In this document: positions 1 to 64,000 of the stretch, one piece after another | Numbering within the stretch: position 1 is the stretch's first letter | Layout of the letters: the number at the start of each line of letters is the position of its first letter | Assembly (NCBI GenBank): GCA_951406725.2 | Contig: OX597820.1 | Span: forward strand, 91,078,001 to 91,142,000 | DNA: 64,000 nucleotides | Source of the DNA: Octopus vulgaris | Lineage: Eukaryota | Reading direction: 5' to 3' | Program-made: the position numbers and the translations under genes | Notes under the pieces: model-generated | The model's database searches: none | Told to the model about the DNA's origin: nothing | What the model saw: the letters and a program-made list of their open reading frames with translations, nothing else

Positions 1-134
1 AAAGGACAACATTATTTACTGCATCCTGTATTTTCATGGGATTGTGATTTGTAGCAGATGTGCTTGTTATTGGTGGTGTTGTAATGTTGTTGTCACTGGT
101 AGTTTTCTTTTATGATGGAAATATTTGTTATACA

Positions 135-314
135 CAGCCATACCCACGTTACGGAAACGTTGCGTTCATGAAGATTCTACTGTAACGCAGAGTTACGTGT
201 AATATGCTTTCCCATTGACTTCCAAATACCGTAGACGTCAGTAAGATAACAAAGCCGGTTTCGTGTTACGGAACCCCAAATTACGGCATAATTTTCGCAA
301 CACGAGAACACCTG
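135..314. mobile_element. Probable Tigger/pogo-like MITE relic
   Basis: Begins CAG(ccatacccacgttacg) and ends (cgcaacacgagaacac)CTG-TA; degenerate TIR similarity only. Confidence 0.35.
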
Positions 315-727
315 TATTTCACTGAATTAAATATCATAGTGATACCCATGACATTCTGAGCAATAGAAAATTTATTTCAGCGAAAAAAAAACAAATTAAT
401 AAGAAAAGTAGGGAAGAAAACATTTTCTATTTACAACATGGTTAAATTCTTCGAGAATTTTCGTAACATTATCGTTCGGTGATGTAGTCCATGTGAAATT
501 ATTTTTGATTCTGAATGGTAACAACACGCTTAGATCGCAGTCTTGTCCATTACAAAAGCATTGTACGAACATCATTTACTAACAAGAACCTACTCTAGCG
601 GAAATTCAATCTAGATTCTCTAACAATATACTCAAAACACATTCACAGCTCCGTTGCTGACTGTCTAGTAGTAGTAATATGATAGCTAAAAACCCATGGT
701 AATAAATAGCTTCAAAAGTATAATGAA

Positions 728-743
728 ATGGCGAGGATTTCAA
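728..743 (+). CDS. Candidate first coding micro-exon (MARIS, phase 1) of an unidentified host gene
   Basis: aaATGGCGAGGATTTCAA followed by donor-like GTATGT, in the most CpG-retaining part of the window; no downstream exon found. Confidence 0.2.
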
Positions 744-1577
744 GTATGTTGCGTTATTGATATATCTACGAGGTTACATGAACGTATAAATAACATTTCT
801 CTTTGGGCTTTGATACCTGTGTGAGTTCAGATCATATCTGACTACAATGTTAATTTTTTTTTTTTGCCTATTATGTAAACTTTTTTTTATATATTTGCTG
901 CCAGCATCTAAAGTCTTGTTTACTGGCCTCCTATAAACGGCTTCTTCTTCTTCTTCTTCTTGCTTGTTCTTCTTCTTCTCCTTCTCCTTCTTCTCCACCT
1001 CCTCCTCCTCCTTTCCCACTGCAGGCGTGTTTATAGAATAAATAACTCGTGTATGCTTGAATTTTATATGTGAATAAAGGTTGATAGAAAGAATAAGTCA
1101 GTAAATGCTTGTGTAAGCATAAACGAATTCAGGGAGGAAAAAGAAATTTTTACTGTAAAAAAAGCACAATAAAATCCGTCAATAAACAAGTGATTTAAGG
1201 TTTTATTTTTGGTTCATTGTTTTACACAAGATATTGAATAAAACATGATATTTTTTCAACATTAGTGTAATGCCATTACATAAACTAGGAGAAATACTTT
1301 CCTCCAGGCAATTTTCTCACACTTTATGTAATATGCGTGTTATCACATCTGTTTCTTTATAATTATTATTATAAATATAAGACTATACTGTTCAATGTAA
1401 CTATTATTAAGATATCATTGAAAAGGAACTTCAACTTCTATAAATAAATAAATAAATAAATAAATGAGGAAATACAACTAATTAGAAAGAGAATTAATTT
1501 AGATGTAATTCAAGATTGGGCTAAGACTGGGCGTCACTAATATCCTGTCATCGCACAAGCATCTGTAAATAAAATCT

Positions 1578-1785
1578 CATCTTCATCATTTATTGTATGT
1601 TTTCCATGCTGACATGATTGGACGTTTTTACAGGATCCGGTGAGTTACAGGGCTGCATCACGCACCATATCAACTTTGTCATAGTTTCTACTGCTGGATG
1701 CCTTCCTAATGCCAGTCACTTTAAAGTGGGTATTGAGTACTTTTCTTTGTGTCACAAGCATTAGTGGGGTTGCCATGTAACTTAC
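1578..1785 (-). mobile_element. RTE-type 3' tail / RTE-dependent SINE relic
   Basis: Reverse of the ...ttaggaaggcatccagc...gatgatg motif also at 26400-26556 and 32731-33150. Confidence 0.6.
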
Positions 1786-1787
1786 AT

Positions 1788-1949
1788 ATATACGATGGGC
1801 TTCTTTCAGTTTCCATCTACCAAATACACTCACAAGGCTTTGGTCAGCCCGAGGCTATAGTAGAAGACACTTGCCCAAGGTGCCACACAGTGGGAATGAA
1901 CCCAGAACCATGTGGTTGGTAAACAAGCTACTTACCACACAGCCACTCC
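1788..1949 (-). mobile_element. tRNA-derived SINE family A, 5' half
   Basis: Reverse of ggagtggctgtgtggtaag...cccactgtgtggcaccttgggcaagtgtcttctactatag, shared with many copies in the window. Confidence 0.9.
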
Positions 1950-2469
1950 ATATGTATGTATAAATATATGTATGTATGTATGTATATATAAAGGAAAGAA
2001 TAAATAAAGTTAAAAGGAAGAGGGATACACACACACACACACACACATTCATATGGATGAATGATTGAATGGCATCATTCCCTTAGCTGAGGATCACTAT
2101 CTTTGGACAAAATCAATACTTTCCTGTCAGATATTGCACTCATCCGCTGTGCTCATACATTTCACAAGGAACTACTTTGCTCAATCTTTGATATCAATGC
2201 TGTTTCATTGTGGAAAAACTACAAGACATGTTTTTATCTCAGAACATTCCATTTTACCTAGCATTTGTAAATCTGGAGAAACACTTTGATAAGGTGTCAT
2301 AATCTGTAGTGTTGTGAAAGATAAAAAAAATACTAAGTTAAGAAAGATAATGAGATTCATTAAAGCCATGTAATAAGATATAGTCAGTGAAAGCCAATTA
2401 GCGGAAACTACAAATTTCCAAACATGTTGAGGCACCTGTTTCGTCAGTCAACAAATATTCTTTGAACAC

Positions 2470-2893
2470 GCTCTCACGCACGCACACACACAATGCTCGG
2501 TCATGCACACATACACTCACACACACAAACACACACACATATACGTACACACATATGTATGTATACGCACACACATATATATGTACACACACACACGCAT
2601 AAATGCGCACACACACACACATACACACAAGCACACACATAGGCACACATGCACACATACAAATATGCATATACATACACACACAATGCTCGGGCACGCA
2701 CACATACACTCACACACAAACACACACATATATACGTACACACACATATACGTACACACATATGTATGTACGCACACACACACATGTACACACACACACA
2801 CATAAATGCGTGCACACACACACACACACACACACAAGCACATACATAGGCACACATGCACACATACAAATATGCATATACATACACACACAC
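2470..2893. repeat. Tandem duplication (~200 bp unit) of CA/TA-rich low-complexity DNA
   Basis: caatgctcgg..cacatacactcac..cataaatgcg..cataggcacacatgcacacatacaaatatgcatatacat occurs twice. Confidence 0.8.
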
Positions 2894-3569
2894 TAATATA
2901 TACATTTCAGTTTTGTATGATATAATCGATATGGGGAAGTATGCATGGTGCCACTAAAACATCCAAGGCTAATGAGATCAACACAGTTGATGTTCAGATT
3001 CAGCATCTGTAGACAGCAGGCAAAATCACGAGCAGTTAAGAAAATCAAAGGAAATGGAAAAGGCCTTTGGGAAGTGCCTACAGGATGAGACTCAGTAAGG
3101 ATGGCAAAACAAGGAGAAATGTATTTGTGTGCCAAAAGTATGCAACAGGCTTGTCCAGAAGACCAAGGTCATTGTACATGTGATAGGAATCAAAAGAAAG
3201 AAAAAAGAAAAGAGATCTTAAGTTTTGCCCAGAGTTCAAAATGTATGGGTGAGTGACAATTTACCAGTTAGTCTTCACAATGTAGCTTAGAACATTTGAG
3301 TCAGAAGCCCCTTTGCAAGTATTACATTTAAGGTCGTAGTTTAGCTTTGCAAAAGTTCAGTAAATGATCGGAACAGAAAAACGTCTTTGGTCATAGCAGT
3401 AGGTTACCACTAGGATGCTAGTTTATTGATGTTAGCCTTACATGGTCAACAAGGAAGATCACCAGATAAGGTAAGGCTTGATATTTCAGTTGAATTAAAA
3501 CTGTGTGTTTGTCCAAGATAAAAGTGAGGATCTATGTATACAGATTGCATATTAATATACAAGTATGTT

Positions 3570-3780
3570 AAGATGGTGAGCTGGCAGTGTAAGTAGCACT
3601 CTGGGGGAAATGCTTTGTAGCATTTTGTCTGCCTTTACATTCTGAGTTCAAATTCTACTGAAGTCAACTTTGCTTTACATCCTTTTGTGGCCAATAAAAT
3701 AAGTACTAGTTGAACACCAGGGTTAACATAATTAACTAACCCCCTCCCCCGAAATTGCTGACCTTATGCCAAAATTGGCA
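3570..3780 (+). mobile_element. tRNA-derived SINE family C
   Basis: ggtgagctggcag...ttctgagttcaaattc...gtcaactttgc...aagtactag; inverse copies at 7430-7640, 50025-50243, 50470-50800, 51020-51180. Confidence 0.8.
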
Positions 3781-3784
3781 TATG

Positions 3785-3827
<43 letters not shown>

Positions 3828-3959
3828 TCTTGAGAACACATTCTTCATGGAAAATGGCAACTTGACATCTATATCTAACATACACGCTGTCCACTTTTAG
3901 TGGTCAGTCCTCTAAATTTTGTATATATATATATGTGTGTGTGTGTGACTGCGTGTATA

Positions 3960-4143
3960 TTGTTGGCGATTTTCTTTCTCCGTCTTCCCTTCTTTGGACT
4001 TCCTCTATATTTCTGACTAAGAGCTCCATTTAAAACGTGAAATCCTCCTTCTTTCTTTCCTTTCCTGGGCGTCCAATAAAACTGTACTTATTCCACATCC
4101 TCACGTTGTTGTGTTTTCTCTTTGTTCATGTTTGGATTAACTA
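3960..4143 (+). mobile_element. Penelope-like pLTR relic with decayed hammerhead (4009-4043)
   Basis: atttCTGACTA-A-GAGC..AAAACGTGaaat parallels the motif at 14585-14620; ends in (TA)n. Confidence 0.5.
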
Positions 4144-5439
4144 CATATATATATATATCACAGGGTCATCCAGTTACAGCTGAGGGAACTGGAGCAACCT
4201 AAAATGTAGTGTTTTGATCAAGAACACAACACAGTCTTGGTTTGGAAATGGAACCCATGATCTAACAATCATGAGTCCAACACTCTAACCACTAGGCCAC
4301 GTGTCTTCCCCACACACACACACATATAAATTTGTGTGTGAGTGTGTGTGTGTATGTGTGTGTGTTTGTATATCTATGTATATATGTATATTTCATGATG
4401 TAATAGTTGTGAAATATACATACATTGATTTATATTTGGTATGGACATTACCTGATAGAGAATGTTCATACCTTAGGTAGTGGAGTAGACAGATCAGCAT
4501 TTTTTTTTATTAAAGGAAAAGTGATGGTCCACATGGGTTTCATTCAAAAGCTAGCTGAACGGGATCAGTGTTTTACTTTACTTTTCATCACGGATAGGAG
4601 GGCACTGGGATTTTCTGGGAAGGTGGCAGTTATTCATTGTATTTCAGAGTTTAAAAATGGAGTGAAGTGTGAATCTGTGTAAAATATTTTAAATTTTTTT
4701 CTTTTTTGGCTTTGGTAAATATCTGCAAACTTGTAATACAGAGGGTGCATGTTTGCAGAGGTGAGCATAGTAACTCACTGGTGTATGTATTCACACACAT
4801 ACACATACACAGATATACAAATATTTTACAGATAGGGATTTTCATAGACAGCTAGTCTACTCTTCTATGAAACCCTTTATGACTGGGTGAGGACAGAACC
4901 ATGAAGAACCTCAAAATTCATACTAAATTTATTGATGATCTCCTTGTTGACTCTTACTTTACATATTACACCATTATTCATAGATTGGACAGCCTGTACT
5001 AGCTGTACATCTCTACCAAATTTTCTTAGTTTTGACCAGATTTCTAAGCATGAAAATCTCTGTCAATGAATATCAGGAAAAGTGGTTTATACTATATATC
5101 CTATTTGGAAGATTGTATCTGTAGTACCTTTATCTGGCACAAGACCAAACTATATTTCAGATAGGTTGACTCAGTTACAGATCAACTCTGCTATAATTCT
5201 TTTTGTAACCTTCATAGTCTTGGTTGAACAATTTGATGGCACTATAATTTTCTCTGTCTAAGGCATTTTTTTCACTCCTTTACGCTTGTAGCACTTTGCA
5301 TTGTTGCTACTACCCCACATATTAGAACGCATGCATGTGTGTGTGTATGTGTATATATATATATATATATATACACATTTATGTATGCATGTATGTATGC
5401 ATCTATCTATCTATCTATCTCTCTCTCTCTCTCTCTCTA

Positions 5440-5483
<44 letters not shown>

Positions 5484-5499
5484 AATAACTATTTTCATA

Positions 5500-5940
5500 T
5501 GTCTGTGCACACCTTGAATGCAATGTATACCAGAAGGTTTGCAAATCTAATGGAGGCCTCAAAAGACATTTTAAGATCCACGCAGACCTCTAGCAGTTTA
5601 ACCTGTTTGTCGGCCCAGTATCCCACGATGCAGATACTATTGGATGGCATGGGCCTACCTCTCCAGGTGCCGAGCCACAAGCCAAATGACTTTTCCAAGT
5701 TAATTTTTGTTCCTGCTACTGCTTTGTAATCTTTTAGTGTCTCGCCAACCAAGTCAATATACCTGTGGCTCAATACTATGATGGTGACATCGTCCACATA
5801 TGCAAACACACCCCTCCTGCATCTCAGTTCCTGCAGGATGCCACACAGTGTTGCCAGCTTCTGCAGTAGTGGCTCTAGAGTCAATGCGTACAAAAGTGAC
5901 GAGAGGGTGCATCCTTGATGGACCGAACACGTGATGATAA
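5500..5940 (-). pseudogene. L1/Tx1-clade LINE reverse transcriptase fragment
   Basis: ORF 5495-5953 has SVHQGCTLSSLLYALTLEPL (QG.PLSP.LF motif), AYVDD, and GTKINLEKS.GLWLG. Confidence 0.85.
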
Positions 5941-7788
5941 ATGAGACAGACATACAGACAGACAGAGAGATAGCTGTTTTTATGTCTGTATTGATGCTAT
6001 GTTTTAATGATAGACTATATTTCCTGCTACAAAGTGTTCTTCATGATAATATTGATGATGTATATATTTTGTATCAATCATTACTTTAAGTAAATGTTTT
6101 GTGATAAAGTGAATTCTTATAATTTTGTGCTATTGTTATTAATATACAAAATCCTGATATATTTTAAATAAACAATACAAGAATGTTTCAAAAAGAATCA
6201 CAAGATTTGCACATTTTTTTTTTCTCCCGGAATAAGTGAAGGAGACTAAACTTATGCTGTACAGTGTGGAAACATGAGAATTATTACAGTTTGAAATTAA
6301 ATATCAAAATTTTTAAAAATCAATTTAAAAGAGACACTGATGTGTTTTCTCAGATACACAGCTCAAAATACACATAAAACTTTTGATAAATAGTCATTTA
6401 TATATATATATATATATATAAAATTTCTCACTTCCTTCATTTTTCTTTTCTTACCTCTCTCTTGCTCATATGATTTCTATTTCAAATGCGTGCATATTTG
6501 TGGAGATATATTCAAAATTGCATTCATACTTACACATTCGGAACTTTGACCTTCTTCTGCCTTGATAAGCATAACTCGAATATTATCACTTGAGCAATAT
6601 ATCTACATAAATCAAAGCTGCTAAATAATTCCCTTGTCTTTTGAGATTCTTTACATATTTTTATATTGATATTTTTAAAATTCTCACACCAAAATATTAC
6701 AAACTGGAAACATACATCCATATATACATCCAAATATTTCTATATGCACTTTTCTGCGCAAGAAAGCAAGTGTATACATACATAGCTTCATTGAAATGTA
6801 AAAAGAGTAAAAAAAAAAAAAACAGATTTGAATATCATAAATCTATATTTATGTAAACATACATACACCAAACTATGAATCATTCACTTTCCTTTTATAT
6901 ACATTTGTATTTCTACATTTAAAAGATATGTACTCAAAATTTAAAGTATATTAAAAGATAAATCCAAAAATAAAAATGTATAAAATTACAAACACATTTA
7001 TTTTAAGCCATAATACAATTTTAAATAATTTAATTCCAGTCTTGGGAAAAATACATCTGTCAGAAATTTAAGCTCTAATAAAACACAAGTAATATTTTAC
7101 ACTGCCATAAATTCAGGATTACCATTTCTTAACTATCAACACAATATTTTATATCTTTTCAGCTCATAAATTCTTCAACCTATTTCTCTTGTCATTGCTT
7201 TAAAACAGTGTTATTCATCATGTTCAAAATGTGGTCAAGATTTCCCTAAACTTAACCATTCCCATGGTATTAAGCACTTTCATGCCATACTCTGTGCTTC
7301 TGAGACTCATAATATTATTTATATTCCACCATTACAGTATAGAAAATGGTTGCCAGGAGCCCTTTCAACAATGTTTCACCTTTACTATTTAACTTCTCAG
7401 TATTGCTTGCACATAAAACACCTTTGTTAATGAATTTCAACATAGGCACAAGGGCTCAACTTTTGGTGAAGGGGTATACTCATTTAAGGTAAATCTCCAT
7501 CTCCTAAACTGGGTCCATATCATATAGATACTAAAAGTTTGAACGGCTTTACCAGCACTAGTACGGTTTGAAATCAGAGAGAAAAGAGCTGTAAGCAAAT
7601 ATTGTAGCATATTTTACTAGACACTACCATTTCTGTCACTATGTAATTTAATGTAAAATTTATTGCTGAAGTACACAATAATAACAACCTAGTTTGTTAA
7701 AATATGTTATGATATGCTTTACTCAAACTGATTCTACAATGTATGAAGTAAGTTGTTCAGAAATTATTATATTCTATGTAGTCAAATG

Positions 7789-8105
7789 GTGGAGGCACAG
7801 TGGCCCAGTGGTTAGGGCAGCGGACTCGTGGTCGGAGGATCACGGCTTCAATTCCCAGACTGGGTGTTGTGTGTGTTTATTGAGCGAAAACACCTAAAGC
7901 TCCATGAGGCTCTAGCAGAGGGTGGTGGCGACCCCTGTTGTACTCTTTCGCCCCAAATTTCTCTCACTCTTTCTTCCTGTTTCTTGAGAAACGCTGCGAT
8001 GGACTGGCATCCTGTCCAGCTAGCGGGGTGGGGAACATATACTCTATAGAAACCAGGGAAACCAGGCTCATGAGCCTAGCTAGGCTTGAAAAGGGTGAGA
8101 ACAAA
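7789..8105 (+). mobile_element. tRNA-derived SINE family B
   Basis: A-box-like tggcccagtgg, B-box-like cttcaattccc, core tgtgtttattgagcgaaaacac; inverse relative at 33175-33475. Confidence 0.85.
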
Positions 8106-8849
8106 AGTGTAGTCAAAAGTCTGTGGGCTTCGTTCACCTTTTCTTTAATTCTGTCTGATCTGGTTGCTATAAACTAATTGGTGTATCCTTACACAATGAT
8201 AAATGAAAATGTATCAATTTACCACATAGTGAAGATTAATCTGAATTATAAAAATACAAACACATCAGTATTTACCTTACAGAAGTAAAGGCCAAAAATG
8301 TGCCAAGTATTCAAATATCTGTGTACCTGATTTAATGTATACCTAATCACAATGACTTTATATAGTTTTACAGTGGTTAGTTATGATAAGGGGTTCCTTA
8401 TGAGAATGTAATGACATTAAACATATAGTCCAGTCAATCCTACTTTTCCTGTCCACAGTGAGATTGTATGAATATGGCATATTTTTATGATCGTCTAATG
8501 TATCATGTATATTTAATTAACTTACAAATACAGTGACAGCTGAAATCTATGGACTTACTTCAAAGCAAAACTCTATTAACACTAAATTGTAAAGTAAGAT
8601 CTTCCACTCTAAATGTATACATACAAATATACATATACACACACATATATATATAAATATATATATACACACACACACACATATATATAAAGATATATAA
8701 ATATATGTATATATACTCACACCCTTGGCTTTGCTGTTTCATTTTGTCTAATATATATATATATATAATGTGTGTCTGTCTGTGTATATATATTTGTCTA
8801 GTATATATATTTATATACACACACACGTGCATCTATATATATTTATATA

Positions 8850-9162
8850 TATTAGACAAAATGAGTCAACAAAGCCAAGGCTGTGAGTAGTTTTCAGGAC
8901 ATTTATAAAGAAAGAGATATAGAGATAGTCTTACAGCTGTTTCTAGGATATTATGGATATCCCTTCATCAGAGACAATGTGAGATGTTTAAATCGAGGTA
9001 AATATCTGAGTTCGAAATAAGGAATTATTATGGAAAAGGAGGAGATAGGGAATATAGAGGGAAATAAGAGAATGAAAGTGGGAATAAAATATAAAATATT
9101 TAAGGATATTGTAGTCACAGTTCCATTATTTAAGGAAAGTTGTGTATAGAAGTGGTAAAAAC

Positions 9163-9165
<3 letters not shown>
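8850..9165 (-). mobile_element. Penelope-like pLTR with hammerhead; terminus inverted-duplicated at 8714-8752
   Basis: Flanked by (TA)n, contains an intact hammerhead core; 8714-8752 is reverse-complementary to 8850-8889. Confidence 0.7.
8928..8975 (-). ncRNA. Minimal type I hammerhead ribozyme
   Basis: Minus strand GUCU-CUGAUGA-A-GGGAUAU-CCAUA-AUAUCCU-A-GAAA-C-AGCU-G-UA-AGAC: stem I GUCU/AGAC, canonical core, 7-bp stem II, palindromic stem/loop III, GUA cleavage triplet. Confidence 0.85.
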
Positions 9166-9210
<45 letters not shown>

Positions 9211-9285
9211 ATATATGTATGTGTGTATATATATACATATACATATATATACATACGTATTTATACATATATATACATACATATT

Positions 9286-9323
<38 letters not shown>

Positions 9324-9572
9324 CATGTGTGTGTATGTATGTCTGTGTGTATGTGTATTGACATCATCATCTTAATTTAATGTCACTTTTCCATATTTGT
9401 ATGGGTTGAATGGTTCAAATGGAACCCAATAGGCTGCATCAAGCTCCAGTCTGCTTTGGCATGGTTTGGTTTCTACATCTGGATGTTCTTCCTGATGTCA
9501 GCCACTTTACAAAGTGTACATGGTGCCTCTTACATGACACCAGCTCTAATGATATAAATATATATATCTATA

Positions 9573-9630
<58 letters not shown>

Positions 9631-9654
9631 TTATTTATTTATATATATCAATTA

Positions 9655-9911
9655 TTTTATTCTTTAATTGGTTTCAGCAATTTGATTGTGGCCATGCTGG
9701 AGTACCACCTTAAAGGGTTTTATAGTTGAAGAAATTGAGCTTAGGACTTATTCTTTGTAAGCCTAGTACTTATTCTATTGGTCTCTTATGCTGAATTCCT
9801 AAGTTATGGGGACATAAACACACAAACATTAGTTGTCATGTAATGGTAGGTGGACAAATACAGACACAAAGATACACGTACATAAATATATACATATGTA
9901 TGTATATATAA

Positions 9912-9964
<53 letters not shown>

Positions 9965-10465
9965 TGTGTGTGTGTGTGTGTATATGTTTGGGTGTCTGTG
10001 TTTGTCCTCCCAACATCGCATGACAATCGATGCTGGTGTATTTACATCACTGTAACTTAGCAGTTTGGCAAAAGAGACCGATAAAATAAGTACTAAGCTT
10101 ACAAAGAATAAATCCTGGAGTCAATTTGCTCGACTAAAGGCGGTGCTCCAGCATGGCCACAGTCAAATGACTGAAACAAGTAAAAGAGTAACCCTTGTAC
10201 TTATTCTCTTGGCCCTTTTTGCTGAACTGCAAAGTTATAGGGATATAAACACATCAATATCATCAAGTGATTGTGGGGGACAAACACAGATGCACACATT
10301 AGCTATATACATGTATTCAACAAGCATCTTTTTGCTTCTATCTACCAAATCCACACATAAAGCTTTCGTCAACCCAAGGCTATAGTAGAACACACTTGCC
10401 CAAGATGCCACACAGTAAAGCTGAATGAACTTAGAACCATGTGGTTGAGAAACAAGCTTCTTGCC
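9655..10465. mobile_element. Cluster of three partial SINE-A copies (-, +, -) around a (TA)n tract
   Basis: SINE-A segments at 9655-9870(-), 9990-10190(+), 10195-10465(-). Confidence 0.8.
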
Positions 10466-11519
10466 TTTTATACACTATCATCATTATACGTGTGTCAGTC
10501 CAAATATATTGGCAATGTGTATCTGTTTACATTCTGAGTAAGGAGATAGTATGAAAGTTAGAGATTCTCAAATGTGGAACTGTGAGTTGGTGAGTAAAAG
10601 AAATAAAAGTAAAATGAAAATGAGAATAAGGATGAGACATTTTGTCACCTAGCTCTGACTAGTATATAAAGAAAGAGTGAGAGTGGGAGAAAATGAACAG
10701 GATTTGGTGTAAGAGATATTCACTTTATTTTGGTTGAAGTAGGATGAGAAATTTGAACAATATGAACAATGAAAATGCAGTGATAAATACAAAGAACTTT
10801 TTGTGGAACTTGAAATTTTACTATTAATATTCTGATAAAAGAACTTCTGGAATATTGATTAATTATATGTAAACCCTTCAATGTTTTGTAAATAATACAA
10901 TAGTACTTGTGTAAATATAGTGCCATCATTTCTAATTAAATTTTTATAGTTTTCATTAAAACTATTCAATGGATCAGTAAAGAAGCTGTCTCTTTTTGCA
11001 GCTAAGTGCTTATATATCATTGCAATCCATCATTTTCAGCAGGTGTTATGCACTATCACACTTGCAAATTATTGGTCTCACTGTTTTGACAAAGATTAAA
11101 TTGTAATGTGTTACTATTATAAAGGCCAAAGTCTTTAGTAAAAACAAATTGTCTATATGTTCCTCTCATAGCTTTTGAACAGATGCACAATTCTCTATAA
11201 TTAATAAAATTGCCATCATGTTTGATGACATGGGTTCACAACAGAATGTGTATAAATGTTGATGTGTGTGTGTGTATGAATATACGTATGTATGCATGAA
11301 TGCATGCAGGCATGTATGTATGTCTGAATGTATGAATGCATGTATGCATATAAGACACTTCCCAACCAGATGATGCTGGGTTCCATCCCACTGTATGGCA
11401 CCTTGGGCAAGTATCATCTATTATAGCAATAACCTGAGGTTAACCAGTTTCTTTTGAATGCATTTGGTAGATGGAAACTGAAATATGCCCATGGTATAAT
11501 GATGATGATATGTATATAT

Positions 11520-11920
11520 TCTCTTATTGTTTTATCTGTTTAGTTATTTGAGTGTGGGCATGCTGGAGCACTACCATTAGTCAAACAAATCGACCCCAGG
11601 ACTTATTCTTTGTAAGCCTTTTGTACTTATTTTATCGATCACTTTTGCTGAGCTGCTAAGTAACAGTGGCATAAACTCACCAAAATCAGTTGTCAAGTGT
11701 CAAGCGAAGGGAGGGGGGACAAACACACACACATAAATATAAACATACAGATATATATATACAACAGGCTTCTTTCACTTTCCATTTACAAAATCCATTC
11801 ACAAGGCTTTGGTGAGCCTGTGGCTATAGTAGAAGACACTTGCCTGAGGTGCCATGCAGTGGGACTGAACCTGGAACCATGTTGTTGGAAGCGAGCTACT
11901 TACCACAGAGCCACTCCTGC
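11520..11920 (-). mobile_element. SINE family A, near full length
   Basis: Collinear with the 45268-45665 copy in reverse. Confidence 0.9.
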
Positions 11921-11945
11921 ACACACACATATATATGTATATATA

Positions 11946-12176
11946 GTGAGAATTTACCAAAAAACAAAAGATGGGTGTGTAAACAACAAACAGATATACT
12001 AGTTTAATGCTCGGGAAGTGATAAAGTCTTTTAAATTTCAAGCATACATTCTTCAACAGAAAGGAACACAGAAATAAACAGGGAGAGAAAATAGAAAAAG
12101 GTTTAGTTGCTAACGATCTATCATGGCGAATGCCGGACAGAGGTGTCACACAGGAGAGCCAGGAAGAAGGGGAAAT

Positions 12177-12177
<1 letters not shown>
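11946..12177 (-). mobile_element. Penelope-like pLTR, same family as 14491-14678; decayed hammerhead at 12028-12063
   Basis: Shares aacaaacagat..gctcggga..aagtctttta..cagaaag..gctaacgatctatcatgg with the 14.5 kb copy; (TA)n flanks. Confidence 0.7.
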
Positions 12178-12213
<36 letters not shown>

Positions 12214-12215
<2 letters not shown>

Positions 12216-12470
12216 TGGAGGTATGTGGCTCAGTGGTTAGGGTGTCAGCATCATGATCGTAACATTGTGGTTTCAATTCCTGGACCAGGCAACACGTTGT
12301 GTTCTTGAGCAAAACACTTCATTTCACATTGCTCCAGTCCACTTAGCTGGCAAAGATGAGTAACGCTGCGATAGACTGGCATCCTGCCCAGCTGGGGAAC
12401 ACATACATCATAGAAACCAGGAAACCAGGCCCATGAGCCTAGCTAGGCTTTAAAAAGGGTGCATTTATTA
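12214..12470 (+). mobile_element. SINE family B
   Basis: gtggaggtatgtggctcagtggttaggg...ggtttcaattcctgg...gttcttgagcaaaacac; (TTA)n tail. Confidence 0.85.
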
Positions 12471-13134
12471 TTATTATATGTTTGTGTGTGTGTCTGTGTT
12501 TACGTCCCCATAGCTTATGGTTGGGTAAAATTGAACAATAGAATAAGTACCAGGCTTTAAAAGAAAAACAGATACTGGAGTTGAATCATTTGACCAAAAT
12601 TCTTCAAGGTGGTGCCCCAGCATGGCCGCAGTCTAATGACTGAAACAAATAAAATAAATGCATGTGTGTGACTGTGTATGTATATACACTCACACACCTG
12701 TCTAAATGTGTATATGTGTGTGACTGAGTGTATGTCTGTGTATGTGTAATTATACATAATGAATATGAATCAAGTCATTGCTTATTCAAGTTACAGCCTT
12801 CATACAGGATTCGATGACAGCCTCTTCCTTATGAATTATAGATGGCAAAGTAACAAAAACAATAGGATATCAGAATAAGGAGACAGAATGATTGACAGAA
12901 GGGACCCAAATATCTATATTTTACATCTCTGTTTCCATCAATAAATATGACCATCAACAGTTTTACATCCTTTTTTATTTTCTTGCCTGAAATAAGCTGG
13001 GTAAGTTTTAACAGCACAGGCTGGGAAATTGCCAGGTGAGGATAAAAGGCTTGTAAGAGCTATGCAATGTATGTACAGAAATTCTCTCAGTTAGGTGAGA
13101 GTCAACAATAAATTCAATGAGGAAGTTAACATGT

Positions 13135-13470
13135 TCTTTTGACTGTGGTCATGCTGGAGCACCTCTTTCAATGGTGTTTTAGTTGAAGACATCTACCCCC
13201 AAGACTTACTCTTTGAAAGCCTAGTACTTATTCTATCAGTCCGGTCTCTTTCACCAAAGTTACGGGGATGTAAACACAGACACAAAGACACACACATGTA
13301 AATATATACATACAATAGCCTTCTTTCAGTTTCTGTCAACCAAATCCACTCACAAGGCTTTGGTCAGCCAGCGGCTGTTGTAGAAGACACTTGCTCAAAG
13401 TGCCATGCAGAGGGAGTGAACCCAGAACCATGTGATTGGGAAGCAAATTTCTTACCACGCAGTCATGCTT
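13135..13470 (-). mobile_element. SINE family A
   Basis: Reverse match to family consensus, with internal deletion. Confidence 0.85.
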
Positions 13471-13742
13471 GTCTCCATCAGGATTGCTGTGACTGGCAGC
13501 CTAGTGCTTATTATAATTCCCTTGGATATAACATAGGATTTTAAGACTGGCTTTACATAGGAACTTCTGTTTGTCAATGTCTTCATTTACATAGCTGAAT
13601 CTGTCAAAGAATTTATGAAGAAATTTCAAATGTAGACATAAAACCTAGAATCATTAGTAGACATAACACATGAAATGTTTTAGCAAGAAACAGGACAAGT
13701 ATCAAGTCATCTGAATAGTGGCCATGAACAATATGCACAAAG

Positions 13743-14149
13743 TACTCTTACTTGTTTCAGTCACTTGACTGTAGCCATGCTGGAGCACTACCTTTAGTCG
13801 AGCAAATCGACCCCAGGACTTATTCTTTGTAGACCAAGAACTTATTCTATCGATCTCTTTTGCCGAAACCGCTAAGTTACGGGGACGTAAATACACCAGT
13901 ATCAGTTGTCAAGCGATGCTAGGAGGGACAAACATAGACACACAAATACACACACACACATAAATGATATATATATACATATATATGACAGGCTTCTTAC
14001 AGTTTCCATCTACCAAATCCACTCACAAGGCTTTGGCCAGCCTGAGGCTATAGTAGAAGACACTTGCCCAAGGTGCCATGCAGTGGGATTGAACCTAGAA
14101 ACATGTGGTTGGTAAGCAAGTAACTTACCACACAGCCACTCCCGTGCCT
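13743..14149 (-). mobile_element. SINE family A, full length
   Basis: From tail (ctcttacttgtttcagtc) to head (cacagccactcccgtgcct). Confidence 0.92.
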
Positions 14150-14490
14150 ATCTGCAGTAAGAATGCTATACAGTGTATTTTATAAAATCTTTTCATGCAT
14201 CATAGGATGCAGTGAGATCACATGTATGTTGAGGAAAGAAGGATTTCATATGTTGCAGATATATAGGTGCATTAGCTGTTAGCACTCCCAATAAGTAATT
14301 TCAAATACTCAGAGCATCCTTGGATGTAAGTGATAGCTTCCTTTATCTTTGAGAGCAAATTCTTAGTGGTAGAAAGCATTTCAAAATCATTGCAGCCAAA
14401 TTAAGAAATGTGTGTAAAAATTTCAATGAGTTCTTACCCTGTTCTGGTAACAATATTTACAGTCATAAATATATATATACATATATATAT

Positions 14491-14678
14491 AGGGATAATT
14501 TACGAAAAAAACAACAAAAGACAAAGACAGGTGGTGTACAAAACAAACAGATGTATTAGTATAAGGCTCAGGAATAGAAAAAGTCTTTTACGTTTCGAGC
14601 CTACGCTCTTCTACAGAAAGGGACACAGAAAAAAGGAGAGAAAAAAAATGTGTGTAGTGGCTAACGATCTATCATGGT
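14491..14678 (-). mobile_element. Penelope-like pLTR with variant hammerhead
   Basis: Homologous to 11946-12177; bounded by TA repeats; immediately upstream of the Penelope ORF but unlike that element's own 3' pLTR. Confidence 0.7.
14585..14620 (-). ncRNA. Minimal type I hammerhead ribozyme, CUGUAGA core variant
   Basis: CUUU-CUGUAGA-A-GAGC-GUAG-GCUC-GAAA-CG-UA-AAAG: stems I and II perfect, stem III reduced to the ACGU palindrome. Confidence 0.7.
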
Positions 14679-14691
14679 GTATATATATATA

Positions 14692-16052
14692 TATGCCTCT
14701 ATCTCTAAAGAACTGCTAGATAAAGCCCTAATCTTCGCTAGTGATTTCATAGAAATTAGTACCAATGATAAGGATATAATCTTCCATGCTAGAAAGACAT
14801 TACTTTTCAGTGAGAATGCAAAGTGGGTAAAAAACACCGACACGGAGGGCGCTTTCGATGTGAGCATGGGTTCATATGATGGGGCAGGCATCTGTGATCT
14901 AATTGGACTCTTTCTCCTAGATACCTTCAGTAAGACATTCCCTAACGTACATTTTGCCATCTACAAAGATGATGCCCTCGCCTTAACAGCTAATACAAAT
15001 GGACCAGCACAAGATCGTTTTAGGAAGGATATTATCCAGTTAATGAAACACTTCGGACTTAGTATAACTATAGACACTAACCTGACGGTTGTCAATTTCT
15101 TAGACGTTTCCTTAGATCTTAATAATAATATTTATAAGCCTTATAGGAAGCCCAATGATAGACTAAGTTATATTAATGTAGGTTCATGCCATCCCCCTAT
15201 AGTATTCAAAAATTTAGTTAAAAATATTAGTAAGAGGATTTCTAGCCTCTCATCTAATGAGGACATCTTCAATAGCATTGCTCCAGTTTATAATAAAGCT
15301 TTAAAAGATAGTGGTTTTAGCGAAAAAATAAAATATACACCTATCACCAGCCCAACAATAAGGAAAAGGAATAATAGAAATAGGAAGGTCATCTGGTTTA
15401 CACCCCTTACTCACCCGAGGTGGCCTTCAATATAGGTAAATATTTCCTAGCACTGATAGATAGACATTTTCCAGTTAACCATGCTTATAGGAAACTCTTC
15501 AATAGACACAATTTAAAAATTAGTTTTAGTTCAACTACCAATTTTAAAAACATAATCAATCATAACATACAAAAAACACAAGAAGAAAACAGCTGTTCAT
15601 GCAGGAATAAAGAATTGTGCCCGCTAAATGGAGCTTGCATGTCCAAGACCATCATATATGAAGCTACCGTAAACTCTATAACCACTAAAGACACCGTTTC
15701 GACGAAGAAATACGTGGGCCTGACAGAGGGTAATTTCAAGGCCAGGTTCAATAACCACACTTTGAGCTTTAGGCACTGGAACAAAAGAAAAGCGACACAA
15801 TTATCCAATCATATTTGGTCTTTAAGAGATAAAGGTGTCGATTATAACATACAATGGAAGATTTTGGCCAGATGTAAGCCCTATACTAACGGCAGCGGAA
15901 GGTGCGGTTTATGCGACATGGAGAGATGGCTTATCTGGAAAAGCAGCTTAGACCCTACCACATGTCTAAATACAAGGACAGAGCTTTTCGGATCATGCCC
16001 ACATGTGACTAAATTTCTGTTACGTTTTTGGTCCCCTAAAGAAAACGGATAG
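14692..16052 (+). pseudogene. Penelope-like retroelement (Naiad-type) RT + zinc finger + GIY-YIG ORF, 5'-truncated, one frameshift at ~15405
   Basis: RT motifs FDVSMGSYDGAGICDLIG, YKDD, VNFLDV..YKPYRKP; one extra C restores WFTPPYS..NIGK; linker CSCRNKELCPLNGAC (CxCx5Cx5C); IIYEATV...KYVGLTEG.FK.RF.NH endonuclease; C-terminal CGLC and LNTRTEL...CPH. Confidence 0.95.
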
Positions 16053-16331
16053 AACATGCTTTCTGTGTTATGTCCCAAGAAGATTTTATATATTTTTATA
16101 TATTTTTATATATTTTTATGTATTTTTATATAATTTTTATGACGAAAAATGCGAGCGATGTATAAGTACGCAGGCAAAGCAGAGTTATAACAGAGTAATT
16201 TCCCTTCATTTTTAACGGTATTTTTTCATAACGTTTTCAAATAGCCAGATAACCGAAGAGATGGTGTTGTGGATTTCCACTTCGGCATCTGAAACTCAGA
16301 GTTTTATCTTGACTACCGAGTAATGTAACAT

Positions 16332-16336
<5 letters not shown>
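16053..16336 (+). mobile_element. 3' UTR / pLTR of the Penelope element, ending in (TA)n
   Basis: Contiguous with the ORF; 16245-16335 homologous to 63690-63785. Confidence 0.8.
16242..16315 (+). ncRNA. Type I hammerhead ribozyme, CCGAAGA core variant
   Basis: AGAUAA-CCGAAGA-GAUG..GUGGA-UU-UCCAC..CAUC-U-GAAA-CUC-A-GAG-UU-UUAUCU; stem I AGAUAA/UUAUCU; sense strand, in the pLTR. Confidence 0.75.
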
Positions 16337-16373
<37 letters not shown>

Positions 16374-16960
16374 GATATATACAAAGACATATGCATATAT
16401 ATATATTTATATATATACATACATATAAAGATACACACACACTCACACAAACACAAACATACATGTAAATCAACAAACCTAATATAAATATAGAAGAAAA
16501 AAGGGGAATAAGAAGTTTCAATATTTATTTATTAAATGTCATATTTTCATTGCAAGGCAATGGTGTCATTATATCAAAATCCAATTAAATTAAGAATCAG
16601 AGAGAAAAATAGAAAAGATGTACAACTCTACATTTCAAAGATAAATTGGGGATGATTTACCATCTGTCAACTTATAAATAAACAGTATATCAGTCCTTAT
16701 TTTTAGTGCCTTTATTTCTAAAAGTTATTCTGTTTGTATCTGTAAATATTTACAAGTATATACTAAAGATTATTTATTCACTTTAATACCATTTTCTTTT
16801 CTTGTATGTTACATCTATTTATAAAGTTAATTACAATATGTTCTAACTTTCTAGATTTTGTATATTTACTTCTTTGTGTTTTTCTCTCTGCTGCAGCAAA
16901 CCACGTTACTGTTAACATTATCTCCCTTTATCATGAAATCACTGGTCTATTACTATATCG

Positions 16961-17240
16961 CAGTGGTTCCCAAAGTGGGCAGTGCCAAACCACTGGGGGT
17001 GGTAGAAAGATCCAGCAGGGTTCATTGAAGAAATCAGGGGTGATTATATGGTGGCCAAAAGTAGATGATGGATGTATAAAGCACTAAATAATTAGATTAA
17101 GTTGTATTTGTGAAATACAAATTGTGTTTGAATTTGCTTCAGAGGATGGTCTCTGCTTGAGATGATGAGTAGGAAGGGAGACTAAGGTTGTGGGCTAGGT
17201 GCCATGGGGAAGGTATACCAAAAAAGTTTGGGGACCACTG
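16961..17240. mobile_element. hAT (Charlie-like) MITE
   Basis: TIRs cagtggttcccaaa / tttggggaccactg; 8-bp TSD ctatatcg / ttatattg (6/8 match). Confidence 0.8.
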
Positions 17241-17619
17241 TTATATTGTATATCCAGTAGCCAACTACTTACTGGCAGACTTCAATTACTTTGAAAAATC
17301 AGCTACCTATTGTAAAATAATGCTAAACTTCTGGCACAGATCCATTGTATAAATGGTAAGAACTGAGTCACTTACATCTTAAGTGCTGGATTTTCAAAAT
17401 TTTTTCCACAGCAAGTGTTTAAGAATTCTGTAAACAATCAGTAGATTTAAATCATCAGTAGATTTGCATCAAGAGGCAAAAGAAATGTCCATGCTCTTTT
17501 ACTACTTTCAATACTTCCAAAAGCTATGAGATTTTCTTCAAAGCATTTTAGTATTTCAAAAGAGAGTTCTCTGCATATTATTCAGTATGGGAGTAGAAAT
17601 GGCTCTGTGGTAAGTATAG

Positions 17620-17835
17620 GTATAGGAATGGCTCTGCGGTAAGTAGCTTGCTTACGAACCACATACTTCCGGGTTCAGTCCCACTATGTGGCACCTTGGG
17701 CAAGTGTCTTCTTCGGGCTGACCAAAGCCTTATGAGTGAGTTTGGTAGATGGAAACTGAAAGAAGCCCATCATATATAGATAGTGCTCCAGCATGGCCAC
17801 AATCAAATGACTGAAACAAGTAAAAGAGTAAAAGA
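17620..17835 (+). mobile_element. SINE family A with internal deletion
   Basis: Head region joined directly to the gtgctccagcatggcc...aagtaaaagag tail. Confidence 0.85.
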
Positions 17836-17889
17836 GCATCTCAGCTTCTACAGATCTGTTATTATTCTTAGCTATCACACACACACATA

Positions 17890-17923
<34 letters not shown>

Positions 17924-17960
17924 TATATAAAACACATGTATACATACATATATATGTGTA

Positions 17961-18400
17961 CAGTAGTACCTCTGTTTTCAAACAACTTTGATCGCAAATA
18001 AATTGTGCTTTATCTCCTGCCTTTCTCATATTCGTTTAATACAGTTGTACCTCAGTTTTTACGAATGCTTCTGACTACGAATAAACCATGCCTTATATAT
18101 ATCTATACCTATCTATATATGTATTGTATTGGCATCCTTTCTGTCTCGGGAGACAATGGAGTTGCGCATGAAGTAGTCTAGTCCGGCTTTTATATTTCAT
18201 GTCCTGATATATTTCCTGCTGTGGCTGTGTAGTCCTATCCTGGACAAACACTCCCTCTGGCAGGTACCACAAATGTAGCGAAGACTGTTCCTGGCTGGTT
18301 GTAGTGCCATAGTCTCTTGTTTACGTCTCTTACATCTCTATCTATATATAAAGCATGATTTATTCATGATTAGTGTTGTTTGAAAACTGAGGTACTACTG
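17961..18400. mobile_element. Tigger/pogo-like MITE (second left TIR at 18042) interrupted by an RTE
   Basis: TA-cagtagtacctc...gaggtactactg-TA. Confidence 0.7.
18121..18331 (-). mobile_element. RTE LINE 3' end
   Basis: Minus strand encodes RRKQETMALQPARNSLRYICGTCQRECLSRIGLHSHSRKYIRT* (RTE C-terminal zinc knuckle), then a short (caata) tail. Confidence 0.8.
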
Positions 18401-18663
18401 TATATATAATATATATTGTATTAGATCTATATTCATATATACAAATATGATCATATATATATAAAGATTCTTTTATTTTTTTGCTTGTTTCGGCCATTTG
18501 ACTGCAGCCATGTATGTGTGTGTGTAATGTATGTATGCATGTACATATATGTACATTTCCATATCTATCTATCTAGCTATCTATATTCATATTTTTTCAT
18601 TCTTTTTCTTGTTCCAGTCATTTGACTGCAGCCATGTATGTGTGTGTGTGGGTGTGTGCAAAG

Positions 18664-18712
<49 letters not shown>

Positions 18713-19804
18713 TATGCTTTTAACTCACCACATATCAAGAATAAAGGAAATAATTTTGATCTTTCTGGACCTGCCAAAATAAAAGTAAACATTTGTTAAA
18801 TTCTTCAGTCAATTCCCTCTCTTGGATATGTTTTTTAAAAAGAAGAAACACACAAAAACAGCTGCAACATATCCGCTTCAATAATTCCGGCAAACATCCA
18901 CCATTCAACGTTTGTTTGAACGATAAAGAAATATAAAATGTATTAAACAAAAAGAAAATTTAGTTGTTTGCTTACAGTCTAGATTGAAAATTTATCAGCA
19001 AAAAACTTACTATGGTAGTTTTGAATTCCTCCCACTCTTTACTATTTAGATATTTTAGGATTCCATTTATTCAAGAAACTTCAGAAAACTTCTTGACTGG
19101 TCAACTAACTTTCTTATTGCTTCCAGACACTAATTGACATGAGGATTTGTCATGTTTACCCAGAATTATAGGTTAAAAACTCAGTTGGCACTGCTTGCAG
19201 CATTTTTCCTTTTTTTCATATTCTGGCTGACAAATATGTTTTGTTTTTATTCTGGTACTAAATATATGTAACATGATTTGTAAAGGACAATCATAGATTG
19301 GTTGAACTGTAACACAACAAAAACTAATGACCTAGCTTTTCGTATATAGCAACATTGCTAATTATGATATTTTTCCTATAATGCTAAAATTCAAACGTCT
19401 TTATACCATTACACAAGTATTTTAAGTTGCTTATATATTTCTTGAAATGATTTTGTCTTACTTTTAAAAAGGAGGTAAAACTGCTTAGAAGACTGTCATT
19501 TGATCAAAGGATAATAAGTCCTATAATTACAAGTGGCATCGTGTAAATCTCATACTTCATGACTTTGGTTATTCAATAGAAACCATCAAAAAACACAAAT
19601 TCTTGCTGTTAGAAAACATAATTCGGCAATAAGAGATCATAAATTTATTTCTCGTATGTATTAGGTCAGAGAGTTGGTCAGAAACCATTTCTTCAAACAG
19701 ATTTAGTTTCACTTTCATGGAATCATCCGGAACCTATATTTAACACACAAACACACACAAACACACAATTCACAAAAATGTGCATATATATACACACACA
19801 GATG

Positions 19805-19903
19805 CATACATACATTCATACATACATACATACATACATACATACATACATACATACATACATACATACATACATACATACATACATACATACATACATA
19901 CAT
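19805..19903. repeat. (CATA)n microsatellite
   Basis: Direct inspection. Confidence 0.95.
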
Positions 19904-20776
19904 AGAAACGCATACACATAAAGTACAATTGTGATTTCTTTCTTTTTATTTCCATCAATAGTTAAATGTATCAAAGATTTTCATCGTACTCCTATGACCC
20001 GGTCATAAATAGTCTACTTGAAACTGTAAAATAATGTTAGCAAATATATTCTTCTCTCTCTAGCTGAAGTTAGACATTTATTACCGTTCTATCGTATTAT
20101 ATGTATGGAGCATTGTAGAGTAGTGTTAAGTGCCCAGAAAGCCAAGTTTGTAATTCCTCTACAAATCCTGACTGAACCATTTAAACTTTACTTACTCATT
20201 CTTATTCATTCTGTTATTTTACCTACAAGATTTTATCAATAATCAATAAACTCCAAATGGATGGGCATAGCCAGATTGAGTTGGTTCTTGATGCACTACA
20301 TAAACATTGTGATCCAGTGACACCATGTGAGAGCTACATGACATTCTTATTCAATATATTATTTATTTATTGTCAGTAGATATATTATATCGACAAATGC
20401 ATTTGGGCTGATAAGAAGTAAAGGAGTTAAAATTAGAGTACAGATATAAATATGAATAGACCAAGTGAGACCAAGGTAAATTGCAATTTGACAATGCCAG
20501 TATATTCCTTAGAGTCTAATAATAGCAATATATTTTATGCTTAGAAACAAAATTGAAATAGATTGAATGTAATTTATTCAAGATATTTCTTTAAAGCAAA
20601 GCAATATGTTTTAGCTTTAATGAAATGGATTTTAGTTAGTCATATAATTTTCTTTAGGGGCTCATGCATACCTTCATCTTATTACCTACATATGCATCTA
20701 TCCATATTTATATTTGCATCTATATACCTACTGGACATATGCTTGTATGCATACACCTCAAGCACACATATGTATG

Positions 20777-20807
<31 letters not shown>

Positions 20808-21551
20808 ATCTCTGACTTTATGTGTGCTATTCTAATCTCCTCTTTAAATTTAATTTCCCATCACCACTTCTATCAAAGAGAACAATACTTAAACTGAAAG
20901 CAGGTCGCCAAATTTTATAGTTTTAATATGTCTTGTATGTGGTGAAACTTCGAAGATATTGCCAATAAAATTCACACTTCAGCAGTTTTTTCATGTGATG
21001 CACATGATATAGGTAGGTATTAACAGAAATATATGCACAAACATGCACAGGTACACACACACACATACACACACACAACAGACTATGTACAGTTTCTGTC
21101 TACAATCAATGTTACACACGAGACATTGGTCAACCTAGAACTACAATAGAAAGCACTTGCTCAAGATGCTGAGTTGTGAAACAGAACCTGAAACAATGTG
21201 ATTCACAAACAAACCTAATCACCACACATATATACATACATACACAGACACACATGTGCACATATATGTGTGTGTATGTATGTGTGTGTGCATGCATGTG
21301 TAAAATGATTGCAAATTTGATTTCATATATAACCACTTTCTCATTGCAAGCAGCTACTTGAAATAAGTTTCAGAGCTTTTATACAATAGACCCAAACATA
21401 ACTAACTAGCCCTGACTTGGTCACAATTGTTGCTCATAACTTGGTCAAAAATCACACCTTTGTGCATTCACCCAGCATAGATTATCAGCTCAGCTCTCTG
21501 GACATAAGGGACATCAGTCCCCATCAGGGCTGTTGGAGCTGTGTGTATGAA

Positions 21552-21603
<52 letters not shown>

Positions 21604-22408
21604 CAGAGAGAGAGAGAGAGAGATATGTGTGTGTGTGTGTGTTTGTGTGTGTAAGTATATATAAGCAACCCTTTTGGTCACTCAATTAGCCTTTCATGGA
21701 TGACTTCTGAAGCTTTTGAAAATGTGATATGATCATAGAATATGCTGGGAAGATCATTTCTAGGCCCTAAATCATGCAAAACTTCAACAACATATAGTTT
21801 TCAGGCATTACACCATTACTGTTTGATGAGCAATTTGAATTCTTTCAAACCAAGCCAATTCTTCTTTGTTATAAACCGTGATTCAGTTCTGTTCAGTAAA
21901 AGATGTACTCAATGAATAATAGTGGTGTTTAAGGACTTCAAATTGTTTCTTTATGATGTCAGGAAATAACGAATTCTCTTTTATAGTTTGTACTGACAAT
22001 GCTTTACAAAAACTAATACCTCATAAAGCAATATATGTCTGTACTGATGTGCATGCACATGAATTTGTGTCTGTGTGTGCATTGTGTGTGTGTGTGAGTG
22101 CATGTATATAAGTATATGTAGAAAGAAAGACTGTTTTACTGCACACACAAACATATATGCACAAATTCCTTTTATGATTGTATCCATATATCTACACACA
22201 CACACACATACATATATATACATACATGTGTGCATATGTACATATATGTGTGTGTGTGCATGTGCGAGTGTATACTTGTGTATATATATATTCATGTTTG
22301 TAGATGTATATATGAGTATATATACATGTGAATATATATATATGTGTGTGTTTGTGTATATATATATATCTATGTATATTTTTATAATATACATATATAT
22401 TACTAAAT

Positions 22409-22462
<54 letters not shown>

Positions 22463-22859
22463 GTATGTATGTATATTTTTATAATATACATATATTTTAT
22501 TAAATTATATTACATTATATCATATTACATAGATATATTATATTATATTGTATTATATTACATTTATATGTGCATGTATGAACATACATTAAAAGTGTTA
22601 AAATACAAATCTGAATATATGTAGTTCTACATATTTTTCCTGTATGCGCTCTCACACGTATAGCATAGATATGCACTCTATTGCATATAAGTTTAATAGA
22701 TTTAAATTGTAGTTTTTCTTAATGCACAAAATATATATTTATAGTAAAGATGGCATATTCATGTGTAAGATATTTTACAAAGAACAGAAACAGTTTGGGA
22801 AAGATGTTTCAATATATTACAGACCCTAAGCAATGCTAATTTCTTTTCGTTTTCTATTC

Positions 22860-23255
<396 letters not shown>

Positions 23256-23894
23256 AAGGAAAATATTCTATTTTACAAATAATAAATATTTTATGCAAGG
23301 AATTCTGAAGTATTATAGATTGCGATATTTTATAGCCATTGTATGTTCTGGGGGAGATTTTTGTATTTGAGGAATTATTATGGAACACATTAGGTGAAGT
23401 GAACTCTACTCTAAATGTAAATGAAGAATCATAGAAAATGTTTTAGAATATAAATGTAATATTTTAGTTATAAGACAGCAGAGTGTGATTTGAGAGAGAT
23501 GAGGTTTTACTGCTATTTTGAGCAAGTTCAATGACCAGATAGAGGCATTTTTATTGCTTTTGTATCATCTTGGTGGTTGTGGTTGTTATCTAGCCAAAGG
23601 CAACTCTGATGTAGCAGTCCTTTGATCAAAGAGGTTCCAGTCATGACCATCCCATCTGTTCAACAGTAAATAGCACTGCACTACTGAACATGTTCTTCCT
23701 GTATTTAAGACAATAGATGTTTTGAGAGAGATTTAGCAGCTACATTTAGCAGGTTGAAAGATTTAGGTAGCAGCTCCCTTATAGTATTATCTAGATTATA
23801 CAGTTATATAGAGCATGTATATGTATGTGAATGTGTGGGTATATGTAAATATTTGCTCACTGTATTATTTATTTTTTTGTCCTTCCTTATATTA

Positions 23895-24387
23895 TTAGTA
23901 TGTTACATGTTTTTATAAATCATATATCGTATATTAGTGCTTTTGTCCACTCTAGTGAAGTTCTCAAATTGAACTTTTGCGGGAATTTTGTCTCTTTTAA
24001 TAGTATTATTGAGTATGTAGGCGTGCAGAGAGATATAAGATAGTACAAGAGGGTGAGGAATGGGGAGAAAGTGAGAGAGAGTGTGTTGCAGCTGGTCAGT
24101 CTTTCAATAGTAAATGATTCAGCTGCAAAGATATCAACAATTTTTTTCTTCTTTCTCTCCTTCTTCTTCCTTTCCTTCTCTTTTTCTTTAACACTACTTT
24201 CAGATACAAACACACACATACACACACACACGCAAGCTCTCTCTCACATTCTCCCCACCTTCTTGTACTATCTTATATTTCTCTCCACCCCTACACACTC
24301 AATAATACTACAAAAAGAGACAAAAAAAAATTCCTGCAAAAGCTCAATTTGACAACTCCACTAGAGTGGACGAAAGCGCTAATATAT
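23895..24387. mobile_element. Foldback of a Penelope-like pLTR family, with decayed hammerhead at 24346-24385(+)
   Basis: 23931-24080 is reverse-complementary to ~24236-24385; same family at 26665-27140(-) and 54903-55050(+). Confidence 0.7.
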
Positions 24388-26162
24388 AGTAGTGGAGGAC
24401 TCCCAAAAGAATCTTTCAATGAGTCTTGCATTGACTTTGATGGTCAAACAGTAAAAGTAAATTTTATGTTTTTAAGTTAACACCTCCAAATCTTGTCAAT
24501 ATCCCAACTAGCTGAAGCAGGTAACTTCCTGTCTCTAATTGTATAGAAACAAAAGCAGAGATATATTTTAATGCAGTGTGAGTAGAAATGAAGAGAAAAA
24601 ATGTTGGTTTCCAAGGCAATGTCATTAATATTTGATGGTTTTGAGCTCAACACTAATTTTCCTTGACCATAATATAGCTATCTGGAAGTAGGTAACAGCA
24701 TGACACAATGCCAAGCTAATTAATACTAAGGAAAGTCATCAAGTTGTAAAAAACTTTAATTATTCCATTAATCTAGAGGTGATATATTTTATAGCTACTT
24801 AATATATACCACTAAAAAAAAAAGATAATTTTCAAAAATTACTGTAAGTGTGTCTTAAATATTTAGAACTCAATTCTCTTATTCTGAAATAAAGTTTATT
24901 GTTTTGGAAATTATTTTTCTCTTATTTAATAGATAATTGTTTATGGCTTCTAAATGTGTCTGTAATTTTCTTTCTCCCTGTAGATTTTCCCTACAAAAAA
25001 CAAAAATCTAAAACAATATATATTCTTATAATTGCTGGAATTACATTATTTACCACCTTACTACCAATAACTTATATTCTCTTAGATTTGCTTCAATAAA
25101 ACTATTATTAAACTAAATAGAAATAATTCTATTTTATAGTTATTCAGATTCTAAGAGGAAATTAAGAAAATGGACATTACATTCATTTACAAATATATAT
25201 TTCATTAAAAGATATTTTAATTATTTTTTTTTTCTTCTTCAAATTAAAATGAAAAATAAACAACAAAACAAACAACAACAACAACAAATACAAAACAAAG
25301 TATTTCAAACATCAATAGTATTAGAAGTCACTCAAATAGTTTTGATGTAAAAATCTTAGTATACACACCCACCACCACCACCAACACCACTACCACCCTA
25401 CTACTTTCTCTTAAAAATCCATTTATTTGTATATCTTGTTTAAGTGTTTTGCAAGTGAGGGCAGATTCCACCCACTTTGTGAACAACCACCACAATCACC
25501 ACCACCACCACCACTACCGCCACTGCCGCCACCATCATCACCACTACCACCACCACCACCACAGTATCTCAGTTCTGTTGTTTTTTGTATTGCAGCTCAC
25601 TTAATTTCCTGAAAGTGAGCACTGAATTGTAACAATTTCTTTTGTCACAACAATTCAATGTGTTTTTACCTCTCTTATTCTTTAGATCATTTCTTTTGAG
25701 TTTTTATGACTTTTTGTTCTTAATTTCATTTGATTTGCTTATTTTATTTTTTATTTTTATTTTCTTCCTTTTTGTATTTTTTGTTTTTTTTTGCTCTATG
25801 TATATGTATTTTAGTCAAGGAAGATGTTCACAGAGTCAGCCAAGAATATTCATTAGTTATACTTTTTGGTTACAAAATGCATGCAAAAGAGGGAGGGAGA
25901 TAATGAGAAGGAAAATTGCTTGAATGATAGGCAGGCCAAAAGTGTTGAAGAAAATAGATGAAACGCAGATTATATGCTGAGTAAATTATACAAACAAAGT
26001 TAAGAGAGAGCAATTTCTATGGTAGAATTGGGAGTTACTGAGGAAAAACAACAGAGTTACGTATGAAAATGATCTTAGTTTACATACTATTTGTAGATGT
26101 ATTGGAATAGAAACATCTCTGAAGACAAATTAACAAAATAACCTAGAAATATATACATACAG

Positions 26163-26325
26163 TCACAGGAGTGGCTGAGTGGTAAGAAGCTTGCTTCCCA
26201 ACCACATGGTTCCAGGTTCAGTCCCACTGCATGGCACCTTGGGTAAGTGCCTTCTACTTTAGACTCGGATCAACCAAAGCCTTGTGAGTGGATTTGGTAG
26301 ATGGAAGCTCAAAGAAGCCCATTGT
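26163..26325 (+). mobile_element. SINE family A, 5' half
   Basis: caggagtggctgagtggtaag...ggttcagtcccactgc. Confidence 0.85.
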
Positions 26326-26399
26326 ATATATATATATATTATTTAAGAGAAGAAATATAACAAAATATAACAAAAAATATTATATATATATATATACAC

Positions 26400-27140
<741 letters not shown>

Positions 27141-27774
27141 CCTTTTTATCATTGTCTTGAGAGAGAGAGAAAGAGAGAGAGTATGTGTGTGTGAAGGAGT
27201 TATCTACCTGAATATATAGTTTAGGGTTTAGAGCCCTGTCCACAGATTAACTAAGTGCTTTCTGTAATAGTCTTGAACAGAGTAATGACTTGTGAGTAAA
27301 TCTGATTTATGTAAACTGTATTAAAACCATGTATTTATGTATTTATATATATATTATGCAATAACCTGTTAAAGGCAGAAATGTCTTCACAACACTTTAC
27401 TATGTGTCACTCGAAGAAATGGCAATAACTGGAATAACAGATTTTTAAATATATAAACTAGATGGCTGTCAAATGCATTGGAATATATTTAAGCTGTGAG
27501 CACACAAGCCACAAAAGAATTCAGAAATCTGCCAAAATAGATGAATGACATTACTTAGTGACCAATAATAATTTCACCTGGGATTATACAGGTAGAAATA
27601 CCAGCAAGCCTTATTCTAAGTAAAATCTAAAATCTTGAGCTAGGGTACAGATATATGGAAGTTTGCTAGAGCATTTGATGTGTAAGTTTTGGTTTAGGAT
27701 TACATATATATTTGAAGTTGTACAGTAAGTAAAAATTAAAACTAGATTATTTGTCAGAGAAGCAATCAATATGA

Positions 27775-28008
27775 TATATATATAGATAGATAGATAGATA
27801 GCTAGATAGATATATACATATACACACATAAATATGTATATATACACGTATACATATACACACATATATATGTATATATACACATATATACATATACACA
27901 TATACATATATTTATATATATGTATATATATGTATATTTGTACATATATATATATATATGTATATATGTGTATATATATACACATGTATATATATGTGTA
28001 TATATATG

Positions 28009-28044
<36 letters not shown>

Positions 28045-28055
28045 TGTATATATAT

Positions 28056-28098
<43 letters not shown>
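27775..28098. repeat. Degenerate (TA)n/(CA)n microsatellite array
   Basis: Direct inspection. Confidence 0.9.
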
Positions 28099-28100
<2 letters not shown>

Positions 28101-28163
28101 TCCCGGGTTGAATCGGGGTTAACCACAGTAAATAAGGTACTCAATACATAGCAGAGTAAATTA

Positions 28164-28230
28164 ATTTATTTTATAGAAGGAGCTTCTACAGGACTTCTAG
28201 TCCTGTAGAAGCTCCTTCTATAAAATAAAT
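28164..28230. repeat. Perfect 32-bp inverted repeat with 3-nt loop
   Basis: atttattttatagaaggagcttctacaggact-tct-agtcctgtagaagctccttctataaaataaat. Confidence 0.95.
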
Positions 28231-28397
28231 AAATATATATATATAAATATATATATATGTATGTATGTATATATATGTATATATGTATGTATATGCATAT
28301 ATGTATGTATGTATATATGTATGTATATATGTATGTATATGCATATATGTATGTATGTATATATATGTATATATGTATGTATGTATATATGTATATC

Positions 28398-28801
28398 TCT
28401 TTTTACTCTTTTATTTGTTTCAGTCATTTGACTGTGGCCATGCTGGAGCACCGCCTTTAGTCGAGCAAATCAACCCCGGAACTTATTCTTTGTAAGCCCA
28501 GTACTTATTCTATTGGTCTCTTATGCTACACCGCTAAGCAACGGAGACATAAACACTCCAGCATCGGTTGTCAAGCAATGCTAGGGGGACTAACACAGAC
28601 ACACAAACACACACACATATACATATATATATATACATATATACGACAGGCTTCTTTCAGTTTCCGTCTACCAAATCCACTCACAAGGCATTGGTCGGCC
28701 CGGGGCTATAGCAGAAGACACTTGCCCAAGATGCCACGCAGTGGGACTGAACCCGGAACCATGTGGTTGGTTAGCAAGCTACTTATCACACAGCCACTCC
28801 T
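28398..28801 (-). mobile_element. SINE family A, full length, CpG-retaining (young)
   Basis: Collinear reverse match to family. Confidence 0.92.
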
Positions 28802-28820
28802 ATATATATGTATGTATATA

Positions 28821-28859
<39 letters not shown>

Positions 28860-29034
28860 ACATGATTGTATATATCTATATCTAACTAACTATCTATCTA
28901 TCTATATATATATATATATATATATACATACATACACACGCACACACACACACACATAAATATATATGATTGTATATATCTATATCTAACTATCTATCTA
29001 TCTATATATATATATATATATATATACATACACA

Positions 29035-29099
<65 letters not shown>

Positions 29100-29103
<4 letters not shown>

Positions 29104-29432
29104 TTAATGATATCAGGTTAATAAAGATCTTTGAAATTTTTAATACCAATGGCCTAGCGTATAGAAAAATTAGTCAATAGACTATATATTATTCATATAA
29201 ATACAGTGCACATTTAAACACATAAGAGGTTTCCATCAAAGAAATCTCTTACGCTAGAAAGAAGAGCTAAAGTCAAAACCACTAATTAGGAATAAATTCT
29301 CAAAGGGAATGGAAAATATTCCCTTCGAGAATTTATCTTTAATTAGTGGTTTGGTCTTTAGCTGTTCTTTTTAGTGTAAGGGATTCCTATGATGGAAACC
29401 TCTTATGTGTTTAAATGTACACTGTATTTTAT
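29100..29432. mobile_element. Foldback repeat (arms 29197-29310 / 29318-29432); second family member at 49765-49980
   Basis: Imperfect ~114-bp inverted arms; same sequence and partial foldback at 49.8 kb; both in TA tracts. Confidence 0.7.
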
Positions 29433-29527
29433 ATTAGATAGATAGATATATTACCAGTTAAGATTAATATATTTGCAAACATATATATATATATACACAT
29501 GCATATATACATGTGTATGTATGTGTG

Positions 29528-29559
<32 letters not shown>

Positions 29560-30078
29560 CATACACTCACACACACACACACTCTCTCTCTCTCTCTCTC
29601 TCTCGCACATATATATATATAGAAAATATACCATTTATCTTAAAGCAATCTCAAAGAGTGTTTTAAGATACATGACACTTTTCATAAATATGCCTTCCAA
29701 GTATCATAAAAGCATGAAACTATTAATAGCTCTTTTGGTTTTGTATCTAAATTGATATTTAGCTCTCACTAGATGGAGTATGTTCTTTTTTTAATTCTAC
29801 CTTTATCGGATCTCTAAACTACATATATATATATATACTTAAGGCACAGTATATGGATTCAAGTAATCAGGTAGTGCTTATTAAAATGCTTCATAATGTA
29901 TCATTCTACAAAATATAAAATACATAGTACTGTATAAGAGAAAATGATAAGGAGTGTATAAAGTCATTAATGACAAATAATTTAATAAAATTTTATCTAA
30001 CAATATGAAAATTCTAATGTCATGACATATCGTATCGTAACTTAAAACCAAGTAATTAATTTATATTATTGTATTTAA

Positions 30079-30471
30079 TGGTGTAGAAGTGGCTGCATGG
30101 TAAGTAGCTTGCTTACCAACCACATGGTTCTAGGTTCAGTCCCACTGCGTGGCACCTTGGGCAAGTGTTTTCTACTGTAGCCTCGGGCCAACCAAAACCT
30201 TGTGAGTGGATTTAGTAGACAGAAACTGAAAAAGGCCCATCGTATATATGTATGTGTGTGTGTTTGTTTGTGTGTCTGTGTTTGTCCTGCCAACATCGCC
30301 TGACAACCGATGCTGGTGTGTTTACATCCCCCGTAATTTAGCAGTTTGGCAAAAGAGACCGATAGAATAAGTACTAGGCTTACAAAGAATAAGTCCTGGG
30401 GTCAATTTGCTCAATAAAGGCAGTGCTGAAGCATGGCCACAGTCAAATGACTGAAACAATAAAAGAGTAAA
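30079..30471 (+). mobile_element. SINE family A, full length
   Basis: Head to aaagagtaaa tail. Confidence 0.92.
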
Positions 30472-30882
30472 ATCCTTCAAAATAATGCAGAATTTACGCT
30501 ATGTCTTCGGGTGGAAGAAAATTTTTGTTAAATACTAGAATTTTCATATTGTAAAATAAAATTTCATGAAACTACTTCTTTCTTATCTATAACTATAAAT
30601 ATACATGGCTAGCCTTGTGAATTACAGGTACCACTAACTTTTGCCAGCTGAGTGGACTGGAGGGGTACAGTGTAACAATATGCTATTGGGTTTTGAACTC
30701 CTGATCGTGGACTGAGTACTCTAACCTCTAAGCCACACACTAGCAGATACCAGCAGACAGTTGCATAACCTCCTATTGTTACACAAACATACACAGATAA
30801 TGATATACCATACGCACATACACACTCAAACACAGTCACATATTGTTACGTACATATACACACAGTCTATTCATTTCATACA

Positions 30883-31307
30883 TGATGATGGCCATCCACT
30901 CGTGACCGATGAAGACCATTGCCGACCTTCAGGAACATTGTGCACTCTAGGACTAACTTATATTTAGCATTTGCAGCTCCGTTGGTGGCTAATGAGCCCT
31001 GCTCTTGACAAGCATACACGACTGCAAACATTAAGAGACCAAGCTTTCCCCATTCACTATACAAGCCGTGCGCTTTTGCGCAGCTCGCTTAAGTTCTTCA
31101 TGCTGGATACATGCTCTCTCAAAAGTGTCGATCCCCTCCTTAACCTGCTTCAATGGAGGATAGAAGGGTTCCTAAGCAGATGCTCTATAGAGAACTTGTG
31201 AATGGAAGGAGACTCCGGCAGAAACCAAGGCTGCGATTTAAGGACTGTGTCAAGTCCTCGTTAAAGGCCTTTGATATGCAGGACACTGACTGGGAGAACA
31301 ATGCCTG
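30883..31307 (-). mobile_element. RTE LINE 3' fragment with 5' inversion and 12-bp TSD
   Basis: Minus 31151-30883 encodes KQVKEGIDTFE...CSRVCLSRAGLISHQRSC; plus 31152-31307 encodes the upstream MEDRRVPKQMLY..GRR..KPRLRFKD; TSD tcatttcataca / tcatttaataca. Confidence 0.85.
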
Positions 31308-31938
31308 TCATTTAATACACACACACATGCATACATATATATAAACACACGCACATATGAACAGACATATAAAGTTTTATATTGTTACACAATCGTACAC
31401 AGATAACAACACACACACACACACACACACACACAGATATCAGCAGATATTCCACACACAGTTCGTATGTTAAACATACAGATACCAACATGCACATTCT
31501 GTTATTGTTTCACACACATGCACACTCACACATACATATACACACAGTCTCACACAGTTATGTGCACACACACAAACTCACACAGTCTCATAGAGTTATG
31601 CCCACACACACACACCATCTCATACATTACATGCACAAACAAAAACTCACAGTCTCATACAGGTACGTGCATGCATGCACAAACACACACAGTCTTATAC
31701 AGTTATGTCTACACACACAAACACACAGTCTCATACAATTAGACGCATGCACACACACGCACACACAAACACAGATACTACCAGATAATCAGTGTCATAT
31801 TTTTCATTTATTTATTATTTATTGGAATGCTAAAATCTTTGCAAGGCTAGTTGAAGGTGGAGGAGGGTGTTGCAGCTATAGCAGACTGACACATCAATCG
31901 TAACAAACCAATTTTATTAATACATGTATATATATGTA

Positions 31939-31971
<33 letters not shown>

Positions 31972-32059
31972 TTTATTTTTATTTTATCTAGTTTCAGCTC
32001 ACGAGCTGTGGCCATGCTGGGGCACCGCCATATATATATATATATATATATACATATAT

Positions 32060-32281
32060 TACTCTTTTATTCTTTTACTTGTTTTAGTCATATGGCTGCA
32101 GCCATGCTGGAGCACCACCTTTAGTTGAGCAAATTGACCCCAGGACTTATTCTTTGTAAGCCTAGTGCTTATTCTATTAGTCTCCTTTGCTGAACCGCTA
32201 AGTTACGGGGACGTAAACACACCAGCATTGGTTGTCAAGCAAAGTTGCGGGAACAAACACAGACACACAAACACACATACA

Positions 32282-32357
<76 letters not shown>

Positions 32358-32408
32358 TACAACGGGCTTCTTTTAGTTTCTTTCTACCAAATCCACCCAC
32401 AAGGCTAT
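32060..32408 (-). mobile_element. SINE family A, 5'-truncated
   Basis: Reverse match to family. Confidence 0.85.
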
Positions 32409-32730
32409 ATATGTTTCAGTTGCCAAATCAGCACTACATACAGACCATGCTCATTTCATGTGGTGTTTCCTGCCCAATCAGTTGATATCAATGTCTTGTC
32501 ACATCATGAACATCACGCCCAATGGCCTTGAAATTCCCACACTTCTCTCTATTTATTTAGTATAAGTCATGAACAGTTAAGTCAGAGGTAGATTAGACTC
32601 TATTAATAGCTCAGTCTCTACTCTCAACAAGCAAGCCTATATATGATGTGCACATCAGTTTTAGAAAAGCAATTAGCCATTTACAGCGTCTAGTTTCCTA
32701 TGCTGAATCCTACTAGAAGTGAAAGGAATT

Positions 32731-33150
32731 CATCATCATTATCATCATTGTTTAATGTCCACATTCTATGCTAGCATGGGTTGGACGATTTGAGTGAGGT
32801 CTGGCAAACCAGATGGCTGCACCAGACTCCAATCTGATCTAGCAGAGTTTCTACAGCTGGATGCCCTTCCTAACGCCAACCACTCCAAGAGTGTAGTGGG
32901 TGCTTTTACGTGCCACCGGCACGAGGGACAGTCAGGCGGTACTGGCAATAGCCACACTCAAATGGTGCTTTTTATGTGCCACCTGCACAGGAGCCAGTCC
33001 AGCAGCACTGGCAACGACCTCGCTCGAATGGTTTTTCACGTGCCACCAGCACAAGTGATGCAGGTAACAATCACGCTCGAATGGTGTTTTTAATGTACCA
33101 TCGGCTCGGGGGCCAGCTTATTGCTCTGGCCTCAATCTCACTCATATCGT
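32731..33150 (-). mobile_element. RTE-tailed repeat with internal ~55-bp tandem units
   Basis: Reverse of 26400-26556 plus repeated cacgctcgaatggtg..gtgccacc units. Confidence 0.75.
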
Positions 33151-33174
33151 ACTCTTAGTGCTCCACTAGCAAAG

Positions 33175-33475
33175 ATGTTCTTTCTTGAGCCACACCTGCC
33201 TCATACAGGCCGGTTTCCCAGTTTCCTTGGCATATAGGTTCCCCACCAGGACAGGATGCCGGTCTGTCGCAGGTTAGCTTCATGATGCAGGAGGAAAGAG
33301 TGAGAGATAGTTGTGGTGAATGGGTCGGCATAAGTTCGCCATTACCTTCTGCCAGACCCACGTGGAGTTTAGGTGTTTCACTCATAAAAACAAACATCGC
33401 CCGGTCTGAGTTTCGAACCCGCAATCCCTCAACCGTGAGTCCGCTACTCTAACCACTAGGCCATATGCCTCCACA
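33175..33475 (-). mobile_element. SINE family B
   Basis: Reverse match to 7789-8105; B box ggttcgaaactc. Confidence 0.85.
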
Positions 33476-33967
33476 CTAGCACGGATGCTAGTCATTGAAT
33501 TTGCTTCATAATTTTGAACCAACACTTTCCAGCCTCTCAAGCTTTACTAATCACTACTATATTAGGTACACTGAAGCTTCATTCCAACCTCCTACATGTC
33601 CACCGGCAATCATTAGAAATTTATACATAAATGTACAATAAACCTCACAATAAATATATTTTATTATGTTCACTTTTGTCATGTATGAATAACACACAGC
33701 TTAGCCAAGCTTATAAACAACTGTTCATAACAACATAGCATGAAAATGGAGACAAAATCTTAAAAACAGCCATACCTGTGCCTGGTAGCCATGTACATAT
33801 ATTTAGTATATGTTTATGTGGGTGCATGCTTGCATGCATGTGGAGAGGAGTGTGTGTGTGTGTTTGTAAGTGGGTGTGTGTATGTTTTTGTGTGTGTGTG
33901 TATGTGTGTCTGTGTGCGTGTGCATTCATGTGTGTGCGTGTGCATTCATGTGTGTGTGTGTGCATTC

Positions 33968-33998
<31 letters not shown>

Positions 33999-34309
33999 TG
34001 TCTGTGTATTTCATGTTACAGCTTGTTTCTGCATGTGCAAGTGTGGGTGTGTTTGTTTATCCATATTTTTGAAATCACATGTTAGTTGCAAACCTCTGTC
34101 ACCACAATTTATATAAGTGTTGTTTGATTCCAATCTTCCTACGAAATATGTATAGTTGTAATGAAAACTAATGCTGTGTGCCTGGGAGCTGGTGAATATT
34201 CATAACAAGAAAGGCATTTGAGTATAGAGAATTTATTTCAATGAAAGTATGAAAATGTGGATATTAATATATTAATTGTGAGTGAATTTGATGGAGCAAA
34301 ATTAAGAAT

Positions 34310-34311
34310 GA

Positions 34312-34342
<31 letters not shown>

Positions 34343-34413
34343 AATGTATATACATATATATGTGTGTGTGTGAGTATGAATGTATATATATACATATGTG
34401 TGTGTGAGTATGA

Positions 34414-34450
<37 letters not shown>

Positions 34451-34636
34451 AGTATGAATGTATATATATATATATGTATATATGCATAAATGTATATGTA
34501 TATATGCATAAATGTATATGTATATATATATGTATATGCATATATATATATATATATGTATATATGTATATATGTATATGCATATATGTATATATATATG
34601 TATGTACATATGTGTATATGTATATGTATATATATA

Positions 34637-34698
<62 letters not shown>

Positions 34699-34856
34699 TG
34701 TATATATGTATGTATATATATATGTATATATATATGTATATATTTATATATATGTATATATATATATATATAGATGTATATATATGTGTATATATATATA
34801 TATGTATATATATATGTGTGTATATATATATATGTGTATATATATATGTATATATA

Positions 34857-34928
<72 letters not shown>
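34310..34928. repeat. Long degenerate (TA)n/(TG)n array
   Basis: Direct inspection. Confidence 0.95.
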
Positions 34929-34930
<2 letters not shown>

Positions 34931-35274
34931 ATAAGATCGTTAATTTAAATATTGATCTTATCAAGTGGCCAGCATAGGAATAAAAACCTTCAAAATTATA
35001 ATTTAGGGTATCTAAGAGATACCACCATGCTGGAAATAGTAGTCAAAACCTCACTGTAAAACAACTACTCATAACAACATAGCATGAAAATGGAGACAAA
35101 GTCTTAAAAACATCCATACCTGTGCCTGGTGGCCATATATATATATATTTAATATATGTTTATGTGGGTGCATGTTTGCATGTATGTGTAGAATTTAATG
35201 TGGTTTTTAGAGTCAGGTTTTGACTGCTATTTCCAGCATGGTGGTATCTCTTAGATACCCGAAATTATAATTTT
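34929..35274. mobile_element. Foldback element (60-bp arms 34992-35051 / 35215-35274) enclosing a copy of 33725-33846
   Basis: Arms differ at 2 positions; loop 35069-35192 is a direct copy of upstream sequence; starts at the end of the (TA)n array. Confidence 0.75.
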
Positions 35275-35647
35275 ATACACACACGTATATGTACATATAT
35301 ATACATATATATATCTTTGTGTCTGTGTTTGTCTCTCATCACCACTTGACAGCAGTTGTTGGTGTGTTTACATCCCTATAACTTAGCAAATTGGCAAAAG
35401 TGACCAACAGTACACGTTTTAGACAAAAAAAAAAAAAAAAATGTACTGGGGTTGATTTGTTCCACTAAGGTTCTTCAAGATGGTGCTCCAGCAGGGCCAA
35501 AATGACTGAAACAAGTAAAAGATAATATGTATTTAGTTCATATGTATGTTTATATACATGTAGACATGTGTGTATAAATATACATACATGCATACACACA
35601 AACATATATTTATATACATTTTTGGAATAACATCATATATTACATGT

Positions 35648-35900
35648 GTGGAGGCGCATGGCTTAGTGGTTAGGGTGTTGAACTCATGATCGTAAGGTTG
35701 TGGTTTCGATTCCTGGACTGGGCAATGTGTTGTGTTCTTGAGCAAGACACTTTATTTTCATGTTGCTTCAGTCCACTCAGCAGACAAAAATGAGTAATCC
35801 TTCGATGGACTGGCTCCGTCCAGGTGGGGAATTTCTACGCCACTGAAACCAATAAACCGGCCCTTATGAGCCTGGCATGGTTCGAGAAGGAAAAGGAACA
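35648..35900 (+). mobile_element. SINE family B
   Basis: gtggaggcgcatggcttagtggttaggg...ggtttcgattcctgg. Confidence 0.85.
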
Positions 35901-36157
35901 TATTACATGTACCTTAACAATCTTAATTCAGTTTTCATCACAACTGTCCAACAAACAGGAACATGAAACTCTGAGTAAGAGTTCTATGATAATTTTGCAG
36001 CTTTAATGAAAAGTGTGTTTGTGTGTGTGCGTATCGTTGCAAATATACATACCTAGCCATATGTATCAGTCATGTACCCATATATTTAGCTCTTCATCTG
36101 TCTTTGTCTATCTTTTTGTCTTTTTGTCTATATAACTAGCAAATTATTTATGTATAG

Positions 36158-36580
36158 ATGTAAGAGTGGCTGTGTGGTAAGTAGCTTGTTTACCAACCAC
36201 ATAGTTCCGGGTTCAGTCCCACTGTGTGGCATCTTGGGCAAGTGTCTTCTACTCTAGCCTCGGGTCGATCAAAGCCTTGTGAGTGGATTTGGTAGAAGGA
36301 AACTGAAAGAAGCCCATCGTATATATGTATATATATATATATATATGTGTGTGTGTACATGTTTGTGTGTCTGTGTTTGTTGCCCCAAGATCACTTGACA
36401 GACGATGCTGGTGTGTTTAGGTCACTGTAACTTAACGGTTTGGCAAAAGAGACTGATAGAATAAGTACTAGACTTACAAAGAATAAGCCCTGGGTTCAAT
36501 TTTCTCGACTAAAGGTGGTGCTCCAGCATAGCCACAGTCAAATGACCGAAACAAGTAAAAGAGTAAAGAGAGAGAAAAGA
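36158..36580 (+). mobile_element. SINE family A, full length
   Basis: Collinear with family. Confidence 0.92.
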
Positions 36581-37056
36581 AAGTATTTATTTATCTCACT
36601 CACTTCTCCCTCTCTCCGTCTATTTCTCATTTTTTCTGCTCTCTTGTCTCTCTCTCACTCCACACACACACACACACATACATTCATATCTCACTTTTGA
36701 TTTTTCAGTGTTCCAAAAGTTAAATATAAGTTTTTTTTCTTATTTAACACAAAATTATCATATAGATAGCTTCTCACACAGACACAGATTTTATTTCAAT
36801 TACAATTTCTGACTTACAGATTAACTCAGAATGCATTGGCTACCTACTTCAGGGCTATAATGAAAAAAAAAAAAAGAAAAAAAAAAGAGGGAAACACTTG
36901 CCAAAAGTTCTGCAGACTAGGAATGAACCACGCACCACTTGTTTGAGAAAAGTGAACTTCTTAACAAGACAGTCATGTTTGTTCAAATAATGTGTGTGTA
37001 TCTGTATGAGTGAATGTCCTTGTGGGCAGTTTTGCATGTGTGTGCACACACAGACA

Positions 37057-37125
<69 letters not shown>

Positions 37126-37321
37126 CATGCATATAGGGAAGATTCATGTTTTGCATAAATTTATAAAATCTTGGATATTATTGCATTCCAAATTGTACAA
37201 TGCAAAATGATAATAATAGACTTGTTACTCAAAGACATGAGGTAATTCCTATATTATCCATTCGGCATATACTTATATACGCATACACACACACACACAC
37301 ACATATATATGTATGTGTGCA

Positions 37322-37352
<31 letters not shown>

Positions 37353-37377
37353 ATGTATACATATATATGCATACATG

Positions 37378-37415
<38 letters not shown>

Positions 37416-37564
37416 ACATATGCATATATATATATGTATAACATTTGTTTAATGTCAAGTTATATAGAAAAAAATATTAACATTAAACTGAAGCATACTT
37501 CATTAATTTTTAGAAAAGTATATACTTTTATCATAATTTTGAAGTTTAAACTTGTTTTCTATGC

Positions 37565-37616
37565 TCATATATATATATATATATATATACATACACATAT
37601 ATACATACACATATAT

Positions 37617-37662
<46 letters not shown>

Positions 37663-37788
37663 ATATATATATGTATATATATATATACATGTATGTATAT
37701 ATATATATATGTATGTATATATATATATACATGTATGTATATATATATATATACATACACATATATACATACACATATATATACATAC

Positions 37789-37844
<56 letters not shown>

Positions 37845-38137
37845 ACACATATATATGCATATATATACATATATATATATACATATATGCATATATATAC
37901 ATATATACACATATACATATATACACATATACATACATATATATACTTACATATATATATACATATATGCATATATATATATATATACACATATACATAT
38001 ATATATATATATACATATATATATAACCATATATATATATATACATATATACATATATATATATATATGAACATATATATATACATATACATATATATGT
38101 GTATGCGTTTATATATGTATATATGTGTGTGTATCTG

Positions 38138-38176
<39 letters not shown>

Positions 38177-38185
38177 ATATATGTA
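37565..38185. repeat. Long degenerate (TA)n/(CA)n array
   Basis: Direct inspection; source of the spurious 333-aa ORF. Confidence 0.95.
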
Positions 38186-38841
38186 TTTACATTTACAATG
38201 AGGATATTTAAACCTCTTATAGGGATATTTTATGCAAGATACACTGGTTTGATATGTTATAGATTGAAGAGATATTTTTTCAATGAATATATTATATAAG
38301 GTATTGTAAAATATCAAACATTATTATTGAGTTAGAAACCAGAGAGATTTAGTGGATACAATTAAATTTATTAATTTTTTATTATAAATAAATGCATAGT
38401 TTTGCAATTGAAATACCTTGTATGGAAAATCATCAGGGTGTACTCTCAATCCACTTATACTATGAATGAAATAAGTGGAGAGCACACACAAAGATGGAAA
38501 GTGTTGCTAAAGAGGTCACAGATGTGTGACGAAAGATTTCCAGGCAATGGATATGAGTTAGAATAAGGGCATTAATAGAAAAGTAAAGAATGAATATTTA
38601 GTGCTTGTGTTTATTTAGCAAAAAAGAAAAAAATGCAATCCTGAAATACAATATATCTAAATATATATATTCATATAGAGGTAAACTTTCTATAACATCT
38701 GCTCTCCTCTTTAACAATTATATATACATATATACATCCTGGTCATGGCAGGCCTTCCGTTACTTCAAATGGCAGTGCCCCAGCATGGTCACAGCTCATG
38801 AGCTGAAACTAGAATCAATCAATCAATCATATACATGTATG

Positions 38842-38893
<52 letters not shown>

Positions 38894-39597
38894 AATAGAG
38901 AAAGAGAGCTAGCTAGATAGATTGATAGATAGACAGAGTGAAGGCACATGGCTGAATGATAAGCGTAATCAGCTTACAAACGTGGGGTAATGATTTCAAT
39001 TTCTGCTGGCACTTTGAGTTGTGTCCTTGGGCAAGACACTTTATTTCATGTTGCTCTATCACACCCAGCTGACAAAAATGGGGTGTAACTGTAATTCAAA
39101 GGACCAACTTTGTCATAACCAAAAGAGTGCCAGATGAATAGATAGATAAATACATACATACACATATATATGTATATACATACACACATATATATATATA
39201 TAGAAAGAGAGAGAGAGATATGCAGCATGAAGCTTTGTCAGTGAACAGGTCACGGTCTCAAAATGACGAAAATATTTTGACAAATTAAATTTAAATGTTG
39301 AAGTGAATCTAACGCTTTTGTGTGTTTCTTAAATGGCTTATAAACACCTTCCATGCTGCAATTGTTATTGTATATATATATATATGTGTATGTATCTATC
39401 TATAGATGCATCATATAGATTTTTATGTATGTGTCAAGAGTAATTGAATCCTTAAATTGTGTGACAAATAACTAATATTTGGAACTGCAGTGTATTCCCA
39501 TTCATATTATTGCATTTGTATCCTTTGTTATGACTCCTGGGTTTCAGTGTTTCACAGAATACATTGTATGAACATCATCTTTGCAATCCAATAATAT

Positions 39598-39649
<52 letters not shown>

Positions 39650-40855
39650 CATACACACACACACATATATATATAAGTTTCACAGCTATGATAATTTGAC
39701 AATAAGACTTGATTATGTAATTTATGTTGTGTATGTAATAATCACCTTAAATAAATGAAACATATGGAAGATGGTGTAACTAAACATGTTATAAACAATC
39801 TTTCATGTTTTGTTTTATTTACATGTATGTATATGTGTGTGTGCATGTAAATAATGTACAGAATTATATATTTCATCTGTGTTTATATGTCTATGCTTGT
39901 GTGTTTAGATACACATATAGCTATATGCAAACATATATCCATTCTCACACGCCTACAAGACTATCTTGGGTGTATGCTTGTATGTATGTATGTACCTGTT
40001 TGTAATGTCTATTTATGTTTCTGTATGCATATGTAAACCTTCTCCAATATATCTTACATGTAAGTGAAGAAAAAAATATTGTAAAATACACTTTACTTAT
40101 TGAATTCCCATAGGTTTTCTGTAGGTTCTCAAAATATGAACTGACCATGTGTATTATAAACATGTTTACAAGTTTATAACATTCTCACAATGTCTTCTTA
40201 CTCACTACAAACTGATATCATAATAACTTGTTAACTAACTTGTTGTAGCTAATTATGTCTCAGGTGGTGTCTGTATTGAAGAGTCTAGATACCTTGTACC
40301 TTTAGCATTCAACCTGGCCCTATCCAGCCAAAATATTAAACTAATTTTCTGTTAAAACTGGCAAGATCTGGTCATTCACACCTATCCTACAATGTTATTC
40401 TAAATGTAAGCAATCATATGGAAGTCTCTTAGCTACAAAATAATGAATAATTAATTCAAAATAATGTGAATAAATAAGCATTGCATTTGAGAGAATGATC
40501 TGAAGCTAAAGGGTCAAGCTTATGCAGTGCCTTATAATCTAGAAAACTGAGGCAGTGATAAATATCTGCGTCATAACTTTTTTCTCCCATACTACATGTG
40601 AGCAGCCATGCCAGTCCCTCTGCAGGAAACTGCTGTGCATTGCAGTTTAAACTGTCAAATGAAATTCACCGAGGCAGATTGTTCTATGGCCAGATACTCT
40701 CACTGTCTTCAGCATCCACTTGTGTCCAAGCATGGTAACATTTCTCTTAGTCTTTGAAACATGAGCATCTCAACGGCTGCACATGCTTTCACAGAAGTTT
40801 ACAAACGAATGATACTGCTTCTATGAGAGTAACATTTGTTTACATTTAAAATGAT

Positions 40856-41095
40856 ATGCCAAGGCAAGAGATACCCATGCATTCAGATGATGATGTCAAA
40901 CATGCCTTCCAAGATTTTATTGATTCTAGATTGCCAACCTTTTACAGTTCCAGGCTGGAGAAGCTACCACTGAAATGGCAAAAGTGTATTGACAATATGG
41001 GTGCATACTTTGATGAAGAAAACTATTCCTTGTATTTATAAAACACTAGGAAACTTTCTTTTCTTTTCTACAAATTTCATATTTGATGACCTAAT
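40856..41095 (+). mobile_element. mariner transposase 3' fragment with right TIR
   Basis: DDDVKHAFQDFIDSR..FY...LEKLPLKWQKCIDNMGAYFDE; ends ttcatatttgatgacctaata. Confidence 0.8.
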
Positions 41096-41169
41096 AGTTG
41101 GTGGGAATCTCTTGTTCTAGGATTGCATGGTTGTAGCCTTCAAAGTGATATGTCATAAACTTGTCAGTA

Positions 41170-41746
41170 CTCCATGTCAAACTTTGTCTTTTATATACCA
41201 AGTACCACTGTGCCATCTTCTCAGTGAGCTGGTCCTTTTTTTTTTATTCTGTTGTTCGGATAAATAAATTTTACCAATGGTCCTTGGGAAGAGATCTCTA
41301 TTAGCTTGTATCTCATACTTTTCCTCAAATTCATTAGCTATCCTAATTATGCTGTTGATTTCATTGTCACAAACTTGAGTAATACTGGTCTCTTTTCTCT
41401 GCAGCAGATGTAGTTTTAGTTTCACAATACATGCTTCATATGACATCAATTCAGATTTGAGACCATGGCCACCATCCATGCATGGAAAGTATAGCTTGTC
41501 TATATCTCCATTGATGTTGAAATCTTGTGTAACACTGAGCAGCTTCTAAGTTCAAACATCCATCTCATTGAGATGCAATTCCATCTTACCTCCAGCTTGC
41601 TCAGGTGTTATAATGTTGTTGGTAGCACAATGATTCTGCAAGAACAAATTGAGGTACCTAGCATATAATTTGTACATGATGTTCTGGCTGGTTATTGGGC
41701 AGCGAATTTTAGCAAGGGTGGTTTGGTTATTTTGGGGATCTGGAGA

Positions 41747-41748
<2 letters not shown>
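41170..41748 (-). pseudogene. R4/Dong-like LINE RT fragments (internally deleted)
   Basis: RCPITSQNIMYKLY..L..H....IITPEQAGG (early RT) and NGDIDKLY..MDGGHGL (post-RT); abuts (TATG)n at 41749-41868. Confidence 0.65.
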
Positions 41749-41777
<29 letters not shown>

Positions 41778-42114
41778 TGTATGTATGTATGTATGTATGT
41801 ATGTATGTATGTATGTATGTATGTATGTATGTATGTATGTATGTATGTATGTATGTATGTATGTATGTGTGCACGTGTGTGTGTATATGAATGTACATAT
41901 ATATGCACATATGTATGTGTGTATGCATGTATGTACGTATGCATGTGTATATGTATGTATATATGTCTGAACCATATAAGCATAGAAATGTGGATGTTAG
42001 GTAATTTTGATTATATGATGATATTATATGATATATATATAAACATATATATATCATATAATCAGGATTACTTAACATCCACATTTCCATGCTTATATGC
42101 TTATATATATATAT

Positions 42115-42154
<40 letters not shown>

Positions 42155-43893
42155 GATATTTAAGATTTTTAATTCTCACTATTACACCTTAGTATGTGCT
42201 GTATGTCTGTGTCTGTGTGTATGTATGTGTGGTATAGTCTGAGATGTAATGCAGTGAGTTAGAAATATTTTATTAACTCACACTGAAGATAGAATAAAAT
42301 GAAAAACATGCCAGTTGCTTTCAATCACTATATCAACTATATTGTTGTCATTTCCCCAAAAGTTAAAATCACTGATATTTTTAGTGTTTTCTCTCCTGTT
42401 TATCAGTCGTATGTCTTATTTTTTTTTATTTCAAACACCTTTGGAGAGCATTTTTGTCGTTTAATTACAAGAATAATCTCAGTTTACTGAAATTTTTCAA
42501 ATCATTTTATTACATATGAGAGTTTGTACAATATGTATATTTAGTAAGCAAAATGTGTCCTCAGAGTATTTTCTCACAATTTTAGACTTTGCATATATAT
42601 ATATGTTTTATTGTGTTTACACACATAAACTTTACAAAAATGTAATTGTTAATACTTATCTGATTTTACACTGCACTGGCAGGAAAAGTTAATGAATATT
42701 GCTCTTCATATTGAGATAAGGTGTAGCAAAAAACTAAAACAGAAAAAGAAAAAAGAAATGGTTTTGAGAATTACATTATATATTTTCCCTAGTCAATCCA
42801 TGTTTTCTGATTTGTACCAGTAGTTGCTATAAAATGCCATTTTTTTCAGTAACAAGATGTGTAATTGATTTAGTTCTGTGAAATTGTTTTATGACGATAT
42901 GTCTGCAATATTAACTATTTTTCTATAGAAGAAGAACAGAAATCCATTTGCTTTCCATATGTATGGAAAGTAAATTGATTCTACAAACTGTAAATTGGCT
43001 ATACATGAAGTATAAACTTCTTGCTGAAGAAATAAGAATATTGTACAAGGCTACTAGTTTTGTTTCAGTGAAAACACCAGGCATAGTGAGACTTGGATAA
43101 TTAGAAATGTAGCTGGTGTATTCATTCTTTAATGATGATAACAATAATAACAACCACAGAAAGAACATAATTTGACAGAAGTAATACTTTGACGTCTGTA
43201 AGTGCATTGTTAAAGCTGGAAGACAAATCTAATGGCTCATTGAAGAGATAACTAGATAGCTAGATATGGAAGAAGGTAATAAAAAAAAAAAAACGAATTC
43301 TATTGAAGACAGATTAATGACAGAGATCAGAGAATGGAGGGTGAATGAAGAATGAAAGGAGCAGATAGAGGGGGACCCAGATATAAAGAGTGGCATTATG
43401 GGAAAGATGACAATTAAAATGCAAGAGGACCTAAAGAATATGACAATGGAGACAAACAATGAAAGAAAGAAAGAAAGAAAAAAAAACAATTTCAGAAAAT
43501 GATGAGAAAAAGAACTTGGAACAATAAATGGGAAAGGTATAGGAAGATGGGGGGAAAAAAAATTATAAAAGTGGAAAGTTAAAAAATTAGAAACAGACAG
43601 GAAATGGAGAGATGTGTTCTGCTGCAAGAGAAAGAGAGTGAGTGCAGTAAGGAAACATAGTTGAATTCCTGGAAGCTTAAAAATTGCATCGATGGAATGG
43701 AACTATGAGTGAAACTTCTGTTATTGTGATTCTGTATTCTGCAATAAAATTAATCAAATTCTTTAAGTTATTGTTTAGATAATTGAATTAATAAATAAAG
43801 ATAACAGTGAATGTATTTAATTAACTACCCAATTCTACTGCTCTTTAGCTGCTGATCCCTACAATATATATATATATGTTTATATGCATATAT

Positions 43894-43948
<55 letters not shown>

Positions 43949-45159
43949 GATAGATAGATAGATAGATAGACAGATATATACATACATACATTCACACATA
44001 TATATATATATACATATATATATATATGTTTATATGCATATATACATACACACACACACACATATATATATATATAGATAGATAGATAGATAGATAGACA
44101 GATATATATATATATACATACATACATGCATATATATATATATATATATACATGTTTATATGCATATATACATACACACATATGCATGTACGTACATACA
44201 AATGTGTGTGTGCATACGTGTGTGTGTATTCATGCCAACAGAACTCTGATTTAAATTTTCTAGCGGTTTATTCCTGAAAAGCTAGTGCATATATAAAATT
44301 CAATCAATTCCGAGTTTCTAAGACATTAACAAAAAATGACATTTGTTTCATAAATAGTAAATAGCAGATGTGAATCATGTTTAGCTCAGGTGATAAAATG
44401 GCAGCCTATTGAGAAAAATATAAACTAACACCAATGACATTCATTTAAATCTATTTGAAAGCCAATGCTTGTCTACATTTCATTACAATATCCAGATTCA
44501 TATACATATGTAAAATCCAAAGTAATTATATTTTTTATCAATTTTCTTTTAACCTTGTACAAGACATTAAACAGAAGAGCAGATGCAAAATTCTAAGTAT
44601 GTATATACTATGCCTGGCTTAAAGCTATATGGTTCTCATTTTCTAATAAGCATTGTCAATTCTACACATCTTGTTACAAGAAGATATGTAATAAAACATA
44701 ATTTAGATTATAGCTTCTACTCAAATTTCTACTGAATTACCTGCTAATACATATATTTTAGAAATGGATTCTAGCCCAATACTCACTATTTCTAACTCAT
44801 TCATTTATTCACTAGCCATCCATTAACATCGATATACAAATGTTATGTTTGAGTTATTTCATATGAAGTTCAGTCTAAGAGTTATAACTTTCGTTTCTAC
44901 TGTCATTGACTAACATATTTATGTAAGTGGATAAGAATATTTCTATCTTAAGTTTAAGAATTATATTTCCTGGTTCAAATTTGTGCCTGTTCTATGTACA
45001 CACCTTGGAATAATGGTGATAATGTGATGACAATCAAAGATCAAACCAATTGAAGCATAGATTAAATGATAATATAAAACAAAGTAAATATCAAAATAAA
45101 AACAAAATTAAGATTCTATGAAAATAGAAGCTAATTTATGCTATGTTATTAAAGTAACT

Positions 45160-45265
45160 TTACTAGCTACGGCGGTACATATTCTGAAATTGGAATGATA
45201 CAAAAAAAGATTAGCATGCCCCTGCACAAGGATGACACGCAAATTCGTGAAGCATTCCATATTTT
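45160..45265 (+). pseudogene. U6: U6 snRNA retropseudogene (full length)
   Basis: Aligns end to end with U6: 5' hairpin, aaattggaatgatac, agattagcatg, aaggatgacacgcaaattcgtgaagc.ttccatatttt; ACAGAGA box mutated to ACAAAAA. Confidence 0.93.
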
Positions 45266-45267
45266 CT

Positions 45268-45665
45268 AGGTGCAGGAGTGGCTGTGTGGTAAGTAGATTG
45301 CTTACCAACCACATGGTTCCAGGTTCAGTCCCACTGCATGGCACCTTGGGCAAGTGTCTTCTACTATAGCCTCGGGCCAACCAAAGTCTTGTGACTGGAA
45401 TTGGGAGATGGAAACTGAAAGAAGCCCATCATATATATGTATATATATGTGTGTGTGTGTGTATGTGTTTGTCCCCCGCAACATCGATTGCCAACCGATG
45501 CTGGTGTGTTTACATCCCCATAACCTAGCGGTTCGGCAAAAAAGACCGATAGAATAAGTACTAGGCTTACAAATAATAAGTCCTGGAGACGATTTGCTCA
45601 ACTAAAGGCGGTGCTCCAGCATGGCCGCAGTCAAATGACTGCAACAAGTAAAAGAGTAAAGAGTA
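45268..45665 (+). mobile_element. SINE family A, full length, joined to the U6 3' end
   Basis: Starts at family 5' end (aggtgcaggagtggctgtgtggtaag); ends aaagagtaaagagta. Confidence 0.93.
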
Positions 45666-46153
45666 CAAATATCAGGATGATTACTAAAAGTAATGTCAAA
45701 ATTATTATACAATGTGTTGTGGTTCGATAAACTATCAAGTATATCTTGTCTCAGTCAACATAAATTTTGTAATAATCTTAATATGTAAAAATATGACTCC
45801 AAAGTGATCAGTGTGTCTTGGTACAAAGCTGAATTACATCAAATGCAAATCCTATATGCAAACTTACCTATGACTAATAACTTGAAAACTCTGTAATCTG
45901 TTTTTTACAAATCTTTATATGTGGCTGGAAATGATATTGCTGTTGTTGTCTTCTTTTCTTCTTCCAATGATGCCTAGTGGTATTTCTAGCATTCCGAATC
46001 CAAATCTTGTCATGTCCTACTTCAGTAGAAGACTTCATCTGTTTGGGTTAGGTCTCCTTTTTGAGGGACTCTCTTTTCTTCAAGTCTTGTAGGTTTTGCA
46101 AAGAGTCATGGGAAAGCCTTCCTTCTTGACTAAAAGAATAGTAATAATAATTT

Positions 46154-46372
46154 ATACAAGCAGGTGCTGGAAAGTTCCTGGTTTTAAGGGTATTATGGAA
46201 GGCCTGATTGGAGGCTCAACTTTCTGAATTCTTTTACAGGGCTTAGAAAAACTGAAGTACCACAACAATAAATGTATAAATCTGAGGGGGAATATGTTGA
46301 ATAATATCACTATTAACTGATCCTCCTGTATTTTCTTTTACCCAATGATAGAAACCTTTCAGTACTCTCTCG
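46154..46372 (+). mobile_element. mariner-derived MITE (~220 bp)
   Basis: TIRs gtgctggaaagttcctgg / gaaacctttcagtactctctcg; interior retains transposase C-terminus (LEKLK....KCINLRG); second copy at 62443-62664. Confidence 0.75.
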
Positions 46373-47227
46373 CAAACACACACACACACACATGTCTGTT
46401 TGATCATGTTGAGGTTAAACAACTATTAAAAACAGCAATGACAATACCCATTTGTTTTATACTCTTTGTAAATTTGCTACTTATGAATACTATTGTGCAT
46501 AGCACCATGACGAGAATATGGTAGGTGCCTGGTTGAAGTTGGTGCTTGGTGCAAGTTTTTCACTGAGAGTACTACCCATCTCTTATTCTAATCCACAGAT
46601 TTTATTCTACTTCCACACTCTCTTTCTTTGTCTATACCTCTTCTTCTTATAACCACTGCATTCCATCTGAACTGAGTAACCTATAAACTATGATATTAAA
46701 ATTAAATGATGATTCTGAAATTAAATGAAATAAATATTACAAAATTAATATTTTGCGCTTATTTTTAATTCTTTGTTTTTAGCTAATAATATTTAAATTT
46801 TTCTAAAATTTTAATTATGCATGCAAAATATTGCAATGATATATCCCTGTAAAAGAGATACAACAATATTTAATAAATTCTAATTAATATAACAATATTT
46901 TATTTCCTCTTTTTGTTTGATATCATAACCAGACATTATGAACAAAAGTTCATGACTCAGTAAGATTAATAAGCAATAGAAAACAAAACAAAAATTAGAT
47001 CATTAATAATTAGAAATTATTATATATTTTTAAGACAATGATTTAAAGCAAAATTCATACCAATGGAAATCATGGATGGTTTAGTTTGGGGTTGAGGTGT
47101 TGGACTCGCAATTTATTGATTCATGGCTAAAACTCAATCATAAATTGTGAGCAAAATAGAATAGGATTCCAGTCCCATGATCAATGTACAAACAAGAATG
47201 CTAGTTGAAACTGGTGATAACATAATG

Positions 47228-47272
47228 TTTAGTTTTGCATATGTTATGTGAAATAACATATGCAAAACTAAA
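47228..47272. repeat. Perfect 20-bp inverted repeat with 5-nt loop
   Basis: tttagttttgcatatgttat-gtgaa-ataacatatgcaaaactaaa. Confidence 0.9.
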
Positions 47273-49066
47273 ATTAATTGCTATTCGTAGAGAATCTTAC
47301 AAAAGGGATGTTAGCTGATTTTTCTTTTGAAGCATAGCAGATTATCTCCACTTGTTTGACAACATATCATATTGATATATCTATAGTAAAAGTTTTGTTT
47401 CACGATAGTCTGGCTCATGTGAGAAAGTCACACACATGTGCACGTGCATGCAGACATACACACATAAAAAATAAACAAGTTTAAGCTGAATACATAGCAA
47501 AATATATAACAAAGAGCTGTTTCACAAATTCGTTCAATTTAAAATGGTTGTGTTTCTTTCCCTTCCATATTAAGTAGGCATGGAGAAGAAGACAAAACAC
47601 AAACATGAATAGAAAATTTTCAAAATAAAAAGATAATAATGAGAGAAAAATAGATAAGACAAATTAAATTTTAAATATATTTGGTCTACTCAACAAAAAT
47701 TCTTTACAAAGCATTTCAAAAATGTTTGACTTAAATTGGAATTCAAATCACTGAAAGCATTAAAAATCAAATATCAGCAATAAAAGTTATAAGAATAAAA
47801 AAAAAGAAAAAGATAATAAAAAGAAAATAAATAAATAAAAATACCATTAACTGAAGTCACACCAATCACGATATATGAAACCAAGAAATAGGGGAAAAAA
47901 TGTCCCAGAAAATGAAGCATCATCAACAATTTGTATGTTGGACAGCATCATGTTAGTTGAATGACATAGCAGTATAAAAGTGTTCTTAGCTCACAATATG
48001 TTTATTTTATTGATTTGAATTCAATTGAAAATTAAATAGAAAAATTGGAAGACTGTAAATCTACTTAGTAAATCTAAAATTCTTCAGCTTAGTTCTTGAA
48101 ACCATTATAATTATTATTATTAATAGTATTATTATAATGATAAACATCAGCATCATCATAGTCGATGTTGTTGTCATCATCATCCTCATCGTCATCACCA
48201 GCAGCAGCAGCAGCATCATCATTATCATTCTCATTATTATTTTGTTTTTTTATGTTTTTAATTATTTATTTAGTTATTCTTTTTTTTTTTTACTTTACTA
48301 CAACCGGTTGCTGTTTACAGAGTACTTGAAGCTGTATTTACTATAAGGAAGTACAAACGAACAGTATTGTCTTTGTTGCATAGATATGTCATGGATGTAC
48401 AACAAGAAACACAGGCTTGGCTTGGAATGTTTGTCTAAATCATGTAGACGCATTACTCATGGGACCAGCAGTTTGTTGAAAGTATTTCACTGTCCCATTC
48501 AAAACAATGCATTTCATATTTGTTTTTTGATTCATAACAGGAGATACATGCCTCTTATTTCTTTCTAAGTATTGATATATTGAGAGATTGAATAAATATG
48601 TGCATGCATGCATGTGTGTGTGTGTGTGTGTGTGTGTGTGAGTAAGTGTTTGTCTGTGTAACTTGTGTAGGTGTATATTTACATATGAAAGTGTGTGTGT
48701 GTATCAATACAATAAAGGAAAATATATATGTGAGCAAATATATATACATAAATAAATATGTAAATAAATATACATAAATATATGTATAAAATATATAAAT
48801 AAATATATATATATATATGAGTATATTTATAGATATATAACTGTATATATATATATATATATAAATAAAATAAAATAAAATAAAATAATAATAGTAAAAA
48901 TATATATATTTAAAATTTATAAGTTTAAATTATTTAAATATTTTAATTTGGAATTTTATATTTTTTATATTTTATATTTTATATTTTTTAATTAATTTTA
49001 TTTCTATGTATTGCCTTATGATTTTCACTGTTTGATTTGCCTAATAGTGGTTTTATCTCTAATTTA

Positions 49067-49104
<38 letters not shown>

Positions 49105-49135
49105 TATATATATAAATACATAAGCATATAGAAGT

Positions 49136-49178
<43 letters not shown>

Positions 49179-49978
49179 GAAATCTTTCATCACACATTTG
49201 TGACCTCTCCAGTGAGTCTTCAATCCATGACAATAATTGCAACACCCACAAACTCTTCATCTCCTTTAGTGCAACAGCATGGAAGACCTCCTCCACAGAA
49301 AGATTTCTAGACAATGGAGATGAGATAAACTAAGAACAATGATAAACAATTGAAGAATGAATATATAGTCACATCAGGAATCTTGCAAAATAGATTTGTA
49401 AATGCACATAGACACACACACACACATGCACATGAGTATATACATATATATACATATATATGTGTGTGTGTGTATGTGTACATATATGTGTATGAATATA
49501 TATATATATATATATATATACAACATACATACATATATACATATATAAATATACATTGATATGAATATGTGCATGTGTATATATGTGTGTGTAGCTCTAT
49601 TGTTAATGATTTTACTTCAAAAACTGTGTTGTTTTGAGTTCAACCCTACTATACAGCACCTTGAGTGAATGCTTAGTGCTTTAGTGCTTGGCCTAATAAT
49701 TCTTTTATAGTGAATCTGATAGACAGAAACTATAGGAAGCCATCTCATATATATATATATATATAAAATACAGTGTACATTTAAACACATTAAGAGGTTT
49801 GGACTTTAGCTGTTCTTTTTAGCATAAAGGATTTCTATGATGGAAACCTCTTAATGTGTTTAAATGTACACTGCATCTTATATGAATATCATATAGTCTA
49901 TTGACAAATTTTTCTATATGCTAGGCCATTGGTAGTAAAAATTTCTAAAATCATTATTACCCTGATATTATTAATTAG

Positions 49979-50024
<46 letters not shown>

Positions 50025-50027
<3 letters not shown>

Positions 50028-50243
50028 TCTTTATTACCCACAAAGGGCTAAACATAGAGGGGACAAACAAGGACAGACAGACAGACAGATTATATCGACC
50101 CCAGTGCGTAACTGGTACTTAATTTATCGACCCTGAAAGGCAAAGTCGACCTTGGCGGAATTTGAACTCAGAACATAGCGGCATACAAAATACAGCTACG
50201 CATTTCGCCCGGTGCGCTAACGGTTCTGCCAGCTTGCCGCCTT
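50025..50243 (-). mobile_element. SINE family C, well preserved
   Basis: Reverse reads aaggcggcaagctggcagaaccgttagcgcaccgggcgaaatgc...gagttcaaattccgcc. Confidence 0.88.
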
Positions 50244-51389
50244 GTATATATATGTATATATATATATATATATACACTGTGTAATACCATGGGCAAATGT
50301 TTTCTACTATAGCCCTGAAATAAGTCCATCACACATACACACACACACATATATTTATATATATAATGGTCCAAGGAGACTTCATAAATCAATAAAAAAA
50401 CACACTCAAAATGTAGAGGAGATTTACTATTGATAGATTATTATAAATTAAGCACGAAATGTCATAAATATTGGTTTCAAATTTTGGCAAAAGGCCAGTA
50501 ACATTGTGGTGGGGGATAAATCAACTACTTTGGCTCTAGTGCCCAACTGGTGGAATTTGAACTCAGATTGTAAAGATGGATAAAACAAAATTATTGGTTT
50601 AAAATTTTGGCACAAGGCCAGTAATTTTGTGGGTGGGGGTTAAATCAATTACATTGACCCCAGTGCTCAACTGGTACTTATTTTACTGACCATGAAAGGG
50701 TGAAATGCAAAGTCAACCTTGGTGGAATTAGAACTCAGAATATAAGGACAGATGAAGTACTGCTAAGCATTTTGCCCAGCAGGTTAATTCTGCCAGTTCA
50801 CAGAAACAGCAAAAATATTACCACTTGGTTTCATGGAAAATTAGTCTTTCCTCAACAGAAAGAGCAGTTTAAAAAACATCAGACATGGTTGACCAGAAGT
50901 GTATAGCTTAGACCCTTTGCACTAAAGGTGGAACTGAAAACATGCAGTCAAAAAATTCCTTCATATTCAGCCTTTATTTCCTCAGTTCCCTCATTGTACT
51001 CTGCTTTTCATGCACACTGATATTGATTTCAAATTCTGGTACAAGGCCAAAAGTGCTCAACTGATACTTATTTTATCAATCCCAAAAGAATGAAAGACAA
51101 AGTTGACCTTGATGGAATTTGATTTCAGACTGTAAAGATGGACAAAATGCCACACTAATGATGCTGCCAGCCCACCACCGTCATGCTCACTAATATCTCA
51201 ATGTAAAGCAGACTTGCTTTGTCTTTTACTGGGTTTCACTGGCCAGTAAGAAATGAATTAATCATCCTGTTCCTTCTCCCATTTACTAATTCTTTAGTCT
51301 TTACTAAGTTTGCTTTAAAATTCTTTAATTCTAAGTTTTGCTTTAACATCTGGAATTTCTTCTCTAAATCCATTTGAGATTAAGTATGA

Positions 51390-51860
51390 GAAGCAGAGCA
51401 TCATCATATCAAAATTCTCTCAGACAGCCAGTATTGAATTCCTTTGTTAATAAATAAAGAATTCTGATGAACAGAAGTGGACTGTGGCCTGAGCTTTGAT
51501 GAGCTCCTCACCATTGCTGACTGCCACCTTGATACTTGCATCAGTATATATGGCTTGTATAGCTTTTACAATCTATTCAGCAATCTTTTGTTTCCACAGT
51601 TGCCACATCATCACTAAACATGAGACCCTGTCAAAAATGTCATATATATAGAGACTTACACCTGGCTAATTAGGTCTCATGTAACTGTCTTAATAAGATG
51701 GCATCAGTACTACTTCATTCTGACACAAAGCTGAATTGCATCTCAGCAGTAAATCCTAGTGGACCAGATGTCTTTCCACCTTCACATCCTAAATTGATCT
51801 ATCTATCATACTGCTGTCAACTTAAATGGCTGGTTCCTCAACTGAACTCAAGTTTGGAAA
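51390..51860 (-). pseudogene. Highly decayed RTE-like RT fragment
   Basis: Minus strand remnants GKTSGPLGFTAEM and FDRV..MW.LWKQKIAE*IVKAIQAIYTDASIKV. Confidence 0.5.
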
Positions 51861-51969
51861 GCTTCTTCCTCCCATACACATGCACACACACATGCATGCA
51901 AACACACATGCATGAACGTGCACACATGCACACATGTGCACATACACATACACACACATGAACAGATGT

Positions 51970-52650
51970 ATGTGCATGGGTGCATTGCTTAGCGGTTAGT
52001 GCATTCAGCTCATGATTGAAAGATTGTGAGTTTGATTCCTCTAAGTGTGTTGTATTCTTGAGCAACACACTTTATTTTACATTGCTCCAGTCCACTCAGC
52101 TGGTAAAAACGAGTTGGTCCAGTAGATCAAAGAACCAGCCTTGTCATATGCTGTTGTCATGTTGAATCTCCATGGGGACTCTGAGACCTCCTTTGGTCAT
52201 GACTGACTGTGGGATTGCACCTAGAAAGTTACCCTCTCAGGTACAAGTCCGGGCAAGGTTATTTATGGAAGACCAACAGCTGCCCATGCATACCAGGCGC
52301 CCCCTCTCCATGCTACCAGTGTTATCCAAGGGAAAGGCAAAAGCCGGTACAGCTTGGCACCTGTAACGTTGCAACCCATTTCTACTACTGAATGAACTGG
52401 AGCAAAGTGAAATAAAGTGTCTTGCTCAAGAACACAACACACAGCTCGGTCCGGGATTTGAACTCACAACCTCACGATTGTAAGCTCGACGCTCCAACCA
52501 CTGAGCCATGCACCTTCACTCCATGGGAACTACATTAATGGTATGCATGTCTGTGGAGTGCTCAACCTCTTGCACATTAATTTCATGAACAGGCTGTTCC
52601 ATTGAGTGGATAAACTGGAACACTTGGCATCATGACCGAAAGAGTGCTAG
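51970..52650 (+). mobile_element. SINE family B interrupted by an antisense SINE (52177-52518)
   Basis: Nested insert flanked by 9-bp TSD ctccatggg (52168-52176 / 52519-52527). Confidence 0.8.
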
Positions 52651-53879
52651 TGTATGTATGTATACATTAATACAAATTGGTACACTTACTCTGTTATCTA
52701 GCTTAACATTATTACCTTGGATCTTTGGTGCCTTTAATAGAATCCATTCTGTTGCAAGTATTTCGACCAAATCTCTAGTTTGAGTATTCCTTCCCCTTTC
52801 CATCTTACCAGCCTCAGAGGCCCTATATAGGGTGATGAGTATGCCTTTTCAGTAGATTGAAACACATAGATGTGTGTGTATACATGCATATATATATATA
52901 TGAGCACGTGTGTGTGTGCATGAGCGGCGGCCTGTGGTGTAGTGGTTGTGGTGTTGCTTCATCATTGTGGGCAATGTGTTGTGTTTTTGAGCAAAAGACA
53001 TCATTTCAGGTTGATCCAGTCTATTCAACTGGAATTAATGAGTAACCCTGCATTGGGCTGGTATCCTAGACAGTGGAGAGTATATACATCATAGAATCCA
53101 GAAAACTGGCTTATGAGTCTCTGGCTCAAGAAGGACCATTGATCATTATTTTGACACAAACATACACATGCATGCATGCACACAAATCAATTTCTGTCAT
53201 TGAGAAGGTGAAATAATTCCCAAACTCCATACTAGTAGTTTTGTGGTATCATTTGGAGATTGATGCAGTGCGTATTCATACACAAATTCTTCAGGGAGAA
53301 AGTTTTTCACCAAGACAAAGTTCCTGTGATTAACTTACACATTCTATCATGCAGAAATGTATTGAAAACAAACATACTTATTTCTTATTTTGATCTTTGT
53401 TGTCTTATATATATATAATCACATTTGTACTATCAAGACCATCATAAGAACCAGAATGAGGTAGACAAAATTGCTAGAACCACAGACATTATGCAAATGA
53501 CATAGATTTAAATCTTAGCTTTATAAAATTAGAAGAAAAAAATATTGTGTTAAAATACAAATTATAGTTTAATAAATGGAGTATATTTATGCACAACTAA
53601 CAGCACCAGTTTGAAAAATAGTAACATAAATTGATCCAAGAATAATTTTTAAGCAATTCACTCCACATAAATTCATGCAAGTGGGTGTTTGCATACCACA
53701 CTTTATGTAAGGGTATTTCTACTGTGTTTCATGTATTTCTCACTATTGAGTTCCAGTTAATAGGCAATAAAATTCTGAGTGACTGACCTATTCTGAATAT
53801 AATTAATTCCATCAAACATACATTTGCTATTACTCATGTCATGTTTCATAAGGTGCACTATGTAAATATATATAACAAG

Positions 53880-54832
53880 CTAAGTCAAAACTATTTTCAT
53901 ATTTCATGATTTGATTAATAATTCAAACAAGTTATATATGTAAAGTATTTATTCACCAAACTATAACCCATCATATACTACTTTCTGTTGCCATCATTGA
54001 GCTAGAAGCTCAATTCCATGCTTATACCATTTGGCTGGTTTCAAAGCTAAAAAAATCTCCATGCATTTGATTTCTAAGTCATCCATGTTTTTAAACCTCC
54101 ATCCATGTAGGAATTAAGCCATGGCTTAGAAAAAGGAGGTAATCTGGTGGTGCAACATCCAGATTATAGGCAGGGTGATGTGGAACTTCTAGTTCCTTAA
54201 GCTCCTCAAATTTCCATTTGATGACATGGCAGAGTGTGCTAATTTCTCTTAGATCCAATTTCCATCCCCAGTTACAATTTGACACCAAAAATGGACATCT
54301 TGAATTCTTGTCAATAGTTTTTCATAGATGTTCCCAAATCGTTGAGCCTCGTCATAGGTCACTTCATGAAGAGCTTCTAAACAGCACAAGGCTGAGTTTT
54401 TGAATTTGTCGATTGATGGTGCTTTGTGAAGGACCAAGTATTCTGCTGACAATGCATGTGTGCTTTTGCTTGGCTCTTATTTATCCATTTCAAGAAAGGT
54501 CTTCCTGACATTGGTTTGTTTTCAAGGTTAGTGTCACCTTCCTTCAAACATATGAGCCAGTTTTTTTTTTCCATACATTCCATGTCATTTCCTAGGCCTT
54601 CCACATCATAAATTTCTTCTGCTTCTGCCCATGCATGTCGTACTTTTTTTTTTCCACAAGGAGAGAAAATGGCTTTACTTGCAATTTTTCACCATACATT
54701 ATCAAAGCTGTAAAATAAAATAAACAGTTCATCAATGAATGGACAACTTGTATGAAATTAATTACACAACATAGAGAAATTAGTTGCTAAAAATCATCAG
54801 TGAAAATGCAGAGAAAATTTTGAGTCAACCTA
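53880..54832 (-). mobile_element. Decayed mariner element
   Basis: Fragments LENKPMSGRP, QIVTGDGNW, HPAYNLDVAPPDYLLF; TIR-like gaaaattttgagtcaaccta. Confidence 0.85.
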
Positions 54833-54863
54833 GTGTGTGCAATATTTATGTGCATGTGTGTGT

Positions 54864-54906
<43 letters not shown>

Positions 54907-55045
54907 TAGAGTGGACGCAAGCACTAATATATGATTTATAAAAACATATGACATATTAATTAAATATCTGTAAATATGAAACCACCCAGATTGCTGTGTA
55001 CCTCATTTCTTCTAACATATAATACCTGTACATAATCTCCAAACC

Positions 55046-55090
<45 letters not shown>

Positions 55091-55141
55091 GTAATATATG
55101 TATGTATGTATATGCATATATGTATATATAATATATAAATG

Positions 55142-55173
<32 letters not shown>

Positions 55174-55679
55174 TGTATACATATATATACATATATATAA
55201 TAGAAATGTGTATGTATATGTACATATGTATATTTATTTGTATATATCTAGATTGTTATCATTCTGTTTATCTGTCTAGCATTCAGTCTATCTCTATTCG
55301 TCTCTCCCCTTCTCTCTGTCTCACACTTTCTTTACACACACACACGCGTGTGTGTGTGTATGTATATATATATATATATATATGTCTATCTGTCCGAACA
55401 TTTTAATGCCCTCTATTCTGTTTTTGTTCCATTTTTATATATATATATATATAGCAGCATACGTACACCCTTGTTCTCATCTTATTGTAGGAATGTATCT
55501 AAATTTTGTACAACTCTTACTTGATCTTTTATTCATCCATCTCATTTTTCTTCTTTTCTCTTCCTCCCCCTCTCTCATATTTCTTGGCCCTCACTTTCTA
55601 TAACTCCCACTATTTCCCACTCGTTTATCTCCCCTGCACCTTTCTCTTTGTCTCTGATTTTTTTCTAATCCTCCAATCC

Positions 55680-55990
55680 TGCAGGTTTCATATCCTAGAC
55701 TTTGTCTTTTAGGTATCCCCATAAAAAAAATCTAGTGGTGTGAGGTCTGGTGAACGCGCAGGGTATTCAATGAAACCCCTTCGTCCAATCGACCTGTTTG
55801 TCATGGCCTCATCAAGGAAGGATCTAACATAGTGATGTTAGTATGGGGCTGCTCCATCTTGCTGAAAATAAAACTCCTCATCTTCAAAGTCTTCTCTAAT
55901 AATTGGCATGACAGACTGTTACAGCAAGTTCAAGTAAACGAGACCAGTCACAGTAGCGTAAAAAATGTATGGTCCAGTTAATCCTCTTGA
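55680..55990 (-). pseudogene. Tc1/mariner-superfamily transposase DDE/D-domain fragment
   Basis: Minus strand YFQQDGAAP...IGRRGFIEYPARSPDLTPLDFF/WGYLKDKV. Confidence 0.85.
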
Positions 55991-56141
55991 TGATAAACCA
56001 CACCACACTGCAACTCCTGGTAAATTAACATGGTGTAATGCCTCACTGCCTCTAAAAATTATTAAGAAAAATACTTTTATATTGATTTATGTACATAAAT
56101 GTGTGTGTGTGTGTGTGAAAGTATTGGAAAGAAATTTTGTT

Positions 56142-56540
56142 GGCTGTGTGGTAAGTAGCTTGTTTACCAACCACATGGTTCCGGGTTCAGTCCCACTGCG
56201 TGGCACCTTTGGCAAGTGTCTTCTACTATAGCCTCGGGCCGACCAAAGCCTTGTGAGTGGATTTGGTAGACGGAAACTGAAAGAAGCCTGTCGTATATAT
56301 GTATATATATATATATTGGCGTGTTTGTGTGTGTGTTTGTCCCCCTAGCAATGCTTGACAACCGATGCTGGTGTGTTTATGTCCCCGTTACTTAGCGGTT
56401 CAGCAAAAGAAACTGATAGAATAAGTACTGGGCTTACAAAAGAATAAGTCCCGGGGTCGATTTGCTCGATTAAAGGCGGTGCTCCAGCATGGCTGCAGTC
56501 AAATGACTGAAACAAGTAAAAGAGTAAAGAGTAAAAGAGT
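56142..56540 (+). mobile_element. SINE family A, young, slightly 5'-truncated
   Basis: Near-consensus with CpGs retained. Confidence 0.92.
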
Positions 56541-56595
56541 ATGTGATAGCCACACAATTCTTTGAATCCATATATTACACAACAAATATATACAT

Positions 56596-56965
56596 TCTTT
56601 TATTCTTATTCTTTTACTTGTTTCAGTCATTTCACTGTGTGCATGCTGGAGCACCGCCTTAAATGGTTTAATTGAAGAAATTGACCCCAGGACTTCTTTG
56701 CAAGCCTAGTACTTATTCTATTGGTCTATTCTACTGAACTGCTAAGTTATGGGGACATAAACACACCAGCATCAGTTGTCAAGCAATGGTGGGAGACAAA
56801 CACACACATACACACAATGGTCTTCTTTCAGTTTTCCTCAACCAAATTCACTCAGAAGAATATGGCTGGCACAGGGCTATGGTAGAAAACATTTGCCCAA
56901 GAAGCCCCACAGTGAAACTGAACTTGGAATCATGTAGTTGGGAAGCAAGGTTCTTACCACACGGA
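56596..56965 (-). mobile_element. SINE family A, diverged copy
   Basis: Reverse match to family; partner of the inverted duplicate at 58792-59080. Confidence 0.88.
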
Positions 56966-57047
56966 CATATAGATCATCATCATCATCTTCATCATCATCA
57001 TCTTCATCATCATCATTACCATCAAAATCATCTTTCTTTTATTTTCT

Positions 57048-57450
57048 TTCTTTTACTTGTTTCAGTCATTTGACTGTGGCCATGCTGGAGCACCGCCTTT
57101 AGTCGAGCAAATTGACCCCAGGACTTATTCTTTGTAAGCCTAGTACTTATTCTATCGGTCTCTTTTGCCAAACTGCTAAGTTATGGGGATGTAAACACAC
57201 CAGCATCAGTTGCCAAGTGATGTTGGGGGACAAACACAGACACACAAACATATACACACGTGTACATATATATATATATATATATACACACACATATATA
57301 CGATGGGCTTCTTTCAGTTTCCGTCTACCAAATCCACTTAAGGATTTGGTTGGCCCGAGGCTACAGTAGAAGACACTTGCCAAGGTGCCATGCAATGGGA
57401 CTGAACCTGGAACCATGTGGTTGGTAACCAAGCTACTTACCACACAGCCA
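57048..57450 (-). mobile_element. SINE family A
   Basis: Reverse match to family. Confidence 0.9.
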
Positions 57451-58075
57451 GTCTTATGTACATAAACGTGTGTGTATATGTGTGTGCTGTCCATTTCTTT
57501 ATATCTGTAAGAATTTTTGTCAAACAGTTGCTTCTATGTATTTAACTATATCCTTATATATATATATTTTCTTATGACACTGGGATTTGACAGCTTAACA
57601 ATATTGTTCGAATCCTTTAATTGATGGAACAGTTATAGCTAGATATGTCCCTACCTAATTTATATATGTCTTACAAGTTATAATCCTTAAACTATCTTTT
57701 CTTTAAAGTTAATACATTGCACATGCATACATACATAAATACATCCATCCATCTTTCCATCCATCCATCCATACATGCATACATACATACATAAATACAT
57801 ACATACATACTTACATACACATGCAGATATATACATCTATTATATCCGGATGCATATAGCATCATATATATGTGCATGATATATATGTATGTATATAACT
57901 TCATATATGTATGATATATGTAATATAGGTATAATATACATATTACACACACACACATATATATATATATACATATATATATGAGGATATAGATTTATGT
58001 ATCATATATATTATGCACACACACACTTGCATGCAAACACACACATACGCATGTGCATATATGTGTATGTGTGTT

Positions 58076-58115
<40 letters not shown>

Positions 58116-58791
58116 CATATTTGTGTATGTGCATGTGTATATTAGAAACTGAAGCTTGTTGAATTGTCTATATATATTTTGCAATGCTGCTTATTCAAAT
58201 GGCTGAAGTAAGGAAACATCAGTATAATAATATATAAGGTAAAATATCCTGAAACTCATCAAAATATGATTAATCATCGGGATTTAATTGGTTGTGCAGG
58301 AAAAAGAGAGAACATTAGAAAATGCTTCACACATTCATCTATTTAATTCTCACGTGATATATCCATCTATTCACATGCTAAAACACATGTTCTTTCGATA
58401 TCTTCAATACGATATGCATAAAGCACAAGTAAGACTGGTAGGCAACTACTGCTAATAAAGTTTTACTGTTTATTAATAGCTGAATGTTTTTGTTTTTTAT
58501 GACCATATTTTAAGGTATGATAAATCTGTTATTTGACAAATAAACTAGTTAAGCCTGCTGATGTTTGGAAATTTCTCATTAAATAGCAATATGAGTGTCT
58601 GCAATATACACTAATTCATATCTTTGGTTGAAATTTGTGTTTTCAAGACATGGGTAGCACAATGGTGGTGGAAAGTATTGGAAAGAAATTTTGTTAAATT
58701 TTCTAGCATGTTAAGGGCCTCTCTGCTTCACAGGCAGTGTTTATGTCCCCATAACTTAGCAGTTCAGTAGAATAGACCAATATAATAAGTA

Positions 58792-59080
58792 CTGTGCCAG
58801 CCATATTCTTCTGAGTGAATTTAGTTGAGGAAAACTGAAAGAAGACCATTGTGTGTATGTGTGTGTTTGTCTCCCACCATTGCTTGACAACTGATGCTGG
58901 TGTGTTTATGTCCCCATAACTTAGCAGTTCAGTAGAATAGACCAATAGAATAAGTACTAGGCTTGCAAAGAAGTCCTGGGGTCAATTTCTTCAATTAAAC
59001 CTTTTTAGGCGGTGCTCCAGCATGCACACAGTGAAATGACTGAAACAAGTAAAAGAATAAGAATAAAAGAATGTATATAT
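58792..59080 (+). repeat. Inverted local duplication of 56586-56874
   Basis: 289 bp with about 3 differences; shares private SINE mutations and the non-SINE flank. Confidence 0.9.
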
Positions 59081-59256
59081 CACAGTAAGCTCTTCCAGCA
59101 GACTTGACTAACAAACCACTTAGAGATGAATCATTGGTGTAACCATGATGTTCTGGTGATTTGATGAGTTAGCTTTCTTTATCTGCATTGATTTGGGAAT
59201 ATGCAATTGTATTATATAATGCATAGCATGCATATTAGTGCAGACATGTAAGCATA

Positions 59257-60542
59257 TCAGGTCATCCCATAAGTTCTGTCCAAATTTTGAATAGAAAAAC
59301 AAATGATCTAATGTTATATTTAATTGAAATTTAATCATCAATGTACTTTCCCCGATTATCTATGACTTCCTTCCACCTATTTGCAAGCTTTTGAATCCTA
59401 TTAATGTAAAACTGTTTTGTTTTTAATGCGAAAAACTCTGAAAAGTCAGTTTTGACCTCCTCCTTTCTTGCGAAAGTTGCATCCCCCAAATGATTCTGTA
59501 AACTATGAAACAAATGGTTGTCTGAAGGAGCAAGGTCGGGAGAATAGGGTGGATGAGAATTTTTTCCCAATCAAGCTCTTCGTTCTTCTGTGATGTGATC
59601 TTTTCAGTGTAGAGTCGTGCATTGTCCTGATGAAACATCACTTCTTTTCAATTCTCTAAAGCAGCTCTTTTTTTCTTCAAAGCTTGGTTCAAATGCTCTA
59701 ATTGCTGACAGTAGACTTGAGCATTGATTGTTGAATTAGCTGGTAACAATTGAAAGTGAAATACACCATTGTAATCCCACCAGATAGAGATAAGAACCTT
59801 TTTTCCATGAAATTCCCTTCTCGGTTATGGTTGAGCTTTTTTCCTTTTACCAAGCCACTGCTTACGATGTTTCACATTTCGATAGAAGATCCTTTTTCAT
59901 CACCAGTCACAAGTCTATCCAAAAAGGGTGAAATGAGTTCATGAGAATCGAGAGAAGAGCAGATGTCAACTCAGGATTTCTGGTTGCTTTCAGACAATTC
60001 ATGAAGCACCCATTTTCCAAGTTTAGGAACCTTTTTAAGTTGTTGAAGATGACGATGAACAGTTGTATGGTTTGAACTAAGATTTATTGCCAATTCTTCA
60101 ACTGATAATGCAGGATTTTCTTCAAGTAATGCCTCAAGGAGCTTGTCATCAAACTCAAGTGGACATCCTGTTCAATCTTCAACTTCAAGGCTGAAATCTC
60201 GACTTCTGAATTTTGCAAACCATCTTCTGCAAGTTCTTTCATTCAAGCGTTCTTTCCCATAAACTGAGTGTATGTTTCGAGTTGCTTCGGCTGCAGAGTT
60301 TCATTCTTTGTCCGCATAAAGCATTATGTGCCGAAAATGCTCTTTGGATACTTCCATATTAGAAAGGGTTTTAATCAAAGAAATATTAATTCTATTATTC
60401 TATAAAATGATATTCAATTAGTTTAAATGTACACAAATGCATAAAAATAATTGTTAATTCCATTAAACATTCTAAAATACTTTTAAATTCTATAAAAATT
60501 TTTAAAAAGATAAAATCAGACAGAACTTATGGAATGACCAGA
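59257..60542 (-). mobile_element. Full-length (1286 bp) mariner DNA transposon, transposase pseudogenised
   Basis: TA TSDs; TIRs tcaggtcatcccataagttctgtcc / agacagaacttatggaatgaccaga; start MEVSKEHFRHIMLY at 60357; WVLHE, VTGDEK, FHQDNAR, HPPYSPDLAPSD; stop at 59331; multiple frameshifts. Confidence 0.95.
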
Positions 60543-60661
60543 TAATATATTATGCACTGAAATTATTACTGCATAAACGAGACTGCAAAACAGCCATTAT
60601 CCTAAGGAAGACAAGTGGTTAGATAAATATATTCATCTCTTGTACCACCTGACTTTTTATG

Positions 60662-60722
<61 letters not shown>

Positions 60723-60768
60723 GTTTGTGTGAGTATATATATGTATATGTATGTGTGAGTTTGTGTGA

Positions 60769-60804
<36 letters not shown>

Positions 60805-60825
60805 GTATATGTACATATATACATA

Positions 60826-61755
60826 CTAGCTGAATGACCCAGCACTTCCTAGGTTACTTCAGTTCTTATTCAGATTAGTAAACAATAAATATAAAGATGT
60901 ATTCTCATAATTATTTCAAAATATCTGTATTTTATCAAAAAATATTCAAATTTTAATCATAATTGAATTTTGAACTGAAAATCTATCAATGTTGAAGCAC
61001 CTCAGAATAAACAATATTCATTGTGTAATTTTTTGTTGGTGTCAAACTGAATAAATTTTTGCTGCTTCCAACTTGCGAGCCACACAGAGTTGGCCGTGGG
61101 AAAAGTATATATTAGAGAGATCAAGTCCAACTACCTTGAGGGATTGACCCTGAGATTTGATAATTGAAATACCAAAACTCAGTTTGACTGGAAACTGAAG
61201 TGTCTTAAATTCAAACAGAACATCTATAGGTATGAGAGGAATTGTTAGAATAAAGACATTTTCTCCTTTGTGACTACCCGTGATGATTGTTGCCTCTAGA
61301 ACATGGAGAGCATCTTGGAGAGAAACAATTTTTAACCCTTAATTTCTTTTGATTGTTATGAATATGGAAGAGATGTTCACTCTCAACTTTAGCATACATA
61401 TCAACCAGGCATTGCTGAAAAAGATCACGATACATGTGTAATTGATTTGATTGTTCTGGTCTTAACATCAATTAGTAAGAACAGAAGTCATTTGACAGCA
61501 CATTTTTGTTTGTAATTGGCTCTCCTGTTGCAGGTTCAATCTGTGGAATATTGAGATGATACACATCTTGTCCATTCCACAAAATAAGAGGATATTGGAG
61601 AGCATCATAAGAGGGATGGTTCTCTAAAACATGTTTAAGGTTATTATCTCAAGCTCAAATGAGAATATCATGGTTTTCATGGCGATCATCTACAACAAGG
61701 ATGACAACTTTATTAGATGTGGGCTCATTAAAATGGTGTAAAATATCCTTTACTA
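60826..61755 (-). mobile_element. Helitron deletion derivative with intact 3' end
   Basis: HPSYDALQYPLILW, LFQQCLVDMYAKVESE (Rep N-terminal region) joined to FKTLQFPVKLSF..KSQGQSLKVVGLDL (Pif1 C-terminus); terminal CTAG-T at 60826 preceded by a decayed hairpin. Confidence 0.88.
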
Positions 61756-62398
61756 TAGTTTACTATAAACGTAATGAACACAGAAATACACACACACTCA
61801 CAGACACATACACCTTCATATACATGTGTTTATGTATGTGAAGATGTGTGTGTGTGTTTAATTGTCTGAGGACTAACGTATACAAATTATCACACATACA
61901 CCCTAACATACTTTTACATATACTAACACAAAGACACACAGACATACATTGATGCACACCTCAAGGCTATCTCAATTCCTCTGTGAGTCTCTGTCTTTAG
62001 ATGTGTGTATGTGTGTGTGTGAGTCAGTCGTCACAAAAATGTACATATACTGACACACATATACTTCTCAGTCATCAGCCTAATGTACATTATGAATGCA
62101 GACACACACATTCATATAGAAAATGTGACATTGTTGTAGTAGCGGTGGTGGTATAAAATGTTGTTTACGATAGTTGACTTAAAGAAAGATTATAATGTTA
62201 AATTTTTGTAGTGCGGATATGTAAATGAAAATAAAGTTTATTAGGTAATCAAAAGATTACTGAAATTCTTAATACCCCATACGTCAAGATCAGCAACCAA
62301 GTTTTCAAATTCATCAGGAACATGCACGCATGTACACACACACAAACTCAGTTTTACATATCAATATATATATCAACATATATATATATACACACGTG

Positions 62399-62440
<42 letters not shown>

Positions 62441-62442
62441 CA

Positions 62443-62664
62443 TACTTGAGGTGGTGCTGAAAAGTCCCTTGTTTTAAGGGTATCATAAAAGTCATAGTAG
62501 GGGATCCAACGTTCTGAGTTCTTTTACAGGTCTTAGAAAAACTGAAGGACTACTGCTATAAGTGTGTTCATCTGAGAGGGGAATATGCTGAATAAAATCA
62601 TAATTAACTGATCCTCCTCTATTTTCTTTCACACAAAGTCAGGAACTTTTCAGCACTTTCTCAT
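62443..62664 (+). mobile_element. mariner-derived MITE, second copy
   Basis: TIRs gaggtggtgctgaaaagtcc / ggaactttttcagcactttctc; collinear with 46154-46372. Confidence 0.8.
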
Positions 62665-63441
62665 ATATATATATATGACTGTATGTATGTGACATCAGAC
62701 TTTTCCTCCTCCTAGTGAGATGTTTAAACAAAGACAAAAGCATCTACTGCTGCTAGTTGAGTTAGTTCTCTTTGTGCAAATGTATGTGTTGTTTGAGAGA
62801 GAGAGAGACTAGCTATGTGGAAGACCTTTCCTCACATTAAAAAGCTTTAGACACAAAACTGCTTGATTATTAACATGTTTATTAATATTTCTATTATGTG
62901 TTGCATAATATAACTGACTATAGCCAAGAGAGGTCACACACTCAAGGAAAAAATCCCATGATGGTATAAAGGCTTGTGTCAGCATGGGTGGAAAGCTCTC
63001 TAAACATCTGCTGTTCACAACCATCAGACCAGCAAATTTGTAATCACGCAGCCATTTATGCATAATTGGAACACCTCTAGTGATTATTATTAATATCATT
63101 ATTATTATTATTATTATTATTATCATCATCATCAATCATAACAATATTCACTTGATCTTTTGTGACCTAGTACAAAGTGTGCGAATGACATTCGGCCATT
63201 ACCATCATTTTATTCTGATAATGATTCCAATGAGGTCTTGAACCATTAACAGACTAATGGATTTAGGAATGCTATTGATTCAACTGAAACATACAGCATG
63301 AATAAAGAAATATGAAAAATGGAACTATGCATGCACATGTGTATGTATGTATGCATGAATGTAAGCATGTATATATCAATAAAGCTGAATGTGACTGGGA
63401 ATTCACCAAGGAAGGCTAATCAAGGATTTGTATATATACAA

Positions 63442-63477
<36 letters not shown>

Positions 63478-63793
63478 TGGTAAAAACGGTAAGATAACAA
63501 AAGAAAGAAAGAGACCTCAATATTATGTAAATAGAGGGAATTTATCTGTAAATAATATGTGGCAATTATTCAATAGCCAAGATAAAACTCGGATGCCGAG
63601 GTGGAAATCCACACCACCATCTCTTCGGTTATATGGCCATCAATCGCACTAGGTCACAAAAGATCAAGTGAATATTGTTATGATTGATGGCCAGATAACC
63701 GAAGAGATGGTGGTGTGGATTTCCACCTTGGCATCAGAAACTCAGAGTTTTATCTTGGCTATTGAATAATTATCACATATTATTTTACAGATA
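63478..63793. mobile_element. Foldback of the Naiad-type Penelope pLTR (arms 63543-63645 / 63682-63793)
   Basis: Homologous to 16245-16335; flanked by (TA)n on both sides. Confidence 0.85.
63690..63761 (+). ncRNA. Type I hammerhead ribozyme, CCGAAGA variant, second copy
   Basis: GCC-AGAUAA-CCGAAGA-GAUG...CAUC-A-GAAA-CUCAGAG-UU-UUAUCU-U-GGC. Confidence 0.72.
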
Positions 63794-64000
63794 TATATAT
63801 ATATATATAAATATATAACAGACAGAAGCCTGGTCATCTGCCAAGCCAGCCCCAGTCAAACCATACAACTCATGCCAGTATGGAAAGTAAATGTGAAATG
63901 ATAACGATGATGATGATGCTGATATATATATATATATATATATATAAAGCATATATAGTAAATATACAGGCTTCAAATTTTAGCACAATGCCAGCAAGTT

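What the first reader, a model, noticed from the sequence alone, without database searches (positions are those of the whole stretch)
12028..14620. Hammerhead family with recurrent A6-to-U core change (CUGUNGA) and almost no stem III
Seen: 14585-14620(-) reads CUUU CUGUAGA A GAGC guag GCUC GAAA CG UA AAAG. The independently decayed copy 12028-12063(-) reads CUUU CUGUUGA A..., so U at core position 6 is shared and probably ancestral to the family. The related 4009-4043 relic has CUGAC. Stem III is only the ACGU palindrome, which cannot fold intramolecularly and implies obligate dimer pairing. Established: A6 is nearly invariant, and an extra A after A9 is known from the CChMVd hammerhead. Inference: natural core variant, possibly undescribed.
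Basis: partly seen in the sequence, partly recalled or inferred. Interest (0 to 1): 0.7.

Follow-up and report, generated by a model that had tools for sequence, protein, structure and literature searches.

The report
Penelope retroelement hammerhead with U6 core
This is the tail of a very abundant, recently spreading jumping gene whose small hammerhead RNA motif has one normally fixed core letter changed (A to U) in about 96% of some 18,000 genome copies, so it is likely a slow natural variant of a known self-cutting RNA, but cutting is untested.

Summary
Both window motifs are 5'-truncated tails of a Penelope-like retroelement (RT, CxxxxCxxC linker, GIY-YIG).

U6 is the family state. There are 17,610 exact genome hits with U against 723 with any other letter. 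U6 is also in 54 of 56 copies picked by a flank alone, and in 27 of 27 motifs behind young ORF-bearing copies. Across subfamilies only positions 7 and 17 change. Intact 4.47-kb tandem units carry the motif at both ends.

The missing stem III, the ACGU palindrome, the extra A and the dimer model are the published minimal hammerhead of Penelope-like elements (PMC4209133), so they are not new. A6U was not found in my searches; A6C is known. The main survey paper (Lünse 2017) could not be read.

The 4009 relic belongs to a sister lineage with A6. That lineage has its own deviant subfamilies (C4, G17), which suggests loose catalytic constraint. Truncated copies do not reproducibly start at the predicted cut site.

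The best reading is a slow, dimer- and probably protein-assisted ribozyme (0.55); the main rival is a non-cutting fold kept for binding (0.3). The scan noted the same variant in another genome (e1-9559914).

The parts
14490..14680 (-). 5'-truncated 3' end (pseudo-LTR, about 190 bp) of a Penelope-like retroelement, subfamily with A7/A17, inserted in (TA)n
   Evidence: 40 scored genome matches at 90-100% identity, usually flanked by TA or similar microsatellites; longer copies of this subfamily run into the RT-GIY-YIG ORF in 3 of 30 loci
14585..14620 (-). Minimal type I hammerhead motif with U6 core. Stem I 14620-14617 / 14588-14585; core CUGUAGA 14616-14610 (U6 = 14613); extra A 14609; stem II 14608-14597; GAAA 14596-14593; ACGU palindrome 14593-14590; predicted cut between 14589 and 14588
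   Evidence: sequence; census; layout as in PMC4209133
11945..12176 (-). Second, older truncated copy of the same family (groups with the C7 subfamily); ends approximate
   Evidence: blastn 12126-11935, 77%; tree; 5' extension read by eye
12028..12063 (-). Decayed U6 motif (U6 = 12056); stem II and the CG palindrome are mutated
3951..4135 (+). Copy of the sister lineage (loop II UCC, A6, G17 subfamily); decayed motif at 4009-4043
   Evidence: 40 scored genome matches at 87-100%; relatives read CUGACGA A GAGC UCC GCUC GAAA CG UG; tree

Best explanation
The motif is the minimal type I hammerhead in the terminal repeat of a Penelope-like retroelement, with U fixed at core position 6 throughout one large lineage, and it likely still cuts slowly, as a dimer and probably with help from the element's own protein. 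Shown: full elements are 4.47-kb head-to-tail units with an intact 1,079-aa RT-GIY-YIG ORF and the motif at both ends; the window copies are 5'-truncated tails in TA repeats. Inferred: a read-through transcript would hold two motifs whose ACGU palindromes pair to form the missing stem III. A cut after position 17 would release unit-length RNA. U6 would lower the rate without stopping transposition.
For: U6 in 17,610 of 18,333 exact hits, 54 of 56 flank-picked copies and 27 of 27 motifs found behind 30 ORF-picked loci. Tandem units with the motif on both sides of the ORF in 6 of 8 loci; Pfam RVT_1 1.4e-7, GIY-YIG 0.0065. Between subfamily consensuses only 2 of 36 motif columns change, N7 and H17, the two free positions of a hammerhead; 38 of 141 flank columns change (p=0.006 at one clustering threshold). 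Position 17 alternates between A and U and is never G in a consensus. The fourth pair of stem I is C-G in this lineage and G-C, G-U or A-U in sister lineages, and is paired in 161 of 179 copies. The youngest subfamilies gained a fifth pair. G8 and G12 are kept. A Penelope hammerhead cleaves only when the element's protein is added (PMC11167929, passages). A natural A6C variant keeps low activity (PMC3088659).
Against: No cleavage evidence. 5'-truncated copies do not reproducibly start at the predicted cut: 6 of 29 in the window's subfamily, 10 of 15 in one younger group (p=0.0008) and 7 of 24 in its replicate, pooled 23 of 68 against 17 expected. The motif-versus-flank contrast falls to p=0.07 at two other thresholds. 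Stem II and loop II are as fixed as the catalytic letters, so conservation is not specific to catalysis. A6C can cut activity to 3.55e-6 per min in 0.3 mM Mg (PMC7151607), and no second mutation rescued the CUGA region except the C3-G8 swap (PMC9901934, passages). The sister lineage spread with C4 (64 of the first 100 listed) or G17 (6 of 100). Hammerhead mutants did not impair insertion in vitro (PMC11167929). In the window copy the predicted fold lacks stem II (pair probability 0.008; 0.90 in a young copy).
Confidence: 0.55

Rival explanations
1. The motif no longer cuts. It is kept as a folded, sequence-specific handle for the element's RT/endonuclease (binding, template choice or RNA stability), so catalytic letters can drift (U6 here; C4 and G17 in the sister lineage).
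For: Three different core deviations spread in related subfamilies of one genome. All 36 motif columns but two are fixed, loop II included. No reproducible truncation at the cut site. Cleavage is dispensable for insertion in vitro, and no RNA ends were seen at the cut in Anolis (PMC11167929).
Against: The two positions that vary are exactly those that catalysis tolerates, and position 17 stays non-G in this lineage. G8, G12 and the C3-G8 pair are kept.
Confidence: 0.3
2. The motif is an unselected vestige carried along by a successful master lineage, and U6 is a fixed disabling mutation.
For: The motif-versus-flank contrast is not significant at two of three thresholds (p=0.07). The subfamilies are closely related, so a 36-nt stretch may stay unchanged partly by chance.
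Against: N7 changed repeatedly and H17 at least twice while 34 other columns did not. Stem I covaries across lineages. The motif persists from the oldest sampled subfamily (about 14% from its consensus) to the youngest (about 2%).
Confidence: 0.12
3. The core is read in another register (U-U-G-A-A-G-A two letters on), which would keep A6 and make the variant an alignment error.
For: The U7 subfamilies contain UUGAAGA, and U3 cores are known in Penelope hammerheads (PMC4209133).
Against: That register puts the freely varying column (A, C, G or U) on the conserved U4, leaves U3 facing G8 without the known U3-A8 covariation, and breaks the perfect GAGC/GCUC stem II. The sister lineage aligns without gaps at the core and has A at this column.
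Confidence: 0.03

Closest known systems
[quoted passage not shown]
   Same: Position in both flanking repeats of an RT-EN ORF; short stem I; extra nucleotide between 9 and 10.1; G10.1-C11.1; GAAA-CG-UH with palindromic 15.2-16.2; U-rich 5' flank; mostly solo truncated copies; dimer model
   Different: Their consensus is CUGANGAH and every row I saw has A6; the only core change reported is U3-A8. Here U6 is fixed. No cephalopod appears in the part of the alignment read, and 'octopus' has 0 hits in the searchable file.
Small dimer-cleaving hammerheads of Penelope-like retrotransposons (Lünse, Weinberg, Breaker, RNA Biol 14:1499; not held; known only from the citation and summary in review PMC6765202, passages and section 11 part 2)
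   Same: Very short palindromic stem III, Penelope association, dimer cleavage
   Different: Unknown whether that survey lists A6U; this is the main gap in the novelty claim
Natural A6C hammerhead of phage Bcep176 (PMC3088659 section 8 and passages; PMC7151607 text parts 1-2 of 4)
   Same: Natural pyrimidine at core position 6
   Different: C rather than U; a single phage example, tested and slow (kobs below 0.1 per min; prefers Mn). Here about 20,000 genomic copies, no stem III, untested.
Poseidon hammerhead of Anolis carolinensis (PAc; PMC11167929, passages)
   Same: pLTR hammerhead of an EN+ Penelope-like element
   Different: Shown to be protein-assisted and dispensable for insertion in vitro; position 6 not stated in the passages read
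Neptune/Nematis clades of EN+ Penelope-like elements (features from PMC8557442, passages and section 11)
   Same: RT, then CX2-5CxxC linker, then C-terminal GIY-YIG; DKG motif; tandem arrays; microsatellite targets
   Different: Neptune versus Nematis not resolved here (no reference phylogeny)

Membership tests
min-HHR of Penelope-like elements | Lies in the repeats flanking an RT-GIY-YIG ORF, in sense | tested here: met
   27 of 30 ORF loci have it downstream in sense; both sides in 6 of 8 long loci; window subfamily linked in 3 of 30
min-HHR of Penelope-like elements | Core C3 U4 G5 A6 N7 G8 A9 | tested here: not met
   A6 replaced by U in 17,610 of 18,333 hits; the other letters are kept
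min-HHR of Penelope-like elements | G12 A13 A14 A15.1, U16.1, H17 | tested here: met
   position 17 is A in 43, U in 11, G in 2 and C in 1 of 57 placements (one of them the false placement)
min-HHR of Penelope-like elements | Extra nucleotide between 9 and 10.1; G10.1-C11.1 pair; stem II | tested here: met
   A inserted; GAGC/GCUC. No covariation in stem II; predicted fold holds in a young copy (0.90) but not in the window copy (0.008)
min-HHR of Penelope-like elements | Palindromic 15.2-16.2, no intramolecular stem III | tested here: met
   ACGU; the intermolecular duplex adds about -3 to -4 kcal/mol in the model
min-HHR of Penelope-like elements | Stem I of 3-5 pairs | tested here: met
   4-5 pairs; fourth pair C-G, G-C, G-U or A-U across lineages, paired in 161 of 179
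Hammerhead ribozyme (catalytic) | Site-specific self-cleavage after position 17 | not testable with these tools
   needs an assay; the indirect truncation test was inconclusive
Rfam hammerhead families | Covariance-model match | tested here: not met
   no hammerhead hit at E up to 10 in 14450-14750; minimal motifs may be missed regardless of position 6
EN+ Penelope-like element, Neptune/Nematis type | RT with C-terminal GIY-YIG, DKG motif and CX2-5CxxC linker | tested here: met
   RVT_1 1.4e-7, GIY-YIG 0.0065 (below Pfam cut-off); ADKG at 375, YIDD at 618, CSRPRCRTC at about 836
EN+ Penelope-like element, Neptune/Nematis type | Phylogenetic placement in Neptune or Nematis | not tested
   no reference sequences in hand

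The most novel reading that the evidence does not exclude
A working natural hammerhead without A6, made viable by the retroelement's protein or by a peripheral contact, in a genome where related Penelope lineages each spread with a different 'forbidden' core letter (U6, C4, G17). This would be a natural series of protein-rescued or rate-tuned ribozyme cores, and the most abundant Penelope hammerhead of this genome would be invisible to CUGANGA descriptors.
Probability: 0.3. Interest if true: 0.65.

Novelty: new variant of a known kind. Interest (0 to 1): 0.42.

Why it matters
Whether Penelope hammerheads have to cut is an open question. This genome gives a ready-made comparison: a young, intact, tandem element with U6, sister lineages with A6, C4 or G17 on the same stem II, and thousands of dated copies. 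If U6 cuts, the hammerhead core consensus is looser than mutagenesis suggests and search descriptors miss large families. A U6 pattern gives 23,132 hits here (control 8), against 20,363 for a somewhat looser CUGANGA pattern (control 711). If it does not cut, a successful element conserves a hammerhead fold for a non-catalytic job.

Tried and rejected
(1) Pile-up of 5' truncations at the cut site. One search seemed to show it (13-14 of 55), but its fixed spacing selects one phase of the TA repeat. Variable-gap searches gave A-run classes (4A/3A/2A/1A; 3A = cut site) of 9/6/7/7 (four tandem duplicates counted once; chi-square p=0.88), 4/10/0/1 (3 intact copies and 2 upstream starts dropped from 20) and 5/7/7/5 (not checked locus by locus). 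Comparable peaks occur at non-cut positions. Searches were confounded by CpG decay or U17 microhomology and were not used. Inconclusive.

(2) RNA evidence. No listed holder is on record as RNA, and only contigs could be laid. They showed no splice joints and no molecule ends. This is no evidence either way on expression, cutting or my idea that the pyrimidine tract is a 3' splice site.

(3) Whether A6 or C6 copies form their own clades in the oldest subfamily (U 78, C 15, A 6, G 1 of the first 100). The tree is star-like with no supported clade; unresolved.

(4) Other taxa. 6 metagenome hits: 5 look like chance in bacterial-type DNA and 1 (L129) is a single U6 min-HHR-like copy that may be a point mutant.

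(5) Pfam found nothing on two ORF fragments, and PDB nothing on the full ORF.

(6) The Fisher test (p about 4e-6) is not relied on: several subfamilies were picked by the core pattern and one group overlapped others.

(7) Literature searches for A6U: 'hammerhead'+'A6U' gave 2 unrelated listings, 'CUGUNGA' 0 and 'octopus' combinations nothing relevant.

Full report
Observation. The window is G000:C7:91078001-91142000 of a 2.8-Gb animal genome. Earlier scan notes call it octopus-like; I did not test that. The 14585-14620 motif is not chance. Rfam has no hammerhead match there.

Family census. CTGTNGAAGAGCGTAGGCTCGAAAC has 17,610 exact hits and the same pattern with A, C or G at position 6 has 723; reversed controls are 0. 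The non-U letters are mostly C (72 of the first 100), as expected for decay from U. Most fetched A6 copies fall as scattered tips inside U6 subfamilies; three sit together in the oldest subfamily without firm support. To avoid selecting on the core I took 70 copies by a 3' flank motif (20,661 genome hits): 56 keep the motif, 54 with U6 and 2 with A6, and N7 is A 20, U 23, G 5, C 8 (after dropping one false placement). Contigs from runs coded as four organisms show other letters at 8% or more at N7 and H17 but not at position 6 (contigs had to be at least 82% alike, and the codes may be close relatives).

What carries it. One fetched locus held an RT and GIY-YIG ORF upstream of the motif. Of 30 loci found with that protein, 27 have the motif in sense downstream, all CUGUUGA. 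Six of eight long loci show the motif on both sides of the ORF, in head-to-tail units of about 4.47 kb, and L252 holds three nearly identical motif regions. The 1,079-aa ORF matches RVT_1 (1.4e-7) and GIY-YIG (0.0065) and has DKG, YIDD and a CxxxxCxxC linker. These are the features of Neptune/Nematis-type Penelope-like elements (PMC8557442, passages). The window's own subfamily runs into the same ORF in 3 of 30 longer copies, up to 89% identical over 302 aa. So both window copies are 5'-truncated tails in TA repeats.

Known versus new. PMC4209133 (text parts 1-2, supplement part 2) defines minimal hammerheads in Penelope pLTRs: consensus CUGANGAH, an extra base between 9 and 10.1, G10.1-C11.1, palindromic 15.2-16.2, weak activity as dimers. 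A natural A6C is published and slow (PMC3088659 section 8; PMC7151607). I found no A6U. However, Lünse et al. 2017 is not held, supplement file 1 of PMC4209133 could not be searched, and only part 1 of 5 of a 2026 retrozyme preprint was read.

Is the motif under selection? The copies form a ladder of subfamilies from about 14% to about 2% divergence from their own consensus. Across subfamily consensuses only N7 and H17 change among 36 motif columns. With clusters built on flanks alone (147 copies), flank columns vary at 38 of 141 (p=0.006) or 27 of 141 (p=0.07 at two thresholds); the set still required a loose motif match. The fourth stem I pair covaries across lineages (C-G, G-C, G-U, A-U; 161 of 179 paired). 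That pattern fits a maintained hammerhead fold. It does not prove catalysis, because stem II and loop II are equally fixed.

Evidence against efficient cutting. The sister lineage that includes the 4009 relic (12,836 hits) has C4 in 64 and G17 in 6 of the first 100 listed (my count), so related elements spread with other core deviations. Mutagenesis found low activity for CUGA-region mutants with no rescue except the C3-G8 swap (PMC9901934, passages). A Poseidon hammerhead needs the element protein to cleave and is dispensable for insertion in vitro (PMC11167929, passages). My truncation test, prompted by an earlier scan note, first looked positive but that was a phase artefact. Unbiased searches gave 6 of 29, 10 of 15 and 7 of 24 starts at the cut site, pooled 23 of 68 against 17 expected (p about 0.06 by hand).

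Mechanism and verdict. Shown: the element, its tandem layout, the fixed U6 and the conserved fold. Inferred: two motifs on a read-through RNA would pair by ACGU (about -3 to -4 kcal/mol in the model) and cut slowly after position 17, probably with protein help (0.55). Rivals are a non-cutting binding fold (0.3), an unselected vestige (0.12) and a wrong register (0.03). It works like a Penelope minimal hammerhead, but fails the A6 feature, and cleavage is untested, so I file it as a new core variant of a known kind. The scan recorded what reads as the same variant in another genome (e1-9559914); that note is not independent support. Interest 0.42.

Noticed in passing
G000 genome-wide; e.g. L033:8412(+), L037:4710(-), L039:3693(-): The sister lineage (loop II UCC) is dominated by a U4C core, CCGACGA (64 of the first 100 of 12,836 hits); another subfamily has G at the cleavage position 17, including window 4009-4043.
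   Followed up: partly
window 14700-16340 (+): Fragment of a different Penelope-like element on the opposite strand, abutting the U6 copy: RT end, CxCX5C linker, GIY-YIG (Pfam 0.011), CxxC and CxH motifs as described for the Hydra clade. A hammerhead-like stretch beginning CCGAAGA lies near 16253-16300.
   Followed up: partly
about 20-30 nt downstream of the motif, all lineages: A CYGAGC word is kept in both lineages (92 of 123 U6 copies) and can pair with the 3' strand of stem II, giving an alternative fold that wins in the window copy; possible switch.
   Followed up: partly
UCC and UUU lineages, about 20 nt upstream of the core: A GGA in an otherwise pyrimidine tract (19 of 20 copies, against 1 of 123 in the U6 lineage) could pair with loop II as a pseudoknot; the U6 lineage lacks it.
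   Followed up: partly
oldest U6 subfamily (L132-L161, L370-L389): Position 6 is C in 15 and A in 6 of the first 100, above the family background; no supported clades.
   Followed up: partly
L129:1490-1540 (-), contig MDSQ01015757.1: Single minimal-hammerhead-like motif with CUGUGGA core and a different stem I in another organism's DNA; may be a point mutant.
   Followed up: no
window 45160-45266 (+): U6 snRNA-like copy (Rfam 80.6 bits, E 6.8e-19) with several substitutions, probably a pseudogene.
   Followed up: no
window 5495-6040 (-): Reverse-transcriptase fragment (Pfam RVT_1 3.7e-9).
   Followed up: no
G000 genome-wide, e.g. C1:286716-286748: A further abundant family with a canonical CUGAUGA core and longer stem II makes up about half of the first 100 listed CUGANGA hits; a natural positive control for assays.
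   Followed up: no

What the first reader, a model, noticed from the sequence alone, without database searches (positions are those of the whole stretch)
16242..16315. Hammerhead with conserved U4-to-C core change (CCGAAGA) in the pLTR of the coding element
Seen: the same CCGAAGA core occurs in three copies (16253+, 63699+, 63622-63628 minus). The fold has a 6-bp stem I extendable past a bulge, a long stem II (GAUG/CAUC with inner GUGGA/UCCAC), one extra nucleotide before GAAA (U, A or C among copies), quasi-palindromic stem III ACUC-A-GAGU and a GUU cleavage triplet. It sits in sense orientation exactly where PLE hammerheads are expected. Inference: a functional non-canonical hammerhead that CUGANGA-based searches would miss.
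Basis: partly seen in the sequence, partly recalled or inferred. Interest (0 to 1): 0.75.

Follow-up and report, generated by a model that had tools for sequence, protein, structure and literature searches.

The report
Weakened hammerhead in young Penelope retrotransposon
This is the self-cutting-RNA (hammerhead) motif at the tail of a recently spreading jumping gene; its thousands of youngest copies carry a core letter change that older copies lack, a change already known from a viroid and likely to slow cutting, which has not been tested here.

Summary
The motif is real: a type I, dimer-type hammerhead in the 3' pLTR of a Hydra-clade Penelope-like element. This copy is 5'-truncated and frameshifted; intact tandem copies exist elsewhere in the genome.

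U4C is a subfamily character. There are 3,890 exact CCGAAGA copies, and 29 of 29 ORF-anchored young copies have C4. Four older subfamilies of the lineage read CUGA and show compensatory stem changes. U4C is also the majority state of an unrelated family in this genome (84 of 90) but absent from 42 Hydra-type hammerheads in metagenome contigs.

U4C itself is known (viroid; CYGANGA descriptors); I found no report of it in Penelope elements.

Catalysis is not shown. Genomic 5' junctions do not clearly pile up at the cut site, no raw RNA reads were available, and a 12,559-copy family with an A6U core shows that copy number does not prove cutting.

Best reading: a slowed ribozyme whose uncut RNA is the copying template. 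The scan noted altered cores in this genome, and U4C in phages, before. The U4-to-C4 series makes the role of Penelope hammerheads directly testable.

The parts
16242..16315 (+). Type I hammerhead motif in the 3' pLTR (youngest subfamily)
16247..16252 (+). Stem I 5' strand (pairs with 16304-16309)
16253..16259 (+). Core C3-C4-G5-A6-A7-G8-A9; U4C at 16254
16260..16289 (+). Stem II: 4-bp base GAUG/CAUC, internal loops, inner GUGG/CCAC hairpin (16269-16280)
16290..16290 (+). Extra pyrimidine between stem II and G12 (C in older subfamilies, U in young ones; U can pair with A9)
16291..16303 (+). G12-A13-A14, palindromic stem III ACUC-A-GAGU (1-nt loop, dimer type) and GUU triplet; predicted cut after 16303
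   Evidence: same stem III and triplet as Penelope-3_HM
14692..16346 (+). 5'-truncated Hydra-clade Penelope-like element between (TA)n tracts; 98.7% identical to an intact unit
14692..16052 (+). RT, thumb and GIY-YIG remnant, split into two frames by a 1-nt deletion near 15402
63688..63761 (+). Second copy, earlier C4 subfamily, sporadic A at the extra position
63472..63640 (-). Inverted partner copy with GAAA/stem III deletion (not a complete hammerhead)

Best explanation
This is the hammerhead motif of a young Hydra-clade Penelope-like retrotransposon, in which U4C became fixed at the base of the three youngest subfamilies, and it is likely a slowed, dimer-dependent ribozyme rather than a fast or a dead one. 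Shown: the anatomy; the succession from four U4 subfamilies to three C4 subfamilies; intact 99.96%-identical tandem units with C4; element 3' ends about 43 and 110 nt downstream of the predicted cut site; most copies read through the cut site. Inferred: two hammerheads of a tandem transcript would pair through the palindromic stem III, probably helped by the element's protein, and cut after GUU at a low rate. Because reverse transcription would start downstream of the cut site, only uncut (or re-ligated circular) RNA can template long copies, so a slow cutter would cost little and may help. U4C and the later C-to-U change at the extra position would both lower the rate.
For: Whole lineage: 2 of 35 core and proximal-stem positions changed (one compensatory pair) against 25 of 38 others (partly by construction, since the search patterns fixed some of these positions). 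Double-sided changes in stem I and the inner hairpin. After U4C: 0 of 35 against 4 of 38 (p 0.07). A C4 sub-lineage that changed the free position N7 has spread (124 copies, 91 of 100 listed A-to-U, tandem units, 11 of 12 inspected identical over 100 nt), whereas A6 (11) and G8 (45) variants are fewer and of mixed letters. U4C is the majority in an unrelated family with different stems I and II (84 of 90), and frequent in two more (41 of 100 listed; 6 of 8). Three-stem U4C hammerheads occur in 3 of 121 phage loci against 0 of 120 for U4G. Literature: U4C lowers in vitro activity but permits viroid infectivity (PMC3088659); PLE hammerheads are slow dimers (PMC4209133); uncut RNA is the dominant template and the ribozyme is protein-assisted (PMC11167929).
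Against: No cleavage evidence. 5' junctions: 13 of 60 at the cut site (0/+1) but also 13 at the TA-microhomology site +10/+11. A family with an A6U core has 12,559 matches (97 of 100 listed are A6U), and N7 varies there too, so neither copy number nor N7 variation proves catalysis. The young fold is weaker than the U4 ancestor's (-14.6 against -21.8 kcal/mol for the competent fold); U16290 pairs with A9 in the MFE, and the free dimer MFE over-pairs GAAA. Post-U4C constraint is not significant on its own. A selective advantage of slowing is not shown.
Confidence: 0.55

Rival explanations
1. The C4 hammerhead is catalytically dead; the fold is kept as a binding or template element for the reverse transcriptase, or simply has not had time to decay.
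For: HHR mutants do not impair insertion in vitro, and no reads ended at the cut site in the lizard element (PMC11167929). A6U family with 12,559 matches. No clear junction pile-up. Two non-canonical features (U4C and the extra pyrimidine) plus a weakened outer stem. Naiads spread without canonical hammerheads (PMC8557442).
Against: No G5, A6, G8, A9 or G12-A14 change became a subfamily character in the copies sampled; the substitution fixed repeatedly at position 4 is the one reported as tolerated.
Confidence: 0.3
2. The ribozyme cuts as well as its U4 ancestor because tertiary contacts, the restored sixth stem I pair or the element's protein compensate; U4C is neutral.
For: The A-U pair closing stem I was restored in the same step as U4C; 6-bp stem I plus 4-bp stem II geometry; protein assistance shown for another PLE.
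Against: U4C 'considerably decreases activity in vitro'; 42 of 42 Hydra-type hammerheads from metagenome contigs and 26 of 26 Hydra rows in Craig et al. File S2 keep U4, which argues that U4 is usually favoured.
Confidence: 0.13
3. CCGA is a sporadic mutation, an assembly error, or the ancestral state from which CUGA copies arose by CpG decay.
For: C4 creates a CpG, and some CUGA copies are decay products (101 with young markers, about equal to 114 CCAA).
Against: 898 CUGA against 37 CCGA with the older marker; ladder-like tree with position 4 masked; outgroup Hydra-1_Obim has ctgaagag; the matching contigs of public runs show no other letter at 16254.
Confidence: 0.02

Closest known systems
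Hydra-clade PLE hammerheads, e.g. Hydra-1_Obim, Penelope-3_HM (Craig et al. 2021, PMC8557442; passages, section 11, supplement part 2 and passages seen)
   Same: Type I; near the 3' end; small palindromic stem III (ACUC-A-GAGU and cleavage U as in Penelope-3_HM); (TA)n targets; RWK, DKT and CxCX5C protein motifs; Hydra-1_Obim protein is a close relative read side by side (no identity computed), and its core reads ctgaagag-atg.
   Different: All 26 listed Hydra rows have CUGA. Here U4C is fixed, and there is an extra pyrimidine before G12 and a long interrupted stem II.
U4C hammerhead of peach latent mosaic viroid (Ambros and Flores 1998: paper not held, only its reference entry seen; the U4C result is from Perreault et al. 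2011, PMC3088659, passages and section 8; that this variant is the PLMVd one is recalled)
   Same: Same core substitution, described as reduced in vitro yet sufficient in vivo.
   Different: A rare viroid sequence variant (monomeric, with tertiary contacts: recalled), against a subfamily consensus in thousands of genomic copies of a dimer-type retrotransposon ribozyme.
Minimal and variant PLE hammerheads (Cervera and de la Pena 2014, PMC4209133; parts 1-2 of 4 read, one of two supplements searched)
   Same: Dimer-type design, long stem II, predicted low activity; natural core variants known (U3-A8).
   Different: No U4C in what I saw; their extra nucleotide lies between A9 and 10.1, here it lies on the 3' side.
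Anolis Poseidon element PAc (Frangieh et al. 2024, PMC11167929; passages)
   Same: Two 3' ends (tail), hammerhead upstream of the RT start sites.
   Different: Canonical C3/G8 core tested, other clade; cleavage shown to be protein-assisted and dispensable in vitro.

Membership tests
Hammerhead ribozyme, type I | Three helices around the core in type I order | tested here: met
   91.7% of cells paired, 7 pairs with double changes on 37 distinct copies; slid controls 33-49%. Related sequences, so not a probability.
Hammerhead ribozyme, type I | Consensus core C3 U4 G5 A6 N7 G8 A9 / G12 A13 A14 A15.1 / U16.1 H17 | tested here: not met
   U4 is C; all other positions match. Met in the older subfamilies. 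U4C is an accepted natural exception.
Hammerhead ribozyme, type I | Stem II closes directly on A9 and G12 | tested here: not met
   One extra pyrimidine in all seven subfamilies; the alternative register is G10.1-Y11.1 with a bulged C.
Hammerhead ribozyme, type I | Rfam hammerhead model match | tested here: not met
   No match at E<=10 for the C4 copy or for a U4 copy.
Hammerhead ribozyme, type I | Site-specific self-cleavage after H17 | not testable with these tools
   Only contigs were offered; genomic junction proxy inconclusive.
Hydra clade of Penelope-like elements | Single ORF, RT with C-terminal GIY-YIG-type endonuclease, unit under 3 kb | tested here: met
   708-aa ORF, 2,579-bp unit; Pfam gave no family, so the domains rest on motifs and on likeness to the published Hydra proteins.
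Hydra clade of Penelope-like elements | RWK, DKT and CxCX5C motifs | tested here: met
   RMRWK 35, DKT 114, CSCRNKELC 557.
Hydra clade of Penelope-like elements | (TA)n insertion, tandem and inverted arrangement, tail | tested here: met
Hydra clade of Penelope-like elements | Placement in an RT phylogeny with reference PLE clades | not tested
   Reference proteins were seen only in a paper supplement.
Non-LTR retrozyme | Short non-coding tandem unit with a hammerhead | tested here: not met
   The tandem unit is the 2.58-kb coding element.

The most novel reading that the evidence does not exclude
Penelope-like elements in this genome are selected for deliberately slow hammerheads: unrelated families fixed U4C (at least twice) or A6U in their most successful lineages while keeping C3-G8 and G12, because uncut or circular RNA is the template for long tandem insertions. 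The hammerhead would be a tuned brake on copying rather than a processing enzyme.
Probability: 0.2. Interest if true: 0.65.

Novelty: new variant of a known kind. Interest (0 to 1): 0.38.

Why it matters
Why Penelope-like elements keep hammerheads is open. This lineage gives a natural series from canonical U4 ancestors to C4 descendants that differ at about ten positions, with an intact young ORF for protein-assisted assays, so the cost or benefit of cleavage can be measured. It also shows that strict CUGANGA descriptors miss the dominant young families in such genomes.

Tried and rejected
A DNA similarity search of G000 returned nothing although thousands of copies exist (common words are skipped). 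Rfam on the whole window showed only U6 and microsatellite noise among the 150 of 363 rows listed. Pfam: 0 families. No RNA holder was listed as such; only contigs were available, one of which spans the cut site, which says nothing on cleavage. A>G/T>C differences in contigs could be editing or older subfamily alleles; not resolved. An alternative helix between the core and the 3' arm of stem II has a probability of about 0.02, so it was rejected as a designed switch. Cut-site footprint: 100 of 298 candidates classified, 40 dropped as same-strand indels or point changes, 60 kept; no peak beyond TA microhomology; the older U4 subfamily showed no pile-up either when its list was read by eye, so the test has no positive control. 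Host-specific U4C bias was not claimed: 0 of 42 elsewhere is compatible with a rate of a few percent. One large family has CCGA in only 3 of 100 listed copies (mutational noise). Ambros and Flores 1998 and Lunse et al. 2017 were not held; bioRxiv supplements are closed and one Cervera supplement was not searchable, so U4C in PLEs may be described there. Literature searches behind 'not found for PLEs'.

Full report
Observation. The window holds the described motif. Stem I is AGAUAA/UUAUCU, the core CCGAAGA starts at 16253, the base of stem II is GAUG/CAUC, one extra U precedes GAAA, stem III is ACUC-A-GAGU and the triplet GUU ends at 16303. A second complete copy lies at 63688-63761. Its inverted partner lacks GAAA and half of stem III. 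The 74-mer is not unusually stable (z -1.39). Rfam does not recognise it, nor a U4 relative.

The element. The motif follows an RT and endonuclease remnant. The copy starts at 14692, is 98.7% identical to an intact unit and has a 1-nt deletion near 15402. The main contigs of four public runs carry the missing base, as do 36 of 36 occurrences in loci not selected for it. Elsewhere in G000 a tandem array has a 2,579-bp period, a 708-aa ORF and units 99.96% identical. The motifs RMRWK, DKT and CSCRNKELC are those given for the Hydra clade (PMC8557442 section 11). The published Hydra-1_Obim protein is visibly close (compared by eye). A protein search gave 1,005 relatives, the listed ones at 41-52% identity. 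Copies sit in (TA)n and end about 43 or 110 nt after the predicted cut site.

History of position 4. Exact counts in G000: 3,890 for the C4 18-mer, 593 for U4 and 114 for the CpG-decay form CCAA. With the young stem II marker U4 occurs 101 times, about the decay level. With the older marker U4 outnumbers C4 by 898 to 37. Samples not selected on the core gave C4 in 29 of 29 ORF-anchored copies and 22 of 22 ungapped 3'-anchored copies; 8 of 30 truncated or gapped ones were set aside. Relaxing the pattern recovered older subfamilies (1,218 matches). Sorting 210 ungapped copies gave seven groups plus 10 unassigned copies: four groups with U4 and three with C4; the two youngest diverge 2.4-2.6% from their majority and the others 4.7-8.1%. 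A tree of 64 copies with position 4 masked is a ladder from U4 groups to C4 groups (the root on the most divergent group is my assumption, backed by U4 in Hydra-1_Obim). U4C is therefore derived and fixed.

Structure under constraint. On 37 distinct copies 91.7% of cells pair and 7 pairs change on both sides, including stem I pairs and the inner hairpin GCAG/CUGC to GUGG/CCAC. Along the lineage 2 of 35 core and proximal positions changed against 25 of 38 others; my patterns fixed some of these positions, so this overstates the case. After U4C the figures are 0 of 35 and 4 of 38, p 0.07. Within the C4 era a sub-lineage with N7 changed has spread (124 matches, 91 of 100 listed A-to-U, near-identical copies), whereas A6 and G8 variants number 11 and 45 with mixed letters. 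The extra pyrimidine is old: C in five groups, U in the two youngest, where it can pair with A9.

Recurrence. CCGAUGA followed by CGAAAC has 1,894 matches against 672 for the reversed control; the A6G equivalent has 1,162 against 675. One unrelated family with other stems I and II but the same stem III has C4 in 84 of 90 copies. Two others have 41 of 100 listed and 6 of 8; a fourth only 3 of 100. In 78 metagenome loci with Hydra-type ORFs, 55 had a hammerhead by a descriptor allowing one core mismatch; all 42 distinct ones read CUGANGA.

Results against function. If cut RNA were copied, 5' junctions should pile up at the cut. Of 3,637 young 3' ends, 298 deviate at the edge of a 17-nt window. 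I classified the 100 listed, dropped 40 as indels or point changes, and found 13 of 60 junctions at the cut site (nominal p 0.02) but 13 also at a downstream TA microhomology. This is inconclusive, and most copies read through the site. A different family has A6U in 97 of 100 listed copies among 12,559 matches, so expansion does not need a canonical core. The competent fold of the young copy is 7 kcal/mol weaker than that of a U4 copy, and the free dimer over-pairs GAAA. No raw reads were available.

Mechanism. The 1-nt loop of stem III cannot close in a monomer (established knowledge), and the 9-mer self-pairs (-7.4 kcal/mol), so activity would need a dimer, as for other PLE hammerheads (PMC4209133; PMC6765202 section 11). 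U4C is described as lowering activity in vitro while allowing viroid infectivity (PMC3088659). In the one PLE tested in the papers I saw, cleavage needs protein, is dispensable for insertion, and uncut RNA is the main template (PMC11167929). Here the 3' ends lie downstream of the cut site, so a cut would separate the priming region from the ORF unless the RNA is tandem or circular. I therefore favour a slowed ribozyme (0.55) over a dead one (0.30) or a fully compensated one (0.13).

Novelty. U4C is known, and CYGANGA is already used as a descriptor (PMC13481778, passages). I found no report of it in PLEs (26 of 26 Hydra rows in PMC8557442 File S2 are CUGA), but two key papers were not held. 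The bioRxiv paper 10.64898/2026.07.22.740005 (part 1 of 5), PMC3907566, PMC3884650 and PMC6155905 (passages) added nothing on this point. Earlier notes of this scan mention altered cores in this genome and U4C in phages. Verdict: a new variant of a known kind, interest 0.38.

Noticed in passing
window 14590-14616, minus strand: Minimal hammerhead-like end with an A6U core (CUGUAGA), directly 5' of the element; its family has 12,559 matches, 97 of 100 listed with A6U, as CUGUUGA or CUGUAGA.
   Followed up: partly
window about 8925-8977, minus strand: Canonical CUGAUGA hammerhead of another family.
   Followed up: no
window 45160-45266 +: U6 snRNA copy, 80.6 bits, with substitutions and indels; gene or pseudogene not checked.
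   Followed up: no
L426-L441: Unrelated PLE-type family with a majority CCGAUGA core, a GCAA tetraloop, the same stem III, two 3' ends and (TA)n targets; no ORF match within 1.5 kb.
   Followed up: partly
window near 15402; L344-L373: The same single-C deletion in a C-run recurs in dozens of young copies (31 among the loci ranked for it): a sub-lineage copied in trans, slippage or assembly error.
   Followed up: partly
L175/L176: Perfect head-to-head palindrome centred exactly on the predicted cut site; three such pairs appear among the 100 listed.
   Followed up: partly
G000:C1:57208855-57222577 (L061, L062): Two-armed array of seven near-identical hammerhead-bearing element ends, with open ORFs.
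   Followed up: partly
window 5495-6040, minus strand: Fragment that reads like a LINE-type RT (YVDD motif; label recalled, not tested).
   Followed up: no
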